A program made the translations under genes and the position numbers. Positions 1 through 64,000 of a DNA stretch of 64,000 nucleotides are shown piece after piece; the first letter of the stretch is position 1; each line of letters begins with the position of its first letter. Source of the stretch: a virus. The stretch lies in the IMG/VR virus record IMGVR_UViG_3300045988_125296. The stretch is one strand, 5' to 3'. The notes under the pieces were generated by a model. The model ran no database searches. It saw only the letters and a program-made list of their open reading frames with translations, and was not told where the DNA came from.

Positions 1-894
1 CAAGGAACATCGGGAAGTTTCTCCATTGGAAAAGGGTATGAGCAATACCGAGGAGATTGGTTGGAGATAAGCACAACACAAGTTAAACATCAACATTATG
101 AGGACGGTTTAAATACTGTGGAGACAGTTTCTCATGGATTGTACTTATCTACATTCATTAAGGTGATTATGTATGCCGGAAATTCAGGTACAATGTGTCT
201 TGTTCTTATTACCAAAGAAGGGGGTATATTCAAACACTTGTTTAAGAACTGGAAATTCGAGGCGTGCGGTATGGTATTTTTCCGCCCTACTACTTGTGTA
301 TTCAGTAAATATAAACTGAGTGCCATCAATACCGATTTTAAATGCCCTATTTGGATATGGGGCGATTCTTATGTAGGTATTACTGATAATAGATGGCCGG
401 GGCAATTGAGGAATCTTGGATTCTTGAATTTCTTATTGGACGGTTTGGCCGGTCAAGGTAGTGCTGCTGCTTATGAGGACTTATTAAGAGCTTTATCGAT
501 TGCGACTCCTAAATATTTGGTGTGGACATTGGGTATGAATGACACCGACCAAGTATTTAAGGAGAATCTTTTGAAAGTACATAAGATTTGTCTTGAAAAA
601 GGTATTACTCTGATTGGAGCTACTGTACCGACTACTCCTACGAGAGATAAGACTTCGCATACTTCGATTGTCCGTAATTTTGGAATACGATATATTGATT
701 TTCATAAGGCTGTTTGTATGGACGACTCTGGACATTGGTATCCGGGTTACTTGTACTCCGATAATGTGCACCCCACTGAATTAGGCGCACAAGTTATGGC
801 CACGCAAGTTCTTACGGATTTTCCGGAACTGTTGCAATATGGTATTACCGACACGAGCGGTTCTGTTGAAGAAAAATATTTCGGTAATGTGTAG
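1..894 (+). CDS. SGNH/GDSL-type hydrolase (esterase) domain protein, 5' end outside window
   Basis: Frame 1 is open from nt 1 to the stop at 892-894, so the TTG at 61 is probably internal. GDS block (IWIWGDSYVG), GMND, and DNVHPT (DxxH) occur in the order expected for SGNH hydrolases. Confidence 0.7.
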   Translation, partial: QGTSGSFSIGKGYEQYRGDWLEISTTQVKHQHYEDGLNTVETVSHGLYLSTFIKVIMYAGNSGTMCLVLITKEGGIFKHLFKNWKFEACGMVFFRPTTCVFSKYKLSAINTDFKCPIWIWGDSYVGITDNRWPGQLRNLGFLNFLLDGLAGQGSAAAYEDLLRALSIATPKYLVWTLGMNDTDQVFKENLLKVHKICLEKGITLIGATVPTTPTRDKTSHTSIVRNFGIRYIDFHKAVCMDDSGHWYPGYLYSDNVHPTELGAQVMATQVLTDFPELLQYGITDTSGSVEEKYFGNV

Positions 895-936
895 AATCTT
901 GTTTTAGGTGATTATACTGTGTTTACTATTGTAGGA

Positions 937-972
937 AAGGGGTGTGTTGTGAAACATGCCCCTTTTATTTTT
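937..972 (+). terminator. Rho-independent terminator-like hairpin
   Basis: AAAGGGG(939-942)...CCCC(959-962) stem followed by TTTTATTTTT, directly after the esterase stop. Confidence 0.5.
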
Positions 973-1019
973 GGATTTTCTTTTTCAAATGTATATCTTT
1001 GGGTCTAAAAATAGGCTCT

Positions 1020-1364
1020 ATGGAATTTAAAAGCGGTGAATTTCATGTTTTTTCATGGGAAGACTTTAAGGTAACAGTTTTCTTTACAGATTCGAATGGT
1101 ACTCCCGTGGACATCACAAAAATGAGGTTTCGATTTATCTATTCAGATACCTCCGGCAAAAGTGTCGTAGCCTCTTATGACGGAAAAACTCGTGTTAATA
1201 ATGTCGTTCACGATAATACACTAACCATTATATTTAATGCGGGTAGTTTCTCAAATGGTAGAATATCCGTTACACGTAAATATTTTATAGATGACCCTGA
1301 TTTTCAAGACGGTGTTCAGACTTACGGAATTAAAGGTCTTACCAATATTGTTATTGTGCCATGA
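1020..1364 (+). CDS. hypothetical beta-rich protein
   Basis: ORF track 942..1364 starts at GTG inside the terminator hairpin. The first ATG (MEFKSGEF) is at 1020. Stop overlaps the next start (ATGA at 1361). Confidence 0.55.
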   Translation: MEFKSGEFHVFSWEDFKVTVFFTDSNGTPVDITKMRFRFIYSDTSGKSVVASYDGKTRVNNVVHDNTLTIIFNAGSFSNGRISVTRKYFIDDPDFQDGVQTYGIKGLTNIVIVP

Positions 1365-2863
1365 AGAAGTGTTTAAATATTTCGGAAGAAGTGGTTTTAC
1401 CGGAAATTCATGAAATAGAGGAGCATTTAGTTGTGGACCCTCCTGTACAATGTGAGGAGACTGTCAATATCCCTGCTATTGTTCAAGAACCAAATGAAGT
1501 AGAACAAGCCATAGACCCTGCATGGAGGGAATATGTATATAATGTAGAGGATAAATTCATAAATGCTATAATAACGGAATATCCTAATGTGCCTACTATA
1601 TTAGTTTTTGGTAATTCAAGAAGTAATAACAATTTGATACATTATATTGGCGAACAAAAGGTAACCTCAATTATCACTAATATAAATTATTATACGGAAA
1701 TTATATTTTTAAAAGATTATAGAGAGACCGGCATAGATTCACAAGGGAGAAAATTTTGGGTAGTTAGAACTACTATATCAGAAAATCTGGACAGAATGGA
1801 TATTTTTACTTATTCATTAAGTGCGTCAGGTTATTATAAAGGGGTTAAATTAACTAATAACTCTTTAACTTTTCTATCAATAGGTAATAAAATATTTACT
1901 GAAAAAAGGTATAGTTTGAAGGTAGTACCCTTAGTATCGTTAATAACAACTGGGATAAATATTCTTGGCATAAAGATAAAGGGGGAATATTTATATAGTT
2001 TCGTTAATTCCAGTAATAACAATTATTGTTTCCCAAATTTTAAAGGTTTTCTATTAGATGAGTCAGTGACTCTGGAATTTTTTCCAGAAGAACATTTAGG
2101 TAGCTCCAGCATTTTTTCAATAACGGAATCATTTTTTGGGCTGCTTAAAGTACCCAAAATGAATATAGTGGAGGGAAGTTTATTTCCAGTTTCATTTACT
2201 TGTAGGTCCTTAAAAGGTGATTGGAATATTTGTGACTTTTCAAAATATAAGTTTATAAGAAGAAGTGATTACCCAAAACCATACACTGGTTCAATACCAC
2301 AGTTGGGATATTATTCTTTTCAAGTAGAGGAGATTATATATCCACAAGAACCATTTCTAGGGGATTCAGTATATGATAACCTAAATAATTGTAGAAGGTT
2401 AAGAAAACTCATTTACCCCCCCTCTATGCCCTATATTTATAATGCTGGATACTTTTTAAATAATATGTATTCTTTACAAGAACTTTTTATCCCAGAAGAT
2501 TTTGGGAGTTTATCAGAAAGGGGTACACATATAAATCAAATAACTTGGCTAACTATTCCAGACTTTGTATTTAATATACCAAATTGTAGGTTACTCAGTT
2601 TTGGTATAGATAATTCAGCTTTTAATGGTATAAAGTTTAGTAAAGAGTCTCAATTTGTATTTAATAATTCATATAATAATGTGCTGACAATTACTGATTG
2701 TGTAATAAGTAGAGAGGCATTGGTGGATATATTTAATCAATTACCAGATTTTACTGGTCAGCCTACAAGGACAATGAGTTTAGTAAGGTCCACTGGTGCA
2801 CAAGAGTTAACAGAAGAAGATATAAAGATAGCCACGGATAAAAATTGGGTAGTAAATAGATAG
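1361..2863 (+). CDS. large repeat protein, possibly BspA/DUF285-like leucine-rich repeat surface protein
   Basis: 500-aa ORF, N/I/F-rich with irregular ~25-aa repeats. The C-terminal ...ITDCVISREALVDIFNQLPD...DKNWVV resembles tails of BspA-type LRR proteins. Function is tentative. Confidence 0.55.
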   Translation: MKKCLNISEEVVLPEIHEIEEHLVVDPPVQCEETVNIPAIVQEPNEVEQAIDPAWREYVYNVEDKFINAIITEYPNVPTILVFGNSRSNNNLIHYIGEQKVTSIITNINYYTEIIFLKDYRETGIDSQGRKFWVVRTTISENLDRMDIFTYSLSASGYYKGVKLTNNSLTFLSIGNKIFTEKRYSLKVVPLVSLITTGINILGIKIKGEYLYSFVNSSNNNYCFPNFKGFLLDESVTLEFFPEEHLGSSSIFSITESFFGLLKVPKMNIVEGSLFPVSFTCRSLKGDWNICDFSKYKFIRRSDYPKPYTGSIPQLGYYSFQVEEIIYPQEPFLGDSVYDNLNNCRRLRKLIYPPSMPYIYNAGYFLNNMYSLQELFIPEDFGSLSERGTHINQITWLTIPDFVFNIPNCRLLSFGIDNSAFNGIKFSKESQFVFNNSYNNVLTITDCVISREALVDIFNQLPDFTGQPTRTMSLVRSTGAQELTEEDIKIATDKNWVVNR

Positions 2864-2864
2864 T

Positions 2865-3053
2865 ATGAAACACTTAGTATCAAAAGAAGGATTCCTATTT
2901 GTAAGCAAGGATTTTATAAATGGGGTAATAGTGGCAAAGGAATTATTTATTCCCGATGACTACAATTATTTGGATTTATATATGGAATTACCAGAACAAG
3001 AAGCCTTAGAATTGCAAGAAAAATATAACATAGAAAATGCCACTTCTAATTAG
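2865..3053 (+). CDS. hypothetical protein
   Basis: 62-aa ORF starting 2 nt after the upstream stop. Confidence 0.5.
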   Translation: MKHLVSKEGFLFVSKDFINGVIVAKELFIPDDYNYLDLYMELPEQEALELQEKYNIENATSN

Positions 3054-3417
3054 ATTTATCCGAATTTATGCACCTTTTGTCTGTACATTGGCCACGTTAA
3101 TAAATGGAGTTATCTTTGTGAAAGGTTTCACTGATTGTTCCGAGGTGTATGTTTTGTCTGCCTTTGCTGGAAGTTCAATATTTGTAACAGCGTATATGTT
3201 TGTCACTTCTTTTAGAATGTGTAAATGGTATAAGCTAAATTTACTTTGCCTATTATTGACTCAGCTATGTAGCATAGCGTATAACTACCTTGACATAGAT
3301 ACCTCTTTGTACCTATGGGTGGTTACGTTGTTATCCGGATTAGGAATTATGTTCTTCCTAATATTTAGGATATTCTATAAGGTTACAAATTTGTTTCTGT
3401 GTATTGGCAGATATTGA
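3037..3417 (+). CDS. hypothetical multi-pass membrane protein
   Basis: 126 aa with 3-4 hydrophobic segments (FVCTLATLINGVIFV, VYVLSAFAGSSIFVTAYMFV, LWVVTLLSGLGIMFFLIF). Confidence 0.55.
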   Translation: MPLLIRFIRIYAPFVCTLATLINGVIFVKGFTDCSEVYVLSAFAGSSIFVTAYMFVTSFRMCKWYKLNLLCLLLTQLCSIAYNYLDIDTSLYLWVVTLLSGLGIMFFLIFRIFYKVTNLFLCIGRY

Positions 3418-3694
3418 TTACAACCATAATGGCACTGAGACCGAGTTCTTGTAAGGCTTCTATGGAGAATTTCTTTCTGCGAACAAAGGCAATGTACGCT
3501 GTTATTACCTCGGTATTCTTAGTTAGACCATTGTTTTCACGAATATGGCGCATGTGATTGTTCACAGTGTGCGGAGAGATATTTAGCTTGTCTGCTATTT
3601 CCTTTTCCGAGTAGCCTCTAACTAAGAGTTCAGCGACTTTTATTTCTGCGACTGAGAAAATTGGTGTTTTTACGTTATTGACATGCATAGACAT
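3383..3694 (-). CDS. LuxR/GerE-family HTH transcriptional regulator
   Basis: The only convincing minus-strand gene. Classic GerE HTH: SVAEIKVAELLVRGYSEKEIADKLNISPHTVNNHMRHIRE. The 3' end overlaps 3037..3417 convergently. Confidence 0.8.
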   Translation of the reverse strand: MSMHVNNVKTPIFSVAEIKVAELLVRGYSEKEIADKLNISPHTVNNHMRHIRENNGLTKNTEVITAYIAFVRRKKFSIEALQELGLSAIMVVINICQYTETNL

Positions 3695-3779
3695 AATGCT
3701 TTAATTTGCAGAGTAACGCAAAGGTAAGTAATTAGTTGGAGTTTTATTTGATTCCTTAAAAATTTAATGTAAAAATATC

Positions 3780-4085
3780 ATGATTATGAAAGAGACATAT
3801 TTAGAGATTCTAAGAATCGTTGAAGAAGTTACTGATGTTAGTGCTTCTGAGATGTTAACCTCCAATTGTGAAGAACACGTTGACGCAAGACATATCCTTG
3901 TATATGTTTTAGGCAATCGTGGTTTCTCGGATACAAAGATTGCCGAGTTTACCAAATTAACGAGACCTTGTGTCTGTATGATTCGGAATAATTTCAAATA
4001 CCGGAAGAAACGTTATTTTGTAAATCTTCACTATCAAGAAGTTTATCGTAGAATATTTTTGAGTAAAGATATAGTAACGGAGTAG
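3780..4085 (+). CDS. DnaA C-terminal domain-like HTH protein
   Basis: Divergent from the LuxR gene. EILRIVEEVTDVS...ARHILVYVLGNRGFSDTKIAEFTKLTRPCVCMIRNNF parallels DnaA domain IV (aRqiaMYL...s...IG..f....TV). Confidence 0.6.
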   Translation: MIMKETYLEILRIVEEVTDVSASEMLTSNCEEHVDARHILVYVLGNRGFSDTKIAEFTKLTRPCVCMIRNNFKYRKKRYFVNLHYQEVYRRIFLSKDIVTE

Positions 4086-4194
4086 TTTCTGACTTCGTAA
4101 GACACTTTTCGGTGAATTTAAGGAGTACTCTTAATTTTGAGGTAATTCCCATAGAGGGGAAGAGTCTTTTTATTTAATTCAAATTTTCATCGTT

Positions 4195-5124
4195 ATGTCA
4201 GAAGACAGAATTACTGAAAAGGTTTATTGTTACGACCATCCAAGCGCTTATGGTCACAACAATGACGCATTGGCAATGGCCATGCTTGCCAATCAAAAGA
4301 ACAATGCCGACCCTATGACTATGGCGGCTATGATGAACGGAGGAATGGGTATGAACAACTGGATGAACAATCCTTTTGCCTATATCATGTTCCTTGCCTT
4401 GTTTAGAAACGGTTTTGGTTTTGGTAATGGAGACGGTTTCGGTTATGGTCAAGGTCAGCAAAATGTTGAAATGCAGAATCAGTTGCAAGCTATTCGCTCG
4501 CAATTGCAAGACAACCAGAACAGCAATCTTCTTATGGACGCTATTAAGGGTAACGAGTTTGCTCTTAGCCAACTTTCTCAAAACTTGCAGATTGACTTTA
4601 ACACGCTTCAAAAATGTTGCTGCGATGTTCAAGCCGCTATTCAGCAAGTTGCAGGCCAAGTTGGTTTCTCTGCGGAAAGAGTCATCAACGCAGTTAACAT
4701 GGGTGACTGCAATGTTATTCAAGCTCTCAAAGACTGCTGCTGCCAAACTCAGCAACTCATACAACGTATGGGCTTCGAGAACCAACTTGCTCAAAAAGAC
4801 ACAATCAATGCCGTTCAAAAAGGTGTTTGTGATTTGGGCTTTGGAATGCAGGCAGGTTTCGACCGTACCAATTCGGGTCTTGAAAGAGGTTTCTCGCAAA
4901 TTGGTTACGACACTCAGAAACAAACTTGCGACATCATTACTGCCGGCAACGCTAATACCCAGCGTATTATCGACACTCTGAACAACCATTGGAATGACGA
5001 AAACCAGAGAAAGATTCAAGACTTGAAGTTCGAGCTTTCTCAGGAACGTCAAAACAATCTTATCCTTAACCGTTTGAACGGTTGTGGATGTGGTAATGGT
5101 TGTGGCTGCGGATGCGGTCAGTAA
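4195..5124 (+). CDS. Q/N-rich, Cys-rich repeat protein with C-terminal (Cys-Gly)n tail, unknown function
   Basis: 309 aa. M/N/G-rich N-terminus with GFGFGNGDGFGYGQGQ. Repeats begin at CCC triplets (codons 141-143 and 181-183) and single Cys (212, 245). Ends NGCGCGNGCGCGCGQ. Confidence 0.75.
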   Translation: MSEDRITEKVYCYDHPSAYGHNNDALAMAMLANQKNNADPMTMAAMMNGGMGMNNWMNNPFAYIMFLALFRNGFGFGNGDGFGYGQGQQNVEMQNQLQAIRSQLQDNQNSNLLMDAIKGNEFALSQLSQNLQIDFNTLQKCCCDVQAAIQQVAGQVGFSAERVINAVNMGDCNVIQALKDCCCQTQQLIQRMGFENQLAQKDTINAVQKGVCDLGFGMQAGFDRTNSGLERGFSQIGYDTQKQTCDIITAGNANTQRIIDTLNNHWNDENQRKIQDLKFELSQERQNNLILNRLNGCGCGNGCGCGCGQ

Positions 5125-5152
5125 TTGTTTAACCGTAAAAACTTAAAAGACT

Positions 5153-5566
5153 ATGGTTACATTATCGCCAGTAGGCTTAGCCGCTGCTCCTGTGGCAAAT
5201 CAAGTTGCATTCTTAGCCACATTTAAGGAGAAACTTTGCCGTTGTGTTTGCGCAACTTCTACGAATCAGCCATTTGCAACTGTTTCTTATAGGAACGAGA
5301 CACCTGTTCTTAATGGAACAACCGTATTCGTACCTATTGTAGCAACTATCACGATTACTACGCCAAACGCATGCAAGTGCCAAGCTGAGACGCAGGTAAT
5401 CAATGAAAGATTTGTGGTGGCATTTCAAGGACGGACAACACTTCCGACATCCGTTACTATTAACCAGTTAGGAATGACGCAAGGACTCATTAAGATAGTA
5501 TGTGGAAAATCAAACTGCTACGCTATCAATAGCTCCTTAACAGTTACGATTCCCACAACTGCGTAA
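5153..5566 (+). CDS. hypothetical beta-rich Cys-containing protein
   Basis: 137 aa, T/V/I-rich with CRCVC and CKC motifs. Starts 28 nt downstream of the Cys-rich gene, so probably co-transcribed. Confidence 0.6.
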   Translation: MVTLSPVGLAAAPVANQVAFLATFKEKLCRCVCATSTNQPFATVSYRNETPVLNGTTVFVPIVATITITTPNACKCQAETQVINERFVVAFQGRTTLPTSVTINQLGMTQGLIKIVCGKSNCYAINSSLTVTIPTTA

Positions 5567-5577
5567 ATGTTCAAAGA

Positions 5578-5614
5578 AGTCTAAGGAGGTTCGGAAACGT
5601 ACTTCCTTAGACTT
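5578..5614 (+). terminator. stem-loop after the Cys-rich gene pair
   Basis: AAGTCTAAGGA(5578-5588)...TCCTTAGACTT(5604-5614), ~11-bp stem. No clear T-tract follows. Confidence 0.4.
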
Positions 5615-5643
5615 AATAGTACTAACAAAGAGATTTATAGATT

Positions 5644-6105
5644 ATGTTATTCAAAGACTTAAAAAGCGGTTATCCCATTTACATTTTTGACAGGGATAAA
5701 GTTACATTTACTCAGGCAAAAGTTCTGAGCGTAAATCCTCCCCATTTTGACAATCATTACGGCAATCCTACGGAAATGGTGGTAGATGTTACTATCGAAG
5801 GTATGCCTAAACCCTATACGTTCAAGGAAAATACGGACGCAGGCTATATGAATAGTCTTGTAATTACGACTGATAGGGACAAAGCTCTTCTTGAAGTCGA
5901 GAATTTGCAGTCACAATCCGAACAGGCTTGGAACAAAAGGGACACTTATAAGAGTATTGCTGACAAATGTGCGCAAATACGGGCGGAATTTAGTCCTGCG
6001 TTCAAAGAGAAAAAGGAGAACGAGGAGCGTTTCTCTAAATTGGAAGGCTCTGTAAGTGAGTTGAAGGATATGATTAAAGGTCTCGTAAAAGAACTGAAAG
6101 GTTAG
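5644..6105 (+). CDS. hypothetical protein with C-terminal coiled coil
   Basis: 153-aa ORF in the + strand operon. Confidence 0.65.
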   Translation: MLFKDLKSGYPIYIFDRDKVTFTQAKVLSVNPPHFDNHYGNPTEMVVDVTIEGMPKPYTFKENTDAGYMNSLVITTDRDKALLEVENLQSQSEQAWNKRDTYKSIADKCAQIRAEFSPAFKEKKENEERFSKLEGSVSELKDMIKGLVKELKG

Positions 6106-6107
6106 TT

Positions 6108-6623
6108 ATGGATAAAAAAGAATTGCTTGATAAATTTTGTCTCCTTTTTGCGGAGGTTAAAAATTCAAGGGATTCCGAAACCATTGAGGTAGCCTTACAC
6201 ATGCTTAAAAAGGCTATGAGCTTTTTACTTGATTCAAATGTACGGGTTGCGAAAGAACTCATCGAATGTTTTGACGGAAATTTGAAATACTATAATTTCC
6301 TAACTGAAATAGAATCTGATGAGGTGGTTCAAAAATTCGTTCATCAAGATGGAAGTAGAGGACCTAAATGGAGGGATTCCGAAGAATTGTTCCGCAAGAT
6401 AAAAGAGATGGGAGGTAAAATTGAATGTGAGCCCCATTATAATAAATGGGCTTTGTACGTTACAATGAACAAGATTGCTTCCAGTCAGAATAATGTTCTT
6501 GTTAAATGGGTTGGTGATGATAGAGACAGATACTTTGAAGCATGCTACGAATTGTCTGTCGCTCAACTAAAAGATAGAGTTCGCCCGTGTTGGATTCGTC
6601 CCTATTATGAAATCGGCGAATAA
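6108..6623 (+). CDS. hypothetical protein
   Basis: 171-aa ORF starting 2 nt after the upstream stop. Confidence 0.65.
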   Translation: MDKKELLDKFCLLFAEVKNSRDSETIEVALHMLKKAMSFLLDSNVRVAKELIECFDGNLKYYNFLTEIESDEVVQKFVHQDGSRGPKWRDSEELFRKIKEMGGKIECEPHYNKWALYVTMNKIASSQNNVLVKWVGDDRDRYFEACYELSVAQLKDRVRPCWIRPYYEIGE

Positions 6624-6644
6624 GATATTTTTCCTTTTGGTTAA

Positions 6645-6681
6645 ATGGAGTGGTGGGAGTTCTATCACTCCATTTTTGTTT
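6645..6681 (+). terminator. Rho-independent terminator
   Basis: ATGGAGTG(6645-6652)...CACTCCAT(6666-6673) 8-bp stem followed by TTTTTGTTT. Confidence 0.6.
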
Positions 6682-6747
6682 CTTAATGAGTAATTGGAAC
6701 TTTCGTTTTATTTTTGTATATTCATTTGTAAAATTAAATCGAAAGTT

Positions 6748-7917
6748 ATGCTAATAGAAGCGTCTATCTTATTACTGTTACAGGAGTCTATGAGAGGTCT
6801 GCCTAAACAGATACACTATTTTCCGAGAATGTTCGCTTTATCAAAAACTGGGTCTATTCGTGTGTATGATATTACGGTAGAGGATATGGGAAATCATGCG
6901 GTAATGACTACACGGAAAAAAGTAACTTTGAACGGTAAATGGACCGAGGATAAATATGAATACTGGGAAGGAGTAAATATTGGAAAATCTAATGAAACGA
7001 CATATCTCGAACAGGCGTTGTCCGAAGCACAATCAACATGGAATAGATTACAAGATGCAGGCTTCACGGTTACAATGCCAAATCCAGATGCGAAATTCAA
7101 TACGGACGCAAATGGTAAAATCAAGCCAATGTTGGCAATCAGTTTTAATGAGAAAAAGATTAAATTTCCTTGCCTCTGTCAACCTAAGTATGATGGAGTT
7201 AGATGTACAATTTCACAAGATGAAGATGGTATTCATATAATTTCTCGAAAAGGAAAGCCTTATAATATCCCCCATTTAGAGAAATGGGCCAATGAGAATA
7301 AACACTTATTACCTCTTGATGGAGAACTTTATAACCATAAAGAACTTTCTTTTCAAGAAATTATATCCGCTGTAAAACGGCTGTCCGATATTACGCCTAA
7401 AATAAGATACGTAGTATATGATAGACCTATTGAAGGAATCTCCAATAAAGAACGTTGGAGTAAACTCATTCAAGATTTTGAGAAAGTCGATAAAGACTCT
7501 CCTGCTTATCGTAGTGATTGGGTCTATTGTGATAATATGGAGCAAGTGCGGAAGTACCATAAAAAATGCGTTGCTAATGGATATGAAGGAGTAATCGTAA
7601 GAAATCTTGATGGTAAATATGAGTTTGGGTTCCGCTCCAATGATTTGATTAAATTGAAGACATTTGATGATGCGGAATTTGAAATCGTGGATGTGGTTGA
7701 GGCAACAGGTCGTGATGCTGGAACGGCTGTATTCGTATGTAAGTGTAAGGGAGGTGAATTTAACGTAAAACCGCAAGGTACAAGAGAACTCCGAGCCGAA
7801 TATTTTAAGAATGGTGATAAACTTATCGGTAAGAAAGTAACTGTTCAGTATCAGGGTTTGTCTGATGATGGAATACCAAGATTTCCGTCTGCAATATCAA
7901 TTCGAGATTATGAGTAA
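6748..7917 (+). CDS. ATP-dependent DNA ligase
   Basis: Adenylation motif I KYDGVR (CQPKYDGVRCTI), EGVIVR (motif IV) and LIKLK (motif V). First ATG at 6748, since the track start 6694 is a TTG. An alternative ATG is at 6790. Confidence 0.85.
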   Translation: MLIEASILLLLQESMRGLPKQIHYFPRMFALSKTGSIRVYDITVEDMGNHAVMTTRKKVTLNGKWTEDKYEYWEGVNIGKSNETTYLEQALSEAQSTWNRLQDAGFTVTMPNPDAKFNTDANGKIKPMLAISFNEKKIKFPCLCQPKYDGVRCTISQDEDGIHIISRKGKPYNIPHLEKWANENKHLLPLDGELYNHKELSFQEIISAVKRLSDITPKIRYVVYDRPIEGISNKERWSKLIQDFEKVDKDSPAYRSDWVYCDNMEQVRKYHKKCVANGYEGVIVRNLDGKYEFGFRSNDLIKLKTFDDAEFEIVDVVEATGRDAGTAVFVCKCKGGEFNVKPQGTRELRAEYFKNGDKLIGKKVTVQYQGLSDDGIPRFPSAISIRDYE

Positions 7918-8016
7918 GAACCTTGTAAGAATACTCGGAGAGTACTGCAATAAGAATGTGAACGACCACATAGGGTATGCCATTTATTTGTTATTGACTA
8001 AAATTGCATATAGGTT

Positions 8017-8358
8017 ATGAAAATGGAAACAAAAGACCGATACTTTAAGGAGACGGTCGAACAACTGAAAGAATGGGGATTTACGGTGTATGCCCCTGCC
8101 AACATTTTTGAGGACGTATTCAGATATGGTTGGGTTACTGATGGAACACACATTCTCTATTTTCAAATAGACGATTTAATAGGATTGGTGTTTAGTACGG
8201 AGTGTATTCCGTCCAAAGAAACTGGAAGTGGGCGTAGGCTTGATATTCCTTTTACAAAAGAGGAAATCATTAAGGCATTTGAAATGCCTTTTGGCAAACC
8301 TTATCCTAATTTTGAAAGTTTCAAAAGAAAATGTTGGAGTACCTTAATGCAACTGTAA
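8017..8358 (+). CDS. hypothetical protein
   Basis: 113-aa ORF. Its stop overlaps the next start (TAATG). Confidence 0.6.
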   Translation: MKMETKDRYFKETVEQLKEWGFTVYAPANIFEDVFRYGWVTDGTHILYFQIDDLIGLVFSTECIPSKETGSGRRLDIPFTKEEIIKAFEMPFGKPYPNFESFKRKCWSTLMQL

Positions 8359-8654
8359 TGGGAAGAGTTTACACTGGAATGGTTATTCGTACAAGTTATG
8401 GTACGGGTCCATATAGGATAGTGGACTTCACGGAGAATTGTACTTGTCCGAGTTTTATGGACGCAGTTACTTCTGGAAGTAATGCTCCACCGTCAAGACC
8501 TCATTATCACTTTATTTGTAGGAAAGTGGGCGAACATAAAGGTTACTACTATGTAAACGGTTACGATGAGAATTTAAATTCTGTATGGGATGAAGACAGA
8601 GTAATCGTATGTGCGGAAGAGACTCTTTTCTTAACTATGTGTTGCGGGTTATGA
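8358..8654 (+). CDS. hypothetical protein with CxC...HxH..C motif
   Basis: Starts at the ATG at 8358 (MGRVYTG). NCTCPSF...PHYHFIC is a possible small Zn site. Confidence 0.6.
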   Translation: MGRVYTGMVIRTSYGTGPYRIVDFTENCTCPSFMDAVTSGSNAPPSRPHYHFICRKVGEHKGYYYVNGYDENLNSVWDEDRVIVCAEETLFLTMCCGL

Positions 8655-8794
8655 AACTTTATGCGAGATGTAACGGACATTTTCCGTTTACCCTTATTCC
8701 GACTATAACTAATAGACATGACCGATTTAAGAAGGAATGGCTATTTTATTGGCTTAACATTAAAATTACCATCATATGGGAAAGAAATTTATAG
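8651..8794 (+). CDS. hypothetical small protein
   Basis: ATGA overlap with the upstream stop. 47 aa. Weak call. Confidence 0.35.
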   Translation: MKLYARCNGHFPFTLIPTITNRHDRFKKEWLFYWLNIKITIIWERNL

Positions 8795-8964
8795 TAACAA
8801 CTGTGGACCGAAATGACTTAAAAGTTATAGGGTATACCGATGACGTTGATGACGCTACTATGGAAAAGGTTGCATCACTAATGAGCGAGAGCATTCTTTA
8901 TCTTGATTTTTGGGCATCTCTTAAAGATGCTTGCTATAAATTAGATATAAAGAAATCCAATTAG
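8776..8964 (+). CDS. hypothetical protein
   Basis: 62-aa acidic ORF. Confidence 0.5.
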   Translation: MGKKFIVTTVDRNDLKVIGYTDDVDDATMEKVASLMSESILYLDFWASLKDACYKLDIKKSN

Positions 8965-8976
8965 TATCTTTGTGCT

Positions 8977-9273
8977 ATGGATATTAGAGTTAAAGAACCA
9001 ATTTACATAAGTTGTAAAGGTCAAGAATACGTAATACGTCCCGGAACAATTGGCGTAGATAAAAATAAGGTCGTTTATTTTTATGACGTAACACGGAGTT
9101 CTTCTGTCGGATTTTCTCGTGATTTTTGTATGGAGAATCCTCAAATTTTTCTTGTATCAAGAACTTTATCCGATAAAGAAGTTTCTCAAAGAGACGTATT
9201 CAAAATACTCGATGAGTACAACCGAAAGGAGTGCACTCTCTCAGATGTCTACGAACGAATAAAATCATTATAG
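8977..9273 (+). CDS. hypothetical protein
   Basis: 98-aa ORF. Confidence 0.6.
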   Translation: MDIRVKEPIYISCKGQEYVIRPGTIGVDKNKVVYFYDVTRSSSVGFSRDFCMENPQIFLVSRTLSDKEVSQRDVFKILDEYNRKECTLSDVYERIKSL

Positions 9274-9275
9274 CT

Positions 9276-9947
9276 ATGGCGTTGGACAAAACAAAAACAA
9301 ATCCCTATCTTGGATGTGCGGTGCATGAGAACCTAATTAAAATAGGTGTTGAGTCTCCTATGGTAGAAACTAAACTTTCAAAATACGAGGAACGACTTGT
9401 TACCATTACTCGAAATGTAAGCGAAATTATGGTGGCTCTTGGTCTTGACTTGAAAGATGATAGTCTTTGCGAGACCCCAAGAAGAATCGCTAAAATGTAT
9501 CTTAATGAGATTTTTTGGGGGCTTGACTACAATAATTTTCCCAAGATTACCACTATCGAAAATAAGATGCAATATGATAACGTATTGCTCGAACGACATA
9601 TAAAGGTTAATTCCACTTGTGAGCATCATTTTATCCCTATGATGGGAGAGGCTTTTATTGCTTATCTCCCTGATAAGAAAGTTATAGGTCTTTCTAAGAT
9701 TAACCGTATTGTGGAGTTTTTCTCTCGAAGACCACAAGTTCAAGAAAGGCTCACTGAACAGATATTTCATACTCTTTGTATGCTTTTAGAAACGGACAAC
9801 GTTGCGGTTCTTATTAAAGCTGAGCATACTTGTGTGAAACTTCGTGGAGTTGAAGATACAAACTCGGATACTATAACTTCTCGTTTAGGCGGAATCTTTT
9901 TTAATTCTCCTTCAAGAAACGAATTTTACCAGTCAATTAGACTATGA
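9276..9947 (+). CDS. folE: GTP cyclohydrolase I
   Basis: STCEHHFIPMMGEAFIAYLP...VIGLSKINRIVEFFSRRPQVQERLTEQI...KAEHTCVKLRGV matches the FolE active-site and signature blocks. ATG at 9276. Confidence 0.9.
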   Translation: MALDKTKTNPYLGCAVHENLIKIGVESPMVETKLSKYEERLVTITRNVSEIMVALGLDLKDDSLCETPRRIAKMYLNEIFWGLDYNNFPKITTIENKMQYDNVLLERHIKVNSTCEHHFIPMMGEAFIAYLPDKKVIGLSKINRIVEFFSRRPQVQERLTEQIFHTLCMLLETDNVAVLIKAEHTCVKLRGVEDTNSDTITSRLGGIFFNSPSRNEFYQSIRL

Positions 9948-10522
9948 AGAAATCCTATACAACGGTTAACAAGATAAATATAGATAACAGGCTCTTTACA
10001 GCTAAATTTTGTTGCGACTATGAGAAATGTAAAGGCGCTTGTTGTTATCAACCTCTCTCAGATACTGAACTTAACGGAGGTCAACTATCGGATTACGAAG
10101 CAGCTGACATTCTGTTTTATAGGAAACAACTCTCTTCTTTATGTGAGGAAGAATGTCAACAAATGGCACTTGAACAGCCTGTTAGTAAAGACGGTGATAC
10201 GTTTTATACCACCTTACAAAAAGAAAGATGTGTATTTTGTGATTTGAAAAAAGGAATTTGTGTTCTTAAAATAGCGAAAAAAAGTATATCCAGTATAGAT
10301 ATTCCATTAAGCTGTCAGCTATACCCTCTTATTTGGAGTGCCTTTCCAAGTTATGAGCAATTACAGATAGGCGATATATATGATGAGTATTGTGTACATG
10401 GTTACGAGAAAGGAGAGCGAGAGAATATTTTTATGCTTGACTTTTTAAGACCTCCTTTGGTTCGTGCTTTTGGAGAAAATTTTTTCCTTAAATTAAAAAG
10501 ACTTCAAAAGAAGTTTCTATAA
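9944..10522 (+). CDS. Cys-rich protein (DUF3109/YkgJ-like metal-cluster motif)
   Basis: ATGA overlap with folE. N-terminal FCCDYEKCKGACCYQPL. Further Cys pairs (CEEEC, CVFCDLKKGICV). Confidence 0.6.
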   Translation: MKKSYTTVNKINIDNRLFTAKFCCDYEKCKGACCYQPLSDTELNGGQLSDYEAADILFYRKQLSSLCEEECQQMALEQPVSKDGDTFYTTLQKERCVFCDLKKGICVLKIAKKSISSIDIPLSCQLYPLIWSAFPSYEQLQIGDIYDEYCVHGYEKGERENIFMLDFLRPPLVRAFGENFFLKLKRLQKKFL

Positions 10523-10546
10523 TTCCTCCATACATTTAATAACATT

Positions 10547-10579
10547 ACTCCCAGCATTTTGTTGGGAGTTTTATTTTTC
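10547..10579 (+). terminator. Rho-independent terminator
   Basis: ACTCCCA(10547-10553)...TGGGAGT(10563-10569) followed by TTTATTTTT. Confidence 0.55.
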
Positions 10580-10585
10580 ATAGAT

Positions 10586-10909
10586 ATGAACTACGATAAA
10601 GTAAGAGACCAATGGTTTTCCACACCTCCTTTTAAATTTGGAGTTTCGTTTTTGGGCAAGATTTATCCTAATAAGATTCCTGCGGGCACAGTGATGACGT
10701 TCTATTATAAAGAACGTCCTTATATAATGTTTCAGACTTTATTGGATATTTCTTGTTCTATCGAAAATAGAAGCCTCGTTTATTATGAACCGGGTTCTAT
10801 TGTCTTTTTAGGTGCTCCCTCACGTGTTTTACCAACACTCAGATTTGCCAACTGTCGCATGCCTACTCTTGAAGAATATGTTCGTTATATGGAATCTTTT
10901 ACAGTCTGA
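10586..10909 (+). CDS. hypothetical protein
   Basis: The track start 10559 (TTG) lies inside the terminator. First ATG at 10586 (MNYDKV). Confidence 0.6.
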   Translation: MNYDKVRDQWFSTPPFKFGVSFLGKIYPNKIPAGTVMTFYYKERPYIMFQTLLDISCSIENRSLVYYEPGSIVFLGAPSRVLPTLRFANCRMPTLEEYVRYMESFTV

Positions 10910-10927
10910 GGTTTATCATACGGACAA

Positions 10928-10959
10928 TTTGTTGAGTTCAATTTAATTTTATATATTTA
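10928..10959 (+). promoter_or_regulatory. near-consensus Bacteroides-type promoter
   Basis: TTTG(10928-10931)-N20-TATATTTA(10952-10959), 24 nt upstream of the ATG at 10983. Last base A instead of G. Confidence 0.4.
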
Positions 10960-10982
10960 TTATAGTAACTTAGTTTTTAGCT

Positions 10983-11258
10983 ATGCTTGTTGTGATATTT
11001 TTAATCTTATTCGGATTTTACATTTATCTTCTCATAAGGAATAAGAAAGTATACCTTTTTAGAGAATATCTAAGGGTTCGAGCTAATGACGAGATTCATC
11101 GTGTATTGAAAGAAGATATAGATAAATTTGAACCCTTGCTTGAAGAATGGTCTTATGCCTATAAGAGGCATAGCTATTCCAAAATGGTTTTTATTCCCAG
11201 ACCCTTAAAATCCAGCTATTGGTTTACTGAGGAAGAAGTTAAGAAATTTAATCTGTAA
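10983..11258 (+). CDS. hypothetical N-terminally membrane-anchored protein
   Basis: MLVVIFLILFGFYIYLLI hydrophobic N-terminus. 91 aa. Confidence 0.6.
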   Translation: MLVVIFLILFGFYIYLLIRNKKVYLFREYLRVRANDEIHRVLKEDIDKFEPLLEEWSYAYKRHSYSKMVFIPRPLKSSYWFTEEEVKKFNL

Positions 11259-11264
11259 CATCTT

Positions 11265-11396
11265 ATGAAGGAATGGTTGAAGAAATTTCAATGTTCGCAT
11301 GAGTGGGTGATATTACATATCACTCGTTACGAGACTTGTGATAAGCTCCTATTGACATGTAAGAAATGTGGAAAACTTAAAAAGAAAAGAATATGA
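11265..11396 (+). CDS. small Cys-containing protein (possible zinc ribbon)
   Basis: 43 codons read by hand (MKEWLKKFQCSHEW...TCDKLLLTCKKCGKLKKKRI). Below the ORF-track size cutoff. Confidence 0.4.
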   Translation: MKEWLKKFQCSHEWVILHITRYETCDKLLLTCKKCGKLKKKRI

Positions 11397-11572
11397 CAGT
11401 ACAAGAATTGATTGACGAACTTGAAAAAGTGGAAGATAAATCAGCCGAAGTGTTTTATGTACATGATATTTCAGATTATCAACTACATAGAGAAATTATA
11501 GAAAAACCATATTATGTCGAAGATATAGATGGGACCAATCCAGAAATTTGGTTAATTACAAATGGAGATTAA
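11393..11572 (+). CDS. hypothetical small acidic protein
   Basis: 59 codons read by hand. ATGA overlap with the previous stop. Confidence 0.45.
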   Translation: MTVQELIDELEKVEDKSAEVFYVHDISDYQLHREIIEKPYYVEDIDGTNPEIWLITNGD

Positions 11573-11574
11573 TT

Positions 11575-12306
11575 ATGGAAAGAAAAGTAGGAGAAATATT
11601 TGAGTACAACAGTGAGTGGTATCAATGCATGGAAGGAACAGGATGTTATAGATGTGCCTTTAATTATGATGGGAATACTTGCATTGTTGATAACCCGTAT
11701 TGTATATGTAGAAGCGATAAGAAGAATGTCATTTTCAAGAAACTTGAAAAGGTCGGAGAGCCTTTTGTTTATGAGGATAAAGTGCTTCAAAGATTGAGGT
11801 CTATTGATGGGTACTCATGTGTGCACTGTCTGTTTAAAGAGCAAGCGTGCAATTTTGACTCATGTGATAAAGACTCATTTTTAGTAGAAACCAAATTAAA
11901 ATCAGAAGATATGGAAGAAAAGAAATTGAATCTAAGACCCTTTGACCTTGAAGCAGCCAAAGCTGGTAAGCCAGTATATACTCGTGATGGTAGAAAGGCA
12001 AGGATTATTTCCTTTGATAGACATGGTGAAGATAGCCCCATTATTGCTCTTGTAGTTGATTCAAAAAATGCAGAATGTGAGGAGGTTATTGATTATACCT
12101 TAGACGGAATTTGTAATGAGAATATAATCAATCACAATAAATACGACCTCATGATGCTCTCCCAGAAGAAAGAGGGGTGGATTAATATCTATAAGGATCT
12201 TGATAATACACTTTATTGTGCTTATTTAACTAAGGAAGATGCCTTGAAAAATAGAAGTATAGGAGATGACTATATTACAACTATTAAAATCGAGTGGGAG
12301 GAGTAA
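11575..12306 (+). CDS. hypothetical Cys-rich protein
   Basis: First ATG at 11575 (MERKVGEIFEY). Cys-rich N-terminal half, then KPFDLEAAKAGKPVYTRDGRKARII module. Confidence 0.65.
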   Translation: MERKVGEIFEYNSEWYQCMEGTGCYRCAFNYDGNTCIVDNPYCICRSDKKNVIFKKLEKVGEPFVYEDKVLQRLRSIDGYSCVHCLFKEQACNFDSCDKDSFLVETKLKSEDMEEKKLNLRPFDLEAAKAGKPVYTRDGRKARIISFDRHGEDSPIIALVVDSKNAECEEVIDYTLDGICNENIINHNKYDLMMLSQKKEGWINIYKDLDNTLYCAYLTKEDALKNRSIGDDYITTIKIEWEE

Positions 12307-12308
12307 CT

Positions 12309-12551
12309 ATGAAGAAATTTTTATTGCTTTTATTAGTATCGCTTATACTAACAAGCTGCTATACAAATGGAGATACATTAATTGCTGTAAAAGAAGCACA
12401 CCCCGATAGTGAGATATACCGGATAAAGATAAATGAGTTCATACTTGTTGATTCCATAGGAATATGGTATGTGAATGCAAATATGAGTATAAAAGAACCA
12501 TATACAGAAAAACAATTAGTTAAACTTTGGAATAATCATGGGAGAAATTGA
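12309..12551 (+). CDS. putative lipoprotein
   Basis: MKKFLLLLLVSLILTSCYTNG: signal peptide with a lipobox-like LTSC. Confidence 0.6.
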   Translation: MKKFLLLLLVSLILTSCYTNGDTLIAVKEAHPDSEIYRIKINEFILVDSIGIWYVNANMSIKEPYTEKQLVKLWNNHGRN

Positions 12552-12603
12552 TATGTTACATAATAAGATATGCTACGAAATATAAAGACTTAATAGACGT
12601 ACA

Positions 12604-12918
12604 ATGAAAGCAAAAATTAAATCGACTGGCGAAGTCATAGAGGTATCACGGATAGAAGATATTATTACCAAAAGAGGAGTGCAGCGTCAATATGTTGATA
12701 ACAAGCGTAGTTGGTGCACATACGTGCAATCAGAGCTTGAATTTATTAAAGAAGAACCATGCAAGACTATTGATTGGGAGCAGCGCAGATACGAGATTGC
12801 GAAAAATGTACTTCCTGCTATCATGAATAAAGCGTCAGTTCATTTCACAAAAGAAGATATTATTCAATGTGCAGTGGATTTTGCAGATGCTCTTATTGAA
12901 AAATTGATAGGTAATTAA
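12604..12918 (+). CDS. hypothetical protein
   Basis: 104-aa ORF. Confidence 0.6.
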   Translation: MKAKIKSTGEVIEVSRIEDIITKRGVQRQYVDNKRSWCTYVQSELEFIKEEPCKTIDWEQRRYEIAKNVLPAIMNKASVHFTKEDIIQCAVDFADALIEKLIGN

Positions 12919-12952
12919 AATAGAAGACTTGTTATCAGATAGATAAAAACTT

Positions 12953-13210
12953 ATGGATACTTTGACTCTTGTAGAAATAATACTTAATTTATTGTCGTTT
13001 GTAGCGGTGCTGATTCTCTGTTATAAGTATATTAAATTGTCCAATCAAAAAGAGAATGAATACTATACCGATTATGTACACAATAGACTTATTCTCCGTG
13101 TTTATAAGCCAGAATTTGAGTATGAGGCGATAGGAAAACTACCTATTGAAAAAATCCTTGATAGAGGAAACCTCTCGCAATATTATGTTTGGGCTTTGAT
13201 TGAGAAATAA
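12953..13210 (+). CDS. hypothetical membrane-anchored protein
   Basis: N-terminal TM (LVEIILNLLSFVAVLILCY). Confidence 0.55.
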   Translation: MDTLTLVEIILNLLSFVAVLILCYKYIKLSNQKENEYYTDYVHNRLILRVYKPEFEYEAIGKLPIEKILDRGNLSQYYVWALIEK

Positions 13211-13277
13211 CTATGACTTGGAAAGTCCAAATGAAAGTCTTATATTTAATCTTTGTAAGTATTACACTAACTACATT

Positions 13278-13703
13278 ATGGATAATTTAATAGAACGCCC
13301 TGTATATTGCAGCGCATGTATTTTTAGAAAAACCGCTGATGCGGTTGAGGTATTATTTGTGGAGAACCATGACAAAAATATCGAAGGAGATTATAGACTT
13401 CCGGGGGGTCTTTTGTGTAAAGGTAAATCTGGCTCTCAGTTTATTGAGAATAAGATTCTTGAAGAAACAGACATCAATCTACATGGTTTATCCGTAGTTT
13501 GCGTTTCAACAGACGTTAAAGAATACGCTCAATATGTCCATATTATATACGGGCATTTCCTAACTGAGGACGAAGTAAGAGCACTTGTTACGACATCTAC
13601 TCACCACCATTGGATAGATATTTTTAGCTTAGCAGATTATTCTTTGTGCTTTTCACAACAAGAAAAAATTATTGATATAATACAGAGTGCTATGCACTCA
13701 TAG
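13278..13703 (+). CDS. Nudix-like hydrolase with degenerate Nudix box
   Basis: ATG at 13278. LPGGLLCKGKSGSQFIENKILEETDI approximates GX5EX7REUXEEXGU but lacks the first Glu and the Arg. Confidence 0.5.
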   Translation: MDNLIERPVYCSACIFRKTADAVEVLFVENHDKNIEGDYRLPGGLLCKGKSGSQFIENKILEETDINLHGLSVVCVSTDVKEYAQYVHIIYGHFLTEDEVRALVTTSTHHHWIDIFSLADYSLCFSQQEKIIDIIQSAMHS

Positions 13704-13715
13704 TGATTTAGTAAG

Positions 13716-14012
13716 ATGGATTTAAACAAGTTTGGAAGGAGAGCGTATAATTCTGCTCTAAAACGAGGTAAAATTCGTGAGAATCTTACAGTAGAAACAC
13801 TTCACGCTGAAACCATTGAGGGTCTTAGTGAGGAAGTAAAAGAAGTTATTGAAGCGAGTGAATCAGAAACATCTGAACACTTAAATGGCTACACTGCTGT
13901 TGTAGAGGAACTCGCAGATGTTGCCATAGTAGCTTTAACCGAACTCTACCGCAGAGGCGTTGATATAGAAGTGCTACTTCATGAAAAGATGAAGTACAAT
14001 GAGCAGAGATAA
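13716..14012 (+). CDS. MazG-like nucleoside triphosphate pyrophosphohydrolase
   Basis: All-alpha, 98 aa. EGLSEEVKEVIEA...EELADVAIVALTEL matches the MazG EExxE/ExxD metal-binding helices. Confidence 0.7.
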   Translation: MDLNKFGRRAYNSALKRGKIRENLTVETLHAETIEGLSEEVKEVIEASESETSEHLNGYTAVVEELADVAIVALTELYRRGVDIEVLLHEKMKYNEQR

Positions 14013-14062
14013 AATCTTTTTGAAACCCCATACTTCGGAAATAAAATAACAAGGATTATACT

Positions 14063-14410
14063 ATGGCTTTTGATAATGTAATTAAAGAACAATTAAAACT
14101 CGTAGAGACTTACTTATTAGAGTTCTGCGAAGTAAACGGGATTCCAGAAAGTGAACTAAAAAACCATTTGGTCGTTGCACGTTATCTATCGGATAACTCT
14201 GTAATGGCTGTTAACGTAGATGACCAAAGAGATGTGAAATTCGGTACGAGAATAAAAGTTCTTCACGAGGAAAAAGAACCTTTTGACATCGAATTTACAT
14301 TTGAGATTGAAATATTTGGAGAGTTCCTTGAACATAAGGATAAGTTTCCTAAGACCTTAAAACGGATTGAAGAAAATGGAGGAAATATTGCAATTACTTC
14401 GAGAGAATAA
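14063..14410 (+). CDS. hypothetical protein
   Basis: 115-aa ORF. Confidence 0.6.
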   Translation: MAFDNVIKEQLKLVETYLLEFCEVNGIPESELKNHLVVARYLSDNSVMAVNVDDQRDVKFGTRIKVLHEEKEPFDIEFTFEIEIFGEFLEHKDKFPKTLKRIEENGGNIAITSRE

Positions 14411-14552
14411 CGAGATGCTCAAAGAAATTGTCACTATTCTTAGAAAAATTCAAGACCCGGATTACATAATGGAGGAGAATACAACCGACTTCCTTATGAA
14501 TATCGTAGCTAATCTTGTGGCCTCCAAAATTGAAAACCCAAATAAAAAGTAA
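14376..14552 (+). CDS. hypothetical small protein
   Basis: ATG at 14376 (MEEILQLL). Overlaps the upstream gene's 3' end. Confidence 0.45.
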   Translation: MEEILQLLRENNEMLKEIVTILRKIQDPDYIMEENTTDFLMNIVANLVASKIENPNKK

Positions 14553-14556
14553 TGAT

Positions 14557-15189
14557 ATGAAGAAGTACATTGGAACAAAACATGTTGAAGCTGAACCGAT
14601 GACAATGGGTGAGGCTTATGAAAGAGGTTTATTGCAAGTCGGCAGAGTGCCCGATGTGGAGTCTGCAAAGCGCATGGGTTATCACGTTAGATATGCTGAC
14701 GGGTACGGGAGTTGGTCTCCGGCTAAACCTTTTGAAGAGGCATACAAGGTGGCTGATACATTCCTTGACCGTCTGCATATTGAGATGCGTCATTTATATG
14801 AGAAGATGGACAAACTCTCTCCATTTATTGAATCTGGCAAAATAGATGAGGTTGTGACTGACAAGTATCAGAACTATCTGCTTCGTTTACAGCATAAGGT
14901 CATGAGTCGGTATATCAATATATTAGAATGTCGTATTGGTAGGCTTGACGGCTCACCAGAAGCTCCCTTGCATCAAATGACATTTGGAGATGCGATAGAA
15001 ATTTTGAAGAATGGTGGTGTTGTCCGCAGAATAAATTGGACTCCACAATGGCGACTTGCCTATGTTCCTTTACGGAAGGACTCCACTATACGATATGTAG
15101 AACTTATCGATACAGATAACGGAACGTCAGAGTTTTGGCATCCTTGTATTGAGGATATGTTTGCTGAGGATTGGGAGATTGTTCTATGA
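14557..15189 (+). CDS. DUF2829 (Thoeris anti-defence Tad2-like) domain protein with N-terminal extension
   Basis: ATG at 14557. The C-terminal MTFGDAIEILKNGGVVRRINW...FWHPCIEDMFAEDWEIV resembles the DUF2829 start (FGeAleaLK.Gk.v.R.gW) and end (DllAeDW.i). Confidence 0.6.
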   Translation: MKKYIGTKHVEAEPMTMGEAYERGLLQVGRVPDVESAKRMGYHVRYADGYGSWSPAKPFEEAYKVADTFLDRLHIEMRHLYEKMDKLSPFIESGKIDEVVTDKYQNYLLRLQHKVMSRYINILECRIGRLDGSPEAPLHQMTFGDAIEILKNGGVVRRINWTPQWRLAYVPLRKDSTIRYVELIDTDNGTSEFWHPCIEDMFAEDWEIVL

Positions 15190-15501
15190 CACCATTTGAA
15201 ATCATTTTAGGTCTAAATTTAAGAAAATGAAAGATTTTCTGGAAAGGACTACTTCAATAGTGAACTTAATGGATGGTCTGATATTAGAAAAAAGAAACTT
15301 GAAAATCTGGCTGATAAATTTCAGAATAACAAATTTACTCTTGAACAAGGAGATAGGGTTGTGTGTATTCATTCTCTCGACACTTTTAGTAAAGGTAAAG
15401 TGTATGTTTCATCAGGTGGAAACTCTTTGTATGATAATACTGGCCGTTCAGTTACTTTAAACGAGGTTACTTTAAGCGATTGTTTTGTAAAACTAACATA
15501 G
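15186..15501 (+). CDS. interrupted ORF needing a +1 frame change at 15224-15230
   Basis: The ATG at 15186 (ATGA overlap) opens 14 codons ending AGA AAA TGA. Frame +1 (open from 15223 to TAG 15499-15501) reads protein-like but has no ATG/GTG/TTG in its first 45 codons. Confidence 0.45.
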
Positions 15502-15510
15502 ATATGTGTT

Positions 15511-16044
15511 ATGGAAATTAAACTTATTGACGCAATTGAGAATCCAGAAAAGTGCATCGCACTGAAAAGGATTCCGCATTACGCCCTTATTAAGGGCATT
15601 CCTTGTGTTCTTCTTTCTTCTGTGACATCTGCAAATGAAAAAGCTCTTTATCGGAGTATTCAAGAAACCCTTATTGAGGCTGACGTGTTTAGCCCATATT
15701 TCCAAGTAGACGTTGTGGAAATAACCGAGGAGACGTACAAAAAGATGGGAGGAAAAGAATTATGTACTGTCGTAACCATATACGATAGCTTTACTGGAAT
15801 CTATCCTACTATTAACATTGAGTGTTTCGATGAACATCGAAGGAAACTTGAAGAGGAATTGGAAATTAAATATGGAAAACAGTATGTCCTTTGCATAAAA
15901 AATTTTGTAATTGACGGAATCTCTTTTACTAAGGGGTATAAATATATGCTTTCTTGCCATCATATATTTAATGGAGAAAGTAAAGTAGATGTTCTTACTC
16001 TCAAAGAGAGAATTTTCGATGAACATTTTAGAATATTACCGTGA
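15511..16044 (+). CDS. hypothetical protein
   Basis: 177-aa ORF. Confidence 0.65.
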   Translation: MEIKLIDAIENPEKCIALKRIPHYALIKGIPCVLLSSVTSANEKALYRSIQETLIEADVFSPYFQVDVVEITEETYKKMGGKELCTVVTIYDSFTGIYPTINIECFDEHRRKLEEELEIKYGKQYVLCIKNFVIDGISFTKGYKYMLSCHHIFNGESKVDVLTLKERIFDEHFRILP

Positions 16045-16131
16045 AGTAAATTCGAGAGTTGGGGTATTCATTTTCCGTTCCCGAACCGCTTGACAAAATA
16101 GAAATTGTTAAATGGATGTATATCAACGATT

Positions 16132-16800
16132 ATGGATGACAATAAAGAACCAATAGAAGTTCCCTCATTACATGAGGTAATGAATAGAAAAGACGACAAG
16201 GATAAGTTTATTCTTACTCCGCTTTCCTATACAGATGATTATTTGGAACCATTTATTGGTGAGCGTACTGTGAGGTTCCACTATTACAAGCATCTACAAG
16301 CGTATATTGATAATATAAATCGCTTGAAAGGAGATTACTATACAGATTTTACTATCGAGAAACTCCTATTATTCTGTATAGACAGTTACGCAGATTTGTA
16401 TAAGAATGCATCTCAGGTGTTTAATCATTATTTCTACTTCGAGCAGTTAAATACGAGAGGTTCTAAACAGCCGTTGCCTATAATGTGGAGCCTCATTGTA
16501 AAATATTATGGCTCTTGGGATAATCTAAAAGCTCAAATAATTAAGGCCGGTATGAATATATTTGGTTCAGGGTGGGTGTTTCTTACAACTGATAAACAAA
16601 GGGAATGCTTATGGATAAGGTCATTCTCTGGAACAGGAACACCAAAAGGTACGTATGAGATTCCTATTCTTGCTCTTGATGTTTGGGAACATGCTTATTA
16701 TTTGGACTACCAGAACGATAGAAAACTTTACATTGAAAGATTCTTCGAGGCTATTGATTGGTCGGTAGTAGAAAGGAGACTCTGTGAGGTACAGAATTAA
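16132..16800 (+). CDS. Fe/Mn-family superoxide dismutase
   Basis: LSYTDDYLEPFI..RTVRFHYYKHLQAYIDNIN (N-domain) and DVWEHAYYLDYQNDRKLYIERFFEAIDWSVVERR (C-domain metal-ligand block). First in-frame ATG at 16132. Confidence 0.85.
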   Translation: MDDNKEPIEVPSLHEVMNRKDDKDKFILTPLSYTDDYLEPFIGERTVRFHYYKHLQAYIDNINRLKGDYYTDFTIEKLLLFCIDSYADLYKNASQVFNHYFYFEQLNTRGSKQPLPIMWSLIVKYYGSWDNLKAQIIKAGMNIFGSGWVFLTTDKQRECLWIRSFSGTGTPKGTYEIPILALDVWEHAYYLDYQNDRKLYIERFFEAIDWSVVERRLCEVQN

Positions 16801-16826
16801 ATGTGTAAAATTTTAGTATGTGCGGA

Positions 16827-16857
16827 TTTGTGGTTTAAATCAAAATTATTACCTTTG
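16827..16857 (+). promoter_or_regulatory. Bacteroides-type promoter upstream of dps
   Basis: TTTG(16827-16830)-N19-TACCTTTG(16850-16857), 22 nt before the ATG at 16879. Confidence 0.5.
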
Positions 16858-16878
16858 GAGGTGAAAACGTTATAAGCT

Positions 16879-17346
16879 ATGGCAAAAATAAATTCAGAAA
16901 CAGTTATCAAGTTGAAAAGGTTGCTTTCTTCATGGACAGTTTTCTATCAAAAAGCACATACTTATCATTGGGATTTGAAAGGTGAGAATTTTCTGTCTCT
17001 GCATAAGCACTTAGAAAAGTTATACGATGAAAGTGTCGAGCATACAGACGAAATTGCCGAACGATTGCGGCAAATTGGAGAAAAAACTTCTCTCACGTTG
17101 AAAAACGCATCAGAAAATTCCGTAGTAACGGATTCGAATGACGCAGAAACTCCTACTTATGTCGTACAAGATTTAATAGTCGGCATTACTAACTTAACCT
17201 TACTCCAAAATGAGATTTATTTCGAGGCTGACGAGCAAGGTGATTACGTAACTGCGGATTTGATGACCCAGCTAAGCAAATGGTGTGAATTTAATAGCTG
17301 GTTTTTAGCATCCATTGTCGGAGAAGATGCGGAGTCAAATATATAG
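16879..17346 (+). CDS. dps: Dps-family (ferritin-like) DNA protection protein
   Basis: YQKAHTYHWDLKGENFLSLHKHLEKLYDESVEHTDEIAERL matches the Dps ferroxidase signature HW.v.G..F..lH......Y......D.iAER. Confidence 0.85.
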   Translation: MAKINSETVIKLKRLLSSWTVFYQKAHTYHWDLKGENFLSLHKHLEKLYDESVEHTDEIAERLRQIGEKTSLTLKNASENSVVTDSNDAETPTYVVQDLIVGITNLTLLQNEIYFEADEQGDYVTADLMTQLSKWCEFNSWFLASIVGEDAESNI

Positions 17347-17408
17347 AGCACATTTCATAGATATATGCGTTCATAATTTTCTCAAAATTATCTACTATTT
17401 AGGTTGAA

Positions 17409-17446
17409 GGGAAACCGTTCGTGAAGAATAGTTTCCCTATTTTTGT
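17409..17446 (+). terminator. Rho-independent terminator after dps
   Basis: GGGAAAC(17409-17415)...GTTTCCC(17431-17437) followed by TATTTTTGTG. Confidence 0.6.
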
Positions 17447-17455
17447 GTCTAAAAA

Positions 17456-17607
17456 GAGCTGGATTTTCCTAAAAAGCGTAGATTTCTATATTCACCCTCC
17501 ATTTTGGATTTTAAAGCGACCTATTTTTCCTTATTTTCGGAGCTGGAAATTGGTTTTACCGAAAAAGAGCTGGAATTACCATGAATAAAGCCTTCGGAGC
17601 AGGATTT
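17456..17607 (+). repeat. iteron-like direct repeats GAGCTGGAWWT (four copies)
   Basis: GAGCTGGATTT 17456-17466, GAGCTGGAAAT 17540-17550, GAGCTGGAATT 17567-17577, GAGCAGGATTT 17597-17607. Copies 1 and 3 share a longer AAAAAGAGCTGGA. Confidence 0.6.
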
Positions 17608-17840
17608 CACGTATAGGTTAATATATTCAACCGTGAGAAAACGGGGTAAAAATGCGGTTTTACAAATAGTTAGCAAATAACATGCTGTATAGACCTAAGA
17701 AATTGCGGAAATGCGGGTTCAAATAAGAGTATAATATCTATATTATCACTATATATGTATATAGGAGTATGTATTGTATAAGGAAGTGTCGTATGTGTAT
17801 TCATCTTTACTGATGGGTAAGGGCTACATAGACAGGTAGA

Positions 17841-17910
17841 ATAAGCGTAATTAGCGTAGATAGACCTCTAATTAGGTATAATTACGTGTTTTTAGCGTGG
17901 AAATAAGCGT
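17841..17910 (+). repeat. clustered short repeats ATAAGCGT / TAGCGT
   Basis: ATAAGCGT at 17841-17848 and 17903-17910. TAGCGT at 17852-17857 and 17893-17898. Confidence 0.4.
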
Positions 17911-18053
17911 TAGAATAGATTATTATATAAGAAATAACCCATTTTCTTCTTTATATAGCATAAGAAATAAGAATTAGATATGCGGCGAAAATAGTTTATT
18001 GTAATATAGTATATATTACTTATACATATATAGAGGAAAGACACACATAGATT

Positions 18054-18073
18054 ATTGTTATTATAATAACAAT
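18054..18073. promoter_or_regulatory. 20-bp perfect palindrome ATTGTTATTATAATAACAAT
   Basis: Read directly. The two 10-nt halves are exact reverse complements. Confidence 0.7.
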
Positions 18074-18314
18074 TATATTTATTCGGCGTATGGGACGTAT
18101 GATATAGTGTAGATATATTCCTATGGAAGTTATATAGGGCGGGGACGATTGGAAAGGAAAGAATTTTTGGGCGAAATTTAATTTCATAATTTGCCTTATG
18201 GAAGAATAAGAACCCCAAGAGCTGAATTTGGGGGTCCCCTTAAATGGGATTTTTCTACGGCATGGCTTCGGGTAGTCCGTTTTTATAAGAACGTAGGTGG
18301 AGAACCCGTGTTTT

Positions 18315-18332
18315 TTATTGTTATAACAATAA
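18315..18332. promoter_or_regulatory. 18-bp perfect palindrome TTATTGTTATAACAATAA
   Basis: Read directly. Shares the half-site TTATTGTTA / ATTGTTAT with the 18054 palindrome. Confidence 0.7.
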
Positions 18333-18547
18333 CCAAAATGGCCTCCATAGGTGTATTTGGAAATCTCATCTATTTTACTTCGTGGGCACATGCGGGTGAA
18401 TTGGAAAATTCTCTCTTTTTCGTTATCTTTATGACAAGAACCAAACGTTATGCAGCCCGTATATGGGTGAAACGCACTTCGTATAAACGGCGATTTATCC
18501 GTGTCATCGTCTCCATTTAGAGTCTATATGGGCACAAAATGCCCTCT

Positions 18548-18623
18548 TTACAGTTACTTTATTAAAAATAGTTAAAATATACCTATATTTTGGTTATTGT
18601 ATAAGAAATAACTATATTTGTAT
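18548..18623 (+). repeat. copy A of a ~77-bp direct repeat carrying a promoter
   Basis: TTTACAGTTACTTTATTAAAAATAGTTAAAATATACCTATATTTTGGTTATTGTATAAGAAATAACTATATTTGTAT. Identical to 20949-21026 except for a one-base C indel. Confidence 0.85.
18589..18620 (+). promoter_or_regulatory. consensus Bacteroides-type promoter (repeat copy A)
   Basis: TTTG(18589-18592)-N20-TATATTTG(18613-18620), 28 nt before the ATG at 18648. The spacer holds the inverted repeat GTTATT-N8-AATAAC. Confidence 0.6.
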
Positions 18624-18647
18624 ACAGTTCATTAAAACCCCAAAGAT

Positions 18648-19028
18648 ATGACTAAGCTACATGATTTTCAGAGTATCGGCGATGTGCTGGAACCTTTCGA
18701 CCCCAATTACATCAGCGATAAACCGTATGAAATACCGGACATCAGTAAACGGGAGAAGCGATTTTTACGTAAAATCTCTATTTTGGAACATAAACTCCGT
18801 AGGGAGAGAATAAGTTTTGAATGGCTCCCCGATGATGAGATGTTCCGTGTTCACAAATACCGGAAAGGTACGGAATACCCCACGTATATGTATCTGGCTG
18901 TTTACATGGACGAGAACAAATACGCTTTCGGTGGTTACGAAACGGATTTGGTCGTTGACGGCAAAGTGTCGGTGGTGGTGGCTTCTGTAAAGGAATGGTT
19001 GTCTAACAATAAACCGGCGGTGAGATGA
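18648..19028 (+). CDS. hypothetical protein
   Basis: 126-aa ORF. Stop overlaps the next start (ATGA). Confidence 0.65.
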   Translation: MTKLHDFQSIGDVLEPFDPNYISDKPYEIPDISKREKRFLRKISILEHKLRRERISFEWLPDDEMFRVHKYRKGTEYPTYMYLAVYMDENKYAFGGYETDLVVDGKVSVVVASVKEWLSNNKPAVR

Positions 19029-19786
19029 TGACGACTGTACAGATATTCGGCAGGGAATATGGTTTTTGCCGTAGCGCAAAGGCTAACTACGAGGACAAAC
19101 ATAACCGCATGGTGAAACTGGCTTTACGGTTTGAGGAACTCAGCGAAAAATTCGACCGCATGATTGAGAAAGGTAGCTATGTTACCGATACGGCACGATG
19201 TGCGCTTGCTTGCAAGATGATGATGTATACTGGTATCCGGATTGGTAACGAGGGTTCTGCCGAAGGGTATATCACCAAGCCCCACCCCAATTCCAAGAAA
19301 GAACCGGAGTTCGTACAAACATACGGATTGACTACCTTGTTACCGGAACATGTATTGGTAAAGGGTCGCAAAGTGTTTCTTAATTTTATCGGGAAAAAAC
19401 AGGTTGAGAACAGTTTTACCCTTATCGGAGACCTCGCTAAACAAGTAAAGGAGGTTCTGAAAACAGTGGAACAAGGAGAAACACTTTTTGAAATTACGGA
19501 ATACGAACTTACTAAGTTTATTAAAAGATATGTAGGAAGGAGGTTCACTCCGAAGGATTTCCGGACTTTGCGAGCCAATATGTATGCGTGGGAAAAGTTC
19601 ATGGAGATATGCGAAAGGGAACTTCCCAGCACAAAGACCGAGTTTAATAAGGAGGTCAAGGAGATTGCCACTTATGTCAGCGAGCATTTGAACAATACAC
19701 CGGGTGTGTGCAAAGCATCCTATATTGACTCCATGCTATGGGACGAGGTTGCCGAGCAACGTCCAGTAACAAAGAGAAAGAAATAA
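19025..19786 (+). CDS. type IB DNA topoisomerase (poxvirus/bacterial TopIB-like)
   Basis: Catalytic-pentad context in order: GIRIGNEG (Arg), TYGLTTLLPEH, FIGKKQVE (Lys), TPKDFRTLRAN (Arg), NNTPGVCKASYI (Asn/His position and the Tyr nucleophile). Confidence 0.75.
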   Translation: MMTTVQIFGREYGFCRSAKANYEDKHNRMVKLALRFEELSEKFDRMIEKGSYVTDTARCALACKMMMYTGIRIGNEGSAEGYITKPHPNSKKEPEFVQTYGLTTLLPEHVLVKGRKVFLNFIGKKQVENSFTLIGDLAKQVKEVLKTVEQGETLFEITEYELTKFIKRYVGRRFTPKDFRTLRANMYAWEKFMEICERELPSTKTEFNKEVKEIATYVSEHLNNTPGVCKASYIDSMLWDEVAEQRPVTKRKK

Positions 19787-19806
19787 CATTTTAATTCATC
19801 AGCAAT

Positions 19807-19947
19807 ATGAGAAACTTAATTAGGGAATTGATTTCGGCTCTGAATGGAGACGAATATGAAGAAGCAAAGTCTATTACCGAGCAAATAAATGCTACGGGAG
19901 ACGAGGAGTTAATTAAACAGGCGGAATATATAAATTCAGTTCTATGA
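19807..19947 (+). CDS. hypothetical small protein
   Basis: 46 codons read by hand. ATGA overlap with the next gene. Confidence 0.4.
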   Translation: MRNLIRELISALNGDEYEEAKSITEQINATGDEELIKQAEYINSVL

Positions 19948-20165
19948 GCGCAATGGTTATCAGCGTACATTCCAGCTTTATAAAGTCTGCGGTGTACAAC
20001 GAGGACAAACAGAGTCTTCGTATCGAAATTGGCAACTCTTGGTATTACTATTATGGAGTTACCAAACAGAAAATAAACCGCTTCAAAAAGGCGGCATCCA
20101 AAGGGCAGTATTTCTGCAATTACATAAAAGGACGATACCGAACCATCAAAAGAACCGCAAGATGA
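19944..20165 (+). CDS. KTSC-domain protein
   Basis: SSFIKSAVYNEDKQSLRIEIGNSWYYYYGV...FKKAASKGQYFCNYIKGRY fits the KTSC pattern (S..i....Y.....L.v.F.....Y.Y..V......f....SkG.yf...I). Confidence 0.7.
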   Translation: MSAMVISVHSSFIKSAVYNEDKQSLRIEIGNSWYYYYGVTKQKINRFKKAASKGQYFCNYIKGRYRTIKRTAR

Positions 20166-20341
20166 AAACTGTTATATTTGACGTAATGTGTAATGGAAGA
20201 TTCGTTATGCAGTATCGGCATACATGGTGTCCGGCCTTTCCCATCGATTTGAAAGAAGTGGTGAATGAGATTGTAGCGAAGAGACCTACCCTTAAAGGAA
20301 AACGTATCGAATTATTTGAAACTAAAAGTGTATTGAAATGA
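20162..20341 (+). CDS. hypothetical small protein
   Basis: ATG at 20162 (MKTVIFDVMCNG) with an ATGA overlap. The track's 20039 start overlaps the KTSC gene. Confidence 0.45.
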   Translation: MKTVIFDVMCNGRFVMQYRHTWCPAFPIDLKEVVNEIVAKRPTLKGKRIELFETKSVLK

Positions 20342-20511
20342 GAACAATAGCAGAGAATTTAGTGGACAAGATGCTTAGGGCATATCCCTATTGTGTAGTA
20401 AATGTGGAAACGGCTTTCAAGTTTATTGAACAAGGAGGTCATGTTAACGTGGAGCAGTTTAAGAACTGGCTTGAAACCAATGGTTATTGGCTAACCTATT
20501 ATAATAGCTAA
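20338..20511 (+). CDS. hypothetical small protein
   Basis: 57 codons read by hand. ATGA overlap. Confidence 0.45.
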   Translation: MRTIAENLVDKMLRAYPYCVVNVETAFKFIEQGGHVNVEQFKNWLETNGYWLTYYNS

Positions 20512-20553
20512 TGTAAGAAATATTGAAGCGTTTAATTTAAATAGTAAATAATT

Positions 20554-20916
20554 ATGGGACTTACGTTAAGTAAAAAGTACGGAGTAAATCCATCTGTGGA
20601 AACTTGTGCTATATGTGGTAATGAAATGGGTGTCTTATTATTCGGAAATAGCTATAAGGATGAAAATGGGCATATTGCGGAAGCACCTTATAAATTATGC
20701 TTGGGTAATATTTGCGATGACTGTAAGAAAACCCTTTCTTCCGGAGGTATTTTCTTTATCGAAGTGGAGGATGGTGAAAGTGGTAGAAATCCTTTCCGCA
20801 CTGGCCGAATGATTGCGATTAAGGAGGATGCTGTCAAGAAAATCTTCAAAAAATACGAGAAAGTGAATTATGTTGAACACAGCTTATATAACAAACTATT
20901 TTCAGAACCACTATGA
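20554..20916 (+). CDS. hypothetical zinc-ribbon protein
   Basis: CAICGNE...CLGNICDDCKK gives two CxxC-type pairs. Confidence 0.6.
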   Translation: MGLTLSKKYGVNPSVETCAICGNEMGVLLFGNSYKDENGHIAEAPYKLCLGNICDDCKKTLSSGGIFFIEVEDGESGRNPFRTGRMIAIKEDAVKKIFKKYEKVNYVEHSLYNKLFSEPL

Positions 20917-20948
20917 CAAAATGAGGCTATCCGTTGATTTAATACCTA

Positions 20949-21026
20949 TTTACAGTTACTTTATTAAAAATAGTTAAAATATACCCTATATTTTGGTTAT
21001 TGTATAAGAAATAACTATATTTGTAT
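20949..21026 (+). repeat. copy B of the ~77-bp direct repeat carrying a promoter
   Basis: Same sequence as 18548-18623 with one extra C (ATATACCCTATATT). Confidence 0.85.
20992..21023 (+). promoter_or_regulatory. consensus Bacteroides-type promoter (repeat copy B)
   Basis: TTTG(20992-20995)-N20-TATATTTG(21016-21023), upstream of the ATG at 21089. Confidence 0.6.
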
Positions 21027-21088
21027 CGTTGAAAGTTCAACAACCCCTCAGCATGGTGCTGGTGGGTAATTAGAAAAATCTCACAGCA

Positions 21089-21457
21089 ATGAAAAAGGCA
21101 AAAGTAATTTTTTCCGTAGGTGTTTCTCACACTCTTTATGAAAAGGAAGTTTGTGCAGTTATTCTCAATGAAAATTGTGGATTCGATGGAAGACAGGTTT
21201 ACGCTCGTACAGTTGAGCCCGTTCATTTTGATGAAGACCCAGAGGGTATCATAATTTTTAATAAATGGGGTTCTATTATTGGCTTTGAAAAAAGCCCGCT
21301 TATGATAAAATTTATGAGGGTTATTGCAAGGTTGTTAATGGTAAAATTATTTAAGCTATGGATATGGAATTTAATCGTAGCACTGGGAGAAAAATCTCAC
21401 AAAGAGTTCAAGAAGTTCTTTCCGAAGTTCTTAAAGAAGAAGGTTTCGAGTTTATAA
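21089..21457 (+). CDS. hypothetical protein (3' third overlaps the next gene)
   Basis: The first ~75 aa look protein-like. The last ~33 codons overlap 21358..22053 in another frame. Confidence 0.45.
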   Translation: MKKAKVIFSVGVSHTLYEKEVCAVILNENCGFDGRQVYARTVEPVHFDEDPEGIIIFNKWGSIIGFEKSPLMIKFMRVIARLLMVKLFKLWIWNLIVALGEKSHKEFKKFFPKFLKKKVSSL

Positions 21458-22053
21458 TCAATGGCGGTACGTATACAGACGATAAGCTGAAACTTAACTT
21501 GGAAGTTTACATTAAAAACAAAAACGGTACACGGGTTGTTTCTGATAAGAGCCATGAGATTGCCGACAAGAATGCATCAATGGCGGGACTGAAATTTGAG
21601 GGTCATCTCATTGGCAGCATTTGGAATGTAAATGGCTTTACGTACACAGTTACGGGTTACACCACTAAACGGCGTAAATTTCCAGTCTCCCTTAAAAGAG
21701 ATGACGGTCGTTTATCGAAAGCACCTGTGATGTTCTTGGCACAGGGTATACAAGTAACCAAGCCTACATTGGAGAATTTTGTTAAGTGGTTTACATTAGA
21801 CCCCGACAGTGATGCAATTTTGGAAACAGACGCTGAGATATGTGACGGGGTTCAAAGTTATTTGCAAAATAATTATCCGGCAGATATAATGTATAAGTTT
21901 TGCAATTTAGTGGATAACTTTAATGAGAAGGGTATTGCGAAGAAATGGGCGAAGCGTGCGTATGAGCTTTTGTTCAAAGAAGCTCCTGCAACAATGGAAC
22001 ATGCTTATCTTGGATTGAAAGTGATTTATAAGGAACAGACAAAAAAGAAATAA
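21358..22053 (+). CDS. hypothetical protein
   Basis: 231-aa ORF. An in-frame TAA at 21352-21354 fixes the ATG at 21358 as the start. Confidence 0.65.
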   Translation: MDMEFNRSTGRKISQRVQEVLSEVLKEEGFEFIINGGTYTDDKLKLNLEVYIKNKNGTRVVSDKSHEIADKNASMAGLKFEGHLIGSIWNVNGFTYTVTGYTTKRRKFPVSLKRDDGRLSKAPVMFLAQGIQVTKPTLENFVKWFTLDPDSDAILETDAEICDGVQSYLQNNYPADIMYKFCNLVDNFNEKGIAKKWAKRAYELLFKEAPATMEHAYLGLKVIYKEQTKKK

Positions 22054-22066
22054 AAACATCAGCAAA

Positions 22067-22417
22067 ATGAAAACTCAGGAAATAATCGAAACAATCAAAA
22101 TCGGATTTGACAAGCCGAAATTGTACAAACGTTCTATCTGGAACAAAGCTGTAAAAGTAATGGAGTTCTTATCTGACAATGCCAATGGCGAAATTACGAG
22201 GACCAATCTTGGTTCGGGTCTTGAAAAATATAAAGCCGAAGTCGAAGTAAATGATGAACAGTTAGCTGTATGGGCTTTATCGTATAAACGGCATTTAGGA
22301 ATTCCCATCACTTTCAGCGAAGCCTTGCCCGAACTTAATCGTATCTCAAAAGAACTCGGAGTCCCTGTAAATAATGGACTTGTTCTTATCGAATATAATA
22401 ACAGACATTCTAATTAA
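22067..22417 (+). CDS. hypothetical protein
   Basis: 116-aa ORF. Confidence 0.6.
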   Translation: MKTQEIIETIKIGFDKPKLYKRSIWNKAVKVMEFLSDNANGEITRTNLGSGLEKYKAEVEVNDEQLAVWALSYKRHLGIPITFSEALPELNRISKELGVPVNNGLVLIEYNNRHSN

Positions 22418-22436
22418 CCCCTATAAACTATATCAC

Positions 22437-23858
22437 ATGGAAACTAAAAAACTTATCAGCACATTGAAAGGATTTAAAACTCGCTTTACTAAAAATCCGA
22501 ATGCAGAACTTGAAAAGAAATCCGTTGAAGGACTTGCCGAATCTTTCGGTGGCAAACTTGAAACGCTTGCAATACTTAAAGAACAAGGATGTGAAGAACT
22601 TAAAGAATATGTCAGAGGAGTGTTCGGTATGGCTTTAAGTTCTAAACCGATGGGAAAAGTTGTTTCTGTTGACGAGGACGGAAAAGAATATGCGTGTGTC
22701 AACGGTAAGATTTATACGATTGATACCGTAAAAAAGACCATGAAGAAAGTTTACAAAGACTTTAAGGACATCAGTTTAGCAGACTTGGAAGTTTCTGACA
22801 AGGATATGCCGATGACGGTTTACCAAAGATATTTAAGAGATAATTTCCCTAATGAGGACGCTCCTATTAAAAAAGGGAAACTTCATTTTAGAGGTTATCG
22901 GATTTCTTGTACGGCAGAAGATGGTTTTGTTGTTGAGGACACCATGAAAAAATATGCTATTGTTGAAACTCCGTTTGAGGGCATCCCTACTCCAAAAGAA
23001 TTGGGAGATTGGTTCAAAACACCGAAGAATGTTATTGAGTCTTTGAACGAATATCATGAAGCTGTTGAACGTGGAAAGGAACTTGCACGTAAAGCTAAGG
23101 AGGAAAAAGAAAGTAAACGTAATGAAGAAGTCGAGATTGATTTTGAAAAACTTCGCAGAAAGGTTTTACGTCTTATCAAGGATTCACGGTCAAAGACTAT
23201 TGACGTTGACCCCGAAAAATTTGTGGATATTATACCTTTCAAAAGATGGCAGCGAAAAGTTAAGTCTTTGTTCTCTTTGTGGAAAAATAGAAAACTTCGT
23301 TACAATAAATTCTTGAATGAGGTTGAGAAAATAACAAAAGAAGAAACTTTCGTTATCGAAGAAAAGAAAAATAAAACTACTTTTGTCGGCACACTTTTAC
23401 CTGAACATAAAACGGTGGGTTCTTTAAAAGAAAACAAGATAGAGGTCGATGGTAAATGGGTTGATGCCGTTCCTTTTCTCTTGGAGTATTTACTCTTTTA
23501 TGAGAAGAAAGCTATGTATCAAATAATGAAATATGCGGCTGGTGAGATAACGGATATTGAGTTAATAAAAAATCCGATTGAGGTCGATAAAAGAATTGAG
23601 TATCAGAAAAAAGCTCTTGAAAATACAGCTCATAATGCAAAGGTTTTGTGCATGGTGTACGCACAAGTGGGTATTGTGGCGCCGCATGATTTATTATTTG
23701 AAGCTGACCTTGAAGTTGGAGATAGGATACTTCTTTTTGATGGAGGAAACTTCGTAACAAGAACTATTTCGTCAGTAGATAAGGGAATCGTTCTTGGTAA
23801 AGATGTTGGTTTACTTAAACTTGACAAATGGATTAAACTTCCAAAGAAGTCAAAATAA
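22437..23858 (+). CDS. hypothetical large protein with central K/E-rich coiled coil
   Basis: First ATG at 22437 (METKKLIS). 473 aa. Confidence 0.7.
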   Translation: METKKLISTLKGFKTRFTKNPNAELEKKSVEGLAESFGGKLETLAILKEQGCEELKEYVRGVFGMALSSKPMGKVVSVDEDGKEYACVNGKIYTIDTVKKTMKKVYKDFKDISLADLEVSDKDMPMTVYQRYLRDNFPNEDAPIKKGKLHFRGYRISCTAEDGFVVEDTMKKYAIVETPFEGIPTPKELGDWFKTPKNVIESLNEYHEAVERGKELARKAKEEKESKRNEEVEIDFEKLRRKVLRLIKDSRSKTIDVDPEKFVDIIPFKRWQRKVKSLFSLWKNRKLRYNKFLNEVEKITKEETFVIEEKKNKTTFVGTLLPEHKTVGSLKENKIEVDGKWVDAVPFLLEYLLFYEKKAMYQIMKYAAGEITDIELIKNPIEVDKRIEYQKKALENTAHNAKVLCMVYAQVGIVAPHDLLFEADLEVGDRILLFDGGNFVTRTISSVDKGIVLGKDVGLLKLDKWIKLPKKSK

Positions 23859-23861
23859 ATT

Positions 23862-23880
23862 GGAGGGGAATATCCCCTCC
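23862..23880 (+). terminator. GC-rich hairpin after 22437..23858
   Basis: GGAGGGGA(23862-23869)-ATA-TCCCCTCC(23873-23880). No T-tract. Confidence 0.45.
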
Positions 23881-23894
23881 CTTAAAATATAAAG

Positions 23895-24200
23895 ATGATG
23901 GACGATAAGTTTAATGATAGGATTCTTATTGGTGACTTAGCATGTTTAAGCAAGTTTTCATTTATGAACATCTATGGGTGTTCCGCAAAGAAATATGACG
24001 ACTACATTAACTATTTTGGAGTAGATACTCTCATTGTTCTTCTTTGTCGATTGATAAAAGAGATAACAAACAACCATATTTATTGTCCGGATAACTTAAA
24101 ACGAGAAGTCTTACAAATTTATAAACTGAGAATTGTTCAATTAAAACTATACGATTATGAGAAAGACAATTTTATTTTTAGCTACATTGGTGATGCTTAG
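23895..24200 (+). CDS. hypothetical protein
   Basis: 101-aa ORF. Confidence 0.55.
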   Translation: MMDDKFNDRILIGDLACLSKFSFMNIYGCSAKKYDDYINYFGVDTLIVLLCRLIKEITNNHIYCPDNLKREVLQIYKLRIVQLKLYDYEKDNFIFSYIGDA

Positions 24201-24579
24201 TGCACACAGTCAAGAGAGTGAGAAAGAAGCATTCAAGAATCTTGTTAGTATGTTTGCTCCCACGGACACAATAGTATTACATGATTCGGGCGTGAAGCGT
24301 GACAATAATACCTATATGGATGTTTATCGAGTATTCTCTGACTCTGCCGTTGTAGAATTTGAGATGCAATATTGGTACTGCGACAGCACTTTTCTTAGAG
24401 GGTGTATTTCTCGAAAATGGAGTCGGCGAGAGTACGATTTTATTAGACGTATGAGTCGTGAAGCTAAAAGGGATTTAGAGAAAGACCGCAAAGAGACGAT
24501 TGAGTTCCTTAATCGAGAAAGAGCGTCTAAACAAGTGTGGACCTTATTTAAGCTATATGAATTATTAGACTCTAAATGA
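24157..24579 (+). CDS. putative secreted protein
   Basis: MRKTILFLATLVMLSAHSQES is a signal peptide. The rest is charged. Confidence 0.6.
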   Translation: MRKTILFLATLVMLSAHSQESEKEAFKNLVSMFAPTDTIVLHDSGVKRDNNTYMDVYRVFSDSAVVEFEMQYWYCDSTFLRGCISRKWSRREYDFIRRMSREAKRDLEKDRKETIEFLNRERASKQVWTLFKLYELLDSK

Positions 24580-24580
24580 T

Positions 24581-24682
24581 ATGTGGGCGTTTATTGGAAT
24601 ATTCTTGGTACTTGCGCTTATGTCCAAGAAAAAATTTTGGAAAACTCTTTTTCTTATTTTGATGATTTTAGCTTTATTTTGA
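24581..24682 (+). CDS. possible small membrane protein
   Basis: 33 codons read by hand (MWAFIGIFLVLALMSKKKFWKTLFLILMILALF), with two hydrophobic helices. Confidence 0.35.
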   Translation: MWAFIGIFLVLALMSKKKFWKTLFLILMILALF

Positions 24683-24683
24683 T

Positions 24684-24992
24684 ATGGAATTAAGAAGTTA
24701 TAATGTTGAGGCTATTTATTTGGAGTCTGTAAAATGTATTATTGGGGAAGATTTAGGTATTGATAAAGACAAGTTTCGTCTGAACACTCCCCATATAATA
24801 GATATGATTTCTCAGATTAAGACTGAGGACGGTTATGTACATTTGTGCGCTTGTAATAGGCGAAAAGATGATGAGATATGGACTCCATATTTACAGATAG
24901 TTGAGATGCTTATCCGTATGGGTGCAAAGATTGGTTGTGTAAAATATACGGGTAAATTAAAACCAGAAACTTTAATTAAAATAACTATTTGA
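24684..24992 (+). CDS. hypothetical protein
   Basis: 102-aa ORF. Confidence 0.6.
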   Translation: MELRSYNVEAIYLESVKCIIGEDLGIDKDKFRLNTPHIIDMISQIKTEDGYVHLCACNRRKDDEIWTPYLQIVEMLIRMGAKIGCVKYTGKLKPETLIKITI

Positions 24993-25002
24993 GATTGATG
25001 AT

Positions 25003-25293
25003 ATGGCAAGAATAATGAAAGCTGTTGACACTTCTGAGGAAGTTGTTGAATTTGAGAAAGTGCGTAAAATGGTGCGTAAAGAAATTGAAAAAAGATATGG
25101 TAGTGTTGCTAAATTTCTAAAATCTGAAAAAGGAAAAGAATTTGGAGGGTTTAAGATTAAGATTTACTTGTACGATGCAGGACCTGTTAATTTTGATGTC
25201 ATTAGTAAACTATCTAAATTTTTGGGTATTGGCGAGTTAACTCGTAAAATTGTTGTGACTCGGAATGTTTCGTATTTCTTAAAGTTGTCATAA
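25003..25293 (+). CDS. hypothetical protein, possible HTH
   Basis: 96-aa ORF. SVAKFLKSEKG...ISKLSKFLGIGELT is weakly HTH-like. Confidence 0.5.
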   Translation: MARIMKAVDTSEEVVEFEKVRKMVRKEIEKRYGSVAKFLKSEKGKEFGGFKIKIYLYDAGPVNFDVISKLSKFLGIGELTRKIVVTRNVSYFLKLS

Positions 25294-25379
25294 TTTAAGG
25301 TTGATTTTTTTCGGGAGTTCAAAAAATGTTTTATATTTTTGCAGAAGTGTAGGAGGTTTAACCAGTTAAGAATTAGATT

Positions 25380-26504
25380 ATGAAAAAGGAAAAACAAGTT
25401 CGCTCTTATAAACGGAGAACTAAATCAGGAAAAATAATTACTGTTAAGGCACATACTGCAAAGTATGAAGCTGCTGATGAAAAGGCAAAGAAGTCCTCTA
25501 AAAAAGAAGGTGCTGGTAAAGAACTTGAAGAACGCAAGAAGAAACCTGTTCAGTTGGAAATTCCTTTTGATAAAGAGGAGGAAAAGAAAGTCCTTGAAGA
25601 AGTTAAGGAGACTGCTAAATCCGAGAAACCTACTGCAAAGAAAACTACCAAGAAAGTTCGTCCAGTGGGCGGTGGAACAGTTGGTCCGGAACCTAAGAAA
25701 AAGAAATCCCCAACAGGCTCAACCAATGATGACCAAGCTGTAATCAATTTCATGGAGAGCACTTATCATGTCCATTATAATCCTAAGACAGGTAAGTTTG
25801 ACTACGCTCTTACGGGTAGACAAACTAAAACGAGAAGTGTGACTATGGAGAATGCCAGAAAATCTTTACGTGAGCATCAGGCATACCTTTCTAAGTTAAA
25901 GAGTAGAGACAATCTAACTCCTGCTGATAAGGATTCCTTGTCTAAGGCAAGAAAGGGAGGGTATATGCCCACTAAGGGGAAGTCTCTTGAAAGTGGGGTT
26001 TCTACAACTAAAAAGACAACCAAGACTACGCCTAAATCTACAACTTCCGAGCCTGCATTTACGGCTGCTGAATTTAAGGAGTGGTATCGTGGTACAGGAA
26101 GTGCTGCCGATAAGAAAGTTGCCAAAGCATTACGTGCGCAATTAGGGCGTTCAGGTTATCGTAAATTTGAAGATGAGGCTATTGACAACTATTCTTCTCG
26201 TGGGCATCTTTCAATGTTCAAGCGTGTAAGCGGTGGAAGCTCTGCGTCAACAAAGAGTAATGGCAGTAAAGGGACGAAAGCAGTTAAAGACATTGAGAAT
26301 TTAAAGTCAAATTGGGCGGATGCTAAACCTGTACGGATTGACAAAAATACGTGGAGACCCTCTAATTTTAAGAATGATACAAGTGGAGCATACGATATGG
26401 TATCTAAGGAAGCTACTGAGCGATTAATTGCTTCACAGATAAAGAAAGCTGGAAAATCTAAGAGTGGAGTGAGGAAAAATTCTGGAAGAAAATTATCATC
26501 CTGA
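25380..26504 (+). CDS. very lysine-rich basic protein (histone H1-like composition)
   Basis: 374 aa with long K/T/S/P/A-rich low-complexity tracts (AKKTTKKVRP, PKKKKSPTG, TKKTTKTTPKSTT). N-terminal VRSYKRRTKSGKIITVKAHT motif. Confidence 0.75.
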   Translation: MKKEKQVRSYKRRTKSGKIITVKAHTAKYEAADEKAKKSSKKEGAGKELEERKKKPVQLEIPFDKEEEKKVLEEVKETAKSEKPTAKKTTKKVRPVGGGTVGPEPKKKKSPTGSTNDDQAVINFMESTYHVHYNPKTGKFDYALTGRQTKTRSVTMENARKSLREHQAYLSKLKSRDNLTPADKDSLSKARKGGYMPTKGKSLESGVSTTKKTTKTTPKSTTSEPAFTAAEFKEWYRGTGSAADKKVAKALRAQLGRSGYRKFEDEAIDNYSSRGHLSMFKRVSGGSSASTKSNGSKGTKAVKDIENLKSNWADAKPVRIDKNTWRPSNFKNDTSGAYDMVSKEATERLIASQIKKAGKSKSGVRKNSGRKLSS

Positions 26505-26633
26505 CGGAAGTGTAACTATAAAGACTGATAAAACCAGAAATAATCCTTATATTAGAGAAAAGAATAATTGGGAAATTGATTAGAATTTATACTAAGATAA
26601 AGATGAAGTTCGTAGGTAGGCTATTAAATAGGA

Positions 26634-26665
26634 TTTGTTAGTATGGATAAATTCATCTATATTTG
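26634..26665 (+). promoter_or_regulatory. consensus Bacteroides-type promoter ahead of the packaging/structural block
   Basis: TTTG(26634-26637)-N20-TATATTTG(26658-26665). Confidence 0.55.
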
Positions 26666-26719
26666 TAGGTGAGCATTAGTAATGGTGTTCACCTATTTTT
26701 GTACCTAATAGAATGGCTA

Positions 26720-26932
26720 ATGCAGATAGTGTCCTCTAATATAAAGACTGCGGATTATAACCGTACAAAAAAGGAATTGACTATGACCTTTATAAATAGA
26801 CCTCGATGGGTATATATATATTATAAAGTTCCTCCGAGGATATGGATTGAGTTTGTTAGGTCATCTTCTAAGGGACAATACTTTTCAGAGATAATAAGAA
26901 ATACGTTTACCTTTAAGAAAATTGTGCGTTGA
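26720..26932 (+). CDS. KTSC-domain protein (paralogue of 19944..20165)
   Basis: ATG at 26720. SSNIKTADYNRTKKELTMTF...YIYYKVPPRIWIEFVRSSSKGQYFSEIIRN parallels the first KTSC protein. Confidence 0.65.
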   Translation: MQIVSSNIKTADYNRTKKELTMTFINRPRWVYIYYKVPPRIWIEFVRSSSKGQYFSEIIRNTFTFKKIVR

Positions 26933-26933
26933 T

Positions 26934-27266
26934 ATGGAAAAGAGCGTTCATGTAAAAGGACATTATAGAAACGGAAAGTATGTCAAATCGTACAATTATA
27001 TGCGTACTTTTAAAGAACCCTCATTTCGTAGAAATATAGGTAAATCTTATGCTGATGACGTAAGAAGAAAGATTATAGCCCTTAGAAAGTACTCCGATTT
27101 TCAGTCTCCGGAATATCAATTTGCAATGGACTATATCGAGAAAGAATGCCCCGAAGTAGCCTATATAATAGGTGATAGTAAAGGAAAAACAAAGTCTCCC
27201 TTGAAAATAACCAAAGACATATACGACAAGGTTAATTACGCTTATAACATCTTATATTCAAAATAA
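26934..27266 (+). CDS. basic protein with N-terminal VHVKGHYRNGKYVK motif (small terminase candidate by position only)
   Basis: ATG at 26934. 110 aa, basic. Lies two genes upstream of terL. Confidence 0.55.
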   Translation: MEKSVHVKGHYRNGKYVKSYNYMRTFKEPSFRRNIGKSYADDVRRKIIALRKYSDFQSPEYQFAMDYIEKECPEVAYIIGDSKGKTKSPLKITKDIYDKVNYAYNILYSK

Positions 27267-27272
27267 TAGACT

Positions 27273-27803
27273 ATGAATACTGTAACAAGAATTTTCGAGT
27301 TTGATGCAGCTCACAGAGTTATGCACGAAAAGGTGAAGTGTTTTAATCTTCACGGCCACCGTTTTAAGATTGAAGCTACTTTTGAATATGATTCTAAGGG
27401 TGCGCTTGGATACGCAATCGACTTTAAGGAGATAAAACGTATTGTTGGTGCTTGGATTGATGAGAAATTAGACCACGCTTGTATTTTAAATCCGTATGAT
27501 GAGCAGTTAATAATGCTATGCCGAAATTATGAATGGCGTTTATACATTATGGGTATGGGAACTTACGGAGATATAAATCCGTCTGCCGAAAATTTAGCCT
27601 CTGAATTATTCTATACGATAAGGCAACTTTTTATCAAAGATTCGTTAGGAGTAACTCTCTCGAAGTTACGTTTGTATGAGACACCTAATTGTTGGGTTGA
27701 AACCAATGGATTCGATTATGTAGCGTCTGATGGTTACCTTAAAGATTTATCGAAGTGGAGGAGTGAAAAAGGGGAATTTAATTATGATATAAGAAATGAA
27801 TAA
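27273..27803 (+). CDS. queD: 6-carboxytetrahydropterin synthase / PTPS family
   Basis: FEFDAAHRV...KCFNLHGHRFKIEATFE...GYAIDFKEIKRIV...LDHACILN contains the CxxxHGH catalytic/zinc motif of the QueD/PTPS fold. Confidence 0.8.
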   Translation: MNTVTRIFEFDAAHRVMHEKVKCFNLHGHRFKIEATFEYDSKGALGYAIDFKEIKRIVGAWIDEKLDHACILNPYDEQLIMLCRNYEWRLYIMGMGTYGDINPSAENLASELFYTIRQLFIKDSLGVTLSKLRLYETPNCWVETNGFDYVASDGYLKDLSKWRSEKGEFNYDIRNE

Positions 27804-27805
27804 CT

Positions 27806-29461
27806 ATGCCAGTTAGGAAAAAAATTATTCCAAAAGAGGAAGGGTATGTTTTTCCGTCTACTGGGAAAAAATTTACCGAGGAGGAGGTAACCTCTGCTTT
27901 TGAGGGTAAATCTGTATCTTTTGATGCACACGATATTACCTCTAAGATAATCGAGTTTGGGAAGATTCTAACAGGTATCTCCCTTTACAGTTACCAGATA
28001 GAAGCTGTTTATGCGATTATCTATTCAGTAATAACGTTTTCGGGTGACGTTAAGACTCTATTGTTTAGTAGACAATCAGGGAAGTCTGAGGCAATAGCCT
28101 TTGTTATTGATACGCTTTGTGTATTGTTACCGTCACTTGGAAAAATCATTCCCGACTTGGAGCAGTTCAGTATGGGTTTCCGTGTTGGTTTGTTTGCCCC
28201 TCAATCGGACCAAGTTCAGACTACTTATTCTCGTGCGATGACAAGAATAAATTCCGCAAATGCGGAAATGGTATTGGCAGACCCAGATATTGATGTCTAT
28301 CTTGAAAGTACGGCAAGACTTGAATTAAGTAATGGCTCATACCTTGCAGGACAAGTAGCGAGTAAACAATCTAAGATTGAGTCAAAGACATACGACCTCG
28401 TTATTGTTGAGGAGGCACAAGATGTGGACGACCTTATCGTGAGTAAGTCTATCGAGCCTATGCTTTCTTCTACGGCTGGTACTTTAATTAAAGTGGGTAC
28501 TACGGGTATGTATAAGAATCATTTTTGGTATGAGATTCAACATAATAGACAAATTGACCGTAAGATAAAAGACTCACGTATTAGGAATCATTTTGAGTTT
28601 GACTATAAGCGTATTATAAGAGATAGACGTGAGCAGTATGAAAAGGACGGTAAACGTTTCCACTTAAATTATGAGGCTGATATTCTTCGTAAAAAAGCTC
28701 GTTGGGGTGAAGATTCTCAGGCGTTTAAGTTATCATACGCTTTGATTTGGGATTTAGAGAGTGGTATGCTTCTTACGGATAAGGAATACAACTCCATTAT
28801 AAATCGTAAATTAGGTTTTCAGTCTCCGTCAACTACTGATGTTGTAATAGCCGGATTGGACATTGGTAAATCTCCTGCTGAGACGGTATTGACAATCGGG
28901 AAAAAGTTTTACCTTGATGATTCTTTTGATAGACCCTATAAACAAATTCTTGCTTGGGTGGCTCTTGGTGGATTGGACTATGAGGCCCAACATCATATAA
29001 TCTTGGATTGTATTGTGGAATTTAATATTTCTGTTATATTTGCGGATTATACGGGTGTCGGTAAAGCTGTTGTCGATAGGCTTATGTATGCGTGCGGAGA
29101 ATATGTCGATATTGTTCCTTATACGTTTACTCCACAGAGTAAATCGGATATGTGGTTTAACTTTGTCTCGGATATTCAGACAAGGCACTTAATTGTTCCG
29201 GCTAATCCAAAAGTTCGGGCTACCACAGAGTACATGAAATTTGAAGAACAGATGAAGAATTGCCAGAAGTATTTTAACGGGGCTTACATGGTATGTGAGA
29301 AATCTGATGGATATTTTGACGACTTTGTAGATAGTTGCGCTCTTATGAGTATGGCTGCTAATGAGGAGCAAAGAGTTGATGAAGAAATGGAAGTTTCTCA
29401 AAATTCTCTTTACAGTGGAGTTACTGATACTATAAACGCAATTAGAAGAAATTCTTATTAG
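27806..29461 (+). CDS. terL: terminase large subunit
   Basis: Walker A-like LFSRQSGKSEA, Walker B YDLVIVEEAQD, C-terminal RNaseH-like nuclease Asp blocks (VIAGLDIG, FADYTGVG). Sits immediately upstream of the portal gene. Confidence 0.85.
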   Translation: MPVRKKIIPKEEGYVFPSTGKKFTEEEVTSAFEGKSVSFDAHDITSKIIEFGKILTGISLYSYQIEAVYAIIYSVITFSGDVKTLLFSRQSGKSEAIAFVIDTLCVLLPSLGKIIPDLEQFSMGFRVGLFAPQSDQVQTTYSRAMTRINSANAEMVLADPDIDVYLESTARLELSNGSYLAGQVASKQSKIESKTYDLVIVEEAQDVDDLIVSKSIEPMLSSTAGTLIKVGTTGMYKNHFWYEIQHNRQIDRKIKDSRIRNHFEFDYKRIIRDRREQYEKDGKRFHLNYEADILRKKARWGEDSQAFKLSYALIWDLESGMLLTDKEYNSIINRKLGFQSPSTTDVVIAGLDIGKSPAETVLTIGKKFYLDDSFDRPYKQILAWVALGGLDYEAQHHIILDCIVEFNISVIFADYTGVGKAVVDRLMYACGEYVDIVPYTFTPQSKSDMWFNFVSDIQTRHLIVPANPKVRATTEYMKFEEQMKNCQKYFNGAYMVCEKSDGYFDDFVDSCALMSMAANEEQRVDEEMEVSQNSLYSGVTDTINAIRRNSY

Positions 29462-29489
29462 TATGGATTGCACAAATTTATGAGGTATT

Positions 29490-31103
29490 ATGGGAATAGA
29501 TGTAGGTGGTATGAACCCTACCGGCGTTGGTAGTTATAATGGCTATCCGGGTTCAAAGTATTGGAATGTTGATAGTCGGCCTTTAAGTGAGGCTACGAAT
29601 GTTCTGCGTTCTTTCGTTTTACAGAATATAGTTCAAGATAATCAGTGGGAAATTGATAGAATTACCAAATACTATTTGTATTGGAAGTTCTATGAGGGAA
29701 TGCACTACAAGGATTTTAACGATGGATTGCTTTCATTTAATTATATACGAGCATTTATTGATAAGGTCAATATGTTTCTTCTCGGAGACGAAGCATTTAC
29801 TTTTCATGTTAAGAGCTTTTATACTACGCAAATAGATACGGAAGTTGAAAAACTTGCCGAAGAATTGATGATGTACCATTGGGGAAAATCTCACAAATTG
29901 CAGCTTGCTTATGAGATTTTACAGATGGGAAGTATTACGGGTGACGCTTGGCTTGGTGTAGAGTGGATGCCTGACGAAACAGATAGATACTGTCGTGTAA
30001 GTGTTTTTGATAGTAGACAATGTTTTGTCACTTTTGTAAATGGCGATTATAGTAACGTGGAGTCGTTTATGGTTAGACAACCTCTCGACCAAAATGGAAG
30101 TAATAGTCAAACCAAGTATAGATTGTTTGTTCAAAGATGGACAAATAAGAAAGTAGAGACTTGGTATCAAAAAGATGTTTCTATCGAAGAAAATAAAGTA
30201 GCCAAATATGACCATCATACTTATAAGAATAAGTACGGTTTTATTCCTATGGTGCATATAAAGAATCGCCCAAATTCTGCCGGCTATTACGGTAAGTCTG
30301 ATGCAAATGACATACTTAAAATAAATAAGGTATATAATGAAATTATGCAGCAATTAAAAGCTGTTATCGATTATCATGTTACACCTACCACTGTAATTAC
30401 GGGTGCTTCGGCTAAGTCACTGAAAAAAGGTCTCGGACAAATATGGTCGGGACTTCCTGCCGAAGCTAATGTATTTAATCTTGGTTTGGATGTAGATTTA
30501 TCCGCTACTGTAAACTTTGCGAAAGACTTAAAAACAGCAATGCATGAACTTTCAGATGTGCCGGAAAATGCTCTTGGTAAGATACAGGCTATAAGTAACA
30601 CTTCTGCTGCGGCATTACAGATTACTTATCACCCCCTCATACAACAAGCTAATATCAAGGCTATGACTTATGGGGAGGGCATTTCTGAGTTAAACAGTAT
30701 GATTTTAAGGATACTCGATATTGAAGACCCAGAAAATGAAAGACTCCTTAAATTACATGAGCTTTCTCCTAATTTTTTATCTGAGATGAGAATTGAGCCT
30801 GTTTTCGCTTATGGTTTTCCGAAGGATAAAACTGATGAGCTTAATCGTGCTCAAATGGAACTTAATATGAAACTAAGTTCTCGAAAAGAAATTATGGAGA
30901 GAATGGGTAAACAGAATATTCCTGAATTACTTGATGAAATTGACGAAGATTTGATACATTTAGGTATTGTTCAAGCCAAGATAGCCGAATTAGCTGGAAG
31001 TTTAATGCAACAATCTCCTAATGAATCTTCTGAACAAAACGCAGGACCTTTCGAAGGTGAAGAAAATGAAGAAGGTGAAGAAAACGAGGAAATCGAAGAA
31101 TAA
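29490..31103 (+). CDS. portal protein
   Basis: 537 aa, immediately after terL, with an acidic C-terminal tail (GEENEEGEENEEIEE). Called from position and size. Confidence 0.7.
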   Translation: MGIDVGGMNPTGVGSYNGYPGSKYWNVDSRPLSEATNVLRSFVLQNIVQDNQWEIDRITKYYLYWKFYEGMHYKDFNDGLLSFNYIRAFIDKVNMFLLGDEAFTFHVKSFYTTQIDTEVEKLAEELMMYHWGKSHKLQLAYEILQMGSITGDAWLGVEWMPDETDRYCRVSVFDSRQCFVTFVNGDYSNVESFMVRQPLDQNGSNSQTKYRLFVQRWTNKKVETWYQKDVSIEENKVAKYDHHTYKNKYGFIPMVHIKNRPNSAGYYGKSDANDILKINKVYNEIMQQLKAVIDYHVTPTTVITGASAKSLKKGLGQIWSGLPAEANVFNLGLDVDLSATVNFAKDLKTAMHELSDVPENALGKIQAISNTSAAALQITYHPLIQQANIKAMTYGEGISELNSMILRILDIEDPENERLLKLHELSPNFLSEMRIEPVFAYGFPKDKTDELNRAQMELNMKLSSRKEIMERMGKQNIPELLDEIDEDLIHLGIVQAKIAELAGSLMQQSPNESSEQNAGPFEGEENEEGEENEEIEE

Positions 31104-31142
31104 AAACTCTTAAATTTTTATTTTTTCTAAAAATGGATTATC

Positions 31143-31175
31143 TTTGAAACGCTATCAGTAAAAGACTTATATTTA
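31143..31175 (+). promoter_or_regulatory. near-consensus Bacteroides-type promoter
   Basis: TTTG(31143-31146)-N21-TATATTTA(31168-31175), 24 nt before the ATG at 31199. Confidence 0.35.
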
Positions 31176-31198
31176 TTGTTAAACTAAAATCAAAAGTT

Positions 31199-31396
31199 AT
31201 GGCTGGATTACAAACATTAGACAAAGGAAATCCCGAAGCCTTGCATGACATCGGGCAAAGTACGCAGAAAATGGTGAGCGACAATTTTGTCAATCCGGGT
31301 ACACCGAGTGACCCTCTTGTTAATAGAGACCAGATGACACAGGCTACCATTAAAGGTAACGGTGCAGATGTCTTGAAAGCGAACATTATTAAGTAA
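31199..31396 (+). CDS. hypothetical small protein
   Basis: 65-aa ORF between portal and scaffold. Confidence 0.5.
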   Translation: MAGLQTLDKGNPEALHDIGQSTQKMVSDNFVNPGTPSDPLVNRDQMTQATIKGNGADVLKANIIK

Positions 31397-31430
31397 AAAC
31401 ATGTTTTAAAACTTTCAATCGTAGAAAATC

Positions 31431-32177
31431 ATGGAAGAACTTATTGAAAATGAGGCAAGAATACCTGAAAGTGTTATAATCAATGGCGTTACTTACGTAA
31501 TTAAAGACACTCCTGAATTGCAGAAATTCATTCAAGAAGTTGCGAAAGTAGAGAAGAACAAATTGTATTCGAAGTACAAGATGTTGAAACAACAGATAGA
31601 TTCTTTACAGAGAGTAACACCTACTGGTGGGGTAAATGCCGATGACCTTGTAGATAAGCTAAAAGGTACGTTTATTACAGTTGAGGATTTTAAAGAACAA
31701 CTTCCTTCTGTAATTAAACAAGTTGTTCAGCCCCTCCTAAACGCTTCTGAAAAGCAACAGCATGATGAACTTAATGCGTATCGGGAAAAACTTATTTCGG
31801 AGAATATAACTACTTGTATTCCTGAGTTGGTAAAAGGCGAGACCAAAGAGGAACTGGATGCAGCTTTGAAGGAATCAATCCGAATCCGTTCAGCTTATCC
31901 CTCGCCAAGTATGAACCCCCAGAAACCTGAGCAACATGTTACAGACCCTCTTATTGAAAGTCAAGCTCAACAGATGGGGATTCAGGGTATGATTGAACCC
32001 ACTCCTACACAACAGCGTCAATCTGAAATTCCCGCACCTTCTCCCGTACCTCGAAGAACTTCTCCGGAAGTTACCGATGCTTCCAATGTTAAACAGATGA
32101 CTATGAGCGAGTTTGAAAAACAACGTGACTCACTTAAAGCTCAGTTGGAAAGTATATATGGCGGAGGTTCCCTTTAA
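31431..32177 (+). CDS. putative scaffolding protein
   Basis: 248 aa, E/K/Q-rich and predicted helical. Lies directly upstream of the capsid gene. Confidence 0.6.
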   Translation: MEELIENEARIPESVIINGVTYVIKDTPELQKFIQEVAKVEKNKLYSKYKMLKQQIDSLQRVTPTGGVNADDLVDKLKGTFITVEDFKEQLPSVIKQVVQPLLNASEKQQHDELNAYREKLISENITTCIPELVKGETKEELDAALKESIRIRSAYPSPSMNPQKPEQHVTDPLIESQAQQMGIQGMIEPTPTQQRQSEIPAPSPVPRRTSPEVTDASNVKQMTMSEFEKQRDSLKAQLESIYGGGSL

Positions 32178-32205
32178 TTAAACAGTAAACTAAAAAGAAA
32201 AACAA

Positions 32206-33204
32206 ATGACAACTCTTTTATTTATTTTAGGTTCAATTTTCATCTTTGTGATGACGGGATTGTTTTTTGGAGAAACATCTTCTGCCGGCGCAGAAGGTGG
32301 AGGATATGTTTCGATTCCACAAGCAGTCCGTGATTTTTATTCTCGTGAGGTTCTTTTCCAAGCACAGCCCCGTTTGAGGTTTGCCCAATTTGCTAAGGTT
32401 AAACGTGATTTGCAGGCTGTACGAGGAAAATCAATTGTGTTCGTTAAGTATGGAAATCTTACGGGTGGTGGTTCCCTTGAAGAAAAAGACGTTTTAACGC
32501 CGGAAGGAATGACCACTTCTGAGATTACAGTACATGTTAAAGAACAAGCTAATTCTATTCAAGTTACAGAATATTTACTTCGTACCTCTTTATTAGACGT
32601 ATTGGGTGATGCATCTAAACTACTTGCAAATAACATGGCAATAGTCTTGGACGGACAATTCCGTGATACTGTATTGCAGACTACCAATGTTGTTTATGGA
32701 GGTGACGCTACGGGTATCGATGATATTGCGACTGGTGACGCATTTAATACCAAGACTGTAAAGGATGCCGTAGAAACTCTCGCCACCAATAATGCCCCCC
32801 GTATCAATGGAGATTATTATGTATGTATAGCTCACCCGCACCAGCTTCGTCAGCTTCGTGATGACCCCAATTGGATTACCGCAAATACTTATATGGGTCG
32901 TCGTCAGCTTTATATTGGTGAGGTTGGTATGTATGAAGGGTGTATCTTTATTGAATCTACTCAGATGCCTGTATTAAACGCAACCGAATTGACTAAACGT
33001 TACGGTAAAGCTGGCTCTTTACAAACGGGTTATGAAGCTGTATTCTTTGGAGAAAATGCTTATGCTTGGGGTATCGCCCTTGACGTAGAACTTCGTGATG
33101 ACGGCGTAGTTGAACTCGGACGTAAACATACTCTCGGATGGTATGGTATCTGGGGTACTGGTATTATCGAGGAGAAAAACATTGTGAAAGCTCTTACTGC
33201 GTAA
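32206..33204 (+). CDS. major capsid protein (HK97-fold type)
   Basis: Position after the scaffold gene, plus size. The first 15 codons are very hydrophobic, so the ATG at 32251 (MTGLFFGE) is an alternative start. Confidence 0.7.
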   Translation: MTTLLFILGSIFIFVMTGLFFGETSSAGAEGGGYVSIPQAVRDFYSREVLFQAQPRLRFAQFAKVKRDLQAVRGKSIVFVKYGNLTGGGSLEEKDVLTPEGMTTSEITVHVKEQANSIQVTEYLLRTSLLDVLGDASKLLANNMAIVLDGQFRDTVLQTTNVVYGGDATGIDDIATGDAFNTKTVKDAVETLATNNAPRINGDYYVCIAHPHQLRQLRDDPNWITANTYMGRRQLYIGEVGMYEGCIFIESTQMPVLNATELTKRYGKAGSLQTGYEAVFFGENAYAWGIALDVELRDDGVVELGRKHTLGWYGIWGTGIIEEKNIVKALTA

Positions 33205-33250
33205 GCAGTAGGAGTTTTCCTAAGAGTAGTAACTATAAAAATTTTTGACT

Positions 33251-33526
33251 ATGGCAAGAACAAAGTTGAATCCCGAAGAAGACATTGAAATGCAACCAGA
33301 TTCTGTACAAGAGTCTATTGAAGAACCCATCGAAGATGTGATACCTAAGAAACAAGAAAATCCTGTGGTAAATACGGGTAAGAAAAATGTCAAAGTTAGG
33401 GTGGTTGAAGACATCGACTGCGTTATCGCTGGCGTTCCTTACCAGTTTCCTAAGAACAAAGAAGTTTCTGTTCCGTCTGACGTAGCCGCAATTTTTTGTT
33501 TTGCCCAAAAGGCATTCAGAATATAA
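33251..33526 (+). CDS. hypothetical head-module protein
   Basis: ATG at 33251 (MARTKLNPEED). Acidic N-terminus. Confidence 0.5.
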   Translation: MARTKLNPEEDIEMQPDSVQESIEEPIEDVIPKKQENPVVNTGKKNVKVRVVEDIDCVIAGVPYQFPKNKEVSVPSDVAAIFCFAQKAFRI

Positions 33527-33529
33527 TTT

Positions 33530-34513
33530 ATGGCTCAATCTAAGGTAACTTTGAATGAGATAATGATAGCGGTTCGGGAGCTTACTTTCGACCGCTTCAT
33601 TATTCCCGCATTTGCCATAAAGCAAATGGGAAGTGACTATTTTGTCAGTATTGATAAGACGTATGTTCCGGAAGTAGAAGACCCTACCGAAGAAGTTATA
33701 AAAGGGAAATTAACCATATACAAAAATGTAAAGGGGTCTGATTTAGATTCTGAGGAACTGACCAAAAACATAATCGTAGACCTTCCTTTTAATGCCTATC
33801 GGACATTAGAGGATTTAATGAACGCTTTAATAGAAGCTAATATTGTTGTATCTTATACTCCATATTTTAGGGGAACTACGGCTTCTGACTTTCTTATTCA
33901 GGTTAAAGATGTAGAGCTTACAGATAATTTTACTGCTTTTAGACGCTATTTTTTCTCTAATGAGGAAATTGAAGAGATGATTCGGTGGTACTACTTTGTC
34001 GTATTGGACATCAAAGACGTAGAACTTACCGATGAAATTGTTGGCAGACTTATTCGTCCGTCAGAAAAACACCTTGCTATTTGGGTATCGTATTATTTGG
34101 TAGGTAAACGAAGACTATATGAAGTAGCTGCTGGCTCCATAGGTCAAAATTTTACTGATGGCTCAGACTATGTTGGAACAGACACTTCTTCTGCCGTAGG
34201 AACTACCACTACCACACAAATAGGCTCTGTTTTCACTATTACAGAAGACCCCTCTACTGGATATTTCTATGAAGATTTCAATAGAGTTGGTTCTGACAAT
34301 GTTTTAGGTGATAGATATAGTTTTTGGTATAAACTAATGCTATATTTAAGAGATTTGCTTGAAACTCAATTCGGAGATTACTCCTTACGTAAGGATAATG
34401 TTATTCCGGGTTATATTTCATTGCAACGAGAACTTGACTTCCGCAGCTACTATGATAGCTATCCCTTTACTCTATCTCCGCTTTCTCGTGGAATTTTATC
34501 TAAGACACCGTAG
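33530..34513 (+). CDS. hypothetical structural protein
   Basis: 327-aa ORF in the head module. Confidence 0.6.
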   Translation: MAQSKVTLNEIMIAVRELTFDRFIIPAFAIKQMGSDYFVSIDKTYVPEVEDPTEEVIKGKLTIYKNVKGSDLDSEELTKNIIVDLPFNAYRTLEDLMNALIEANIVVSYTPYFRGTTASDFLIQVKDVELTDNFTAFRRYFFSNEEIEEMIRWYYFVVLDIKDVELTDEIVGRLIRPSEKHLAIWVSYYLVGKRRLYEVAAGSIGQNFTDGSDYVGTDTSSAVGTTTTTQIGSVFTITEDPSTGYFYEDFNRVGSDNVLGDRYSFWYKLMLYLRDLLETQFGDYSLRKDNVIPGYISLQRELDFRSYYDSYPFTLSPLSRGILSKTP

Positions 34514-34515
34514 AT

Positions 34516-34959
34516 ATGTTAGTATCTAAGACCAAATTCTTACAGTATCAAAGTATGTTTTATAAGAAGTTATTAAAGACTCCTTATAAGATACAGCTTG
34601 AAATTATTACTGTTCAAAAGATAGAACCGACTGGGGAATTTTCTATTGAGGCATTTGTTGGTGACAGCCCTCGAAAATCTGAATTTTACGAATTTCGAGC
34701 ACTCTATGAAAAAGAAATTTCTAACCGTACACGAGAAAAGTACGGTTTACCACAAGAGGTTAATGGTGTAGTATATCTTTCACCGAGACAACTTGTTCCG
34801 AAATTTGGAGACTACCATCTTGATTGGAATAAAACTAAGGTACATTTTGAGGGCAGAACGCAAGTTATCGATAAGATTGTGTATCTCGAAGAGTTTAAGG
34901 AATATGGTAGCTGTGTCGGTATTCAGATATTCGTGAAAGACGATTTGAAAGGGGGATAG
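34516..34959 (+). CDS. hypothetical structural protein
   Basis: 147-aa ORF. Confidence 0.6.
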   Translation: MLVSKTKFLQYQSMFYKKLLKTPYKIQLEIITVQKIEPTGEFSIEAFVGDSPRKSEFYEFRALYEKEISNRTREKYGLPQEVNGVVYLSPRQLVPKFGDYHLDWNKTKVHFEGRTQVIDKIVYLEEFKEYGSCVGIQIFVKDDLKGG

Positions 34960-34964
34960 GACTT

Positions 34965-35300
34965 ATGAAAAGACATCGTGTTACAAGGCATTGCAAATCT
35001 GGAAAGTGTGTGACTTATTGGAGAGGTAAAGAAGGTTCTCGACGTTTCGGTGAAGGAAAAGAATTTGAAAGTAAGTTTTCTTCTTCACGTATAAACAGAG
35101 TTAACAACGCTTATGATGAAGCGGGTGTTGCTGCTCCGAAAGGAAAAGGAATCCATACGGTTGCTTTCCATGAAAGAGCTGCTAAAATTATGGGGTCCAT
35201 GAAAAAATCTGGAAAAGGAGTAAATCGTAACGAAGCATACGCTATTGCGATGAAACAACTTGGACGTAAGAAGTCAGTATTAAAGAAACATCAAAAATAA
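34965..35300 (+). CDS. basic protein with N-terminal RVTRHCKSGKCV motif
   Basis: 111 aa, K/R-rich. Confidence 0.6.
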   Translation: MKRHRVTRHCKSGKCVTYWRGKEGSRRFGEGKEFESKFSSSRINRVNNAYDEAGVAAPKGKGIHTVAFHERAAKIMGSMKKSGKGVNRNEAYAIAMKQLGRKKSVLKKHQK

Positions 35301-35306
35301 TTTATT

Positions 35307-35486
35307 ATGGGTGGTGTTATTAAACGAGAAAATCCCAAAGGTATTCAACGTGCCAAATATACCAAAGGTTTTCGTGAGCAAAGTGAGGTAAAGGCTGCTT
35401 ATGAACAAGTGGGGTGGACTCCTAATAGGAATACTAAAAGTTGGTATAGGGATATTTATGAGTTTTATCAAAAAAATGAGGTGTAG
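35307..35486 (+). CDS. hypothetical small protein
   Basis: 59 codons read by hand (MGGVIKRENPKG...). Confidence 0.45.
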   Translation: MGGVIKRENPKGIQRAKYTKGFREQSEVKAAYEQVGWTPNRNTKSWYRDIYEFYQKNEV

Positions 35487-35488
35487 TT

Positions 35489-35668
35489 ATGGGGTATGTA
35501 AATAAAAACGGCAAGCCAATTAAGAAAAATCATTCTACTTGCCAGCCAGTTATGAAATCTTGGGGACTTGGTGAAGGAAGACCTCCCCTTACTTCTGACC
35601 CAGAAAATCCGATTAAGATGTTTGCCGAATACGAGGAAGACACTGAAAAGGATAAAGATAAGAGGTAA
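35489..35668 (+). CDS. hypothetical small protein
   Basis: 59 codons read by hand (MGYVNKNGKPIKK...). Confidence 0.45.
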   Translation: MGYVNKNGKPIKKNHSTCQPVMKSWGLGEGRPPLTSDPENPIKMFAEYEEDTEKDKDKR

Positions 35669-35671
35669 GCC

Positions 35672-36133
35672 ATGCCGAAGTTTCCGAGAATGCCGAAATC
35701 TTTACTCAAACCTCCTCCCAAATTTAAGAAACCGAAAGTTAAAGATTTTGTTTCTGATATGCAGAGACTCGGTGAAGAAATTGCGGAGGATTTTAAGGAT
35801 ACTATTATCAAGAATATTGAGGAGAATACTTACGGTTTTATCTTGAAACCGTCTACTGAGATTAAGAAAAAGTCAGACATTCCGTTAATAGATTCTCGTC
35901 AACTTATTGATGCTATTTATAGAGAAGGAACTACTGTTTCGGTTGAGGACACCCCACGAGACGATAGTTCTTTGTCTAATTTAGAGCTATCTATCATACA
36001 TGAGTATGGAACAAAAGACAAACATATTCCGGCAAGACCAGTATGGAGACAAACATACAAGGATTTCAAGGAAGTAGCCCATGAAAGAATTTCAGAATTT
36101 TTGAAGAACCCTAAATTTAAGTCACATGAATGA
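35672..36133 (+). CDS. HK97 gp10-like head-tail joining / tail completion protein
   Basis: LELSIIHEYGTKDKHIPARPVWR resembles the gp10-family EfGT....paRPf block. Confidence 0.6.
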   Translation: MPKFPRMPKSLLKPPPKFKKPKVKDFVSDMQRLGEEIAEDFKDTIIKNIEENTYGFILKPSTEIKKKSDIPLIDSRQLIDAIYREGTTVSVEDTPRDDSSLSNLELSIIHEYGTKDKHIPARPVWRQTYKDFKEVAHERISEFLKNPKFKSHE

Positions 36134-36572
36134 GGTTGCTATAAAAGCGCATACACGGCGTAGTAAGAGTGGTAAACAGATACAAGTCAAAGGTTACACT
36201 CGTAGAATTGGACGAAAAGGAGTTCATTCTCCAAAGCGAGAGAAAAACTCTGGGGAAGAATTGGTTGCAAAAGTTGCTGAGAAGAAATCTCCTATTTCTA
36301 AGGAAGAACTTGAAAGACGCTTAAAATGGGAAGAAGATTTTAAACGCTCCGAAGCTGAACGAAAATCATTGGGAATGTCTCCTGAAAAATATTCACGTTA
36401 CAAGTTGGCTGAGAGTGAAAGACGTGAACGTGCAGAGCACGCTGCTAAAAAGGCTTCTGAAAAAAACCCTCTATCCAAGAAAGGTTCTCAAAATATTTTA
36501 GAGCGGATTGAAGATAAAATCGCTAAATTTGTAGAGAAGTATAGTGGTAAGAAATATAAAAGAGCATTATGA
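36126..36572 (+). CDS. basic protein with N-terminal IKAHTRRSKSGKQIQVKGYTRR motif
   Basis: 148 aa, K/E/R-rich. Confidence 0.6.
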   Translation: MNEVAIKAHTRRSKSGKQIQVKGYTRRIGRKGVHSPKREKNSGEELVAKVAEKKSPISKEELERRLKWEEDFKRSEAERKSLGMSPEKYSRYKLAESERRERAEHAAKKASEKNPLSKKGSQNILERIEDKIAKFVEKYSGKKYKRAL

Positions 36573-36823
36573 GTTTTATGAAGAAACTTATACAAAATAA
36601 CAGTGGAGTAAGTTCTAAGAGTTTTTTCTTAGTTGTTGTTACTTGTATTGGGTGCTTGCTCTTGCTGATTGTTGGGTTTGTATTGGTATTCGAGGTCATT
36701 AAGTCTGGAACAATAAAGACTGACTTAAACGGCTTATCTTTATTTGTCGGCAGTATTACTGCGCTTTTCGGTGCTGCCGGACTTACGAAATGTTTAGGAG
36801 AGCGAAATGAAAAACAGAAGTGA
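36569..36823 (+). CDS. hypothetical membrane protein
   Basis: Two hydrophobic segments. ATGA overlap. Confidence 0.55.
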   Translation: MSFMKKLIQNNSGVSSKSFFLVVVTCIGCLLLLIVGFVLVFEVIKSGTIKTDLNGLSLFVGSITALFGAAGLTKCLGERNEKQK

Positions 36824-37002
36824 CTATGAAAAAGAAGATTATTTTTTGGGTCGTTGTAGTGGTCTTACTTGTAGGTATCGTTTTATACGTTCATTATGTA
36901 AGCCCCATTTCCGTATTGGTTAACGTTCTTGTTCTTGGAGTAGGAGCAGTTCTTGGCTGGGTATCTCATATCTTATACGGAAAATATTTTTCTAAGAAGT
37001 AG
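36820..37002 (+). CDS. hypothetical membrane protein
   Basis: Two hydrophobic segments (IIFWVVVVVLLVGIVLYV, VLVLGVGAVLGWV). Confidence 0.5.
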   Translation: MTMKKKIIFWVVVVVLLVGIVLYVHYVSPISVLVNVLVLGVGAVLGWVSHILYGKYFSKK

Positions 37003-37004
37003 TT

Positions 37005-37832
37005 ATGCTGTGTAGTATCCGACAGGTAAATGAAGAATTTTTCCGAAAATTCTATGGCCTTAAAATGGTTATAGGAGGTTCGGAACAAACTGTTTTGTGT
37101 AGGTATGCCAAGAAATCAAGCTATGACTATGTTGAGGAGCAGCTTAATCAAGTTTACCCGTGTATAGTGATTCAAGATTATGTCCCTACGCCAAAAGATG
37201 AATGGTATATAGATATGCATGCTTATTTTGGTGGGAAATCATCTGACGGATTAACAGGATACTTATTTCTTAGACCTATTTGGATGGATTTTCGTTATGA
37301 TGTAAGTATTGTAGCTAAGAGTTATAATGACTTTTCCGCTATGAAAGATTACTTCATGACGCATTTTGTTTATGGAAAAAGATTCATATTCAATAAAAAA
37401 CTTAGTGGCGAAGATACAGTAGGTGATATTGTTCCCTATACTATAAGAGAAACAGATATACCCAGAAATGATGGTTGCTTTGAGACGAACTATGAATTTA
37501 CTTGCTCTGTTTGGCTTTATCCGAGAACTCCGGAAGAAGTTTCTCTTATTCAAGAAGTTGTTATTTGTGGAAGTCCTCGACTTTTGTCTGAGAATATTAA
37601 CGAATTTATTTCTAAGGATAATTGTATTATCATCACAAAAGATGGTAGTATTTTTGCTCCGACAGGAGTTTATATATCGAAGTATACTGGCTATGAGATA
37701 GACCAAATTCTTGGGAAAGCGGTAGAATCTTCTACATACGACCATATTGAGAAGGTTACTGAGAAAGAATATGAAGAACTCTTAGATAAAGATTCTCGTA
37801 CTCTATATGTAGTTATAAAAGATGAACCCTGA
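37005..37832 (+). CDS. hypothetical structural protein
   Basis: 275-aa ORF. Confidence 0.6.
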   Translation: MLCSIRQVNEEFFRKFYGLKMVIGGSEQTVLCRYAKKSSYDYVEEQLNQVYPCIVIQDYVPTPKDEWYIDMHAYFGGKSSDGLTGYLFLRPIWMDFRYDVSIVAKSYNDFSAMKDYFMTHFVYGKRFIFNKKLSGEDTVGDIVPYTIRETDIPRNDGCFETNYEFTCSVWLYPRTPEEVSLIQEVVICGSPRLLSENINEFISKDNCIIITKDGSIFAPTGVYISKYTGYEIDQILGKAVESSTYDHIEKVTEKEYEELLDKDSRTLYVVIKDEP

Positions 37833-38013
37833 TGTCGTAAATATAAAATCTGGAAATCTTCAAGTTAAGAGCGTTTATTCGGGTGAGGAAAAAGTATGGC
37901 CCCAATCGTTCATAGACGTGAAGCCCAAGTATCTTTTTTTCTCAGATATGGAAAGTTCGGGGATTGTTGATGTTATTGCGAATGTTGATTGGAATGTTAA
38001 AGTTAAACTATAA
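37822..38013 (+). CDS. small protein ending with the N-terminal half of a BACON-like domain
   Basis: Ends ...KPKYLFFSDMESSGIVDVIANVDWNVKVKL (l.f....g...v.sN..W.v). Confidence 0.5.
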   Translation: MNPDVVNIKSGNLQVKSVYSGEEKVWPQSFIDVKPKYLFFSDMESSGIVDVIANVDWNVKVKL

Positions 38014-38024
38014 AAGATTCTATT

Positions 38025-38633
38025 ATGGCTAAACCCAATTGGTTAGTAGTGAACCCCTCAACGGGGTCAGGAAATGGGACTATTTCGAATAGTTCAAGTG
38101 AGCATACTGGTCGTGTTGCTCGTACTGGAACTGTGACTGTTACGGGAGTTGGAGTTTCTACTCCTGCAACGTATAAAGTTACACAGTCTCCAAAGGCAGA
38201 ATTTGCCTCTTTTGATAATGGCTCTGAAATGTCGGCTCCAAAAACTGCGGGTAAAGTAACCGTAGCCGGTAAGTCAAACTCATCAAAACTTGTTTTTAGT
38301 TGGCTTGGAGAAGTTACAGACGTTGAGATTCCTGCCACCTATAAAGCTGGTGGTGTTGTGACAAATAACGATGCGGAGATTGAAGGAGACCCCGGAGCTT
38401 CTGCACAATTTGCATTTAGCATTGAGCTGGATTTCCCCTTAAATGATACGGTTGAAGAAGTAGAACGTACTTTAATTGTTACGGCAAATGGAGGGCAGGC
38501 TTCTCAGATTCTTATCAAACAAGCTGCTGGTGACGCTCGTTTGGAAGTTTCTCCGAAAGAAATTACTATACCTCAATCAGGAGATGCCGTTTCCGTTTCT
38601 GTTACTTCTAACACAAGTTGGACTGTATCATAA
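38025..38633 (+). CDS. BACON/Ig-like domain protein (possible capsid decoration or adhesin)
   Basis: Starts with a BACON C-half (NWLVVNPSTGSGNGTISNSSSEHTGRVARTGTVTVTG...YKVTQ). Ends with a BACON N-half (LEVSPKEITIPQSGDAVSVSVTSNTSWTVS). Confidence 0.65.
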   Translation: MAKPNWLVVNPSTGSGNGTISNSSSEHTGRVARTGTVTVTGVGVSTPATYKVTQSPKAEFASFDNGSEMSAPKTAGKVTVAGKSNSSKLVFSWLGEVTDVEIPATYKAGGVVTNNDAEIEGDPGASAQFAFSIELDFPLNDTVEEVERTLIVTANGGQASQILIKQAAGDARLEVSPKEITIPQSGDAVSVSVTSNTSWTVS

Positions 38634-38644
38634 TTTAGACAATT

Positions 38645-38941
38645 GTGATAAAAACGGTAAAATGGAAAAAAGGAAACGGGTACATCACTATAACATATTC
38701 GGGATTAAAGGACGATATTGTTGTTATAAAGAGTGATGCAAATACCTTGTTCGAAGATAGGGAGCAAACTATAACGTTTTCTACCCTATCTTTGGACATT
38801 TCCAAAACCGTAAAGGTTACTCAGAAAGGAATTATTGTTGATGGTGGCGATTCTTCTGGAAATCGTACTATTATTGTTGATGGTGGAGTAGCCTCCACAG
38901 TTCTTTGGACAGATGGCATTGATTCAGGAGGAGCTATTTGA
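38645..38941 (+). CDS. protein starting with the C-terminal half of a BACON-like domain
   Basis: GTG start. VKWKKGNGYITITYSG...SDANTLFEDREQTITFS...KTVKVTQ. Confidence 0.5.
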   Translation: MIKTVKWKKGNGYITITYSGLKDDIVVIKSDANTLFEDREQTITFSTLSLDISKTVKVTQKGIIVDGGDSSGNRTIIVDGGVASTVLWTDGIDSGGAI

Positions 38942-38983
38942 TTATGCCGAATATTTTTGTATTTTCGCAATAAAAGATGAATT

Positions 38984-39169
38984 ATGAGTGAGAAAGAAAC
39001 TTCCTTAAAGGAATCTAAGAAAAAGAAAACTAAATTTGTTCGTAATAGGAGCGGACATCGAGTTGAGCTTGTTTTTGAGGGCAAGGTATGGGTATTTCTT
39101 CCCGGAAAACTTACAGAAGCTCCTGTTGAGTTAGATATACCTAATGGTATAGGACTTTATGTAAGATGA
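38984..39169 (+). CDS. hypothetical protein
   Basis: 61-aa ORF. Confidence 0.5.
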   Translation: MSEKETSLKESKKKKTKFVRNRSGHRVELVFEGKVWVFLPGKLTEAPVELDIPNGIGLYVR

Positions 39170-39636
39170 TAGTAGGGTTTACCATAACTGATTTTAAGGG
39201 GTTTGAGCAGGCTGCTGTCGAGTTCATTCAGAAAGTGTGTATACTTGAAGACCCTTCTATTGCACAGAATATTGTGGATGCTGGGGTCGGTGTAAATATA
39301 TTCTCGGCTTCCTTGACTCTTGAAGAATTACAAGAACAGCCTTTTGAGTCCACCCCGATAGAAACTCAGGACGGTAAATATTTGATTGTTTCTATCGTAA
39401 ATTTTAACTTAGAACTCCTATATAATAACGTTATACTTAGACTGTTACCTACTGAATATATCTATGTGGAGCCTTCCGAGATGTTTCAGTTTGAGACGTA
39501 TTTAAAGCAAGGTCTTGTAAGGGCTATTCCAGATTTATTTTCTTCTGATATTGATTGGATTCTCCAAAGCGGCTCTTGGAATGACGATAACGTATGGGTT
39601 GATTCTGCTATGTGGAGGGATTCAGATGAACAGTAA
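39166..39636 (+). CDS. hypothetical protein
   Basis: 156-aa ORF. ATGA overlap. Confidence 0.6.
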   Translation: MIVGFTITDFKGFEQAAVEFIQKVCILEDPSIAQNIVDAGVGVNIFSASLTLEELQEQPFESTPIETQDGKYLIVSIVNFNLELLYNNVILRLLPTEYIYVEPSEMFQFETYLKQGLVRAIPDLFSSDIDWILQSGSWNDDNVWVDSAMWRDSDEQ

Positions 39637-40000
39637 AATTGTTGAGACGCTTGAACTCATGTGTGATAAAGAAAATTTGCAAGATAAGAAGATTCTTCTC
39701 CTTGCGGAGCTTGTTGAAACAAAGTGCGAGGCTTTAAGTAAAAATCAAGACGGGCTTAAAAAATCTCTTGAAGAAACCAACACTAAATTGGATAAACTTA
39801 CAGGTCTTCTTGAAAGATATGAAGACGACACACATGGATGCCCTGTTTATAAGAATAAAGAGTCTTTTGAGAAACTTTCTTTTTTCGTCAAATACCCCAA
39901 AATCACCACATTTGTAGTTATGGGTATATTAGCTTTTACTATCGGGTTTTTAGGTACAAAGGTTATTAAATTTTTAAATACTCTTTTTAGTCTACTATGA
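39626..40000 (+). CDS. holin candidate (coiled coil plus C-terminal TM)
   Basis: ATG at 39626 (MNSKIVE). C-terminal TM ITTFVVMGILAFTIGFLG. ATGA overlap with the amidase gene. Confidence 0.45.
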   Translation: MNSKIVETLELMCDKENLQDKKILLLAELVETKCEALSKNQDGLKKSLEETNTKLDKLTGLLERYEDDTHGCPVYKNKESFEKLSFFVKYPKITTFVVMGILAFTIGFLGTKVIKFLNTLFSLL

Positions 40001-40599
40001 AAGCTATAACTATTATTTTTGACCCTGCACATGGAAAAGACGTAAAAGGTAAATGTTCTCCTGATGGTAGACATAAAGAATATTTGTGGAGCAGGGATAG
40101 GATAAATAACCTTGTTCCCAGATTAAAATCTTTGGGCTATGACGTTTATGTTACTACCGACTCAGATAATGAGCCGGGTCTTTTTTACAGAAAAAAATTT
40201 GCCACTCAATTAAAAACTGGGAATAGAAAACTTCTAATTTCTTTGCATAATAATGCTGCTGGAAGTGGTCTTTCTTGGATGTCAGCACAGGGAGTTGAGG
40301 TCTACACGACTCCCGGAGTAACAGATGCTGATGTTTGTTCAGATATTATTCTTAGTCAATTCAAAAAGGATTTTCCGGAATTTAAAATGCGCTTTTATAA
40401 AGACTCCTATCTTGAACGTGATAAAGAGGCTTCTTTTACGGTTTTAATGGGGTCCGGCTATATGGGGATTCTTATTGAATGGCTTTTTCAAGACAATAAA
40501 GACGACGTTATTTTTCTTGCCGATTTAAAAATAAATCGTAAATTTGAGAACTCCCTCGTAGAATCTATCGAACAAATAAACGAACACTTTAAGAGTTAG
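39997..40599 (+). CDS. N-acetylmuramoyl-L-alanine amidase (endolysin)
   Basis: IIFDPAHGKD...LLISLHNNAAGSGLSWMSAQGVEVYT resembles the Amidase_3 (MurNAc-LAA) zinc-site blocks. Confidence 0.75.
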   Translation: MKAITIIFDPAHGKDVKGKCSPDGRHKEYLWSRDRINNLVPRLKSLGYDVYVTTDSDNEPGLFYRKKFATQLKTGNRKLLISLHNNAAGSGLSWMSAQGVEVYTTPGVTDADVCSDIILSQFKKDFPEFKMRFYKDSYLERDKEASFTVLMGSGYMGILIEWLFQDNKDDVIFLADLKINRKFENSLVESIEQINEHFKS

Positions 40600-40602
40600 A
40601 AC

Positions 40603-40959
40603 ATGGGACGTAAGAGTAAAGTGAATGTAGTTTTTATCATTATCGCTGTGATAGCTATTTCCGTAGCTATATTTTCTCTTAGTAAATCTAACTCTAACCC
40701 CCCTATTATAGACTCTGAGATTTACGAAGATAATATTCGTACCCTTAATGATACGATTAAAGAACTTAAAGAGGACATTCTTTTATACCAAAAAGAAATT
40801 GAGCGTATTGATTTAGAACGTGAAAAAATAAGGCAACAGTTAAATCAAATAATCAAAGAAAATGAAGATACTGATATTGAGCTTTCTAATGGTGATTGGG
40901 ACTATAACATTAAGTTTCTCTCAGAATTTTTATCCAAAAAAGATTCTTTGGGGAAATGA
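40603..40959 (+). CDS. i-spanin-like protein (N-terminal TM plus coiled coil)
   Basis: VNVVFIIIAVIAISVAIFSL TM followed by an E/K/L-rich helix. Immediately after the endolysin. Confidence 0.5.
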   Translation: MGRKSKVNVVFIIIAVIAISVAIFSLSKSNSNPPIIDSEIYEDNIRTLNDTIKELKEDILLYQKEIERIDLEREKIRQQLNQIIKENEDTDIELSNGDWDYNIKFLSEFLSKKDSLGK

Positions 40960-41284
40960 TACAGTTCTTGCCATAACTAAGCCTCAACTTATAACTATAA
41001 ATAGGTCTTTGAATGATTTATACTTTCAGAAAAAGATAAATAAGAATCTTAGAAGCCAAATATTTGTTCAAGATTCTTTACTGACTTATTGGAAAACATT
41101 ATCTTTGAAGACAGATTCTTTGTATTTATTTGAGAATAAAAAATATGAAGAATCTTGTTTGTTAAATTCGTCTCTAAAAAAATCTTTGGAAAAGGAGAAA
41201 CGGAGAGTTACGAATATTGGTATTGGTGTAGGAGTCGGCGGCACTCTTTTAGGTGTTTTGATTGGGGTGTTGCTTGCTAAGTAA
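40862..41284 (+). CDS. signal-peptide protein with C-terminal TM, overlapping the spanin-like gene
   Basis: MKILILSFLMVIGTITLSFSQ signal. C-terminal GIGVGVGGTLLGVLIGVLLAK. Its first ~98 nt lie inside 40603..40959 in another frame. Confidence 0.45.
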   Translation: MKILILSFLMVIGTITLSFSQNFYPKKILWGNDTVLAITKPQLITINRSLNDLYFQKKINKNLRSQIFVQDSLLTYWKTLSLKTDSLYLFENKKYEESCLLNSSLKKSLEKEKRRVTNIGIGVGVGGTLLGVLIGVLLAK

Positions 41285-41306
41285 TAAATTTAAAACAATA
41301 ACTAAA

Positions 41307-43022
41307 ATGGCTGATGTAGGATTAACTATTGTAGAAGGCGTTGCTAATGGAGCTACCGCCTACAAAGAACCCTCCAAAAGAAACATTGGACTTCTCGGTC
41401 AATTTGTACGAGGTGGAGCTTTTTCGCCTGTGAAGATAACAAATTTGGAGGAGTTCAATAATGTATTTGGAGGACAAAGTGCATCTTTCTTTGGTCCGGG
41501 TATTGTCAAAAGTATTTTCGATGAAGCTGGAAATGCTCCTGTTACAATGTATCTTGCCAGAGTTGTTGGCTCAGGTTCTGTTGTTGCAAGTGGCACTGGA
41601 AGTTTATCGGATGACGCAACTATGACAGTAAAAGCCGGTTACAAAGGGAAAGAAGACCCCGGAGTTTGGGCTAACGGAATCAAAGTTTCACTCTATTCTT
41701 ATAGCTCTCGTGTAAAAGGTATGTTTACTCTTGTCGTTACGTATGGGGGTAAACAAGAAACGTATAGCTATGGAACTCTCTCTGAGATTCAAACTGCTGT
41801 TAATAAAGTTAGCAAGTACATTGTTATCGAATTTAGTAAGGAGATAGAACAACTTACTTATAAAAGTATTACAGGTACTGCTACGGCTACCACTTCAAGT
41901 AATGAAATTACAGGAGAAGGAACCTCATTTAAGACTGACCTTGCAGTAGGAAATGTGCTGTACGACAGCAATAAGAAAGTAATTGGAACGGTTGCCTCAA
42001 TTACTTCGGACACTAAACTTGTATTGACCAGTAAAGCTATGAATGCTGTTACTTCGGCAACAATCTCTAAACGAGATGACAAAGTTTATACGGCCAGTTT
42101 ATCTGGTGGTGTAGACGGTGAAGTCCAAGAGTCTGATTTTTACCCGATTGAGAGTACTACTGACCCGAAAGGGCTTTCATGTTTTGACGGATATGACGTT
42201 CAGATTATTGCTTGTACGGAGTTTCATTCTCTTTCTATGGCGAAAGTTCTGAACGAGTACTTAAAGACACGTAAGAATCCAATCGGTATTGTAAATATGC
42301 CCCTTAATGCAGACGAAGGAACTGCCGAGTTATACGCCTTAGAATTACAAACTAATGAGACAAGTTTTCTCGCAGGTTATATGGGGTGGTGTAAAATTCC
42401 AGATGAAAACGGAAATCCAGTACTGATTCCAGCTATTGGACCTATTTTAGGAGCCGCTTATGTCCGTACACCGTATTTACAAGGAGACTTTATACATATT
42501 CCTCCCGCAGGAATAGATTCTTTGTTCAAAAATGTTATAGAAGTTATCCCCCCTCGGTTGTCTCAGGCATCTATCAATAAGCTCGTACAACAATTCTCGT
42601 GCAATATTATTCAATATGTCGAGAATACGGGTTATTACGTTGGTAGTTCACGGACGTATTCTACAAATAGCTTGTATTCAAGCGTACATATTCGTATGCA
42701 GACCTCTTACTATCTGAGGGCACTGAACTCTAAGATGAGATTTTTGGAACAAAAGCCGAATACTCCCGGATTGAAGCGTGAAGCTCTTGTTCAATTGAAC
42801 CAATTCTTTAAGACAGAGTACGATAATGGTGCTCTTGAAGGAAGCGTTGACTTTAACCAAGCCTATCAAGGTATTTGTGACAAGAGCAATAATCCGCCTA
42901 CGCAGGATAGAAAGCTCTTGAATATAGACGTTCTGTGGATTCCTACTGAATGCACGGAAAGTATTCGGCTTTCTTTACAGAGAAACGATAATATATTAAC
43001 CACAATAGAAACGGAGGCATAA
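41307..43022 (+). CDS. contractile tail sheath protein
   Basis: ATG at 41307. The N-terminus ...GLLGQFVRGGAFSPVKITNLEEFNNVFGG is typical of sheath proteins. 571 aa, directly upstream of the tube gene. Confidence 0.8.
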   Translation: MADVGLTIVEGVANGATAYKEPSKRNIGLLGQFVRGGAFSPVKITNLEEFNNVFGGQSASFFGPGIVKSIFDEAGNAPVTMYLARVVGSGSVVASGTGSLSDDATMTVKAGYKGKEDPGVWANGIKVSLYSYSSRVKGMFTLVVTYGGKQETYSYGTLSEIQTAVNKVSKYIVIEFSKEIEQLTYKSITGTATATTSSNEITGEGTSFKTDLAVGNVLYDSNKKVIGTVASITSDTKLVLTSKAMNAVTSATISKRDDKVYTASLSGGVDGEVQESDFYPIESTTDPKGLSCFDGYDVQIIACTEFHSLSMAKVLNEYLKTRKNPIGIVNMPLNADEGTAELYALELQTNETSFLAGYMGWCKIPDENGNPVLIPAIGPILGAAYVRTPYLQGDFIHIPPAGIDSLFKNVIEVIPPRLSQASINKLVQQFSCNIIQYVENTGYYVGSSRTYSTNSLYSSVHIRMQTSYYLRALNSKMRFLEQKPNTPGLKREALVQLNQFFKTEYDNGALEGSVDFNQAYQGICDKSNNPPTQDRKLLNIDVLWIPTECTESIRLSLQRNDNILTTIETEA

Positions 43023-43023
43023 T

Positions 43024-43482
43024 ATGAAACCACAGAAACCACAAGATGTATATGTAGTTAACGGGTGGTATTTAAATATCCCCGTTGAGGGTATCAATTC
43101 CGATGGTTTATTCGAGACTCTTGAAGGAATGTCGAAATCTTCTGGAACTGTCGAAGTAGTTGATGCAGGAACCAATAGAAAGTATAAATTTACCGACCAG
43201 CTTACAGATTACGGTGAAATGACACTTACGAGACCTTACAATGGTAGTGCAGCTGACCGTGCTATGGAGACTCTCGTTAATACCATGATTGAGAATGGTC
43301 TGAAACTTCCTGTTACAGCTGTTAAGATGCATCAAGGACAAGAAGTTCTCACGATTATTTTCGAAGGGTTTGCTTTTAACGCAGCGAACTATCCGAATTT
43401 TGACGTAGGTGGCTCGGATAAATTTATTGTATCTTATACAGCTCACTGTGACGGTTGGACTATTTTACCAGCCGGTTCTTAA
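43024..43482 (+). CDS. tail tube protein (T4 gp19/CIS tube family)
   Basis: FETLEGMSKSSGTVEVVDAGTNRKYKFTDQLTDYGEMTLTRPYNGS fits F.e.sGl....e..e.......k.pg...y..itL.R. Confidence 0.75.
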   Translation: MKPQKPQDVYVVNGWYLNIPVEGINSDGLFETLEGMSKSSGTVEVVDAGTNRKYKFTDQLTDYGEMTLTRPYNGSAADRAMETLVNTMIENGLKLPVTAVKMHQGQEVLTIIFEGFAFNAANYPNFDVGGSDKFIVSYTAHCDGWTILPAGS

Positions 43483-43514
43483 ATATTAAACAATAACTAA
43501 ACATCAATCGTATT

Positions 43515-44399
43515 ATGGATGGATTATTTTTTGAACTTCCAGTAGGACTCCGAATTAACGGAGAAGTTCATAAAGATGTAGAATTGCTCAAAACAAATGG
43601 TGTTGCGGAAAAGATTTTCGTAAAAAAACTGTCTGAGAAACCGTTTACATGGCAAGGAAATGTTATCTCTGCGGCTGTTAAACGAATCGGTAACATAGAA
43701 ATCGGCCCCGAAGTACGGAAGAAGTACCTTGAAGATGGTTCTGTCACCATACCTTTGGCTGTTTTGAAGTTACCCCTCGCTGAGGTAAATACCTTGATGG
43801 TAGAAATTCATCGTAGAGTATGGGTATCATTTATTCCGAAACAGGAAGTTATCTGTAAATATTGCGGTAAAAAATTGATAGCCGACATTGACTTGGATAA
43901 AATTGACTATTTACCGGAAACTAAGGAGATGATGGAGTCTCTTACTGATTACGAGCATGTTGTAGTCAAATTGAGAGACGGCTTTATTCCTCCGCAAATT
44001 CCAAAGATTACTGATAAACCTGAGTACTTAGGTATAACTGATATTGAATTTAACAGATTTACATTCAGGGTTCCACTTCTTGAAGATGCAATTCGCCAAG
44101 AAAAATATTTTTCTGATAGCATAGGATTTTGGCGACGTATCGCAATGGACTGCTTGTTATCTGTTGATAAAGTAGACGAAGAAGGAAACGTACTTGACAC
44201 TTTACCCAAGGAGTTCCATACATGGTATGGGTTGAAGATATTCAACGAATACTTGTCGGGCATAGATTTGAAGGAAATACGGAATGAGATTATTGAATGC
44301 TTGCCGACACTTCCTTACGCCTATTATGAGGTGTGTGGTTGTGACGAACGTAGGGAAATACCTATGATTATGGAGGCGAGCAGTTTTTTCTCGGAATGA
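43515..44399 (+). CDS. hypothetical tail-module protein
   Basis: 294-aa ORF between tube and tape measure. CKYCGKK...CGCDE Cys pairs. Confidence 0.55.
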   Translation: MDGLFFELPVGLRINGEVHKDVELLKTNGVAEKIFVKKLSEKPFTWQGNVISAAVKRIGNIEIGPEVRKKYLEDGSVTIPLAVLKLPLAEVNTLMVEIHRRVWVSFIPKQEVICKYCGKKLIADIDLDKIDYLPETKEMMESLTDYEHVVVKLRDGFIPPQIPKITDKPEYLGITDIEFNRFTFRVPLLEDAIRQEKYFSDSIGFWRRIAMDCLLSVDKVDEEGNVLDTLPKEFHTWYGLKIFNEYLSGIDLKEIRNEIIECLPTLPYAYYEVCGCDERREIPMIMEASSFFSE

Positions 44400-44674
44400 C
44401 GTTTAATCCTACGGAGTACCATTTATGGTATAAAGAATACCCTATGTTCAACCTTTGGGCTGTACAGAAGGGTATTCTTTTCTTTCCAAAAGAATATGCA
44501 GAAGATGATGAGCTTGGAAAGTATGATTTAACGTCAAAATCGTATATCCTAATGAAACGTCTCGGCCAAGATTACAACCGAATAATGCTCATGGATTCGG
44601 AAGATAGAGATAAGTTTTTTAAAATGGAAATGGAATTGATAAAAGAAGAATCTAAGAAAAAAGACATGTCATGA
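44396..44674 (+). CDS. tail assembly chaperone candidate
   Basis: 92 aa, in the position upstream of the tape measure gene. Ends with G AAA AAA G at 44656-44663. Confidence 0.5.
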   Translation: MTFNPTEYHLWYKEYPMFNLWAVQKGILFFPKEYAEDDELGKYDLTSKSYILMKRLGQDYNRIMLMDSEDRDKFFKMEMELIKEESKKKDMS

Positions 44675-45255
44675 AACTTATAGCTACAATATTAAATTCA
44701 TCGGAAAAAGTTTTATCCCGTTTTGTTGCTCTTGGAGAAGGCAACGTTTCTACTTACGATAACTTAAAAAAAGCTCCCATAGGAAGTACATATTTGGACC
44801 GTTTAAATAAAAGTTTCTATCAGAAAATGAGTGATGATGGCTCAGTGTCTGATTGGGGTTTACTTGGAGGCTCTACTCCTACTAAAACAGGTGTATTTCC
44901 TATGGAGCCATCTGAAATCGTTTTAAATCTCCCGATTTATTCATTACAGAGTAATGTTGAAGTCGGTTTGGACGATGTAGTACGTGGACAACTTAATCAC
45001 ATAGAAGAATGGGAAGAATTTTCCTCGGAAAAGGAGGAACAATCCGGATATTATGTATCTTTGTTTGTTCCTCTCCCAGAGGGCAGCACTTCTGCAAAAA
45101 TGCAGAAAGACTCTGCACAAGAGAAAGTAATTGACGATGGGATTATTGTTCTTCGTATAGACGATACGACTAAATCTGTTAAGATTACGATTACTTTGGG
45201 AGAATCGGAAACTCTTACACGGACTCTTGATTTATCGAAACTTGAAAAACTTTAA
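44671..45255 (+). CDS. tail-module protein (possible chaperone extension)
   Basis: 194 aa in the -1 frame relative to 44396..44674. It has its own ATG (ATGA overlap). Confidence 0.5.
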   Translation: MKLIATILNSSEKVLSRFVALGEGNVSTYDNLKKAPIGSTYLDRLNKSFYQKMSDDGSVSDWGLLGGSTPTKTGVFPMEPSEIVLNLPIYSLQSNVEVGLDDVVRGQLNHIEEWEEFSSEKEEQSGYYVSLFVPLPEGSTSAKMQKDSAQEKVIDDGIIVLRIDDTTKSVKITITLGESETLTRTLDLSKLEKL

Positions 45256-45260
45256 TTAAA

Positions 45261-47405
45261 ATGGCAGGAAGTGGTAAGGCTCAATTTGCTTATGATTTTG
45301 GAATAGCCATCTCGCAGAGCACTTTAACTAAGTTAACACGGCTTACTGGGGCTTCTCTTACTTTGGCTTCGGCATTTTATGCCTTAAAGAGTACTGCCTC
45401 TGAATACGTTGACGTTTTGAAAGAGAACACTATCCGATTAGGAGGTGTTCTCTCTACTATGCAAGCTATGGAACAAGCTCAACGGAGACTTGTTCAAGGA
45501 CAATCTTACTTTGACGTTAGCGACCAATTAAAAGGTATGAATCAGCTCATGTCTGTTGGCGTTAAAGTTGGAGAAAATCTTGATTGGGTAAGTAAAGCCG
45601 CTCATGCTACGGGTAAGAGTTTTGCCGAATTTTCAGGACTTATCACAAATGCCATCAATGGGAATTTACAAGGCTTAGTCGATGCCGGCTTTATGACACA
45701 AAGAGCGACAAAAATGTTCGCTAAGTTTCAAGGCAATACTGTGATGATGCAGAATGCCGTTATGAACTTTCTTAAAACGCATAAAGGGTTAATGAGGGCC
45801 ATAGAGAATGACTTTGTAACAATTCAAGATGGCACAAATAGACTTAAAGGGGTATATAAATCTTTCTTACATTCTGTAATTGGTAAGCCGAATGACCCAA
45901 GTAGTCTTTACGGGGCTTTTTCTGGAATGCTTCAAATGATTGGAGATAAATTTGGTAAAGGCGGTGAACTTACCCAGAACATGATTGCCATAAAAAGGTA
46001 TGGCGAAGGAATTGGTATGGTTCTTAATTGGGTTGTCACCCAAGTTGGGCATACGATAGTTTGGCTCGGTAAACAAGCTAAAAAAGTTACTCAGACTTTA
46101 CTTGGTTCAAGTGATACTTTTGCAGAACGAATGAGGTCTTTTGTTGTGTGGTTGGAATTTTGGAAACTTCGAGTCGTTGATTTTTTCAAGGAATATGGTA
46201 ATGAGATAAAAGGTGTACTTAAACTTCTTATTGCGTACAAGGTATTAAAAAGTGTATTCGTTATTGGAGATGCTGCTATGAAGTCGGTTAGGTCTTACAG
46301 AACTGGACTTCGGCGTACTTTTGCCCTACGAGAAAGGTATGTTAGACGTATGCGTGATGACGGAAATAAGTATACTCGATGGCTTCAATCACTGGCTGTT
46401 TTTTTACCACGATGGGCCAGAAAAATATACGTTTCTGTGGGAAAGATTCTTAATTTGGTATTTTTCAATCGTGAAATTATCGCTGAAAAATTAGGATTTT
46501 TCCTCTTTAAGGTTAAACAAGTTTTTGGTTTTGTTGCAAAAGGACTCAAATTTATTTTTGGTCTTATTAGAAATATAAGAGTTATAATACCCGCATTAGC
46601 TAATGGATTTAGAGCTTTATTGACTGCTTTTAGCACTACCAATCCATTAGGGTGGATTATGCTTGCTGTTGCAGCAGTTGTTATGTTATACAACAAGTTT
46701 AAAGGAGTTAGAACCTATATAAATGGTGCTCTTAAATTGTGGTGGGAACAGATAAAACTTCTTTGGAATATCATTGCCACCGTCATCAATGCTGTTATTT
46801 ATGGCCTTAAATGGCTATGGGAAAAATTTAAGGAATGGATAATTACTCCCTTCGAGAATTTATTCTCGATGATAGGTGATGGCCTTAAATGGATATGGGA
46901 TAAGATTAAAGATTCACCTATTGTGAAATGGCTTCGGGAGAATATATTTGAACCTATTGAACATGTTTGGGATATAGTTAAGCAAATATTCTCAAAATTT
47001 GCAAATATTCCCGGAAAGATTGCCAATTTTTTTGGCAAAGGTAATGACGCTTTACATGAATTAAATGAGAAAATGGCTGCTGAGACAGGAGTTAATCTTG
47101 CAGTCAAAGGCGGTAAATACGATGAGAATGACTCCGAGAATTATATGGATAGATTGTTCGGTAAGAAAGATGAAAAAACCGACACACCCAATCCATTAGC
47201 GACATCTTTTAACATGCCCAGTGACTTTGGAAGTGTAGGTGGTGGAAATAGTGGACCTTCTACTAATTTATCATTTGGAAACGGAGCCATTCAGATTATT
47301 GTACAAAACGGAGAAGGCATCGATGAGAATGTTCTTGCCCGAAAAGTTAAACAGGTTATTCTTGATTTGAAGAGAGATAATAATGTGAGAGGAGGTACAT
47401 TATGA
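45261..47405 (+). CDS. tail tape measure protein
   Basis: 714 aa, helical, with central hydrophobic/W-rich repeats (LKWLWEKFKEWI, LKWIWDKIKD). Sits in the canonical position. Confidence 0.8.
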   Translation: MAGSGKAQFAYDFGIAISQSTLTKLTRLTGASLTLASAFYALKSTASEYVDVLKENTIRLGGVLSTMQAMEQAQRRLVQGQSYFDVSDQLKGMNQLMSVGVKVGENLDWVSKAAHATGKSFAEFSGLITNAINGNLQGLVDAGFMTQRATKMFAKFQGNTVMMQNAVMNFLKTHKGLMRAIENDFVTIQDGTNRLKGVYKSFLHSVIGKPNDPSSLYGAFSGMLQMIGDKFGKGGELTQNMIAIKRYGEGIGMVLNWVVTQVGHTIVWLGKQAKKVTQTLLGSSDTFAERMRSFVVWLEFWKLRVVDFFKEYGNEIKGVLKLLIAYKVLKSVFVIGDAAMKSVRSYRTGLRRTFALRERYVRRMRDDGNKYTRWLQSLAVFLPRWARKIYVSVGKILNLVFFNREIIAEKLGFFLFKVKQVFGFVAKGLKFIFGLIRNIRVIIPALANGFRALLTAFSTTNPLGWIMLAVAAVVMLYNKFKGVRTYINGALKLWWEQIKLLWNIIATVINAVIYGLKWLWEKFKEWIITPFENLFSMIGDGLKWIWDKIKDSPIVKWLRENIFEPIEHVWDIVKQIFSKFANIPGKIANFFGKGNDALHELNEKMAAETGVNLAVKGGKYDENDSENYMDRLFGKKDEKTDTPNPLATSFNMPSDFGSVGGGNSGPSTNLSFGNGAIQIIVQNGEGIDENVLARKVKQVILDLKRDNNVRGGTL

Positions 47406-48277
47406 TAGAGACATTAGGACAATCAGCTATAAACAGTGCTATAACTGCTGGTAGAAGTGAGTTTATGTCTATATTTAGAAAGGCTCCTTCTCATGCTTAT
47501 TCTTCTGACAGATACCCAAGACCTTATTCGTCCACTCGTGGGATTATTATCGACAAGAGATTTGTTGAAGGCGTTAGTACTCCTGATTTAAGCAATGGTT
47601 ATCGCTTTCAGTTTAACCCACAAACTATTAGTGACGTAAAAGAGACTTTATATGAGCTTCGTTCATACGCTGGACTTCCTTATAACGACTATATTTGGGG
47701 TGGTGGAGGTGAGAGAATTATTTCTTTCCAGTTATTTTTAGACAATACACCTCAATCGAAACAAAGCTCTTTTAGACCTACGTCTTATGGGTCTAAACTT
47801 GCAAAACAATTTCAAACCGAAGGTAATGATTATTCCTCTAATAAGGACCGAAATTTTTTCGGGCGAGATACTGTTGCCGATATAAAGAGTCAAGGACGTA
47901 CTATTAAAGAAAATATATTCCCGTCCTCTGGACCCGATAGTTTCAAATTTACCGATACGGGTGCTTACTCTTTATCAAGAGTAGACGCACGTGGTATTTT
48001 ACCCGAAGTCGAGCTTATACAGTCTTTTCTGTACCCTGCCCCTTTGGATAATGAAAAGACCCCTAAATTTGCAGAAGGAGGAATGGTCTCCAAAAGACAA
48101 TTTAGACCTCCTGCTATCGTAATATTGGCCATAGGCCCCCTATATTTAGAAGGGGTTATAAAGAGTGCCCCTGTTTCATATACTCTTTTCGATAAGGATT
48201 TAACACCTTTAAGAGGTACTATCGACATTGAGTTTGGAGTTTTTGAGTTTATGGAAGTTAAAGTAATGGATTTATGA
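47402..48277 (+). CDS. baseplate-proximal tail protein (tube-initiator-like)
   Basis: YRFQFNPQTISD block typical of contractile-tail tube/initiator family proteins. ATGA overlap with the tape measure gene. Confidence 0.5.
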   Translation: MIETLGQSAINSAITAGRSEFMSIFRKAPSHAYSSDRYPRPYSSTRGIIIDKRFVEGVSTPDLSNGYRFQFNPQTISDVKETLYELRSYAGLPYNDYIWGGGGERIISFQLFLDNTPQSKQSSFRPTSYGSKLAKQFQTEGNDYSSNKDRNFFGRDTVADIKSQGRTIKENIFPSSGPDSFKFTDTGAYSLSRVDARGILPEVELIQSFLYPAPLDNEKTPKFAEGGMVSKRQFRPPAIVILAIGPLYLEGVIKSAPVSYTLFDKDLTPLRGTIDIEFGVFEFMEVKVMDL

Positions 48278-48567
48278 TTAGCCCTTCTTTTTATAATAAG
48301 AAAAACCTTGTTGCCCAATTTTTGGGTGGTAAGGTAGCCCATTACCCTATAAAAGATGCATCGGTAACATTAGAATGGTATGAGTATGTTTTAAAGGTGG
48401 ACGAAAATCTTTACACAGTTGCGGCTAAAATTTTTGGTGATGATTTAGAATATCTTTGGACATATATAGCAGATAATAATCCTCCACGGCTTCCGGATGC
48501 TTGGAATCCCGGAGATATTATAAGACTTCCAAAAATTATAATAAGAGATTCTGACGTAAAAAGATAA
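48274..48567 (+). CDS. LysM-domain tail protein (P2 gpX-like)
   Basis: YEYVLKVDENLYTVAAKIFGD...NPGDIIRLP fits the LysM pattern. Confidence 0.65.
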   Translation: MISPSFYNKKNLVAQFLGGKVAHYPIKDASVTLEWYEYVLKVDENLYTVAAKIFGDDLEYLWTYIADNNPPRLPDAWNPGDIIRLPKIIIRDSDVKR

Positions 48568-48569
48568 TC

Positions 48570-49922
48570 ATGACACTATATAGACCTTTACAACCTCAAT
48601 TTAAGCTCATGGTCTATGATGGTAATAAAATAGACCCTGACGTGTTAAAGACTTTACCGGGTAGAAACATTATTGATAACTATTTGGATATAACTCCTTA
48701 TGTGACGTACCCAGTAACTTATGAGGAACATGCGGACCTATTAAATACGGTTTCATTTACCGTTAATAAAAATGCAGACATACTTTTATACTACTTTTTT
48801 GTGGGTCAAAAGGTTATGCTACACGGAAAAAATCATTATTCAGATGATGATGAATTTCAGCATGTTTTTTCTGGAACAGTTACACGTCTTAAAACGTCTT
48901 TTACGGATAGTGGAGCCATCTCATTTACTGTGGAGTGCATGAACTATGGGTTTACGAAATTCGGTAAGGACAAGAAACATTTTGTGTACCCCGATAAGAA
49001 TAGTCCACGTAAATTTGCCCAATCTGAGGAGCTTTCTCTGTATGACCTTATTAAAGGTATTGCTGAGGAGAACAATTATGAGATAGGTGTAATCGATTTG
49101 TCCTCTGATTCGAGAAACGTTAAGATAGATAAGATACATATTAGGTATCAGAAAAATATGTCTGACTGGAAATTCCTTATTGACCTTGCCAGAGATTTTG
49201 GATGTACTGTGTGGTTTTCTTCTGAAAATGGGGTTGACAAGATAAATTTTGCGTCTTTCCAAAAAGCTATGCAGATGCAATCAGACATTGTATTCCTTTT
49301 TCCTCTTTATGGGGTTACTAATAAACAACTTAAATGGGACTCTACAATTAGAGATTCTGAGGTTCAATCTTTTCCTAACTCCTCACAGAAACGTCCCAGA
49401 ATCTTAAAAGAGGTTCAAATTGATGAAGATATATCTTTGGCATATTCTGTTTCTCGAACAGCTATGTACTATGATAAAGAAACTGGTGATTATAAAGAGT
49501 CTGTCTCTATGATAACCACCGATAAAGACGGCAGGCGTAAGATAACATTTTATGAACTTGATGAAGAACGAGTCAAATGGGTTAAAGAACACGACCCAGC
49601 TTTATATAAGAAAATTTGTAATGGAGGTCCTACTTCTATGGAGTGGGGAGACGACTCGACTAACCCCGAATTTTCTAGTTTCTATTATACCGCTAAAACT
49701 ATTTATGACGAGCAAACAGCTGTATTTGACAGAGCGTTTTTTGGTATAACCGTAACAGCTAAATGTAATCAAGATTTGAACATTCGTTCTCAAAGAACTT
49801 ATAGGATAAGAGGGGTATTAAGTTACCATAGTAAAGACTTGGAAACCTCTTTCTTTTTACGGGGTCTTAAACAAATTTGGGATTCTGATGGTGCATGGAC
49901 TGAATTAGATTTTATACGATGA
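48570..49922 (+). CDS. baseplate hub protein (gpD/gp27-like)
   Basis: 450 aa. Called from position after the LysM protein and before the spike-like gene. Confidence 0.55.
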   Translation: MTLYRPLQPQFKLMVYDGNKIDPDVLKTLPGRNIIDNYLDITPYVTYPVTYEEHADLLNTVSFTVNKNADILLYYFFVGQKVMLHGKNHYSDDDEFQHVFSGTVTRLKTSFTDSGAISFTVECMNYGFTKFGKDKKHFVYPDKNSPRKFAQSEELSLYDLIKGIAEENNYEIGVIDLSSDSRNVKIDKIHIRYQKNMSDWKFLIDLARDFGCTVWFSSENGVDKINFASFQKAMQMQSDIVFLFPLYGVTNKQLKWDSTIRDSEVQSFPNSSQKRPRILKEVQIDEDISLAYSVSRTAMYYDKETGDYKESVSMITTDKDGRRKITFYELDEERVKWVKEHDPALYKKICNGGPTSMEWGDDSTNPEFSSFYYTAKTIYDEQTAVFDRAFFGITVTAKCNQDLNIRSQRTYRIRGVLSYHSKDLETSFFLRGLKQIWDSDGAWTELDFIR

Positions 49923-50341
49923 TTGAATTTGGAAAAATAACCGGCGATACTGAGAATAACTTAATCGAAGTTAGATTACGAACAGGAGAATGTCTTTATG
50001 CTCCTGTTGTTATTATGGGTACAAATGTGACGATTCCCTCGGCTACTTGGATTTCAGCTAATAAAGATAATTTTCTCGCTTTGGTAACTTATGAGAAGGA
50101 TATGTTTATTTCTCCAATGATTATTGGGTTCTATCCAGTTAAAGGTGCGAAAGCATCTTCCTACAATACTACTGAAAGGTTACTCTCGGTAATAAAATCT
50201 CTTGTAGAACAACTTGGTAAGGCCACTATAAATACTCAGATAGGTCCTCAACAGTTTAGACCCGATACTTTAATGGTTTTAGATGACCTTTCTGAAACAT
50301 TGAACGACATCGAAAAGAATATTAACTCTATAAAATTATAA
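49919..50341 (+). CDS. baseplate spike candidate (gpV-like)
   Basis: 140 aa. Called from position only. Confidence 0.4.
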   Translation: MIEFGKITGDTENNLIEVRLRTGECLYAPVVIMGTNVTIPSATWISANKDNFLALVTYEKDMFISPMIIGFYPVKGAKASSYNTTERLLSVIKSLVEQLGKATINTQIGPQQFRPDTLMVLDDLSETLNDIEKNINSIKL

Positions 50342-50342
50342 C

Positions 50343-50888
50343 ATGGCTTCAATAAATGACATGCAGAATACCTTAGATAAACTTCGTGTTGGAGATTCGA
50401 TACCGGGTCTTTCCTCTGAGAGTATCATCGATAATTATGTTGAGGTGGAGTTTAAGGACGCTCTTGATAAATGCGAGTCTGATGATAAGAGAAAAGCTAT
50501 GAAGGATAAGTTTGTAGCTTTCTATGCGGACGGTCCGGGTAAAAAATTTATAGACGAAAATATCTCTCAGATTAAATATCTGTACAAACAAGTAAAAGAC
50601 AGCATCAATGCCTTAAAAAATAGTGCTACGCAGATAACAGCTTCTAATCTTGTGCCATCGGTTATTACAGTTGGAACAGCCACTTCTACACCTAACCCCG
50701 CTTATACGGCTATTGATAACTCCCAGAAAAAACAGAATTTGCTCGCTGTATTAAAAAGCGTAACTGATTTTTTAATACAGTTGTTTAGCTACGCCTTACT
50801 TTTAGATTTTGTTTTACCTGATTCTGTCCAAGCCTTAGTTTCCACACTTGCTACACTTACAGCTATTATTAACGCAATACCCGGATAA
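50343..50888 (+). CDS. hypothetical baseplate-module protein
   Basis: 181-aa ORF. Confidence 0.5.
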   Translation: MASINDMQNTLDKLRVGDSIPGLSSESIIDNYVEVEFKDALDKCESDDKRKAMKDKFVAFYADGPGKKFIDENISQIKYLYKQVKDSINALKNSATQITASNLVPSVITVGTATSTPNPAYTAIDNSQKKQNLLAVLKSVTDFLIQLFSYALLLDFVLPDSVQALVSTLATLTAIINAIPG

Positions 50889-50890
50889 TT

Positions 50891-51253
50891 ATGAAAGGAT
50901 TACCAAGTAGATTTATTCTTAAAAATGGCCGATTTTTTTTGACGGAAGGAGTCGAAAAGTCAAGGGATAATATATGGTTTTATTGTATTTTCGATAAATT
51001 TCGGATTTATACGTCAGATTTTGGCGGCAATTTTATATCTTTGGTTCAGAAACCTGTGACATATCTTACTATGAATAGAACTCTCCTTTTGGGTTCATTG
51101 CAAAAAGGTATTCAAAAGTATGTTCCAGATGTTTCTATAAATGCTCTTGACATTGGATACGTATCTAATGACAGAAAAAATTACTCTCTAATGGTGGAGT
51201 ATAATTCTGTTCAAGAAGATAAAAGTGTTATTCAAGACGTTACATTTGTTTAA
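50891..51253 (+). CDS. gp25/GPW-like baseplate wedge protein
   Basis: 120 aa, directly upstream of the J-like gene. Weak motif support (RIYTSDFGGNF). Confidence 0.5.
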   Translation: MKGLPSRFILKNGRFFLTEGVEKSRDNIWFYCIFDKFRIYTSDFGGNFISLVQKPVTYLTMNRTLLLGSLQKGIQKYVPDVSINALDIGYVSNDRKNYSLMVEYNSVQEDKSVIQDVTFV

Positions 51254-51264
51254 AGAACTACTTT

Positions 51265-52776
51265 ATGGCTACTACTAAGGAACAACTCTTACAGTATTTC
51301 AAAGGTTTGGATATTGCTACGCTTGAAAAATTGCAGAAATACTCGAACCTCCTTATTATTCCTGATGAGGACTTGCTAGTAAATGCTACGATGTCTCAGA
51401 TGGTAGATAAGGCTCATAGTCTTGCTGATTCATTATTTCCAGAATGGACCGATAGAAGTAAATCTGATTTTGGAGAGTTTTTAGTGGAACTCTTTGCTCT
51501 TTTTTCTGAAAAAGATTTTTGGTATATAAATGCCTTTGCCAACGAGGGTATTCTTAGAAAAATGCGTTCTTATAGTAATGCTTTCTCAAAGGCATCTTCT
51601 ATGGGTTATCAACCTATTACATGTAAAGGGGCTGAGAGTAATTTCAATGTGACTTTCTCAGCGGGAGAAGAGACATCTTATGAAAAAGGTGACTTGGTTA
51701 TTGACGTAAATGGAACCAAATTTACGAATGATGAGAATTTTGAGGTGAAGAAAACTTCGTCAGATACTTCCTTAGTACTACTACTACATGAGGGGACTCA
51801 CTTTTCCGAAGACATCACCTATAATGGGTATAACATTCTTCTCCGAAAAGCTAACATAGATATAGATAGTATTTCTATTGTAGTCGATAATATCACTTAT
51901 ACAAGAGTTAGAAATTTTGGATTATCCTCTATCGATAGCTATCATTTTATGGTTCTTCCGGAAGAAGATGGTTCTTGCTCTATATATTTCGGCAATAACG
52001 GATTTGGAGTACAGCCTTCAATCGGTAAGATAGTTCACATTGAATACCGTATTTGTAAAGGTTCCGATGGCAATATATCTGTTGCATTAGCGACTGTAAA
52101 TGATAGCCTACCCTCTCGGAAAGCTATTTCGGCATCGATGCTGTCTAATGCAAAAGGTGGTATTTATGCCGAATCCTTAGCGTCTATCAAGGAGAAAGCT
52201 CCTTTATTTTTTAATACTAAAAGAGCGGCTATCAATGAAGAAGTCTCACAAGATATATTAAATAGTTTCTCTTTTGTTCAGAAGTCCAAAGTTATCGTTC
52301 AAGGTAGAAATGTTACTTATAGGGTTATTCCGACCTCTGGATTTTTTGAGCCTACTGTTGAAGAACTTACGGTTATTCAACAAGAGTTTTATCCTTATAT
52401 TATGGCGGGCTATGAAGGAGCTTATGTTCAAAATGAATACAGAAACCTTGTTACCGCTGCGGATATATCCGCTTCCAAGATAATTATTGACGCTATAATA
52501 TTATCCGGGTATAATCGAGACTTCATAGAAAGTTCCATAAGACAAGTTATGGAAGATGTTACTAACCCATTGGTAGATGCTGATTATGGCAGTACTTTTA
52601 TCAAATCTGACATAGATATATTGATGAGGTCTCGAATTAGTGGCTTACAAAATGTCACATTTAAGATTCAAATGGGTCCGCAAGAGGTTATTATGCCTGA
52701 TGTGACTCTTCAAGAATATGAGATATTCAGAAAGATAAGTCAAAAGGATTTAATTGTTAGGATAAATGTTGTTTAG
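51265..52776 (+). CDS. baseplate J-like (gp6-like) protein
   Basis: 503 aa. Canonical order gp25-like, J-like, I-like. Confidence 0.6.
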   Translation: MATTKEQLLQYFKGLDIATLEKLQKYSNLLIIPDEDLLVNATMSQMVDKAHSLADSLFPEWTDRSKSDFGEFLVELFALFSEKDFWYINAFANEGILRKMRSYSNAFSKASSMGYQPITCKGAESNFNVTFSAGEETSYEKGDLVIDVNGTKFTNDENFEVKKTSSDTSLVLLLHEGTHFSEDITYNGYNILLRKANIDIDSISIVVDNITYTRVRNFGLSSIDSYHFMVLPEEDGSCSIYFGNNGFGVQPSIGKIVHIEYRICKGSDGNISVALATVNDSLPSRKAISASMLSNAKGGIYAESLASIKEKAPLFFNTKRAAINEEVSQDILNSFSFVQKSKVIVQGRNVTYRVIPTSGFFEPTVEELTVIQQEFYPYIMAGYEGAYVQNEYRNLVTAADISASKIIIDAIILSGYNRDFIESSIRQVMEDVTNPLVDADYGSTFIKSDIDILMRSRISGLQNVTFKIQMGPQEVIMPDVTLQEYEIFRKISQKDLIVRINVV

Positions 52777-53413
52777 TAATTGCATACCGGATAAATTACA
52801 AGAGTACCCCACTGTAATGAATTTCATGAGGCTTCTTGACTCGTTGCAAGAAGTTAAAACCTCTATTATTGCAGATTCTTTACGTGTAGATAATGCCGCT
52901 CTTTTAATGGATAAAAAATGGCTGCTTAAAAAACTTGATGAGTTTGGATTCTCAGATTTTCCCATTGAGTACCCTATTCAGATTATGCAACAATTTCTTC
53001 TCAATGTGGACACTATTTGCCGTACTCGTGGAAGTAAGATAGGTATTCAACTCTATTGTAGCGTTTTATCTCTTGGAGAGGTCAGTGTTTTAGACGCAGA
53101 TTTTTATGTAAGACCCTCGTTAATTATTTTAGATTCTATAAAACAAGGGTACATTCTTGCAGATAGTAAAGACGAAAAATTTTATATCTGTGATGATAAT
53201 AGCCGCATAAATCCTGAACAGAGACTTACTATTATAATACAAAGTAAGTTCTTCAATGGAGATTTCCCCAAAGAAGAATCCATAATAAAAGAATACTTAC
53301 AAAGTACTCTAAGAAACCAATTGGGATTTTCCCCTAATTTACAGATAAATTTTACTTTTGACCCCAAATCAGATTTTTATTATCATAAGCTATTAAATCC
53401 TTATTTCGTATGA
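52766..53413 (+). CDS. baseplate/tail protein I-like
   Basis: 215 aa. Called from position. Confidence 0.45.
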   Translation: MLFSNCIPDKLQEYPTVMNFMRLLDSLQEVKTSIIADSLRVDNAALLMDKKWLLKKLDEFGFSDFPIEYPIQIMQQFLLNVDTICRTRGSKIGIQLYCSVLSLGEVSVLDADFYVRPSLIILDSIKQGYILADSKDEKFYICDDNSRINPEQRLTIIIQSKFFNGDFPKEESIIKEYLQSTLRNQLGFSPNLQINFTFDPKSDFYYHKLLNPYFV

Positions 53414-54669
53414 GCAAAATTGTTGACAAAGTATTCGATGCTGGAAAAAAGATAATTCGCAGCGTTTTTTTGGGTTCTCCGAATCTATTTACAACGTCTG
53501 ATTTAAATAGACAGATTGAGGCTATTAAATATCAATTAGACTCACTTGATGACAAAGTAGGAGTTTGTTCTGACCTTGATTTTTCCTTACAGTATAATGA
53601 GAGCCTTTTAACAGTACAAATAGGTATTATTAGTTATGTGGAGACCAAAGGTTGTAAGTTTACACTAGCCCCAGCAACTTTAAGTATCAATTTTACCAGC
53701 ACTTCATCAGTAGTCTATGTACAGCTACTTGCCGATAAGAAAACTGTTACTTACGAAGATGACCGCACTCATGATATAGCTGGAGCTAAATTTGAGGACG
53801 GAACTTCTTCTCCTGCGGCTAATCAGATTATATACGAAAACGAAAAACTTAAATTAAGTCATGCTTCAACCGATGACGAAGGTAAGTTAGTTGCTATTCT
53901 TGGAATGTTTTGTTTGTCTGATGCAGGAAATATTCTGTGGTTTCCCAACTTCACTGCTAAGAATACGCCCTTAGCGTTTAGGAAATCTTTTGTTCAAGAT
54001 TTAGACCCGTCTGTTAAGGGGAGTATTCAGATAGGAGATTCTTATGACCGTGCTTTTTCCATTTTAGAAAATAAATTAAACAATAAAATAACCAGTAAAT
54101 GGACATCTTTTGGCAGTGATGACACCGTAAGATACCTTATTAAGAATGGGACCTTATACATTAAGGTCAATTCCCGAAGAATACATTATGCTGTTGCTTC
54201 TAATATGCAATTAGTGTATTTTTGTAATATAATGAGCCTTAAATATTCCAAAAATACCCCCTCTTTGTTTCAATATTTTAAGGACTTGAATATACCGGCT
54301 GAAAATTTAAACACCTATGACATCTCAGACGTAACATACGCATCTTTTTTACCCTATGGAGAGATTGGTTCATTTCCTATTTTTCAAGGAAAACACCCGC
54401 AAGATTCTCCTATACGCCCTCCAAGATACAGTTTTGCGAAAGTTTGTTTAGCTCTTGTTTATAATATTAAGGGTGAATTGGTAGATATTCAAGTAGGAGC
54501 TTATATAACGCATCAGATGCTCATCGAGGATAATAATGGAAGCTCCGCTACCATTTATGAATCTGGATGTGACGGGCTTATTCCGTGGAACTATTACAGA
54601 GATAATGTAGGTAAAGGTGAAATCATTATTCCTAATCTATTAGGTGTTTTTCCACTTCCGGGTCTTTAA
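53410..54669 (+). CDS. tail fibre / receptor-binding protein candidate
   Basis: 419 aa. Last gene of the tail block. Confidence 0.5.
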   Translation: MSKIVDKVFDAGKKIIRSVFLGSPNLFTTSDLNRQIEAIKYQLDSLDDKVGVCSDLDFSLQYNESLLTVQIGIISYVETKGCKFTLAPATLSINFTSTSSVVYVQLLADKKTVTYEDDRTHDIAGAKFEDGTSSPAANQIIYENEKLKLSHASTDDEGKLVAILGMFCLSDAGNILWFPNFTAKNTPLAFRKSFVQDLDPSVKGSIQIGDSYDRAFSILENKLNNKITSKWTSFGSDDTVRYLIKNGTLYIKVNSRRIHYAVASNMQLVYFCNIMSLKYSKNTPSLFQYFKDLNIPAENLNTYDISDVTYASFLPYGEIGSFPIFQGKHPQDSPIRPPRYSFAKVCLALVYNIKGELVDIQVGAYITHQMLIEDNNGSSATIYESGCDGLIPWNYYRDNVGKGEIIIPNLLGVFPLPGL

Positions 54670-54685
54670 TGGACGCTATTTGTAG

Positions 54686-54720
54686 ATATTTATATTTATA
54701 TTTATATTTATATTTATATA
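54686..54720. repeat. hexanucleotide microsatellite (ATATTT)5 plus ATATA
   Basis: Counted directly: five exact ATATTT units from 54686, then ATATA. Confidence 0.95.
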
Positions 54721-54743
54721 GTATAATGTAATTATAAATAGTT

Positions 54744-57320
54744 ATGGAAGTAGGTAGTAACCTTGTGGCAACAGAGTCTGAACTACGACATTTAGGTATA
54801 GATATTTCCACCTTAGAAAAAAATCTTACTTTACCGAATCCTGAATATGTAAATAAGAAAAGATTTGGCAAGGGTAAGATTTATGGACATATTGAACCTT
54901 ATATTTGTTATTTAAAGAAAGTAGGTTCATCTTATATTGTTCCTCGATATTACATAGGAGAACTTGGTAAGTATGGGAATGAAGGTAGAGACGTAAAGAT
55001 TCATTTTAAGTTCAAACTTCGGGATTATCAACAAAAATTTTGGGACGATAATTCTTCTGCCTTTGAAGAAAGCACAGGTATTTTACTTGAAGCTGCTTGT
55101 GGTACGGGTAAGTGTCATGGAAAAGGAACTCCCATTCTTATGTACGATGGGTCTGTTAAGAATGTAGAGGACATTCGTGTTGGGGATTTACTTATGGGTG
55201 ATGATAGTACACCTCGTAGGGTTCTTTCTCTTGCAAGGGGTCATGAGGAGATGTTTGTCGTGCATCAGAAAAAAGGCATTGATTATACTGTAAATAGGTC
55301 TCACATATTATCATTGCAATATAGGCCATGGGGATTTGGTAATAAAGAGCAGCATAGGAAGGATGCTCATAATGCCTCTCAGTATGGAGAAGTAAGGGAT
55401 ATTTGCATCGAGGATTATTTGAAACTTTCTAAGACTCAGAAATCATATCTTTACGGATATTGTGTTCCAGTTGAATATTCTAATAGGGAAGTTCAGATTC
55501 CTCCTTATTTTCTTGGTGCATGGCTTGGCGATGGAACTTCTCGTGTGCCACACATTACAACAGACCGCAGAGATAGGGTTTTGGTTCACTATTATCGTGA
55601 AATTGCGGGTATGTTTAATTGTAATCTTGAACTTGTTAGGCAGGAGGGTAATAATTCCAATGTATATAAGTTTGTTGGTAAGGAGATTGAAAAAGGAAGA
55701 CATAAGAACCCTCTTTTAGATGCTTTGAGATTTTATAATCTAATTCAGAATAAGCATATCCCGGATGATTATCTTATCAATTCAAGGGAAAATCGCTTGC
55801 AGCTTCTTGCAGGATTACTTGATACTGATGGAAGTTATAGTACGGGTTGCTTTGATTTTATTCAGAAACGAAAAGACCTTGCTTTGCAGGTTCGTAAGCT
55901 GTGTTGGTCATTGGGTTTTCGTGTAAAATTGACTAAGAAAATTATTAAGGGTCAATCTTACTGGAGATTGTCTATAAGTGGCGATTTTAGTGAATTACCC
56001 ACTAAATTGGGTAGAAAAGTTCCACTTAGAAGGCGCATAAATAAAGACTCAAGGGTTAATGGAATATCTGTTGAAAGTATTGGAGAAGGAGATTACTACG
56101 GTTTTACTCTTGATGGAAATCATAGGTACTGCCTTGCAGATGGCACAGTTACACATAATACTATTATGGCCATTTATTTTTCGATGATTCGAGGTAAACA
56201 GACAATGGTATTGGTTCCCACTTATTATTTGGCCAAGCAATGGAAACAACGTATTGAAGAGTCAACAGATTCTACTTGTATAATTGTTTCCTCTAAGGAT
56301 ACCGAAATTCGTGTGGATAGTGACTTTACAATAATTGTTTTGGATTTATTTACGTGTAGAAAACTTCCTGCTGAACTTATACATAATGTAGGCCACGTTA
56401 TTCTTGACGAGGCTCATCGTGTTGGTGCTGAGATGTATCTTCCTATTCTTGACGAAGTACCTGCCATTTATCGGACTGCTCTTACGGCTACATTTCGAAG
56501 AACGGATGGAGTTCATAAGATACTTAAATACCACTTTGGAGAGTGTATTCAGATGAAGAGTCATTTTCCACGGCCTCTTGTTTATAGTGTAAAGACTAAT
56601 GTACAAATAAGGAGTATCTTATCGAAAAATAAGAAGTACGAACATTTTGTAGACTTCTTGGATAGGAACAATGTTCCTTATTCTGAGACTAAAAGTGCCA
56701 TAGAGTTTCCATCTCTTGATTTAAGAGATGTTGCAGAAAAAGAATATAAAAAGGGGGTTCTTACAAAAACTGCTTTTCATGAAATAGCTTCATGTCTTAA
56801 ACGAAGTTCTGAGATGCCTTATTCAGTCGTTGACTCGTATTTGAATGAACATTCTGGACGTAGAAAGATTGCTATTCGTGTTATTCAAGAATGTTTGGAC
56901 TCAGGTAGAAACATTCTTTTCCTCTCAAAGCGAAAATCTACCTTGAAGGACTTACACAAGTATTTTGCAGCATATAAGCCTATGCTCATCGTTTCTGAGA
57001 CAAATTCACGGTCTCCCGAAGATGAGGATTACTTGCAGAATACTTGCCCCCTTATTTTTGGTATCTCACAATTAGCTAAGGAAGGTCTTGATATTGATAG
57101 GTTAGATACCCTTATTATTCATTTACCTATGAAAGATACCGAACAAGCTATTGGACGTATAAATCGTCTCTACGAGGGTAAGAAATTTCCTGTTTGTTTA
57201 TATCTTTTGGATAATTGCCCTATTACGTTTGCCGTTTTTAGAAATGCCCAAAAATTTATCTCCATCAATGCCGATTATAAAGGTGAACGGACTCTTTTAA
57301 CTTTAAAATCTGCCTTATAG
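54744..57320 (+). CDS. SF2 (DEAH) DNA helicase interrupted by an intein
   Basis: LRDYQ, split Walker A GTGK/T, ILDEAH, LTATFRR, QAIGRINR. Confidence 0.85.
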   Translation: MEVGSNLVATESELRHLGIDISTLEKNLTLPNPEYVNKKRFGKGKIYGHIEPYICYLKKVGSSYIVPRYYIGELGKYGNEGRDVKIHFKFKLRDYQQKFWDDNSSAFEESTGILLEAACGTGKCHGKGTPILMYDGSVKNVEDIRVGDLLMGDDSTPRRVLSLARGHEEMFVVHQKKGIDYTVNRSHILSLQYRPWGFGNKEQHRKDAHNASQYGEVRDICIEDYLKLSKTQKSYLYGYCVPVEYSNREVQIPPYFLGAWLGDGTSRVPHITTDRRDRVLVHYYREIAGMFNCNLELVRQEGNNSNVYKFVGKEIEKGRHKNPLLDALRFYNLIQNKHIPDDYLINSRENRLQLLAGLLDTDGSYSTGCFDFIQKRKDLALQVRKLCWSLGFRVKLTKKIIKGQSYWRLSISGDFSELPTKLGRKVPLRRRINKDSRVNGISVESIGEGDYYGFTLDGNHRYCLADGTVTHNTIMAIYFSMIRGKQTMVLVPTYYLAKQWKQRIEESTDSTCIIVSSKDTEIRVDSDFTIIVLDLFTCRKLPAELIHNVGHVILDEAHRVGAEMYLPILDEVPAIYRTALTATFRRTDGVHKILKYHFGECIQMKSHFPRPLVYSVKTNVQIRSILSKNKKYEHFVDFLDRNNVPYSETKSAIEFPSLDLRDVAEKEYKKGVLTKTAFHEIASCLKRSSEMPYSVVDSYLNEHSGRRKIAIRVIQECLDSGRNILFLSKRKSTLKDLHKYFAAYKPMLIVSETNSRSPEDEDYLQNTCPLIFGISQLAKEGLDIDRLDTLIIHLPMKDTEQAIGRINRLYEGKKFPVCLYLLDNCPITFAVFRNAQKFISINADYKGERTLLTLKSAL
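55113..56159 (+). mobile_element. intein with LAGLIDADG homing-endonuclease domain (349 codons)
   Basis: Begins with Cys (TGT 55113-55115: CHGKGTPILMYDG) and ends THN (AAT 56157-56159), followed by Thr. Block B TVNRSH. LAGLIDADG motifs LGAWLGDGTS and LLAGLLDTDGS. Excision restores GTGKT. Confidence 0.8.
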
Positions 57321-57380
57321 GTCTATTTGGATATTTCTATATACTTATGTATATTTATATCGATTGAAATTTATAATTAT

Positions 57381-57593
57381 ATGGTACGTGTTATTAGAGA
57401 ATTATGTAAGGTTCTAATGTTTGTTATCCTTTGGGGATTCCCATTGTGGTTAGCTAAGTGGAACGATGATAATAACTTTTTATGGTTTTTACTTGTTAGC
57501 TTTTTTTCCACTTTGGGTGTTTTCTCCCATTATGAAGATTTAGAACGTATTGAACAAAGTAATAAACAGAACGATGAGTCGGGCACAGAGTGA
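57381..57593 (+). CDS. hypothetical small membrane protein
   Basis: ATG at 57381. Two TM segments (VLMFVILWGFPLWLA, FLWFLLVSFFSTLGVF). Confidence 0.5.
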   Translation: MVRVIRELCKVLMFVILWGFPLWLAKWNDDNNFLWFLLVSFFSTLGVFSHYEDLERIEQSNKQNDESGTE

Positions 57594-58209
57594 ATCTCGG
57601 AGGGTAAAAAGATACCTCTTTCATAGAGCTAAGTACGGTAAACTCCGAAAAGGCGATACTGAAAAGTCATATATGGATAATATGGGTTATGAATACAGCT
57701 ATAAATGGATAGCTTCCCTATCGTCTTTTTGGAATATTTTTTCTGGGTGTTTGAAAAATGGTTTTCCTATTGTAGTGTCTAAACTATGGTATTCGGCATG
57801 GGCATTTTATCCTTTTTTCTTTATACGTAAAGACTTTAAGGGTAATCCAGTGCACACGCTTAATCATGAGCGCATTCATATTAGACAACAGAGAGACATA
57901 CATTTAACTGTAAGCGTTCCCTTGATTATTCTATGTGGACTTGCGGAGCTATTTGGATGGTTCAATCCTATTTACTTACTTTGTATTGTTCCGTTTGTTC
58001 CTACCATAGTGTATGGATTTGAGATATTACATTCTTATCTTTATTTATGGAATATGAATAGTTTGCGGAAATTCGATAAGTTGGATTCTCCTATTACCTT
58101 TCATAAGGTACGTGAGAATACATGTTTTGAAAAGGAGGCAATAGCTCATGCTTCAAATGTCGAATACCTTTTTGAACGAAAATTTTGGGCGGTTATTAGA
58201 TTTATGTAG
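57574..58209 (+). CDS. membrane protein with HExxH motif (putative metallopeptidase)
   Basis: ATG at 57574. LNHERIHIRQQ lies between hydrophobic segments. Confidence 0.5.
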   Translation: MSRAQSESRRVKRYLFHRAKYGKLRKGDTEKSYMDNMGYEYSYKWIASLSSFWNIFSGCLKNGFPIVVSKLWYSAWAFYPFFFIRKDFKGNPVHTLNHERIHIRQQRDIHLTVSVPLIILCGLAELFGWFNPIYLLCIVPFVPTIVYGFEILHSYLYLWNMNSLRKFDKLDSPITFHKVRENTCFEKEAIAHASNVEYLFERKFWAVIRFM

Positions 58210-58211
58210 TT

Positions 58212-58472
58212 ATGGTGGTGAAATTAGAATTTACAGCTGACTCTACTAAGGAACAGTATGAGACTTTATATACCCTTGAAGTAGGGTCTGTATTCAAGGT
58301 ACGTTCTTCTGATTTTGAGACAGTAATGAGACGCATTGAGGAATTTAAACCATGTAATTTGAATTTTTCAGTATTTCCCATAAATCCCGGAACAGCATTA
58401 TATACGACTTATGGAGCAGACCATTGTGTTATAACAGATAACTCTTCTTGCTCCAAGATTATTACAGAGTGA
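58212..58472 (+). CDS. hypothetical protein
   Basis: 86-aa ORF. Confidence 0.55.
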   Translation: MVVKLEFTADSTKEQYETLYTLEVGSVFKVRSSDFETVMRRIEEFKPCNLNFSVFPINPGTALYTTYGADHCVITDNSSCSKIITE

Positions 58473-58504
58473 TTTGTAAATTTAAAACATAAATCTTATA
58501 TTTA
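58473..58504 (+). promoter_or_regulatory. near-consensus Bacteroides-type promoter
   Basis: TTTG(58473-58476)-N20-TATATTTA(58497-58504). A short hairpin CATGCC-AAC-GGCATG at 58520-58534 follows in the leader. Confidence 0.4.
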
Positions 58505-58566
58505 AATGTTTCTTTAACGCATGCCAACGGCATGTAATTATATTCACAATTTAATTTTTATTTATT

Positions 58567-59418
58567 ATGGTAATCGGAAAGATTAAGCCGACTGCTACAA
58601 TCGTAGCACAGTTCGCAGCAGGTGTTGAAATTGAATCTATTCAGCACGATGGTAAAATGTATTTACCCGTAGTAACTATGGGTGACTTTTCTGTAAAAGA
58701 GGAACCAGAAAAAGTTCCTGCTTCACCGGCTAAACCGGAAACTTCCTCTGCTGAGGTTTCTCCCTCCTATACCAAAGAGGAACTGATGGCAATGGACCCC
58801 AAAGAACTCATCAAAATTTGTAAGAATGAGTTCGGTATTAACCCCGAAGATTTTGAAGGGAAAAATACGAACAAAAAATTGAGAGACCTCATTTTGGGTG
58901 CTCAGGAGAATCCCGAAGCCATGCAGACAAAAAAAGAAGAAGAAGATGACGAAGATTCTGACGATGACGCACCAAAAGATGAAGACTCTGAATTGATAGA
59001 CAATATCGCTGAGATTCTCGAAGATTTTGATTCCGGTAAAAAAACAAAGAAGAAGGCTCTCTCTGCCATTTACGCTCTTTCGGAAAATCCTAATGAGGAT
59101 GCTATTGCCGAGCTTGTTGACAATTTTGAAGAAGACGGTGATTGTGACCTCGACGACACAGCTTCCAAGATTTCCAAACTTTTCGGTGCTAAGAGCAAAG
59201 CTCCTAAAAGTAAAAAGGAAAAAGAAGACCTTGTTTCTCTCGAAGACCTTGAAGTAGGAGACCGGATTTCTGTGTGGTGGAATGACGACAATCAAGAATG
59301 GTATGACGGAGAAGTTGCGTCCATTAAACGTGGAAAAGTAACTGTCGATTATGACGATGGCACTTCGGGTGTTATTGATACAAAAATTCATACGAAAATA
59401 AAAAGAATCACAGAGTAA
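58567..59418 (+). CDS. HeH(Rho_N/SAP-like) plus acidic tract plus Tudor/SH3-like domain protein
   Basis: EELMAMDPKELIKICKNEFGI...NKKLRDLILG (HeH-like). KKEEEDDEDSDDDAPKDEDSE acidic tract. C-terminal VGDRISVWWNDDNQEWYDGEVASIKRGKVTVDYDDG (Tudor/Agenet-like). Confidence 0.65.
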   Translation: MVIGKIKPTATIVAQFAAGVEIESIQHDGKMYLPVVTMGDFSVKEEPEKVPASPAKPETSSAEVSPSYTKEELMAMDPKELIKICKNEFGINPEDFEGKNTNKKLRDLILGAQENPEAMQTKKEEEDDEDSDDDAPKDEDSELIDNIAEILEDFDSGKKTKKKALSAIYALSENPNEDAIAELVDNFEEDGDCDLDDTASKISKLFGAKSKAPKSKKEKEDLVSLEDLEVGDRISVWWNDDNQEWYDGEVASIKRGKVTVDYDDGTSGVIDTKIHTKIKRITE

Positions 59419-59441
59419 TCCGATTGCCGAGTGAATTAGAC

Positions 59442-59478
59442 GAGAGTCGGGGATAAAATCTTCGACTCTCTTTTTATT
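59442..59478 (+). terminator. Rho-independent terminator
   Basis: GAGAGTCG(59442-59449)...CGACTCTC(59463-59470) followed by TTTTTATTT. Confidence 0.65.
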
Positions 59479-59499
59479 TATACTTTAATAATTTGAGCT

Positions 59500-59949
59500 A
59501 TGCCAGTTAAGAAAGAAAAATCAACTCAATCTGTTAAAGATTTAGCCTTGTTAGGCATTAGTTATGCGAATAACAAGAAAGAGATTAAACATTTGGAGGC
59601 CGAGTGCACTAAAATGCGGAAACCTTTGGAATCTTATCTTGAAGAAAAAGGACATGTTCTTGAAAGTGGGAGTAAATTAGCCATTCTTCCTTATGTTGAT
59701 GTCGAGGTACATCTTAAAAAAACATTGAGAACTGGAAAAGTACTTTTACCGGAAGCTATGGAGGTTCTTGAAAAAAATGGCCTCTCTGAGTGTATTGAGA
59801 ATGTACCTACTATTCGAGAAGATGTTATCGAGGCCCTTTATTATGAAGGTAAGATAACAGATGAACTCTTAATGAAGATTTATAAGAGCAAACCTACTTT
59901 CGCATTTAGTGTGGAGGTTAAACACAGTACCCCAGATGAGCCTGAATAA
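59500..59949 (+). CDS. hypothetical protein
   Basis: 149-aa ORF. First gene after the terminator. Confidence 0.6.
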   Translation: MPVKKEKSTQSVKDLALLGISYANNKKEIKHLEAECTKMRKPLESYLEEKGHVLESGSKLAILPYVDVEVHLKKTLRTGKVLLPEAMEVLEKNGLSECIENVPTIREDVIEALYYEGKITDELLMKIYKSKPTFAFSVEVKHSTPDEPE

Positions 59950-60244
59950 ACGCAAAAAGAAAATCCTTTTAGTAAAAGGTGTTCCTGTTGAAGTTGTTAC
60001 TATATCTGGGTTGGGTGAATTGGTTGGAAAATCAAGGATTACGCTTCTTCGATATGAGAGACAAGAGTTGTTTCCTCCCGCTCCCATCATGGTGGGGAAT
60101 AAGAGATATTATCCTGTATCTCTTGCGGTTAAACTTGCTCCCATTGTTAGAGAACTACCTTTACATCAGAAACCTGACCCAAGAGTTATTGTTGAAATAA
60201 ATAAACTCTTTAAAGAAGAAAGGAATAAATTATGCCAGCCTTAA
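59936..60244 (+). CDS. MerR/excisionase-type HTH protein
   Basis: ATG at 59936. VTISGLGELVGKSRITLLRYERQELFPPAP...GNKRYY fits the HTH_17/MerR-like pattern. Confidence 0.55.
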   Translation: MSLNKRKKKILLVKGVPVEVVTISGLGELVGKSRITLLRYERQELFPPAPIMVGNKRYYPVSLAVKLAPIVRELPLHQKPDPRVIVEINKLFKEERNKLCQP

Positions 60245-60486
60245 AGAAAACAGCCGATTCCGTTTCCACTTCTCTGAGGGAAGGACAGTCCAATGTCTAC
60301 TATGAGAAGTCGGTTACAAAAAATATGGGTAATTATGAAAGTGCCAAGATAACAGTTGGCGTTACATTACCGATTTCTCCAACTGACGAGGAGGTGAGTT
60401 TAATTAAGAAAACTCTTGAAATCGGGGACAAGATAGTTACCGAAGAACTGGAAATTCAACTTAAAGAACTTATAGACGATAAATAG
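60232..60486 (+). CDS. hypothetical protein
   Basis: 84-aa ORF. Confidence 0.55.
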   Translation: MPALKKTADSVSTSLREGQSNVYYEKSVTKNMGNYESAKITVGVTLPISPTDEEVSLIKKTLEIGDKIVTEELEIQLKELIDDK

Positions 60487-60487
60487 T

Positions 60488-61270
60488 ATGAACGCTCTTT
60501 TAAGACTTCGGAAAGATATGCCAATAACTGGACTTGTACCGTTTAAGTATCTACTTTATTCAGCTTTGTTATCGGATGTAGTTCCTTTTACACCACATGG
60601 TGAAGATATTAAATACGGTATTTTTTCTGAAACCGAACAAGAGTTGTATGACTATTATCCGGATTGGGATAATATTGACAATAGGAGAAATGAGGTTTTT
60701 AAAGCATTGAATGACCTTTCAGAGGAAGGCTTAATTTGGTTTGATGATGATAGCCGTATTTATTTAGGTGAGTTTCGAGGTAAGAAATTCTTTCCGTTTG
60801 AGGTTAAGAACTCCTTGTTTGATGAAGCGAACAAATTGCTTGAAACAGAACTTAAAAAATATGGTTCTTCGAAGTCGGCTAAGGATAAATCTCGTTCCAG
60901 ATATATTCGTGAGCAGATTGACCGTCTTTTGGATAAAGGTGTTGAAAATATGTCTCCGGGTGACTTTACGGAACTTCATGGTTATTTATATGAGGTATAT
61001 ACAGGAGGAGAGATATATCTTATCCGAAATAAGACCGAGTATTTTCAGACAAATAATATGCTTAAAGCGTATGATAAGTTTACGGTATTTTCTCTTATTG
61101 TCGAGGCAACATTGAGATACGATTTTTATCGTAAAAAAGGTATACCTACGTTGACGAATGTAGCGTGTATGAAAGATGATGTGTTTCATGCGTTGACCAA
61201 ATCGGATATGGGTTCTAAGGATTACATGCGAGATATGACAAGTTCAATTAGTGAAGACTCTGAATTTTAG
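60488..61270 (+). CDS. replication initiation/organiser candidate
   Basis: 260 aa. Called only from its position two genes upstream of the DnaC-like loader and DnaB-like helicase genes. Confidence 0.4.
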   Translation: MNALLRLRKDMPITGLVPFKYLLYSALLSDVVPFTPHGEDIKYGIFSETEQELYDYYPDWDNIDNRRNEVFKALNDLSEEGLIWFDDDSRIYLGEFRGKKFFPFEVKNSLFDEANKLLETELKKYGSSKSAKDKSRSRYIREQIDRLLDKGVENMSPGDFTELHGYLYEVYTGGEIYLIRNKTEYFQTNNMLKAYDKFTVFSLIVEATLRYDFYRKKGIPTLTNVACMKDDVFHALTKSDMGSKDYMRDMTSSISEDSEF

Positions 61271-61273
61271 TAT

Positions 61274-61465
61274 ATGAAACATATTAAATTGAGAATTACT
61301 CTGACTTATAATTTTGTCAAGGGTAAAGACTGTACGGGTTGTCATTTAACTGACTATTGTAATGAGCTAAATGATTTAGATTGCGAGGAAGGTACGATGG
61401 GACATTATGAGTGTGACGAAGAAGAACTTGAACAATTAGATGACTCAGATGGATTTAAAAACTAA
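61274..61465 (+). CDS. hypothetical small Cys-containing acidic protein
   Basis: 63 aa. CTGCHLTDYC...CEEGTMGHYEC. Confidence 0.5.
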   Translation: MKHIKLRITLTYNFVKGKDCTGCHLTDYCNELNDLDCEEGTMGHYECDEEELEQLDDSDGFKN

Positions 61466-62069
61466 GGAGTATTACTTATACTGTGGAATAAAATCGGGGT
61501 GGCATGAGAAGTCATTTGACGATTTTACTAATGACGTGGAAGCACTGGCAATCGTGAAAAAATACTTAAAGTATTCCAAAGAAGCAACCAATAAAGGTAT
61601 CGGTCTTTATCTTTGGGGTTCTAATGGGACAGGTAAAAGTCATTTAATGAACTGTTCTTTTAAGGAATTAGTAACGAAAGGAAATAAAGTTAGACTTTAT
61701 TCAATGGATGAGATTGTCGACAAATTTACTTCATCATGGTATTCTGATGAAGATAAGAAGGAACTGAATAACGTTCTTTTGAATATTGATTTTCTCGGCA
61801 TTGACGAGTTTGGTAAGAATGTAGATAAGGATGGTAATCCTGTTTATCTTCCAGATTTGGTCAAAAGGGTTATGGAGTCTGTTATTCGTTTTCGGGTTCA
61901 GATGAATAAACCTATTTGGTTTGCGTCTAATACAGACCCTAAGTTTGTAAAGGATGTTTTCTCCGAAGATATTGCCTCTTTGTTACGTGAAGCGGTGGTT
62001 CCTGTTTGTGTGAGGGGTGAAGATTATCGGAAAAGGATACAACGAAAGAATAAAAGTAGATTCTTATGA
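61440..62069 (+). CDS. DnaC/IstB-like AAA+ helicase loader
   Basis: Walker A LYLWGSNGTGKSHLMN. Walker B DFLGIDEFG. Confidence 0.75.
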   Translation: MTQMDLKTKEYYLYCGIKSGWHEKSFDDFTNDVEALAIVKKYLKYSKEATNKGIGLYLWGSNGTGKSHLMNCSFKELVTKGNKVRLYSMDEIVDKFTSSWYSDEDKKELNNVLLNIDFLGIDEFGKNVDKDGNPVYLPDLVKRVMESVIRFRVQMNKPIWFASNTDPKFVKDVFSEDIASLLREAVVPVCVRGEDYRKRIQRKNKSRFL

Positions 62070-63337
62070 CAGTAGCCGAAAAATTATTTATCGCATGCTT
62101 AAATGCAAAGGATTATAAGGTTCTTTCTATCGTACAACGAAAATGGCTCGATGGTATCGAAGTTAAAGAGTATAACTTCATTATGGATTATTATCGAGAG
62201 CATGGGGATGTAATTGGTATAAAGACTTTTTGTTCCGAATTTAAGTTAGACATGTCATCGGTAGATGCTCGTCCTGCTTTTTATCTGAACAGCTTAAAGG
62301 AACGATTTATCTTTTCGATGATGTCCGACAATATCCCCAAGATTCTTCACGGTTTAAAAGATGACCCAAGAGAAAAGCTCCTTAAACTTCAAGGTTTGGT
62401 GTCTATGCTTTCTGTGGACGCTGTTGAAAGTAAGGATTCACTATATTCTGATGATATAGAACTTCGTAAAAAAGATTACGAAGAGCGTATGAAGTCTTTG
62501 GGTGTTACCTATTTGAGTATGGGGTGTCCTGATTTGGATAAAACTTTTTATGGTTATCGTAAACAAGATTTAATCACTATCGGAGGTAAATCTGGACAAG
62601 GTAAATCTTGGTTGATGGTCTTTCTTGCTCACCAGTTAGAAATTTCTTTGAGAGATAAAGAAGAATCGACAGGAGTAGGTTACGGAGATATTCTTTTTAT
62701 CACTAATGAAATGGGTGAGGAGGAAATAAAAGAGCGTCTTGACTGTATTAAATTTCGACTTCCTTATGAGAGGTTTTTGAAAGGTTCATTGACTGAACGT
62801 GAGAAGAATCGTTACTATCGAGGACTTGACAGCCTTAAAAAGAAGAAGTCCAAGATAAGAATACTTTACAGTTGTCAGACCATAGATGAATTAACTACTT
62901 ATGTCGGCTTATACAAGCCGTCTGCTGTTTTTATTGACGGTTCGTACCTTATGGAATCTAAGATGGCAGAAGGGTGGGAAAGAATCGTCTATATTACAAG
63001 AAACTTAAAACAGATTGCCAAAAATTTTAAGGTCCCTATAATCAATACCACACAATTAAAGAGAGGTTCGTCAAAATCTGGGTCCAAGTTTTCACTTGAT
63101 GGACAAGATGACTTTGCTTATTCGAGTTCTTATTCACAGGACTCTGATATTGCTATTAGAATGTTTCAAGACGCTGATATGAAATTCCATGATTTGATTG
63201 GGTGTGAAGTTGTAAAAGGTAGACGAGTTATAGGTGGGGCCACTCTTATTTTTCAGAACGATTTAAATAATATGGTACAATCTATAACTTTACCAGCAGA
63301 TGAGCCAGTTGAACCCGTTAAAAAAGACGATTTCTGA
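62066..63337 (+). CDS. DnaB-like replicative helicase
   Basis: RecA-like C-domain: Walker A GGKSGQGKSW, Walker B AVFIDGSYLM. ATGA overlap with the loader gene. Confidence 0.75.
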   Translation: MTVAEKLFIACLNAKDYKVLSIVQRKWLDGIEVKEYNFIMDYYREHGDVIGIKTFCSEFKLDMSSVDARPAFYLNSLKERFIFSMMSDNIPKILHGLKDDPREKLLKLQGLVSMLSVDAVESKDSLYSDDIELRKKDYEERMKSLGVTYLSMGCPDLDKTFYGYRKQDLITIGGKSGQGKSWLMVFLAHQLEISLRDKEESTGVGYGDILFITNEMGEEEIKERLDCIKFRLPYERFLKGSLTEREKNRYYRGLDSLKKKKSKIRILYSCQTIDELTTYVGLYKPSAVFIDGSYLMESKMAEGWERIVYITRNLKQIAKNFKVPIINTTQLKRGSSKSGSKFSLDGQDDFAYSSSYSQDSDIAIRMFQDADMKFHDLIGCEVVKGRRVIGGATLIFQNDLNNMVQSITLPADEPVEPVKKDDF

Positions 63338-63683
63338 ATTTTATCCAGTTAATGGAATTGGTACAGTTGTTACGAAGAAAGGAAATCAAGATGTTTTTGT
63401 TTATGGATATTTTACGGCTTGGGATAAATGGTCTTTTATTGTTCATCAAGATGTCGAGTTTCCTGAATTTTGTACAGTTAGTGAGGCATCTACCGGGCAT
63501 CAACTAATTAAAGAGTGCTACTATTCTGTGGAAGATGCTCTTTATTTTAGTGTTCCGATTATTGAGAGTAAGAGATATTATTTTTCTACAATCATTAAAG
63601 ATATTCTTGTATCGACTCAACAGAATTTATTACAACGGAATACCACCAATTTACAAACATTAGCAATAGATATGTTATGGTAG
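63300..63683 (+). CDS. hypothetical protein
   Basis: 127-aa ORF overlapping the helicase 3' end by 38 nt. Confidence 0.5.
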   Translation: MSQLNPLKKTISEFYPVNGIGTVVTKKGNQDVFVYGYFTAWDKWSFIVHQDVEFPEFCTVSEASTGHQLIKECYYSVEDALYFSVPIIESKRYYFSTIIKDILVSTQQNLLQRNTTNLQTLAIDMLW

Positions 63684-64000
63684 AAAAACTTGAACAAGAA
63701 AATGGTTCTTATTTTGTTAGAGACGTAGAGTATGATAAAGATAATAGATATATTTATCAACCGTATGGAAGAGTTTTAAACTATACCCATAGGTATTGGT
63801 ATGACGGGGTTTGCTTTCTGATAGGAGGATATTTCTCGACAAAACCGGAAGTTATGATAGAAGTTGAAAGCGGCGCTTTTGTTGCGAATAAAGACTTTAT
63901 TGACGGAAAGTGTACAGTGGAGAAATTGATAGCTCATTTCAAACAACAACTTCAAAACTCCGGACTTACGATTCATGAGGTTATACGTAATTTTAAATTA
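63677..64000 (+). CDS. hypothetical protein, 3' end outside window
   Basis: The ATG at 63677 overlaps the upstream TAG. 108 codons read by hand with no stop up to the window edge. Confidence 0.5.
   Translation, partial: MVEKLEQENGSYFVRDVEYDKDNRYIYQPYGRVLNYTHRYWYDGVCFLIGGYFSTKPEVMIEVESGAFVANKDFIDGKCTVEKLIAHFKQQLQNSGLTIHEVIRNFKL

Follow-up and report, generated by a model that had tools for sequence, protein, structure and literature searches.

A predicted PI-SceI-like class 1 intein in the Walker A motif of an XPB-like phage helicase

The window analysed here, 64,000 nucleotides of viral DNA (IMG/VR record IMGVR_UViG_3300045988_125296), appears to carry a class 1, PI-SceI-like homing intein in the Walker A motif of a phage XPB-like helicase. 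On comparative sequence grounds, we place at roughly 90% the probability that this element splices and homes. The intein (55113..56159; plus strand, as are all features below) comprises 349 aa (40.2 kDa), with a predicted LAGLIDADG endonuclease nested inside a Hint splicing domain, and it interrupts the helicase precursor ORF (54744..57320, stop included; 858 aa, 98.7 kDa). Translation reproduced the annotated boundaries to the base: the 349 codons run from CHGKGTPILMYDG to ADGTVTHN, with ...EAACGTGK upstream and TIMAIYFSM... downstream, and the insertion point lies in frame between Lys123 and the Thr of the Walker A motif (GTGK^T, where ^ marks a junction). The calculated mass of the spliced helicase was 58.5 kDa, and this value and that of the intein were close to the approximately 58 and 40 kDa first suggested.

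Host helicase and its empty site

The N-extein (54744..55112, aa 1-123, ending in ...EAACGTGK) and the C-extein (56160..57320, aa 473-858 plus stop) were delimited by alignment with intein-free alleles. The first part of the Walker A motif (SF2 motif I), G120-T-G-K123, is encoded at 55101..55112, and 1047 nt separate these codons from that of the Thr needed to complete GTGKT. This residue, T473 (Thr+1, 56160..56162), is predicted to act as the C-extein nucleophile and also to supply the Thr of Walker A once the helicase is mature; the Thr/Ser at this position of P-loop proteins coordinates Mg2+. The C-extein contributes the Walker B or SF2 motif II (DEAH, 56406..56417) together with TAT and QAIGRINR, so that the spliced sequence contains motifs I (GTGKT), II (DEAH), III (TAT) and VI (QAIGRINR).

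These motifs, together with matches to Pfam ResIII (6e-20) and DEAD (2e-11), to phrog_16 'DNA helicase' (5e-31) and to archaeal XPB/Rad25 (4e-12 over aa 87-272), point to an XPB/Rad25-like (ResIII) SF2 helicase. The Walker A location given in the initial annotation holds. The Helicase_C match was below threshold (17.6 bits vs a cut-off of 23.5), so that the case for a second RecA domain comes from motif VI together with the PHROG match. After in silico splicing the ResIII match became full-length (1-164/164, 6e-20), whereas the precursor matched only positions 37-164.

The helicase is the first gene of the replication module in a gut phage of about 86 kb, contractile-tailed and of Bacteroidota type. 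Its exact sequence is present in public collections as 'superfamily II DNA or RNA helicase'. No family exceeded the cut-off in an NCBIfam profile search, and no near-identical record turned up when the gene was compared by megablast with 50,697 phage records. A tRNA search of the window found none, and the promoter and terminator scan around the gene gave nothing above shuffled controls.

The comparison with intein-free homologues, proposed in the initial annotation as a check, gave a gap exactly at GK^...HN^T. Intein-free alleles were found in L002 and in P0001/L004, and P0001, a natural allele of 509 aa, reads GTGKT (EAACGTGKTIMAIY), just as expected if excision recreates the P-loop. At the DNA level, the empty site of L004 (...GGTACAGGTAAG^ACTATTATGGCC...) equals the joined flanks of the intein-bearing L005 to the base; over 60 bp it reads TTACTTGAAGCTGCTTGTGGTACAGGTAAG^ACTATTATGGCCATTTATTTTTCGATGATT. 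In the left half of the predicted homing site (55083..55112), L005 and L004 are the same, whereas the window differs by a single synonymous substitution at -6, a position so close to the intein junction that it counts against the homing reading; the right half (56160..56189) is identical at 30/30 positions in the window, L005 and L004. The exteins of a sister phage lacking the intein are 99.8% identical at the amino acid level to those of one intein-bearing allele.

Intein anatomy and relatives

All the catalytic positions of a splicing and cleaving intein are present (C1, N61-x-x-H64, D140, K214, D239, H348-N349 and T+1), and they are invariant or at least 90% conserved among 70 aligned family members and in all 12 helicase alleles. 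The putative N-terminal splicing nucleophile, Cys1 of block A (55113..55115), is invariant in the 70-member alignment and aligns with C1 of PI-SceI. The block B His described in the initial annotation was recovered as the invariant H64; the motif around it, first read as TxxH-like (TVNRSH), is instead N61-R-S-H64 (55293..55304), an NxxH element aligned with 'NATH' of PI-SceI, with N61 at least 90% conserved. Blocks F and G (GDYYGFTLDGNHRYCLADGTVTHN, 56088..56159) align with ...DDYYGITL...VVVHN of PI-SceI and end in the penultimate H348 (at least 90% conserved) and the terminal N349 (invariant).

Both LAGLIDADG motifs (LGAWLGD140G and LAGLLDTD239G) are kept in 12/12 helicase alleles. The first (YFLGAWLGDG, 55506..55535) aligns with LGLWIGDG of PI-SceI and contains the predicted catalytic D140, at least 90% conserved, beside the invariant G135, L138 and G141. 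The second (LLAGLLDTDG, 55803..55832) aligns with LAGLIDSDG and contains the other predicted catalytic Asp, D239, which is invariant in the same 70-member alignment together with A233, G234, D237 and G240. K214 (55752..55754), at least 90% conserved, aligns with the Lys of PI-SceI 'VKNIP', which we take to be the active-site Lys of the endonuclease.

With the in-frame insertion, blocks A and B, block G with its +1 residue and the Hint fold all present, the element is best classed as a class 1 intein, and the hallmarks listed at the outset (Cys1, block B His, two LAGLIDADG motifs, His-Asn, Thr+1) were all confirmed. Assignment to class 3 (WCT type), in which a Cys at F:4 is the branch nucleophile and Cys1 or Ser1 is usually not required, was rejected, Cys1 being present and invariant and block F reading DYYGF, with no Cys at F:4; the position that we presume to be F:4 is a Gly, as in PI-SceI. 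The Cys of 'HRYCL' is absent from the wider family consensus, NHRFLL, in the 70-member alignment. A six-frame scan of the 64-kb window revealed no further inteins or LAGLIDADG motifs.

Domain searches gave a Pfam Hom_end_hint match at E=1.6e-21 and a LAGLIDADG_3 match of 22.5 bits, exactly the gathering cut-off. The best solved relative was PI-SceI, matched by phmmer at E=1.6e-20 across both splicing and endonuclease parts, and a search of a 1.84-billion-protein library, from which the family census was taken, returned 3,989 cluster representatives at E<=1e-30. On these values the match is far beyond chance. The AF2 model of the intein (pLDDT 94.9, pTM 0.92) matched PI-SceI in Foldseek with a TM score of 0.80 and E=2.4e-28, and further matches were TliVMA, PI-PfuI, I-DmoI and the Prp8 mini-inteins. 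The endonuclease appears to be of the monomeric, two-motif LAGLIDADG type, and both the order of secondary structure in the model and the Foldseek matches fit a pseudo-dimeric alpha-beta-beta-alpha-beta-beta-alpha fold.

PI-SceI (the S. cerevisiae VMA1 intein, VDE) is thus the closest solved structure by sequence and by fold, and it has in common with the window intein the two-domain architecture, the NxxH block B, two LAGLIDADG motifs, the aligned Asp and Lys residues and the DDYYG...VHN C-terminus. The two differ in several respects: identity is about 23%, the window intein has 349 aa instead of 454, and its +1 residue is Thr, not Cys. The DNA-recognition region that PI-SceI carries as an insertion between its block B and endonuclease is for the most part missing from the window intein. 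The hosts also differ, an SF2 helicase P-loop in the phage and the V-ATPase A subunit in yeast, where the VMA1 intein site lies shortly after the P-loop and not inside it.

An intein that parts the invariant Lys from the nucleophilic Thr is known as the 'classic P-loop intein insertion' (Kelley et al. 2016; PMC5050341), and P-loops are a place where inteins cluster (PMC4760082). By its junctions (GTGK^C...HN^T) the window intein falls under this GK^T/S definition, at the same Walker A Lys^Thr/Ser point as, for example, mycobacteriophage TerL1-a, DnaB-b, MCM-a and RFC-a (PMC5050341, PMC4760082). In the literature, we found no description of a P-loop intein hosted by the XPB-like ResIII helicase of a Bacteroidota-type myophage from the gut. 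Among the nearest intein representatives, 129/141 (91%) sit at xGK^T/S/C, and C1...HN^T was found in 115/140 related inteins with resolved junctions. Their hosts include DnaB, SNF2, ResIII, AAA+, dTMP kinase, thymidine kinase and PhoH, which suggests an intein clade specialised in xGK^T/S and spread among many unrelated P-loop NTPases. The word-index search with the intein alone, whose match list was not exhaustive, omitted helicase inteins found by the helicase search, an omission that we treated as a listing quirk.

Homologous inteins are also present in helicases of cultured phages (Salmonella Jerseyvirus, Klebsiella JD001-like and Vibrio), with about 37-42% identity over intein-including spans. 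The 'putative intein containing helicase precursor' of Salmonella phage PIZ SAE-01E2 (QGZ13216) has its intein at the equivalent point of Walker A (GGGK^C...VTHN^T), but the helicase there is SNF2-like, and beyond the P-loop its exteins show no detectable similarity to those of the window protein. Since only the intein is common to the Salmonella and window proteins, this fits an intein moving between genes. The only cultured-phage orthologue found, 'putative helicase D10' of Bacteroides phage BS162P1 (WAX08831.1), the nearest relative in culture and a phage of Bacteroides salyersiae, has 868 aa including a 353-aa intein at the same site, with about 60% identity to the window in extein and intein alike; its record carries no intein annotation, and a literature search on this phage returned nothing.

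Mobility, splicing and alternative readings

The intein was present in 10 of the best 120 helicase clusters. An intein-free allele was the nearest neighbour of seven of the 12 intein-bearing alleles, at 89-99.8% amino acid identity, and for five of these seven, identity to the closest of the other alleles with the intein was only 64-74%. Precise losses, and not gains, could account for part of this patchy distribution. Between the window and P0046 the inteins are 86% identical at the amino acid level and the exteins 72%. Compared with L006, the window intein has 81.7% nucleotide identity and dS 1.03 and the exteins 67.6% with dS saturated, the identity changing stepwise exactly at the intein borders. 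Against L005, at a background identity of 97.8%, 3/1047 intein positions and 20/1530 extein positions differ (Fisher p=0.009), with dS of 0.005 and 0.044, respectively. By these comparisons the intein is younger than the host gene, and with the patchy distribution they back the earlier description of a selfish mobile element, which apparently is still mobile. The same phage lineage also has an independently polymorphic primase intein.

The strongest competing reading, to which we give roughly one chance in eight, is that splicing is intact while the endonuclease is dead, the intein being a vertically inherited relic kept since its imprecise loss would destroy the P-loop. Many natural inteins have degenerate endonucleases, and two results lean the same way. 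No co-conversion tract was found in the extein flanks: identity in the 45 nt beside each junction was 0.73, vs 0.76 in an intein-free control pair, and since it was no higher than in this control (the Walker A region is conserved) none is detectable. The intein is also fully ameliorated to the host gene in composition (GC 0.377 vs 0.356; GC and GC3 indistinguishable from the exteins), a similarity that therefore gives no evidence either way on its origin. Against a dead endonuclease, however, none of the 12 alleles has lost either catalytic Asp or the active-site Lys, alleles with the intein lie dispersed among nearest neighbours without it, and in two independent comparisons the intein is far less diverged than the exteins. 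The dN/dS ratio is 0.083 for the whole intein, 0.04-0.05 for the Hint parts and 0.12 for the endonuclease part, beside 0.12-0.13 for the exteins in the intein-bearing lineage, and shows purifying selection on both intein domains; the intein values span a deep divergence and do not prove that the endonuclease of the window copy is active today. The ratio relative to BS162P1 was uninformative because dS was saturated.

In the favoured reading, that of a splicing and homing intein, the 98.7-kDa precursor would be made first and, because 349 residues part GTGK from T, would be incapable of proper ATP binding and hydrolysis. An N-S acyl shift at Cys1 would produce a thioester, to be attacked by Thr+1 in a trans-esterification. 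Cyclisation of Asn349 would then free the 40.2-kDa intein, and an O-N shift would complete the 58.5-kDa helicase, with GTGK and T joined by a native peptide bond. The free intein may cut the empty site of an intein-free relative co-infecting the same cell, and repair off the intein-bearing genome would copy the intein into the cut site.

A further possibility, which we regard as improbable, is conditional splicing controlled by redox state, metal or substrate, with the intein co-opted as a post-translational switch on replication or repair. The initial annotation had raised such a checkpoint, a suggestion that we consider pure speculation. The P-loop intein DnaBi1 of M. smegmatis, which zinc reportedly inhibits, is a precedent. 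It forms a reversible disulfide trap under oxidative stress; it occupies an analogous site as a class 3 mini-intein lacking an endonuclease (PMC6195587), whereas the window intein is predicted to be class 1 with its endonuclease intact. The P-loop position means that the precursor should not be a normal ATPase, and the one redox candidate nearby, the extein residue C119 (-5), is five residues from Cys1. It is quite doubtful, in our view, that a reversible disulfide, between Cys1 and Cys(-5) or inside the intein, or else metal binding, gates the helicase until a permissive intracellular state is reached. Nothing in the sequence requires such a reading. Almost every helicase allele examined has C119, whether or not it carries the intein; this Cys is therefore a host feature and did not co-evolve with the intein. 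The intein itself is dispensable, because about 90% of the related helicase clusters lack it, as does the sister phage with 99.8% identical exteins. If true, conditional splicing would give the phage, in its anaerobic hosts in the gut, a post-translational checkpoint on its replication or repair, and the endonuclease would also be a weapon against co-infecting intein-free relatives.

The least probable reading is an insert that does not undergo protein splicing. It could be a permanently kept Hint domain of the BIL type, or else a group I intron with an in-frame LAGLIDADG ORF (such ORFs are frequent in these introns, and the introns in some gut phages; PMC7886860). This reading was rejected on the reading frame, continuous with the host gene, on the intein junction residues at its ends (C1 and HN^T) and on a Hint domain arranged around the endonuclease just as it is in PI-SceI; a lasting 349-aa split of the Walker A Lys and Thr would also be difficult to square with purifying selection on the exteins.

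Annotation and the natural system

The window intein is a typical member of a familiar class and leaves the current understanding of inteins unchanged. It is absent from the annotation in the public records examined, where the names given are 'putative helicase D10', 'superfamily II DNA or RNA helicase' or 'Type I site specific restriction modification protein'. Intein homology also causes helicases to be mislabelled as 'terminase large subunit' in RefSeq and PHROG matches, and recognising the intein corrects the gene model. A single phage lineage of about 86 kb (97-99% nucleotide identity) has both states, intein-bearing (a cluster of 89 distinct sequences) and empty with the target site intact (a cluster of 7, of which four are full-length). 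With both alleles and the polymorphic primase intein, this lineage offers a natural system in which intein homing, co-conversion and competition between phages of the human gut could be measured.

Position, class and fold of the insert

The helicase precursor is encoded by one long open reading frame of the window (54744-57320, + strand, 858 aa). Translation of 55113-56159 (+) gave an insert of 349 residues that starts with CHGKGTPILMYDG and ends with ADGTVTHN, preceded by ...EAACGTGK and followed by TIMAIYFSM; on re-translation, the coordinates and length in the initial annotation proved exact, with the same residues. In Pfam, the insert is matched by Hom_end_hint (E=1.6e-21) and, right at the cut-off of 22.5 bits, by LAGLIDADG_3; the flanks match ResIII and DEAD. 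With the flanks joined in silico, the ResIII profile was covered completely (1-164/164, 6e-20), in comparison to just 37-164 in the precursor. Among solved structures, the top sequence match of the insert was the yeast VMA1 intein PI-SceI (1.6e-20), followed by Prp8 mini-inteins, and the alignment to PI-SceI comprised the N-terminal splicing region as well as the endonuclease and the C-terminal splicing region. The AlphaFold2 model of the insert, calculated from a family alignment of 70 sequences, was confident (pLDDT 94.9, pTM 0.92) and superimposed on PI-SceI with a TM of 0.80 (E=2.4e-28); the next structural matches were TliVMA, PI-PfuI and the free-standing LAGLIDADG enzyme I-DmoI.

The splicing residues were all present (C1, N61-x-x-H64 of block B, H348-N349 and Thr+1), as were D140 and D239, the last acidic residues of LAGLIDADG motifs 1 and 2, and K214 aligned to the Lys of 'VKNIP' in PI-SceI. 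The catalytic inventory, as read from the sequence, is complete. Block B had initially been anchored on the Thr of 'TVNRSH'; the block is indeed there, but the alignment gives it the NxxH form, the same as in PI-SceI. Class 3 inteins carry a Cys at the block F position where the insert (DYYGF) has Gly. Since this position is Gly and Cys1 is invariant, the insert is a class 1 intein, as originally assigned, and class 3 is ruled out.

The spliced helicase sequence contains the SF2 motifs I (GTGKT), II (DEAH), III (TAT) and VI (QAIGRINR), matches phrog_16 'DNA helicase', and has archaeal XPB/Rad25 ATPases as its closest solved relatives (4e-12). The window belongs to a phage, with genes for terminase, portal, major head protein, tail sheath, tape measure and baseplate, and all open reading frames of at least 200 aa lie on the + strand, overlapping antisense ones excepted. 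The helicase gene is located 3' of the structural genes, and a DnaC/IstB-like ATPase and a DnaB-type helicase are encoded downstream of it. Among cultured phages, the nearest relative is Bacteroides phage BS162P1 (helicases ~60% identical). Public metagenome collections already contain a protein identical to the window's helicase, encoded on contigs that reach ~86 kb. Over window 1-64000, GC content is ~36%, GC skew is positive in each 2-kb bin, and no tRNA genes were found. Large open reading frames without a PHROG family include 1361-2863, 22374-23858, 48570-49922 and 53410-54669, the last being the upstream neighbour of the helicase (419 aa, unknown function). The 74-nt gap between this neighbour and the helicase start codon contains a tandem (ATATTT) run of ~5-6 hexamers (54688-54720), where a sigma-70-type promoter scan, which does not cover Bacteroidota promoters, gave nothing above chance.

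Intein-free alleles and related P-loop inteins

The initial annotation had proposed an alignment with intein-free homologues, and such alleles were found. The fecal phage MT835482 encodes an uninterrupted 528-aa orthologue that reads CGHGK-TVCAIY, and its alignment with the precursor leaves a gap exactly at GK|...HN|T. A still closer intein-free protein, P0001 (509 aa), shares 98.6% identity with the joined exteins of the window and 99.8% with those of the intein-bearing protein P0002. The contig of P0001, L004, is syntenic with the window (97-98.5% nucleotide identity), and its empty site, ...GGTACAGGTAAG|ACTATTATGGCC..., equals exactly the two joined intein flanks of the intein-bearing sister phage L005. 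Absence at the DNA level in L004 and excision at the protein level therefore both yield GTGKT. These alleles bear out the claim that excision recreates the P-loop, and the core reading of a class 1 intein in the helicase P-loop is supported.

The intein family is very large: a threshold of E<=1e-3 gives 16,961 cluster representatives, and E<=1e-30 still gives 3,989. In 129 of the 141 nearest representatives (91%) the site is xGK|T/S/C of the Walker A loop. Hosts among the word-index matches include DnaB, SNF2 and ResIII helicases, AAA+ ATPases, thymidylate and thymidine kinases and PhoH. In 35 of 120 word-index matches, P0123, P0138, P0145, P0148, P0149 and P0155 among them, the site lies one register upstream, at G|[S/T]GK[S/T] (more fully, G(K/x)PG|[S/T]GK[S/T]TL); these inteins often end in ...VVRN rather than ...THN, and their host ATPases are ~260 aa long and without a Pfam domain. 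This suggests that the clade has moved by three residues inside the same P-loop motif. More than 1,000 cultured-phage records were matched, chiefly via the intein. These include Salmonella Jerseyvirus genes already annotated as 'intein containing helicase precursor', which have theirs at GGGK|C...THN|T of an SNF2-like helicase unrelated to that of the window. The site between the invariant Lys and the nucleophilic Thr was described by Kelley et al. 2016 as the 'classic P-loop intein insertion' (PMC5050341), inteins cluster at the P-loops of DnaB, MCM, RFC and many other ATPases (Novikova et al. 2016, PMC4760082), and inteins are on record in gut crAss-like phages (PMC7886860). The intein is of a well-described kind; for its host protein and phage group we found no prior description.

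Relative age, selection and probable homing

Only 10 of the best 120 helicase clusters contain the intein. For 7 of 12 intein-bearing alleles the nearest neighbour is intein-free (89-99.8% identity), and five of these seven share just 64-74% identity with the closest other allele that carries the intein. The intein itself is less diverged than its host gene. Between the window and the intein-bearing protein P0046, amino acid identity is 86% in the intein and 72% in the exteins; against the intein-bearing locus L006, nucleotide identity is 81.7% and 67.6%, respectively (dS ~1.0 for the intein, saturated for the exteins), and in 60-nt sliding windows identity rises from ~0.6-0.7 to ~0.8-0.9 at both intein borders. 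Against L005 (background identity 97.8%), 3 of 1047 positions differ in the intein and 20 of 1530 in the exteins (Fisher p=0.009; dS 0.005 and 0.044). Judged from these divergences, the intein is younger than the host helicase gene. No co-conversion tract was found in the extein flanks and no compositional signature in the intein.

The intein has a dN/dS of 0.083 overall, lower in its Hint parts (0.04-0.05) than in the endonuclease part (0.12). In intein-bearing alleles, the exteins likewise remain constrained (dN/dS 0.12-0.13), which speaks for continued production of a functional helicase and, hence, for splicing of the intein. Patchiness, a young intein and purifying selection are all expected if the intein homes between related phages that co-infect a cell; they do not prove that the window's own copy is active today. 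In 90% clusters of the phage lineage, the intein-bearing allele (P0002) comprises 89 distinct sequences and the empty one (P0001) seven, four of them full-length. Within the lineage, the intein may be close to fixation or in the middle of a sweep.

L004, whose helicase is intein-free, carries a ~317-aa insertion inside the CHC2 zinc finger of a DnaG-type primase (L004 18620-20506; compare L005 19676-20611, where it is absent), with the junctions ...AYH|CFAGETRV...ILTGN|CFSCH... and Pfam matches to LAGLIDADG_3 (above cut-off) and Intein_splicing (below cut-off). The primase gene lies just past the 3' end of the window (window 64000 = L004 18207). Since both insertions vary between L004 and L005, the lineage has two independently polymorphic inteins.

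The checkpoint idea and the value of the locus

With 349 residues between the Walker A Lys and Thr, the precursor should not be a normal ATPase, as is also assumed for RadA and DnaB precursors that carry P-loop inteins (PMC6195587). The initial annotation had further proposed a potential post-translational checkpoint on replication or recombination. Conditional splicing is on record for an intein at the analogous site of DnaB (PMC6195587). For the present intein, the nearby extein Cys (-5) is kept with or without the intein, and most relatives lack the intein, including the sister phage with 99.8% identical helicase exteins. We found no support for a checkpoint and consider it very improbable.

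In public records matching 54744-57320, the intein is unannotated or has misled the annotation. The BS162P1 protein WAX08831.1 is labelled 'putative helicase D10', and DAG98777.1 of nr, a 90%-cluster mate of the window protein, is a 'Type I site specific restriction modification protein [Herelleviridae sp.]'. The matching gene of Klebsiella phages YX3973 and JD001 is a 'terminase large subunit' in RefSeq and a helicase in GenBank; the intein part alone is matched by three PHROG 'terminase large subunit' families. By-products of the analysis are a corrected gene model and a warning on mis-annotation driven by inteins. The naturally paired alleles, one occupied and one empty, together with the polymorphic primase intein of the sister phage, are suited to studies of homing in the gut virome.
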